From positions 62,001-85,858 of the forward strand of contig MEDY01000084.1 in the NCBI GenBank assembly GCA_001724265.1: 23,858 nucleotides of DNA. Direction: 5' to 3'. Position 1 is the first letter of the stretch; each line of letters starts with the position of its first letter. Under the pieces are notes generated by a model, which saw nothing but the letters and a program-made list of their open reading frames with translations, did not search any database and was not told the DNA's origin. A program made the translations under genes and the position numbers. Below are positions 1 through 23,858 of this stretch, one piece after another. This stretch comes from Rhizaria sp. SCN 62-66 (lineage: Eukaryota).

Positions 1-712
1 GGTCAACTCACAAAAAAAACTACGTGTGCGTTTACGTCACAATATCTCTCTCTGCTGCGATAAATTCGCATCCTCTTCTTGTTTGCTTCTGCTTTCGATC
101 ACAAAAGCTTTGTTCCCTCTGCACCGACGACTTTGTTTTCTCCCCGTCGGTTGTTTTGTTTCATTGTTAGCTGCTCACTGTGACTGTGTGTTGTTTTCTG
201 CCTTTTGTCGATTCACTGCTTGCTATTTGTCGCTTCTTTGTTGTTTGTTTAGATCAGAGCTGTCTTTTGTGTTCACATCATCTCGACGCGAGACAAGATC
301 AAGTTTTATTAAAATGTCATGATCAGTTTTCTTAGTTTGGAATTGCTTTTATCAATACTAATACCAAATATTTTTTTGTGAAAAAAATGCTCTGTTGACC
401 GTAAAATCTCATAACCAATCGGTGTATATCTACGACTCTTCAAATCATTTTGATGATTCCTTCTCTGTCACTTGTTGACGCTTGCATCTGTCCCCCTGAC
501 CTGGTTCCTCGCTGGCAACTGTTTTAATGTTTGTTTCACTAAATATCAATCAGCTTGTTCGACGATTCGCTTGTTTGCCTTGCTGTCCACTTGACACACG
601 CTCTTGCTTGCCTGTTTTGGCGGCGGCCTGTGTGAAGCCCAGCATCGCTTCACAAAACTTCAGACATCTTGATAGGTAAACAGTGTAACACCCTTACGTT
701 TATCTTCAACTA

Positions 713-734
713 TCTCTCTCTCTCTCTCTCTCTC
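713..734. repeat. (TC)11 microsatellite
   Basis: Perfect TC dinucleotide run read directly from the sequence. Confidence 0.9.
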
Positions 735-1567
735 TTTTCCCCTCTCGGGTGATGTATATTATTTTGTCTATTCTATTGTCTATTGTTCCTGTTACTGATG
801 CCATTAGCCTTGTTTGTGTAAAAGAGGAAGTGTCGCGACGCTTCGTATCGTAAGAGAGTCAGATATTTTAAGCATAACGCAACCATATACGTCCGTACTT
901 AGTGCTGATGCATTGCTAGAATAATAATAATACATGAATATGATTCAAAGTCTTGCCTAACAAAACACCGGTACGTACGTACACAACACCAGGCATGTTA
1001 CTCGCTCGCATGTTACCTTAGTTACTCGATCTTGCTCCTGATCTACCCCCTGTCAGCCGTTATGTTTCTTGTAGTAATCGTATCTCCTGATATTCCTTTT
1101 GATGCTAGAAATATACAGTTTACACATCATCTATTGTGTTGCTTTGATTGTTTGATTGTAAAACCCCGAAAGGCTGCAAATATTCTTGATACCGCAGTGT
1201 ATAGCTCGCTAAATCGGTTCTCAGCAGGAAAAGGCAGCTAAGAAGTCGCAATAACGAAGCCAGCGGATAAACCACGTACGAGCTCACAGTCGCTGCCCCC
1301 CTCTAAACGATGCCTCGTGATCACTCACGAGCGGAGATCGATCACCATCCATATGATGTCTACATTGATGTTAAATTCAACATCAAACTATCAACGCATG
1401 TAATAAACAACGTTAATTAAAAATAACGTATTAATATTTCCTTACCTTTGAAGATAACGATGTAAAGATCGATAATATAGTTTTTGGCTTGTTGACTGGG
1501 GAAGTTAAGCCGGCAGATTGCGGACGGCGCGAAGGGTCGCGAGTCGAGAATGTTCGGGAAAGTGGTT

Positions 1568-1938
1568 ATACTGCCGCTACCACGCACTGAATCTGTATCT
1601 GGCCAACAACTTCGATTAGAGCGCTGCATGCTGGGAATTCATTCATTTGGACACCGGTCTCTGTGCGTTTCTGTTTCACCAATGGCTGGGGGAAAGTCTC
1701 TGTGAACCCGAGAGCGAAAGGCTCACCTTTCATTAGGTTCCCTCGCGTGCGCTAACCGCTATTCGCCAAGACGTTGATTCCGCCCGCAATGGTGGGGTTT
1801 CCCGAGCGAGGTGATGCGTCGTGAGTGGTTTTTCGCAGCAAAGTTATACAGGTGCCTGCGTCTTTCGCGCCTCTCCTTGCGGGAGCCGCGTTGCGCAAAC
1901 ACACGATAGAGCTTACTCGTGCGGTGGTTTGGCAGTAT
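1568..1938 (+). ncRNA. RMRP/NME1: RNase MRP RNA
   Basis: P4 pseudoknot halves are present: CR-I GAAAGTCTCT (1692-1701) pairs, with the canonical bulged U, with CR-V AGAGCTT in ACACGATAGAGCTTACT (1901-1917). This matches the yeast MRP pattern GAAAGUCUCC/GGAGCUUACU. P1 is ATACTGCC..ACCAC.GCAC (1568-1587) with GTGC.GTGGT..GGCAGTAT (1919-1938). P2 is ATCTGTAT (1591-1598) with ATACAGGT (1846-1853), preceded by CR-IV AAGTTA. P3 is CTGGCCA (1599-1605) with TGGCTGG (1683-1689). The P8 hairpin GAGC-GAAAG-GCTC (1712-1724) carries the MRP-specific GARAR pentaloop. Confidence 0.9.
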
Positions 1939-2474
1939 TTCTTTCTAATCAAACAATCAAAGCCCATTCCCAACCTCGCCAATAGCCTCGCGTCTTCTGG
2001 TGTTTAAAAAAAGTCCTTATATCATCTTTTCTCATCAATCGAAGGCCAGTAATAAGGCCAAGCGCTCGCGCTCACATCCTCACTCGTGCACTCTCTGACG
2101 CCATCGCATGTCGCCCTAACCGGGTCGATAGCGCTGCCAGTGTGTGAATGATGAACATTAAGTTCCTCATCATCAACTCTTTGTTACTCAAGCTACAAAT
2201 CATCTGGTTGTGAGCTAGACGATGGGACTGTCCTCGTGTGCATTCACTCCTAACTCAAGCTCATATCTTGCGAGCGACATGCATGAAACATGAATCATTG
2301 TGTTGTGTATTGCACGATAGTCATAAAGTCGATGTTATTCCACATTCTAGTACTACCTCTGTATATCTCAACTCGAGGCCGTAGGTCAACAATCAATCAA
2401 CACAAACACACCCACACAAAAGTCGCAGTGCTCAACACTCATGTTCAGCACTCAGCTCAGACAACGCGTCGCAC

Positions 2475-3434
2475 TCAGACCTTGAAGATGCCGAGGCTCT
2501 TGACTGCGAAGCTCGTCACGACGCGCTTGATCATCTCGTTCGCGGCCTCCTCGCTCTGGACCGGCGCGCCTGCGGTGATGGACTCGGCGGCAAAAGCCTC
2601 AGGAACGTTGAGAATGATGAAGATGTCGGACTTGACCGCGGGCATGCGGTACGCAGCCAGGTACACGCGCAGCTTGTTCGCGGCAGACTCGCGGCCCTTA
2701 GACACTTTGCCGTGGCCGTCAGCCCAGCCAACGTACTACACACGTGGCAGCGTAAGTGGATAAGCAACGCAAGGGAGTTTGCATTATGAGCCAGAATTAA
2801 ATAGGGATGATATCGGTGCAATGTAGGCTAATTTGGATAAAACAAAATTTTACGATAGAAACGCGGAAGATGTTATAAAAAACGTTACGAATTTTCTTAG
2901 AGATTATATATAGCTGGGATATCTTGCGTGGAACGTACTGCCATGCATTTGGGGTCAAAGTTAGGCAGATCGGCGGCAGTCAGGAAGCCGGAAGACACGA
3001 GAGTGGGCTCCTCAGCATCCTGGTCACGCATAAGGTCCGTCCAGAAGTACGGCGCGGACTCCTCGTCCGTCTTGGAGACGTACTTATTGATTTCGACCAC
3101 GATGCTCTGGTCAACATCAGTGTCAGCGTAGACCTAAGAGCGGAAACAACCAAAGTCGATATGGAAACAAAATGTGAGCCCGAGTAAGTCTAACACTGTC
3201 AAACTGTTACCAATGTAATATATATCATAATATCTCAAAAGCGTGCGAAACTTGAATCATCCTGAGTCTCTGGAGCAAGAATAGTTTGGATATCATAAGG
3301 GCGTGACAATTGGTACGGACCTCCTGGTGGTTAGGCACATCACGGTACTGGCTGATGTCGTAGAAGCGCTCGGGGACCTCCAGCGTAAAGGCGCCACCGT
3401 AGAGCTCAACAGTCTTCCACTTCTCCTCACTCAT
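2475..3434 (-). CDS. MOG1: Mog1/PsbP-like Ran guanine nucleotide release factor, 189 aa; exons 3434-3321, 3133-2939, 2735-2475
   Basis: The joined protein reads MSEEKWKTVELYGGAFTLEVPERFYDISQYRDVPNHQE|VYADTDVDQSIVVEI...|...LRVYLAAYRMPAVKSDIFIILNVP...IFKV*. It has the Mog1 motifs LYGGA, D.S..R.VP.HQEV and DQSI.VE. Both introns are phase 0 GT..AG, and the stop is TGA. Confidence 0.9.
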
Positions 3435-4150
3435 AGTCGGTTTAGGGTGCTGGGGATGCGGGCAAGGGGCAGGGCAAGTTGGGTCATCGCGATTCAAGTG
3501 GATGCCATGTGAGTGGATCTGACATGACAGTTTCAGTGAAACAGAGTGATAAATAACACAAAATATAACCCATCATCTAGCATCCCTGGTGGTGCTCGTA
3601 ACATTCGCTCTTTACGGATATGTTCGAAGATCTCTAGATTCCCAATTTGGTTCGCGAGTCTCACTTCACTTTGGTCGGCTGGCAACTTTTTCAGAACCGG
3701 CCTCTAGATGACTGCAAACACTTGGGAAAACCAAGAGATATCGCGATACACCTCCGAAATCAGGGTGTGTTTACGATTTTTTGGGGTGATTTTATGTGTG
3801 TTCTACGATATATGTATTAAGCACAACTCAGATCAGCTATCTTGATGGCGGATCGCCTCTCGCCAGCACGCGTGGCAGGCTCGCAAACAAGTCGACGTCG
3901 CATCCACTCAAATCTCTCTGGCTCACGACTTCAATCGCTCATCCTATTCCTTCTGCCCTTGTACCCTGTACTCCAGGAGGTTTTCTTTTCTGAAATTCTC
4001 CGCATATTTGCGCAAGACCTCGTCTTGCCCCTTTAACCCCAGCGCCAGCGCAAGCACCCCCACGCTCGCCCCAGCCGTCGCTGTCGCTCCTACCACCGCA
4101 GTCTCCGCCTCCGTCCCCGCTCCGCCTTCGTCTTCGCGCCTCCTGCGCCG

Positions 4151-4300
4151 ATGTCGCGCAACTTTACCGGGCGCGGCTCCCCCGCGCTGGGCCCTCTGTC
4201 AGGCTACCAGCGTCCCTCTGCCGCCGCCGCCGCCAATCAGCAGTTCCGTCCCCCGGACCTGGCCCGCGCCGGCACGCTCTCACAGCTCCTGCCCCAACAG

Positions 4301-4331
<31 letters not shown>

Positions 4332-7300
4332 CCGCGCTGATGCAGCAGCAGTCGCTTGGCGTTAGCAGCATGCAGAACTCCTCCACCTTCTCAGCATCAT
4401 CATCATCGCAGCAACTGCAGCACCAGCAGCAGCACCAGCAGCTTCCCCCGTCTCTGTCCGCCCTCGGCCCCGCTCCCCTGACCACGAGCACCAGCAGCCT
4501 GCCCATCGGCGCCAGTCCCAGCGCCGGCGGTCCCGGCGACTCGACTTACCGCGCCTTCCACTTCGGCGCCGTCACCGACGATAAGAAGGGCCGGATTGCG
4601 TGCGTTGACACGGCGGGCGACCACGTACTCTGCGGCCTCACCGACGGCTCCCTCGTCTGGTACGAGACGGACGAGGACCGCGTCGTGTTCCGCGCGCGCT
4701 ACAACAAACCCATCGCCGCCAAGGCCATCGACCAACTCTACGCCGTTGACAACATCCTCCTCGCGCTCTCAGGCGGCGTCGTCCGCGCGCACGAGCTTCC
4801 GTCGCTGCGCGCGCTCGACGAGCTCGACGCCGCGAAGGGCGCGTACCTGTTCTCGGCGTCAAAGGGACGCGTGCCCGCGCCCGGAGTCGCGCTTGCAGCG
4901 GCGCCGCTGTACCTCGCGGTCGCAGTCAAGAAGCGCCCCATTCAGGTACGACCAACGACATGTAACATTGCAGTGTCATATATCGTTCTTTTTCATCAAA
5001 ACTTAAAATTATTGTATACTTTAATCTCATATTATTTTGTTTCATTCTTCTTGTTCTGTAACTCTGTTTTGTTCCTAGATTTTCGTGTTTGACGCGCAGT
5101 CCGGCCGCTTCCGCCTGCGGTCAGAGATCGCGTTCGCGGAGACCGTCAAGCAGATGGAGTGGTTCCCCATTCTTGCCAGCGCTGCCAACGCGATGCCGGC
5201 CGCGAACGCACTTACCGGTCCCGGAGCACATGCCGATTCCTCGCCTCCATTGGGCCCCGCTGGCGCTGGAGCTGGGAGTAGCTCGCGTGCTCAGCATATG
5301 CCGCCCGCGTTGCACCGCGGCCTCACCGCCGACCACGGCGACAACAACGATGATAACATCGACTACGAGTACAGCATGAGCGGCAGCGGCGCGCCTGAGA
5401 CCCCCGGATCAACCCACCGCAGTTTCGGGTTTAACAACAACAACAGCAGCAGCGGTGGCAGCGGACGCGGCGCGTCTGGTGCGATCCGCATGCCTCCGCC
5501 ACGGCTCGCCGGCGCGGGCGCAATCGTCACCACGACTGCCAGCTCCACCTCAGTCTCCAACGCCAGCGCCAACGCCGCCGGTGTGCCGAATGCGGGGGTC
5601 GTGGGCAGCGCCGGGTCCACGGCCGGCATGGGTTCGCTGGGCTCGGTCGGGTCCGCGGGGGTGGATTTCCGCTCGCACCCGACCTACGACCCCACGGCGT
5701 CGCCGGTGTTCACTCCGCTGCTTTCCTCGCCGTCGCCGCTCACGCGCGGTCTCGGGCCCGGCAGTCTCGGCAGCAACAACAACAGCTCCGCGAGTGCGAG
5801 CGCGAGCAATGTTCGTGGCAAGAGCTCGCGGGCGGGCGGCGGCGGCCTGGATCTCGCCTCACCCGCGGCCACTGCTTTCCAAAACAGCTCTAACTCTAGC
5901 TCTAGTTCTAGTAGCTCTGGCGCGAACCCGCTTCTCGCGTCGCTGCAGTCACCTACTCTGCTTCTCACCACCAAATCCGGCGTTTTCGTCGTCAACGTCC
6001 TCTCGGGCCAAATCACGCCCGTCGCGCTCCCCGCGCTGCCCGCTGTCGGCAAGACCAAGAGCAAGGACCGCGAAACCCCCTCCGCGGTCTGCCAACTACC
6101 CCACGGCGCGCTGCTCGTCTTCAAAGACACGGTCGGTTTCGCGGTGGGCGCCACCGGCGGGCCCGTGTCGGTGTCCTTCCTCGACTCGCCGGCGTCGCCG
6201 ACGTTCCTTGAGGCCGTGTCGTCGGGCCGGCTCGTTGCTCACCACTCGCCCAGTCTGTCGCCGCAAGTCGCGGCCACGGCGCTGGCGGGCCGCGGGATGT
6301 CGCCGCTGCGGCCGAGCTTCCTCGGCGGGCTGGCCGGCGCTCCCATCTCCTCACTGTCGCAACACGGCAGCAGTAGCCAGCACAGCGCGAGCGGCAGCGG
6401 CGCGCAGCAGCATTACCACCAGTACCAGCAGCAGCCCCCGGCGCAGTCGCATTGGCAAGCTCCGTCGTCCAGCGTGAGCGGGTTGCCTGGCGCGGCGATG
6501 GTGGCCTCGGTAGCCGCTGCGCCGTCGTTCGTGTCGTTCGTCGAGGTCTCTGAGGTGCCCGTTGCGGTGGGGTACTTACACCCCTACTTAGTCGCGCTTT
6601 TGCCCACGTGTGTGCAGGTGCGCAATGTCATGAGCAACACACTCGTTCAGGTACGCAAAAAATCTTACAGCATTCGAGTGCAATAACAAAACGACACACG
6701 CATGTTTTTCTGCTTGATTCATATTTTAATTCGACTTATATCTCACCACAACATCATTTTACGGATTTTTTAACTTCGATTTATTTAGGTCACGCCGTTT
6801 AAGGGCGGCATCTCCGGCGTGTTCAAGCGCGTCCCCTACGTCGCCTCGCCCACCGAACTGCGCGTGCTCGCCCCCACCTCGATCCACGCCCAGGTCAAGG
6901 CCCTGTTGAAGCGCGACATGCACCTGCAGGCCCTCGCGCTAATCGAGCAGTCCACGTCCGCACAGTGGCCGCGCGAGGCTGACCGCGCCCGCAAGATCGC
7001 CGAAATCTCCCTCCAACACGCCTACCACCTCTTCCTCTCGGGCGAGTTCGACCAAGCGCTAATGCAGTTCCAGCTTCTTCGCGTCGACCCGCGGCTCGTG
7101 CTCGCGCTCTTCCCGGCCCTTCTCCCGCCGCGGCTGCAGCTACGCGTGGCGCATCCCGTCCCCGTGCCTGCGGTGCCCGTCGCGCCCGAGGACGAACCCC
7201 GCGCGCTCGCCGCGTTGGTCCCCTATCTCGCGTCTGTCCGTGCCGCACTGACCCGCCTCGTTGCCGCCGCGCGCCGCCGCCGCGGTCGTGGTGGCGGCGG

Positions 7301-10300
7301 CGCTGGTGCTGGTACTGGCGCTGGCGCTGGGACGGCGCTGCGCCGCGCGCCGCACTCAGCGGGCGGCCTCCATAATACAGTGGCGGGGGTCGACGTGGGC
7401 GGCGCAGACGCGGAGACGCAGGCGCAGGTCGAGCGCGGCCGCGGGCTCGCCGCAGCGCTGGCCGTGGCGTCAGCCTCGCCCCGATCGCTAGCGGGCGCGC
7501 GCGGACGCGGGCTGCCGCCTCCGCTCTCCAACACTAACGCGAACTCCAACGCTACTGCGGAGGCGGAGGAAGGCGCGGGCGGTTTCTTGCTCGGCACCCC
7601 CGCCGGGGCCACTGCATTCGGCGGCGGCAGCGCTGCCAACGGCAACAACGCGGGCGGCAGCAGCTTCCGCGGTGCGCTGATCATCGAGGACTATGCAGCC
7701 GACAGTGAGGCGGCCACCGCGGCCCGCAGCCGTGGCAACAGCCGGTCTGCCGGCGACGCCGCTCTGCCCGTCACAGACGGCAACAATGACGGCAACGATG
7801 ATGACAACGATGACGACGATGATGATGATGAGCAGGAACAGGCAAGCACCCCCCGTTCCTTCACGCAGTCTCTGCTTGATCAGCGTCTCTCCGGCCTTGC
7901 GTCGTCGGCGCGCCCCGCACATTCCGCATCCAACTCCGGCGCTGCTGCTGGCCAGCTGCAGGGTCCGCCGTCCCCGCGCTCGCACTCGCCCTCCGCTCCC
8001 TCCGCCGGTAGCTCAAGCGCAGTGTCAGTGTCGACCGCGAACGCGACCGCGAGTGCGGGGGCCGGTGCGGGCCCTCGTGGAGCGCAATACCAGAAGCACC
8101 CCCTGGTCTCGGGCGACCGCGTGCGCATCTCGAACCTTGCTTCGGCGCTGCTGCACAAGGTCCAGCGGGGCACTCCCGGCGCCGCCGCCGCAGCCGCAGC
8201 CGCCGGTGGCGCCGCGGGCGCGGGCGCGGGCGTGCCCGGCGCAGGCGCTGCTGGTGCAGTTACGGCTGGCCTCGCGCTCTTTGACCCCGCCGTCGGCCTC
8301 GGCGCGCCCGCGCTTGACTTGGAACTGCTGGTGCTTGTCGACACCGTGCTGCTGCGCGTCTACCTCGCGATCAACCCCCACGCGCTGCTCGGCTTTGTCC
8401 AGGCACCGCAGCGATGCGACATCACCGTCGCTGCCGCCGCGCTGGGCGCCGCGGGCCGCCACGCCGAGCTCGTCGCGCTCTACCGGTCCCGCGGGCTACA
8501 TGTCGAGGCGCTCGAGCTGCTTCGCGCGCTCTCCGGACTCTCCACTCAAAACACCGCCAACATGGGCTCTAACAGCAGCGCCAACGGCTCTGCGGCCAAC
8601 GCGGGCGCGACTGCGGGCACGGCGGCCGCGGCCGCGGCGGCCGCGGCGGTGGTCGCCGCGTCGGGCGGACTCGCGGCCGTCCCGCGCGCGCTGCAAGGCG
8701 TATCGGCGACAGTGTCGTATCTCAACGCGCTGCTGAACCGGACGCCGCTGGACGCGGCGACGGTGGAGCTGGTGCTGGCCCAATCCCACTGGGTCCTGGC
8801 GCTCGAGGGATCGGACGATGCGCTGGACATCTTTCTCCCCATAGGTCCGGCTGCTGTGGTGTTTAACTCCGACGATGACGACGAGGACGACGACGAGGAC
8901 GACGACGACGAGGACGACAACGACGACGGCGCTGGCCCTGATGGCAACGGAGACGACGACGACGGCGACGACGGCGCTAGCGACGGCGACGACAACGACG
9001 ACAAGCAACAGCAGGGCGCAGATAGCAACGGCACCGGAGAGAACAAAGACAAAGCTCTCGTTGTCGTCGACCCCGACGCTGCTGCCGCCCGGCGCGCCCG
9101 CCAGCGCCGCCGCCGCCGCCGCGCCCGCGCCCGCGCCAACCGCGACCGCTCTCGTTTTTCATGCCAGTCGCAGTCTCAGTCTGCGACGGGCACGATTACG
9201 TATCCCGCGCCGCTTGCGCTGCAAGTGCTGGCGCACCTCCGCGCGCACTGCGACCCGTCGGTCGGCACGCGGTTCCTCGCCCAACTCATCGCCACCGGCG
9301 CCGCGGCCCCCGCGCTGCACAACGAGTACGCCGAGCTCTGTCTGCGCGAGATGGCCGCCGAGGCGCGCGCCGCCGGGCTGCCAGACGCGCTCGACTGGTA
9401 CGACACGGGCGCGCTCCCCGCGGGCGCCGGCGCTGCCAATGCTGCGAACAGGATCACGACGCTGACGGCAATCTCGGCGGGCGACGCCGACGCGGACCCC
9501 GACGCCGAGGCCGAGCTGCCTGACAACGCCGCGGTGGGCCGCGCGCGCCGCGTATCGGGCGCCGTCTCCGCCTCCGCCGTGCCGCCGCGGCTGGCGCTCG
9601 TGTACCAGGACTTGCTCTCGTTCCTCGCTGCTCCGGGCTCGCGGTACGCGCCAGAACTGCTGCTGTCACGGCTGCCGGCCGCGGGCGGGCTGCTCGAGGC
9701 GCGCGTGCTGCTGCTCGCGCGACTGGAGCGGCACGCCGACGTCGTCTCCACGCTCATCTCGCTGGGCCGACTCGCGCGCGCTGAGCAGTACTGCGACGCC
9801 GTGTTCACGCGAATCGGCGAAGGCGGTGCGCAGGTCTACTACCAACTGCTCGACCTGTACTTGGGGGCCGCGGGCGCCGCCGGGGCCGCCGCGGGGCCCG
9901 CGGGCGCGGCGGCGGCGCAGCAGGGGCTCGACGCGGCTCTGCGTCTGCTGAGCCGCTGCCACGACCGACTGGATCTCGCCCGTGTCGTCGCGTTGCTGCC
10001 TGTCGCGACGCCAATCCACCTGCTGGAGCCGTTCCTCATCCGCGTCGTGTCGGGCTCGCTCCACCGGCTGCGCTCGCAGCGTGTCGCCAAGAGCTTGCTG
10101 CGCGCAGAGCACTTGCAGGTGCAGGCCGAGCTCTGCGCAGAGAGCCAGACCCGCGTCGTGATTGACCGCGACACCGTGTGCCATGCGTGCGGGAAGAAGG
10201 TTGGCCTCGCTGCGTTCGCGCTGTCGCCGGAGAAGAGGGTGTTCCACTATGTGTGCTACCGCGCGCCCACCGGTGCCGCAGGCGCACCAGAGAACGTCTG

Positions 10301-10301
10301 A
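4151..10301 (+). CDS. VPS39: Vps39/Vam6-TGFBRAP1 family HOPS/CORVET subunit, about 1959 aa; exons 4151-4945, 5079-6650, 6789-10301
   Basis: CNH beta-propeller-like segments (CGLTDGSLVWY, LAVAVKKRPIQ, HPYLVALLP..VQVR) are followed by QV..LL....QAL.L and AYHLFLSGEFDQA. A Vps39_1-like region (VDTVLLRVYL...ELVALYRSRGLHVEALELL) and a clathrin-repeat-like region (ARVLLLARLERHADV, AEQYC) come next. The C-terminus is Vps39_2 with a zinc finger (CHACGKKVG...FHYVC). There are two in-frame phase-0 GTACG..TAG introns, and the stop is TGA. Vps39 versus TGFBRAP1/Vps3 orthology is not resolved. Confidence 0.88.
4295..4330 (+). repeat. CAG/CAA trinucleotide run encoding Q12 in the Vps39 N-terminus
   Basis: Read directly from the sequence. 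Confidence 0.85.
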
Positions 10302-10956
10302 GTGGAACGCGCGACCGCCAGTGACGGCTTTTAACATCATGTGACGAGACGCGAATGTGGAGCGTTGTGTCAGCACGTCAGTCAATGGTGTATATGCACT
10401 TCTGATGTGTTTTACTCTTAAAGCTTATGTATTTTGTTGTTAAACGGCATGCACTCTGATTGAATCGTATGAAAGGAATACACAGACTGTTTTACTGCGA
10501 AGTTCTCACTGATATTCTAGCTTTTTGCCAAAAGGATGTTACGAAATGAAGAGTTTATTTGTATTCTCTTGTAACGTATTGACGGCTGTACACATGAATG
10601 CATGCGAGACTAGAGCAGTAATAGTTAAATGAATTTGACTATGTAACGAAAGCATTGACCACTTATATAAAGTGTAACACTAATAAACACTGATAAGCCA
10701 TTTAACTGCCAGCATCAACAATCATGCTGGCAGTCGCGCTCCTAAGAATGTGTGTCGAAGCGGTATGCCCATTCTTGAGGGGACTTAGTCACTCACTCTG
10801 CATCACTCTTGTCTTGCAGCAGTGGCTTCCTCTGTACAGCTGCCTGTTTCGATCGAGATAAAGAGCACTCGCTCATTCGCAAGGATACCCTTGATGTCTC
10901 ACTCTCGAGAGGGGCTGACTAAAATCGCGATTCGCTGTCCATGCATCATATCTCAC

Positions 10957-11912
10957 TCACTCAAGCAGACGCACTTGCCCCTGCTCTACGAGGTGTGTGA
11001 GCGCGCTGTACGGAAGAGCAATGACTTCGCCACTGGAGAACGTGAGTGCACTGGGGCCGTCACCGAACGAGATCGTGTCGGCAGTGATCAAACCAAACAC
11101 AATCTCTGTGACATATGGACAACAGCAAGCAAAGCAGAAACAATAAGCAAAAGATTAAATTTGGGGAAAATAAATAGTGAGCAGGTGTTGCAGAAAAGTA
11201 TCGAGATAAAAGCTAATGCGAATCTTCCTACTCAGAGCTAGCGCATAATACTTCAGTATAAGTAGCGGTAGAAGAAGGCAGACAAGAACTCCAACGTACG
11301 CTGCATATTCGGCGCGTCATCGACCTCCTCAAGCGTGGCAAAACGCTTCGGCATCTCGCCCAACACAGTCCTCGTGAGCCTGCGCATGACCACTTCGTCG
11401 AAGAACCTCTGCGCAAACGCGCGCTCGGGACCCGATAGGCGGTCGAACATCGCGGGGGGCGTCTCGGGCGTGCCCATGAGGAAGAAAATGTGCGCCTGGA
11501 TCTTACCCAGCCGCGCGCGGAGGTACGCTTTGAGGACGTAGATGGTGCGCTGCAGGTCCAGGTCACGCAGCTCGTCCACGGGCTCTGGGAGCTCGGTCAG
11601 CGACGCGTCGTCGAGTCGGGTTTGAGTGCGCTCGATCGCGGCCGTCGTGTACGCCACGGCGGCGGCCTCGTAGGGCAGAAGCTCGGGCGCAGCGAGCTCG
11701 TGCAGCCACGCCGCGCGCAGCGTCTGCAGGTGCTGACGCGCGGCGGCCGCGGAGGCGGAGGCCGAGGCGGCGGCGCCGAGGCCGTAGCCGCTGCTGTCTG
11801 TCGCGTGGCCATGGTGATGGCCGTCGAAGTCACGCTGGGAGGACGGGTAGTGGTCGTGGCCGTAGCCCGAGGACTGGGAGTGCGCGTGGTTGTCGGAAGG
11901 GTAGTCGGACAT
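10957..11912 (-). CDS. SLD5: GINS complex subunit Sld5 (GINS4), 253 aa; exons 11912-11300, 11105-10957
   Basis: Contains AWLHELAAPELLPY, LDLQRTIYVLKAYLRARLGKI and RLSGPERAFA. A phase-1 intron (GTACGT..CAG) gives PNMQ-QIVFGL, matching Sld5 PNLDSYVF. The C-terminal B domain reads GEVIALPYSALTHLVEQGQVRLLE*, with stop TGA. Confidence 0.92.
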
Positions 11913-12485
11913 GCGGTGCCCTCCACTTGCTCCTGCTTGCTGCGGGGATGCCTTTCTGTTTGTTGCTCGGACGCTTTGCCGTGAAGAGTTGCCGGGTGCT
12001 CAACGTATCTGGGCGTGCTAAAAGAGTAGTCTTTATGGACAGTAGGAGGATATCATATCAAATAAGGGTTCGAGTGAGATAGAGCTTGAAGAAGGAGAAA
12101 GTGTGACACTCCCAAGCAGGCTGTCAAGTCACCTCAACAGTTTTGAAAATACCGACGAGACAATCGCAGTCTGAGGAAGCGCTAAAACGATTCCGGGTAG
12201 TTGATTATAACTCACAGCGAAAAATAGAGTTCATGTACATATCTACGAGAAAACTGAGGCAGGGGTCTTCAGCGAAAGTGGCAGACTTGGAGGCGCGAAG
12301 CGTAGGCTGATTTTTGCGATCCAACTTGCTTGCTGTCGCTCGACTGACCGTTGAGCTAACTTTGACACAGGTTTAATGTGTGCAGACTCCGTCGAATAGC
12401 AATGCAAGACTTGATTCCGCGTTTCAAATTTTCTGAACTAATAGGGCATTCTTTTATACTTCTTACACTACTGATCTTCACGCAG

Positions 12486-13417
12486 ATGCTGTCTCGGACG
12501 GTCACCACTCCTTTCCGCCTGATTGCGCGCACCACCGCCGCGCTGTCGCGCCCTGTTGCGGCCCTGCAGCGTGCGCACAGTGGCTGCGGCAACCCGTATC
12601 ACAACCACCACCACGAGCACTCGGCCGCGTGCGCTCCCGCGCCCGCGCCCGGTGGCAAGTTCCGTCTCCAGACCACCTCTGTCTCATCCAAGCCCTCCGA
12701 TGCTCCTGCTGCGCCCGCCGCTGCCGCCGCGCCCGCTGCTGCTGCAGCTGCCGCTGCTGCCACGGAGCCCGAGGGCACGTTCCGGTCCAACTCGTTTGTT
12801 GAGAAGGCCGTGTGCGATCCGTACGAGCTCGGCGGCAAGCCCCTCGCGCGCGGTATGGTCGCCGAAGAGATGGCCGCCCTGGCCCCCGAATGGGAGTACG
12901 ACGACGCCGCCAAGGTCCTGCGCCGCACCATCTCTTTCGTACCCATGCACAAGCGCGCCCTCGCGGAGCAGGAGGCACACGCGCGCAAGCCTGTGCCCGC
13001 GGTGCTCCGTATGCCGCCCCCGCCACGGATGCCCGGCGCTGTGACTGGGCCCATCGACGGCCCTGGCGCGTGCGCGCACCTTGCGCAAGTCATCTCCAAT
13101 ATCTGCACAAACAAGTACGTTCTGCGATATTATAACTAATTCGCTCGACATCTCAGTGTCACTGTAATGTTTCATTTTCAAGTCGTCGCTTTTGTCTCAA
13201 TATTGCTTCGAACACTTCACTAACATAGTTCATAATGTTATCTCTCTCGTTCTGTATGTTTAGCGACCACTGGTTCTACAACGTGTCGCTGGTGCCGCGC
13301 AAGAGCCAGGTGATTGTGGAGCTCAAGACCGCCGGCCGCGCTGGCCTCACGCACGCTGATTTCTACCTTGCGATTCAGATTGACGCTGTGCTGCTTACCA
13401 CGTTCCGCATCTACTGA
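12486..13417 (+). CDS. Pterin-4-alpha-carbinolamine dehydratase (PCD/DCoH)-like protein with mitochondrial-type presequence, 260 aa; exons 12486-13114, 13264-13417
   Basis: LAPEWEYDDAAKVLRRTISF and ...ICTNNDHWFYNVSLV....VIVELKTAGRAGLTHADFYLAIQID follow the PCD pattern (W......L.R.F.F; V.I.L.TH..GGL...D..LA..ID). The N-terminus is rich in Arg/Ser/Thr/Ala and has no acidic residues. The intron is phase 2 (GTACGT..TAG), and the stop is TGA. Confidence 0.75.
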
Positions 13418-13993
13418 TTGAGTTTAAGTTGAATCTGCAGTGCAGTACATTTACTCTGCCTTTGCAGAACTACGATGAGCTCGCTCGTGAGCGATATTAA
13501 CTTATTAATATGTGTGAAGACTAAGTTGTGCTGTGTTTACCTCATTCTATTGCTTCTCTAATTGAGTGGAGACGGCACGACTCGCCTGCTACAGTTTGGG
13601 CCAGTGGAAACAAGCAACAACAGAAAGTTATTTAATATGTGCAACGATCTTGTCCGGCGTCGTCACACTGGCGGGAAGAACATCAATTCTTGCCGACAAT
13701 GGTGAGAGGGTGACAACAGTTATTTGGTTGAATCTTTACCACCGACGAGTACTCACGTACGTATTTGTGTATTAATACAGTTCGTAAGCATGGCTGTTTG
13801 TGAGTGACCAGCAACGGAATTGTCTGCCTTCAACTATTGGTCTATTAAGAGTATTCACGCTTACCATATTCTTGATTTTTATTGATTTCCACCACTGTGA
13901 CCGATATTAATAGATCTGAGGTTAAGCGGACAAAAAAAAATCTCGCGTCCACCCCGTCCGAGCGAGCCGGAGCGTGGGAGGGCTGGGTCGAAG

Positions 13994-14003
13994 AAAAAAA
14001 AAA
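13994..14003 (-). terminator. RNA polymerase III oligo(T) terminator of the tRNA gene
   Basis: T10 run on the minus strand, 4 nt after the discriminator base. Confidence 0.8.
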
Positions 14004-14007
14004 GAAA

Positions 14008-14080
14008 CTCCCACGACGGGATTCGAACCCGTGTTCAAGATTTTAGAGATCTCTGTCCTGGGCCACTAGACGACGTGGGA
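14008..14080 (-). tRNA. tRNA with anticodon CUA (amber suppressor-type), tRNA-Glu-like body
   Basis: The minus strand reads TCCCACG TC GTCT AGTGGCCCA GGAC A GAGAT CT-CTA-AA ATCTT GAAC ACGGG TTCGAAT CCCGT CGTGGGA G (73 nt). It has a perfect 7-bp acceptor stem, a D arm with A14 and G18G19, a 5-bp anticodon stem (G27.U43 wobble) and a 7-nt loop with U33. The variable loop is 4 nt and the T arm is perfect with GTTCGAATCC. Anticodon = + strand TAG at 14044-14046. Confidence 0.93.
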
Positions 14081-14500
14081 TGAGAGCAACCTCGAGCAAA
14101 AACCTCGGGAATGATCGATAAGGAGCTGGCTACTGGTGTTCTAAAAATACATGCAACGTAAGTGCATTGTTAATTCTATCGAAAAAACTAGAGCTACTAA
14201 GAGTCTTCAAAAAAAGACTCGGTTTTTGGTTAAAAGTTTTGATGTTATGGAAAATTGGGGGCAAATAGATTTTTTGTTAAATAGCATTATTGAATCTATA
14301 CTAGATTTGTTGAGCAATAAAATAGCTATCTATTTTTAAAGGAGATGATAATAGAAGAGGGAAAATCAAATGTATTTTGAAAAACATCGAGGAGAGAGCT
14401 CACTTGAGCTGTTTCAATTTCATTAAAGCTAATCGTTACTTTCCAAAGCAAACGAGGTGAGCGGGAGAGGGATATCATCGGAGATTCTTAACATGGATAC

Positions 14501-14533
14501 GAGACTAGACGAGACTAGACGAGACGAGACTAC
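14501..14533. repeat. Short tandem repeat (GAGACTAGAC/GAGAC) in the formin 3' UTR
   Basis: gagactagac gagactagac gagac gagacta, read directly. Confidence 0.6.
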
Positions 14534-14572
14534 TATACAGGCGAGGGGGAGAGAGGGAGCTAGGCTTAATGG

Positions 14573-17012
14573 TTAATGGGGACGCGCAGCGGGCGGCGGC
14601 ATGTTGGGCGCAGGCGCAGCGCTCGGCACAACACTGGCGCGCGCAGCGGGGGGCGGAGCCCGTGGGAATCCTCCGGCGGCCGTACTGCCGCGCGCCGAGG
14701 GTGGCGGCGGCGCACCGCTGAGTCCGCCGACACCAGGTACAACAAGTACAGATCCGCGCGCGGCGTCGAACATGCGGCGCGTGTCCTGGTTCGCTGACCG
14801 TGCGGCACGGCGCGCGTTGATCTCCTTGAGAATGTCGGCCGAGTTGCCGCCGCGCAGCGTCGCGCCGACCTTGCGGCCGAGCCCGTCCGCGGGCGCACCG
14901 GCTGCAGCGCCCGCGGCCGCGCCAGAGGCACCGGCAGCGGCATCGTCGCCCGCACCAGTAGCAGCGGCGGCGGCGGTGGAGGAACCGCGGCTCTTGAGCC
15001 CTGAGGGCGACGCGCCCTCGATCGTCACCACCGGGCCCGACGCCGCAGCCGCGGCACCAGCGCCCGCGCCAGCAGCGGCATTGGCGTCGCCGGCGTTGGC
15101 GTCGTCGGCCGGCTTGCGGGACTTAAGCCCTGCGACGCCCATCGCGGCCGCAGCCGCCAGCGCGCCCATGTTCGGCGCAGCGCCAGCAGCACCGCCAGCG
15201 CCAGCAGCGGCGCCAGCAGCGGCGGCGCCGGGGCCGCCCGCCTTGGCGCGCGCTTCGGCGGCGGCCTTGATGCGCTCTTGGCGCTCCTTCTCGGCGACTT
15301 CCTTGGCGAGCTGCTGCTGCGCCTGGCGCAACTGCGTGATGAACTCGTTGAACAGCGCAAACGCGGCGTCCATGGGGAACGTCTTGGGGTCTTCGCCGAA
15401 CATCGCAGCCACGGCGTCGGCCTCGGTAGCCACACGTGCGTGCTCAGCGGCCAGCGCTTCGGCCTGCGGCGCGTACTCGGCCACAAAGGCGCCCATCACG
15501 GCCGCGAAACGGTCAGAGTCGGAAGGCTTGGCGGCCTTAACGTCGGTGGACGCGCGCGTCATCGTGTTACCGACACGCGCAACCTCAGACGCCAGCACAG
15601 CGGCCTCGACGCGAGACGCCGCGGGGAGATCCGTCAGCTCGTCCAGCAGCGTCTGCAGCGGCTTGCTGGCCGTGTCACGCTCCAGCAGCTGCACGAGGAA
15701 CTGCAGCAGGTTCGACTTGTTGTCAACGGTCTTGGTCGCCGCCAGCTTGGGCAGGAATGCGACCTTGAAGCCGTACGCACCGCCCTTGGCGCCGCCGCCG
15801 TTGAGGTAGTTGCCGAGCGCGAGCACGTACTCGAGCGTCTTGCGCAGTGCCTTGGACTCGCGCAGCGTCGTGAGCGTGCGCAGACACAGCTGCACCTTGC
15901 CGCGCGCTTCCTCGAGCTGCGCTGCAAACGTCTGCTTGAACAGGAAGAGCTCGAGACGGCGCTGCAGACGCGGGATCTGCGCCATTGCGAGGAAAAACCG
16001 CTCAGGATTGCCGAGTTGCTCGGGCGGCCCGTCGTAGCCCTGCACCATCTCGATCTCTTCGGGCGTGGGGATACACTTAAGCAGCGTGGTCACCTTCTCA
16101 ACGGGCAGCGCCTTCTCGTCCATGCTGAGAATCGCGTCGCGCAAGGCCTCGTGAGTCAACGGACGGAAGCGTGCGATCGCGATGGCGACGTTCTGCCCGC
16201 GCTGGCCGTCGACCAGCGTCACCACAGAGGGCGCGCCGCCGCCGACGGTGCTCGCGCGCCGGTCGTCCTTGCCGGGCGCCGCGCTGTCCTTGCCTTCGTC
16301 CTCGGCGCCCGCAGTCTTGGGCTTGGAGAGACAGAAGAGGGACTCGAACTCGGAGGCGTCGAGCGGCACCTTCTGGTCAGAGAGGTCGTTCCAGACGGTC
16401 TTTTCGACCTCGAAATCGTCGACCTTGGTCCAGTGCAGCGCGCGCATCTTGGTCCCAGGCGCGACAGACTTCTTAGTGTACGGCAGTTTCGCCTTGGGCT
16501 TGGGCGCCGGCGCCGCGGCGGGGGCGGAGAAGCCGAACAAATCGCCGGGTGGCGGGGGCGCGCCGAAGAGGTCTCCGGGCGGCGGGGGAGGCGCGCCGAA
16601 GAGGTCCGCGGGTGGGGGCGGGGGGCCGCCGCCGAAGAGGTCCGCGGGCGGCGGGGGGATGCCGCCCGCGGCGCCGGGACCGGGGCCGAAGAGATCCATG
16701 GGCGGAGGCGGGATGCCCCCGGGACCGGCGGAGGGGCCGAAGAGGTCCGCGGGCGGGGGTGGGATGCCGGGGCCGCCCGTGCCGGGGCCGAACAGGTCCA
16801 TCGGCGGCGGGGGAATCGCGGGGCCGCCGGAGCCGGGACCGAATAAGTCCATGGGAGGCGGCGGGATCGCGGGGCCGCCGGTGCCAGGACCGAAGAGGTC
16901 CATCGGGGGCGGCGGGATACCAGCAGCAGCGGCAGCGGCGGCGGCAGGGGCGGCGGCAGACGAGGGGCCACCGCACTTGCCACACAGCGCTGACGACGAC
17001 GAGGAAGCAGCA

Positions 17013-17045
<33 letters not shown>

Positions 17046-19302
17046 GGCGCGGAGCCAGCGGCGGCAGCGGAGGCAGCGGCCTTGGCGACGGCCTCCGCGG
17101 ACTCCGCGCGCGCAGTCTCAGTCTGCTTGTTGGCGTCAACAAGCTGGGCGCGGAGCTTCGCGATCTCGTCCTCGGCCGCCGCAAGCTTCATCCCGGCCGC
17201 GTGCGCGCGCTGGCGCTGCTCCTCGGCGGCCTTGGCCGCCTCGGCCAAGTCGGCGGCGGCGGCGGCAGCGGCGGCGGCGACGGAGCCCGAGCGCGCGGCG
17301 GCGGCGTCAGCGGCGGCGAAGAGCTCCTGCAGCGTCAAGGGCGCGGCGTCGGCGGGGTCGGGGTTTCCGAGCACCGCCGCGGCCGCCGGGTCCGTCGAGG
17401 GATCCGAGGCATGCGCCATCACAAGCCTGCGCGCCAGCTGTAACAACGTAGCCCACACAGCGTCGCCCTGCACGGGGTCGGTGGGTGCGGCGGCGAGCAG
17501 CTGCAGCAGCGGCAGCAGGTGCTGGCCGAAACGGGGCGCGACGTGCGACTGCAGGAAGCCGAGCAGTGCGGAGAGGTCCGAGTAGTCGAGCCCGCCGCGC
17601 GTGGCTTCGAGCGCGTCCTCGGCCGCCGCGGTATCGTACAGGTCCAACTGCACCTGGATCTCGGCCCACACGTCGTCTTTGCGCGCTGCCGCGGCCGCAG
17701 CGCCGACGGTGCCCGGCGCGCCCGCCGTGCCGGGGGCGACCGACGCCGCGCTCGCGCCCGCGGGGAGCTTCGCGGGCGTGCTAGGGAAAGCAGGATTCGC
17801 TGCCGCGGTGGCAGCGGCGGAGCCCGCGGTGGGGGAGCTAGGCGGGAGGATCGACTGGCGCCCGGGAGTGGCGCGGGTGCGGGACGCGGCGGAGGCGGCA
17901 GCGAGGGCGTCTTCGGCGACGTTCTCACCCACTGCAACGACGAGCGTGGATGTTGATGAGGCGGGTGCGCTGAGAGAGGGCTGTGTCATCAGACTCACGC
18001 CGACCGCGGAGGAAGAGAGAGTGGCGGGCACGAGGTGCGCGTACACGCCATCCTTGAGTCTGTCAAGCGCAGCAGGAAGCCCCGCCGTCTCGAACATCCG
18101 GCGCGTGTGCAAGCGGTCTTCGAGCAAGTCCGGTGCGTTGATGAGCGCGTTTACGAGCACGAGGGCCTCGCGCTTAACCTGCGGCGGCAGCGCGCCCTCG
18201 GTGGCGGACAGCGGCAGCGAGCCTGGGGACGCGGCCGCGCCCGCGCGCGGGGTTTGCGGCGGCGTCGAGGCTGAGTACGCAGAAGACGACGCTGTGTTGG
18301 GGTCTGGGCGCATGAGCATGTTGACGAGGAACTTGAACGGCACGCGGCCGCGCGCGGGGTCCGTCAGCGCCGAGTAGACGAGCGGGAAACCAGTGGTGAG
18401 GTCGGCGGACGCGATGAAGGCGCAGAGCGAGAGAACGAGCTCTTTGCTCTCACTGTCACTGCTACCGGCTGCAAGCAGTACGACGAGGGGCTCGACCGCG
18501 GCGGGCAGCTGCAGCAGCGAGCGGAGACCAACCTCGGTGTACGCCAGCGCGAGCACACAGCGCAGCGCGCGGGCGACAAAGACGTGCGAGCGTGCGGGGC
18601 GTTGCGCGGACTCAAGCAGCGCGCCCATGCCGCCTGCGCGGAGGAATTGGCCCATCCACGTCTTGGTCTGGCCGCCGATGACGAGGCGCAGACGCTCCAG
18701 ATCTTCCTCGTTGACTGAGTCCGACGTGAGCGTCGTCGCCCAGTGGTTCGGGTCGTCGCGCTGGCGGTCGCGCGCGCGCTCAGACGACTCCTGGCGCTGC
18801 GCTTGCACGAGCATCCATTTTTGGGCGAGCGGGAGAGCGCGCATGGCGTCGCGCGCGGAGGCCTTGATCTGGCGCTCCTCAATGAGCTCCTCCAGGAGCT
18901 TGTCGATGCCAGTCTGGTCGGGCATGTCAGAGTTGGTGGGCATCGCGGAGGCCGCGGCGTCCTTCTTGCGGCAGTTTTGCACGCAGGCCTCGCACAACCG
19001 CGTACCAGGAACGATATTCTGCGCGGGGAAGTTGTTCGTCTTGGAGCTGCATTCCTTGCAGAAGCTGCTCTTGCAAACACTGCGCAGGTCAAGGTGGGTA
19101 AGGTGGAGGTTAAAACAGAGGTCTAGTAAGCGACTGGCGCGTAGTTTTGTCAGGAAAGGAGCAGTGGGTGATGAGTGACAGGTGGGGAGCTCGAGAAGCA
19201 GTCTGGGATAGTGGGGGAAACGTACAAGCACTCGTACTTCTTTGTGAAGAAGCCGAATGTTTTGTCACAGCCGGGGCCTTGACAGGCCTTCTCGTCCGGC
19301 AT
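14573..19302 (-). CDS. Formin with N-terminal FYVE-type zinc finger, GBD/FH3, FH1 and FH2 domains, about 1527 aa; exons 19302-19226, 19079-14573
   Basis: The spliced N-terminus MPDEKACQGPGCDKTFGFFTKKYECFVCKSSFCKECSS...TRLCEACV has eight Cys with FYVE spacing. GBD/FH3 motifs are MRALPLAQKWML, WMGQFLRAGGMGALL and LVNALIN...RLHTR..F...GL. FH1 is polyproline. FH2 motifs are MRALHWTKV, RGQNVAIAI, PTPEE, ERFFLAM, LGNYLNG..GAYGFKV..L.KL..TK and LLQFL. The intron is phase 2 (GTACGT..CAG), and the stop is TAA. Confidence 0.93.
16531..16920 (-). repeat. Nine tandem PPPP-x-DLFG repeats (first units 51 nt) forming the formin FH1
   Basis: The translation shows IPPPPMDLFGPGTGGPA-type units, with DLFG occurring 9 times. 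Confidence 0.9.
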
Positions 19303-20039
19303 CTGTGTCGTGGAGCAGTGGGCGAGGTGTCGAGAGAGGAGGAAGGGGATGTTAGCTCGGACGATATGCAGGACGTCTGTTGCAGACGCATTTCTTCGCG
19401 TGAAGCCGGATTTTGTTTGAATAGAGATAATAAGTTTGGATAGCCAACTCAATTTACAATATCAACTTTCAAGAAAACACGGAAAAAAGCGGACGAAAAC
19501 GGCACAGCACCAGTGGATAAAAAGCACACGCGCTTGGGGTTTCATGTGCCCTCGCAGCAGCCCTCCTCCATCGCCGCCGCGCGCACTCAAACGGCTCTAA
19601 AACACACACATTTCACTTGCTTTGAGGATGATAAACAAGGGTTTTAAAAGTAATTTTAGAATATAGCTTTAAATGCTTTGTGTAGTATCAATATTCAGTA
19701 TTATTTTTACGACTAGTTTTTGTTTCTTACTGAAAAGGTACTTTGTATGAGTGGATAGATAGCTATGTTAAAAAAGTGACGAGCGAACGCGAGTCTCGGT
19801 CTCTTCGTCTCGTCTCGCGGGACAACTGGCCCGCTTCCACGCGTGTACCCTGTACGGGCGCACACACGCACGGCCCTTGAGGCTTGCAGCCAACACTCGT
19901 CATTCATCACGTAGAACAACACAGCGCAGCGCAATGCACGTGCACCGTGTCAAGTCAGTCCGTAGTATAGTATCAATGTCAGAGTCTGTGTGACAGCAAG
20001 CCTGTCTTAATATTGAAAAGCTCAGATGGTCTCCGCTGC

Positions 20040-21131
20040 TCACATCGGCTGCTCGACGCTCTCCAGCTCGCCGTTATGCTCACCGTCATACCCGTCTGCG
20101 TCGTCCGCCGCCGCCGCATCATCCGCCATGCCGTGCCCGATATCCCCGCCGGGCGCCTGCCCATACGCCAGCGTCCGCGCGTCGGGGTCGCCCTCACGCC
20201 GCGCACTGTTCCCGCCCCCGTTGGCGTCGCCGCGGGCGGAGCCGCGCGCGGTGCCGGCGCGGCTGTCGCCAGCAGAGCCGGTGCCAGTGTTGCGGCCGTC
20301 CGAGGCCATGGGCGCGTGCGTGCGCCCGTGCGACGCCAGCAGCGCCTCCTCGAGCTCGGCGTACGCGCGGCGCTGCTCCTCCTGCGCCTGCGCGAGGAGA
20401 TCGATGAGCTCGCGCTCGCGGCGCTCCATCGACGACACGCGATGCTCGTGGTCCTGCGAGCGCTCAGCCTCCTCGAGCAGCTTGCCGCGGAACGTGTCTT
20501 CCGCGCGCTGCCGGCGCTGATCGAGGAGTTGCTCGCGGGAGCGGCGGCCGTCCTGGTGCTGCTGCACGATCGCGGCCTTCATCTCGCGCGCGCGCTGGAG
20601 GCTTTGCTCGCGCTGCATTTGGATCAGCTCAAGGTTCTTGGCGTGCTCTTCGACGAGCTTGCGCGCTTCTTGGCGCTTGAGGGACTCGATCGCCTGCTCG
20701 TTGCTCTGCCGCGACAGCGCCACGCGCTCGCGGGCAATGCGGGACGCCTGGCGGATGCGTTCGGCTTCGCGCTGGCGGCGTGCAAGTTCGGCTTCCTTGG
20801 CGCGGTTACGCTCTTCGATCTGGCTGCGGTGCTCGCGAATCGCCTTGGTGCGCGCACGCGCCTCGTTGATCTTCGCCTGGGCCTTCTCCAACTCGATCTG
20901 TAGCGGGAGTGCAAGCAAGGCAGACAGTGGGGACGGGTGAGGTTAGGTGTACACGAGAGAAAGATTTGCAAGAGCGATGAGGTCAAAGACAAGAGAGAGC
21001 GGTGAGTCGGCACAGGGGCAACAGGGAAAGGGACGTACCTTGAGGAGCAAGATGCGGTTGGAAAGCTTTTTTTCCTCAATTTCTTTAAGGCGACGGTACG
21101 CCCGTGCTGCGTTAAGCATGACGTCGACCTC
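20040..21131 (-). CDS. Conserved coiled-coil protein of unknown function; exons 21131-21039 and 20897-20040; possible first exon 21496-21470 (MQSNSVLSI)
   Basis: An in-frame phase-0 GTACGT..CAG intron joins ...EEKKLSNRILLLK to IELEKAQAKINEARAR. A long E/R/Q/K heptad-rich helix follows, ending in ERRERELIDLLAQAQEEQRRAYAELEEAL, with stop TGA. The true start is uncertain. Confidence 0.7.
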
Positions 21132-21777
21132 CTAAGGTGGGCAACGGGAAAGTAAGGCAAACGCAATGGTGACTGGTGAGAAAAGAGACCTCTTGCACAG
21201 ATATACCGGGGAACATTTACAGAAAAACTGTTTAGATATAATAAAAACGCGCCAGCGACAGAGCCAAAAAAAGAGATGAATATCGCGTCACACGGATGTG
21301 GAGCGCCAGGCAAAGGCTTTCACGAAAGCGATAACGGCTGTTAGCACTCCAGAAACGGGACTCGACTGCAGACCAGCTGCTGCTGGTCGACCGACCGAGC
21401 CCAAGGCTTTCCAAGGACGAAGACTGCCGCGACGCGGAATCGGGCTTGTGTGCGCCAACGAGACCTTACGATAGAGAGTACCGAATTGGATTGCATTGTT
21501 GAGCAATTTTTGTGCTTAGTGTGCTAATTATGTGTTCCATGTATGGGGTCTAGAAAGTCTACGACGACTCTCAAAAAGCCCTACCGCAGAGCATGCAGAC
21601 TGCGTGCCCAACTGGCCCAATCCGCGTGCATTCCGCAGTGCGCAGCAGCTATTCTGCTAGCCCATACTTTTCATGCGCTTAATTAGTCCAAGTAGTGTCC
21701 CAAAACCACTCTTGTATCCAGCTCACCCGACATTTTCCCCTTCTATTTGTTCCTTTATCGCACTCTTCTGCAGCCAC

Positions 21778-22578
21778 ATGTCCGCTTCTGCCGAGCCTGT
21801 GCCCGCCGCCACCGCTGCCGCCGTGGCCACCGAGACGCCCGCGGTGACGGTGCCGACCGCGTCCACCGTGCACAAGCTGCAGTCCGAGTGGGCGTTCTGG
21901 TACGACGAGCGCAAGCCTCACACGACTGACTTTACCGACTACAAGCAGTCCCTCACCAAGCTCTCTTCCTTCAACACTCTCGAGGGCTTCTGGCAGACGT
22001 ACGGCAACATCGCGAACCCGGACTCGTACCCGCGCGAGTGCTCGCTGTACCTCGTCCGCGGCAAGTCCACCCCGGCCTGGGAGTCCTTCCCCAACGGCGG
22101 CTGCTGGATCATCCGTGTCCGCAAGCGCAACACCCTCATTGACCGTCTCTGGGAGGAGCTTTGCTTCGCGTGTGTCGGCGAGCTTTTCGCGCACCCCGAC
22201 GTCTGCTGCATCGGTGTCTCCACGCGCAACCGCGAGGACGTGCTCACCGTGTGGAATATTGACAACTCGAACCCCAACACGCGCTTTATCATCGGCGAGA
22301 AGCTCCGTGAGCTGCTGAACCTCGACGCCTCCACTCAGGTCGACTACAAGACGTTCCTGTCCGCGATCCAGGACGGCTCTTCGTTCAAGAACGCGCAGTC
22401 GTACATGTACGCCAACGCCAACGTCAACAGCACTGCGATGCCCGCGCTGCCTGTCGTCAACGCCCCTGCGCCCTCGAGCAACAATAACGCGCGGAATAGT
22501 ATGGCGAGTCTGCGCAAGAGTCCCGCGTTCGTGCCCGCTGCTGCGGCCGCCGCGCCCGCGCCCGCGCCCCTCGAGTAA
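21778..22578 (+). CDS. eIF4E: eIF4E family cap-binding protein, class III-like, 266 aa
   Basis: Contains HKLQSEWAFWY, FNTLEGFWQTY, LYLVRG..PAWE, NGGCW, LWEELCFACVGE and GVSTRNREDVLTVWN. The start was placed at the ATG where GC-rich codon usage begins, and the stop is TAA. Confidence 0.93.
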   Translation: MSASAEPVPAATAAAVATETPAVTVPTASTVHKLQSEWAFWYDERKPHTTDFTDYKQSLTKLSSFNTLEGFWQTYGNIANPDSYPRECSLYLVRGKSTPAWESFPNGGCWIIRVRKRNTLIDRLWEELCFACVGELFAHPDVCCIGVSTRNREDVLTVWNIDNSNPNTRFIIGEKLRELLNLDASTQVDYKTFLSAIQDGSSFKNAQSYMYANANVNSTAMPALPVVNAPAPSSNNNARNSMASLRKSPAFVPAAAAAAPAPAPLE

Positions 22579-23334
22579 GTAAGTCAGTCAGTCAATCAGC
22601 TAACGATTCAGTGACACAAGCAGTCTGTCGTGGACTTATCGCACAGTGTCGAGAGAGAGAGATGACAGGAGGGAGAAGTTATAAAGGGGCGTGCGAGGCT
22701 CTGCGCAGGCTGCCAATTGGATGATCGGATTATCGGATTACATAGGTGAGAGTAAGAGAAAAAGACAGAGATGTTGTCAGCCCACACACGCATGTTTGAG
22801 ATAGCAACCACTCACACGCGCGTGCATCATCATGCTTTTAGCAATTGCGTGCGTGGCCAGTTAGTGCGAGTGCGTGAGTGGGGCTGCAAGAGGAGGATTT
22901 ATGCAAGAAAAGTACAAAATGAACAATACATATCAATACATAACAGAAAAACAATAACTTTGACTTGATCTTCTATCTGAATAGTTTGAAAATAGCTCAA
23001 GTGCGCACTCGTGACTGTGAATTACGTCAAGGAAAGAATAACGACAGGATCCTCACACGCACCGACAAGTGCAGCCCAATCCAAACAATTGTTTTGAAGG
23101 ATGTCTTGTTCAAAGTGAGCGATATTTAACTTGAAACTGTGGTATAGCAAATTTAAATTAGATATGTACCCGATAATTGCAGTTGAATATTGATAGGCGC
23201 ACATTACAGCAATGCATCGTTGAAAGCATGATGGTGCTGCCAAGCCGCCAGATCTTGAGCATGCCGAGACGAGCTTCACCAAAATGTTTTTATCGTGCCA
23301 TTGCCAACATCAGATGACACTATTGTAAAGTACT

Positions 23335-23858
23335 ATGGGGGTAAGCCACTGCGCTTTGTCTGCTATATTCTGTTTATTTTGCCTTAAGTTACAGCCGACA
23401 ACAGATGCGTCACTTTGGGTTGCGACCGACCAATCTTCCTGAGGTCATCCTTTGCCTCTTTCACCTTCGCAACCAGTTGCATTGTTTCGCATGTCGCGCT
23501 TTGATTAGGCACCCACCATGACATCACGAGTGTCGAGCTGTAAGATATGTGGCAAAACAATTCACTCCACAGGCAAAGGTCGCCCCCAAAGTCTTTGTCA
23601 AGCTTGCTTCAAGGTAATTGCAGTGCTACGACTTCTCGTGCTCGCTCTCAATATTTTGCAAATCACCTTCCTCTGCATCAAATGACTTTCAAACTTCAAT
23701 ATCGTTGCATCAAAAAGACAATTCCTGCTTTACTTAGACGTAAATCTTGCTGACTGTTCAACATTGATGTTGCTTCACCGCTTCTCCTGCCACAGGCCGA
23801 AACTAAACTGCAAGACGAGGTCGTCCCGTCCGCTCACCATGGTCACGACACTCCGTCA
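23335..23858 (+). CDS. Partial gene (5' end) with a C4 zinc-ribbon motif; putative exons 23335-23340, 23509-23613, 23796->23858
   Basis: GTAAGC..TAG and GTAATT..CAG introns join in frame to give MG|APTMTSRVSSCKICGKTIHSTGKGRPQSLCQACFK|AETKLQDEVVPSAHHGHDTPS..., with a CxxC-x15-CxxC motif. The frame runs off the window. Confidence 0.55.

Follow-up and report, generated by a model that had tools for sequence, protein, structure and literature searches.

By analyzing a 23,858-base stretch of DNA (hereafter the window) from an uncultured wastewater protist, we found a single tRNA gene, called by ARAGORN at 14080..14008 on the minus strand (73 nt), whose anticodon, cta, pairs with UAG and not with UAA. 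Its body is plausibly of Glu type, and the seven protein-coding genes modelled in the window use TAG neither as a stop nor as a sense codon. We give an even chance to the reading that this is a real amber-decoding Glu-type tRNA, facing a codon avoided in both roles by the genes within view; the gene would then be transcribed, charged with glutamate and active on UAG, and the avoidance would extend over the genome. Given the Glu-type body, the amino acid inserted at UAG would most likely be glutamate. Since the codon would be nearly unused, such a state could represent early codon capture, a very low use of UAG as Glu, or a constitutive amber suppressor, the last being tolerated because the genes end in TGA or TAA.

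According to the original prediction, positions 14008-14080 hold a nuclear tRNA gene that is intact, has the anticodon CUA and is laid out in Pol III style. ARAGORN, the Rfam tRNA model RF00005 and the sequence itself bore out the gene, the structural features listed for it and its location, while the strand was corrected to minus. RF00005 aligned over its full length (positions 1-71 of 71) and scored 58.0 bits, where 29 is the gathering score; the E-value was 2.3e-10 in the window and 1.2e-11 in a 1.2-kb neighborhood. The gene is a canonical class I cloverleaf, with stems of 7/4/5/5 bp, a 7-nt anticodon loop with U33, a D-loop GG and the T loop UUCGAAU, and no non-canonical pair was flagged. 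In the cmscan alignment the 7-bp acceptor stem starts with U1-A72, and the discriminator is G73. The D stem, GUCU/GGAC, includes U11-A24 and U13-G22 and closes a 9-nt loop containing GG, whereas the 5-bp anticodon stem, GAGAU/AUCUU, has a single G-C pair and carries the loop C-U-C-U-A-A-A. The variable loop consists of 4 nt, GAAC, and lacks position 47, and the T arm is ACGGG-UUCGAAU-CCCGU. No CCA is encoded; instead, G73 is followed by TTT, C and T10, the latter appearing as A10 at 13994-14003 on the plus strand. The layout, in which the A and B boxes are internal, CCA is absent and four or more T follow downstream, reads as that of a eukaryotic Pol III (type 2) gene.

ARAGORN labelled the tRNA as Pyl, a label that we rejected. 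In tRNA-Pyl, which is accompanied by pyl genes, the anticodon stem has 6 bp and the variable loop 3 nt, the D loop is small and lacks GG, and the T loop is atypical. Here the anticodon stem has 5 bp and the variable loop 4 nt, the D loop is 9 nt long and includes GG, and the T loop is canonical. ARAGORN derives the label from the anticodon alone. Of the four stems, a single-sequence MFE fold (z -1.53) recovered no more than those of acceptor and anticodon; as folds without D and T arms are common for tRNAs, this was not counted against the gene, the covariance-model score being the relevant test. No second RNA was found near the tRNA in a low-threshold Rfam scan (E up to 1). About 60 nt downstream of the T10 there is a T9 run, which follows a GC-rich stretch of 52 nt (13935-13993, minus strand) and has no Rfam match at E up to 1.

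Table 1. Coordinates of features in the window and of similar tRNA genes on prokaryotic metagenome-assembled genome (MAG) contigs.
Feature	Positions	Strand	Evidence
tRNA gene, anticodon CUA, plausibly Glu-type body	14008..14080	-	ARAGORN, RF00005, identical contigs in runs X3 and X4
Anticodon C34-U35-A36 (TAG on plus strand); loop C-U-C-U-A-A-A at 14042-14048	14044..14046	-	cmscan alignment, sequence
A-box region, tRNA positions 8-18 including D-loop GG	14063..14073	-	Sequence reading against the general consensus
B-box region, T stem-loop GGTTCGAATCC	14019..14029	-	Sequence reading against the general consensus
Pol III-type terminator TTT, C, T10, directly after G73	13994..14007	-	Sequence; terminator-like scan (acceptor stem plus T tail)
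RNase MRP RNA gene, RF00030	1577-1929	+	56.2 bits, gathering score 50, full model length
Mog1-like gene (by eye), three exons, stop TGA	2475..3434	-	Sequence; in-frame TAG at 2738 is the intron 2 3' splice site
Vps39/CNH gene, three exons, stop TGA	4151..10301	+	Pfam; TAGs at 5076 and 6786 are 3' splice sites
GINS Sld5 gene, two exons, stop TGA at 10959..10957	10957..11912	-	Pfam, sequence
Pterin-carbinolamine-dehydratase-like gene (by eye), two exons, stop TGA at 13415-13417	12402..13417	+	Sequence
Formin gene (GBD-FH3-FH2), small 5' exons, stop TAA at 14575..14573, no internal TAG	14573..19303	-	Pfam FH2 1.5e-85; ORF; introns
Coiled-coil protein gene, two exons, stop TGA	20040..21119	-	Hand model
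eIF4E gene, stop TAA	21778..22578	+	Pfam 1.2e-38; alignment
76-nt CUA tRNA gene, encoded CCA, Glu-type D arm (Clostridia)	L002:748-823		MAG contig
76-nt CUA tRNA gene, encoded CCA, Glu-type D arm (Clostridia)	L004:5836-5911	-	MAG contig
76-nt CUA tRNA gene, encoded CCA, Glu-type D arm (Anaerolineae)	L005:4380-4455		MAG contig

Features of the tRNA-Glu type include U1-A72, G73, U11-A24, U13-G22 and a variable loop lacking position 47. All of these, together with the 4-nt variable loop and the type of D arm, are present here and make a Glu-type body plausible, the diagnostic value of the features being a matter of general knowledge. The Leu type, on the other hand, is ruled out on sequence grounds by the short variable loop. 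GluRS usually reads the anticodon, with YUC as an identity element, and the tRNA bears CUA. Its charging may therefore be poor or involve another amino acid, and charging with Glu must tolerate A36, as it does in other Glu(CUA) tRNAs.

The anticodon arm deserves separate treatment. CUCUAAA is the anticodon loop of efficient amber suppressors, and A36-A37-A38 constitutes the i6A37 motif. That motif is indeed present, as the original prediction had noted, but the argument drawn from it, namely that A38 reflects adaptation to UAG decoding, proved weak. The loop is a single change away from a CUG-type (Gln/Lys-like) loop, so ancestry may explain A38 as well as adaptation does. The stem is more telling. 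Typical tRNA-Glu anticodon stems are G/C-rich, and by this general comparison a recent change of one base in such a tRNA would not be expected to leave an A/U-rich stem in which only one pair is G-C. The stem is thus stronger evidence against a fresh one-step mutant than A38.

The region 13000-16000 is present in 13 of 14 listed public runs, all of them wastewater, bioreactor or sludge metagenomes, and four of these runs contain at least half of its sampled words. Four runs were compared with window positions 3859-23858, all in the form of contigs, which can hide rare variants. In two of them the tRNA is spanned by contig pieces, 13712-15311 in run X3 and 13315-14700 in run X4, which show no other letters and no gaps, and no variant is listed in 14008-14080. 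Both contigs bridge the tRNA to the formin coding region and stem from studies other than the likely source of the window. A one-off assembly error or chimera is excluded by this identity, and base 14044, for which the original prediction had considered a sequencing error, is thus not an error of a single assembly, the contigs of two of the four compared runs being identical there. No listed contig piece crosses the tRNA in the remaining two runs, X5 (probably DNA) and X7 (poly(A) RNA). No allele other than CUA was seen in the three assemblies, which date from 2015 to 2025; the identical flanks across runs reflect the same population rather than selection. At the far end of the window (23430-23858), many X3 and X4 contigs match at 90-95%, the differences being densely spaced substitutions as well as small indels, a pattern that points to related strains or to a conserved element present more than once. 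Near 23519 there is an apparent gene start, followed by an intron that begins near 23606.

That the contig comes from a eukaryotic nucleus is evidenced by an RNase MRP RNA gene, spliceosomal introns, and genes for formin, Vps39, Sld5 and eIF4E. Introns have GTACGT 5' sites and AG 3' sites, and the exons (GC3 0.85, 65-73% GC) stand out from introns and spacers of about 44-50% GC. The exons also carry long Ala, Gly, Gln and Asp runs, and their borders can be read from composition alone. Four introns were read as ending in TAG, at 2738, 5076, 6786 and about 13263. Relative to the consensus the RNase MRP RNA has large insertions; apart from serving as a nuclear marker, the gene might be of use in placing the organism.

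On the evidence of one gene, eIF4E, the organism is probably a cercozoan. The best named match to the eIF4E protein is from Guttulinopsis vulgaris (EukProt; 68% identity over half of the query), followed by Cercozoa sp. M6MM (48%), Paulinella micropora (48%) and then a stramenopile (39%). A tree of 11 eIF4E rows resolved only the clade of the window protein with its relatives P0010 and P0011 (95/98) and left Guttulinopsis unplaced. The best named match in a search with the formin FH2 domain was Balamuthia, at 31%, and a protein search with Sld5 returned only the window's own protein. When genome contigs were searched with a pattern from the eIF4E alignment, 24 stretches matched and none was confirmed. 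Rosculus vilicus, the one published sainouroid genome that our searches turned up, was considered as the organism and rejected, as it has 37.7% GC. A formin (P0037, 45% identical) and a partial eIF4E (P0031, 65% identical) appear to share one NCBI contig of 8,381 bases, which suggests a relative with the same formin-eIF4E neighborhood.

The seven genes (Table 1) were modelled by hand from ORFs, GC3, frame and GT..AG splice sites. Long-range joints derived from the runs were not usable as splice evidence, having sides of only 20-26 letters in low-complexity stretches rich in Ala, Gly and Gln. Five of the genes end in TGA, two in TAA and none in TAG. The C-terminus of eIF4E ends exactly as in the relatives P0010 and P0011, and that of the formin aligns with P0001 to within a few residues of the end; by these matches TAA and TGA are true stops. 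TAG ends 25-30% of the genes in GC-rich eukaryotes, and with that generally known share the chance of finding none among seven would be about 1 in 8 to 12. The stop codon of the formin gene, on the same strand as the tRNA gene, lies 493 nt upstream of it. Two small Cys-rich 5' exons (CxxC-type, zinc-finger-like) are apparent in the formin gene at 18944-19303 on the minus strand, with a GTACGT..CAG intron before the long ORF; an N-terminal zinc finger is unusual on a formin of the diaphanous type.

Internal exonic TAG was found in none of the seven genes and at none of their about 4,335 codons in the window, an absence that rests on frames read with TAG open, as the frames making up the 4,335 codons are themselves delimited by all three stops. 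The TAG-open frames contained six TAGs, all at borders between low and high GC3, three of them being 3' splice sites (2738, 5076 and 6786) and three lying upstream of the eIF4E start. A screen for stops flanked on both sides by 25 open GC3-rich codons yielded off-frame and antisense cases only. As a yardstick from within the window for a synonym with T in place of C at the first position we used TTG, which makes up 28 of the 196 TTG and CTG codons (0.143). At this share about 24 TAGs would be expected beside 145 CAG (Gln) codons and about 29 beside 175 GAG (Glu) codons, so that P(0) is below 1e-11; the 95% upper bound on sense use of TAG is about 3 in 4,335 codons. An established and freely used UAG sense codon is hence very unlikely here, while rare or very recent sense use may occur. 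A reassigned code is recognized by in-frame UAG in most genes, at conserved positions of one amino acid, by UAG no longer serving as a terminator, by a cognate tRNA, and by changes in the N-domain of eRF1 (encoded outside the window) that weaken recognition of UAG. Of these, the window holds the cognate tRNA with anticodon CUA and lacks in-frame UAG in its seven genes, whose seven stops are a small sample on UAG termination.

The reading with most standing besides the preferred one, though a doubtful one, is that the gene is a mutant copy with little or no activity, derived from a multi-copy tRNA gene for Glu(CUC) or for some other one-step neighbor of CUA. The organism would then have the standard code, with TAG as an ordinary stop outside the window, and the lack of TAG at seven gene ends would be due to chance. 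The coding sequences, without a sense TAG in about 4,335 codons, agree with this, and seven stops are only weak evidence of avoidance. Exact-match scans of metagenome, genome and viral contigs, using a scaffold pattern with the anticodon arm left free, likewise recovered no further copy, parental tRNA or orthologue. A decayed copy is at odds, however, with a gene in which every scored structural position is intact (58 bits) and whose anticodon arm, with its one G-C pair and A38, differs by more than a single change from the typical Glu arm as generally known. It would also have to be reconciled with the CUA allele being the sole one in the three assemblies. Moreover, in two published comparisons such genes occur in the recoded species and are absent from their standard-code relatives, as described for five phyllopharyngean genomes (PMC11687900) and for all four Obscuromonas species (PMC12153298).

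Among the closest known systems are the classical amber suppressors of standard-code organisms, namely laboratory-selected alleles in yeast, worm and E. coli that are one mutation away from a normal tRNA. Like these, the window tRNA has a CUA anticodon that would compete with the release factor and a CUCUAAA loop with A37-A38. Unlike them, it comes from environmental samples, which over several years showed no other allele, and its anticodon stem seems to have diverged.

A dedicated readthrough system, in which the tRNA would serve a few UAG-containing messages (C-terminal extensions or a few recoded genes) and UAG would otherwise remain a stop, would account for an intact, specialized-looking anticodon arm in the midst of genes without general sense use of TAG. 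We consider it quite unlikely, as the window holds no TAG-interrupted or TAG-terminated target gene, and a cognate tRNA alone cannot choose its targets. To our knowledge, there is no eukaryotic precedent for a cognate tRNA dedicated to UAG readthrough.

That UAG stands for Glu or Gln throughout the genome as an established reassignment, which was the main reading of the original prediction, is very unlikely. In its usual form this claim finds no support, the seven genes and about 4,335 codons having no internal TAG where about 24 (Gln) to 29 (Glu) were expected. What speaks for it is the presence of the cognate tRNA(CUA), together with the stop usage of the seven genes, in which TAG is missing while TAA and TGA both occur. 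Among the evidence against itself, the original prediction had named TAG being a normal, frequent terminator without conserved in-frame use. Of this, the first part was not observed (0 of 7 stops), and the second, the lack of in-frame TAG, was seen in the window. The best named eIF4E match being a sainouroid also favors reassignment to some extent, in that one sainouroid lineage reads UAG as Leu (PMC5304391). The cases described are rich in internal UAG, however. It occurs in 78.2-91.1% of the genes in five phyllopharyngean ciliates (PMC11687900), and in Iotanema UAG makes up about 8% of the Gln codons (PMC5304391). The lineages that the original prediction listed as having reassigned UAG turned out to be an incomplete set, since reading of UAR as Gln has also been reported from an aphelid, ulvophytes, hexamitin diplomonads and an oxymonad (PMC11687900 and PMC5304391).

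The closest rhizarian parallel is exLh, a member of the Sainouroidea together with Guttulinopsis, in which UAG encodes Leu and UAA and UGA are stops (PMC5304391). The same source gives 384 in-frame UAG in 71 genes, with 56 UAA and 15 UGA stops, and a predicted CUA anticodon; of the G. vulgaris transcripts it covers, nearly all end in UAA and one putatively in UAG. The window resembles exLh in its rhizarian setting and in its best named eIF4E match, a sainouroid, which is a likeness in one gene whose tree leaves the match unplaced. In exLh, too, UAG alone is affected and UAA and UGA terminate. The window differs from exLh in that its tRNA, with the short variable loop, is not of Leu type and in that no in-frame TAG was seen.

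Peritrich ciliates read UAR as Glu. Oligohymenophorea sp. PL0344, with UAG = Glu and UAA = Lys, has 10 tRNA-Glu(CUA) genes, 69-93% identical to its own tRNA-Glu (PMC10553269), and Blastocrithidia (UAR = Glu) carries a tRNA-Glu(CUA) (PMC12153298). The window shares with these three a nuclear tRNA(CUA) on a Glu-like body, a likeness by description and not by sequence. Unlike their genomes, which are full of in-frame UAG, the window has none in seven genes. The Glu-recoded lineages are furthermore ciliate or kinetoplastid and AT-rich, whereas the window is probably cercozoan, has GC-rich exons (GC3 0.85) and shows a single copy of the tRNA gene.

Lastly, CUA tRNA genes of a similar kind occur in prokaryotes. 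A loose pattern composed of the D arm and the CUCUAAA loop matched five prokaryotic loci, part of the resemblance thereby being imposed by the pattern itself. Three of the loci (L002, L004 and L005; Table 1) share the D arm, the loop and a similar T arm with the window tRNA, and the two from Clostridia, L002 and L004, also its variable loop GAAC and most of the core. Within tRNA positions 8-65, L002 is identical to the window tRNA at 30 of the 39 positions outside the pattern. The three genes differ from it in their length of 76 nt, their encoded CCA, their acceptor stem and their bacterial contigs. Another locus, L003:322-416 on a contig of an uncultured archaeon, is a tRNA-like gene of 95 nt with the same D arm and CUCUAAA, after which there is an intron-like insert; ARAGORN called it Phe (aaa), and alternatively it could have the anticodon CUA and an intron. 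Against a bacterial origin of the window tRNA it counts that its acceptor stem is different, that it encodes no CCA and is followed by a T10 run, and that it is physically joined to the formin exon. An artefact of any kind, be it an assembly chimera, a bacterial or phage contaminant or an organelle-derived fragment, is to be given next to no credence, for although the gene is similar to the bacterial CUA tRNAs in its D arm, variable loop and T arm (with L002 identical at 30 of 39 positions, and in part because of the search pattern), these encode CCA and have a quite different acceptor stem, and the X3 and X4 contigs independently join the tRNA, with its T10 and without CCA, to the formin exon with no differences.

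The preferred reading of a real amber-decoding tRNA on an avoided codon includes a more specific one, which we put forward only tentatively and regard as possible rather than probable, namely a second independent capture of UAG in Rhizaria, by a Glu-type tRNA(CUA), that is presently at the codon-capture stage. TAG would here have been purged from gene ends without having re-entered coding sequence yet, and this would have taken place under GC and not AT pressure. In a full-text term search neither a Glu-type tRNA(CUA) from Rhizaria nor a variant code in a cercozoan from wastewater turned up, and a search of the literature on nuclear stop codons found no reported case of the route 'codon disappearance, then capture', which is one that has been inferred.

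Changes of the nuclear code have their molecular signature in cognate stop-codon tRNAs, and in the sole documented code variant of Rhizaria UAG has another meaning than Glu, i.e. Leu. The window thus points either to more lineages that tamper with UAG or to a rare case of a natural, stable amber suppressor in a eukaryote with the standard code. For the annotation of this organism, gene callers should not take TAG for granted either as a stop or as a sense codon until the genome has been checked. Both material and data exist, since wastewater and bioreactor metagenomes have yielded the organism repeatedly over a decade. The absence of TAG from gene ends as well as gene bodies in the window is the intermediate state that the codon-capture model predicts, and if the avoidance holds genome-wide, the model would be directly testable in this organism. 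Should the capture-stage reading be true, the organism would offer a natural snapshot of a stop codon that has first disappeared and is then being captured.
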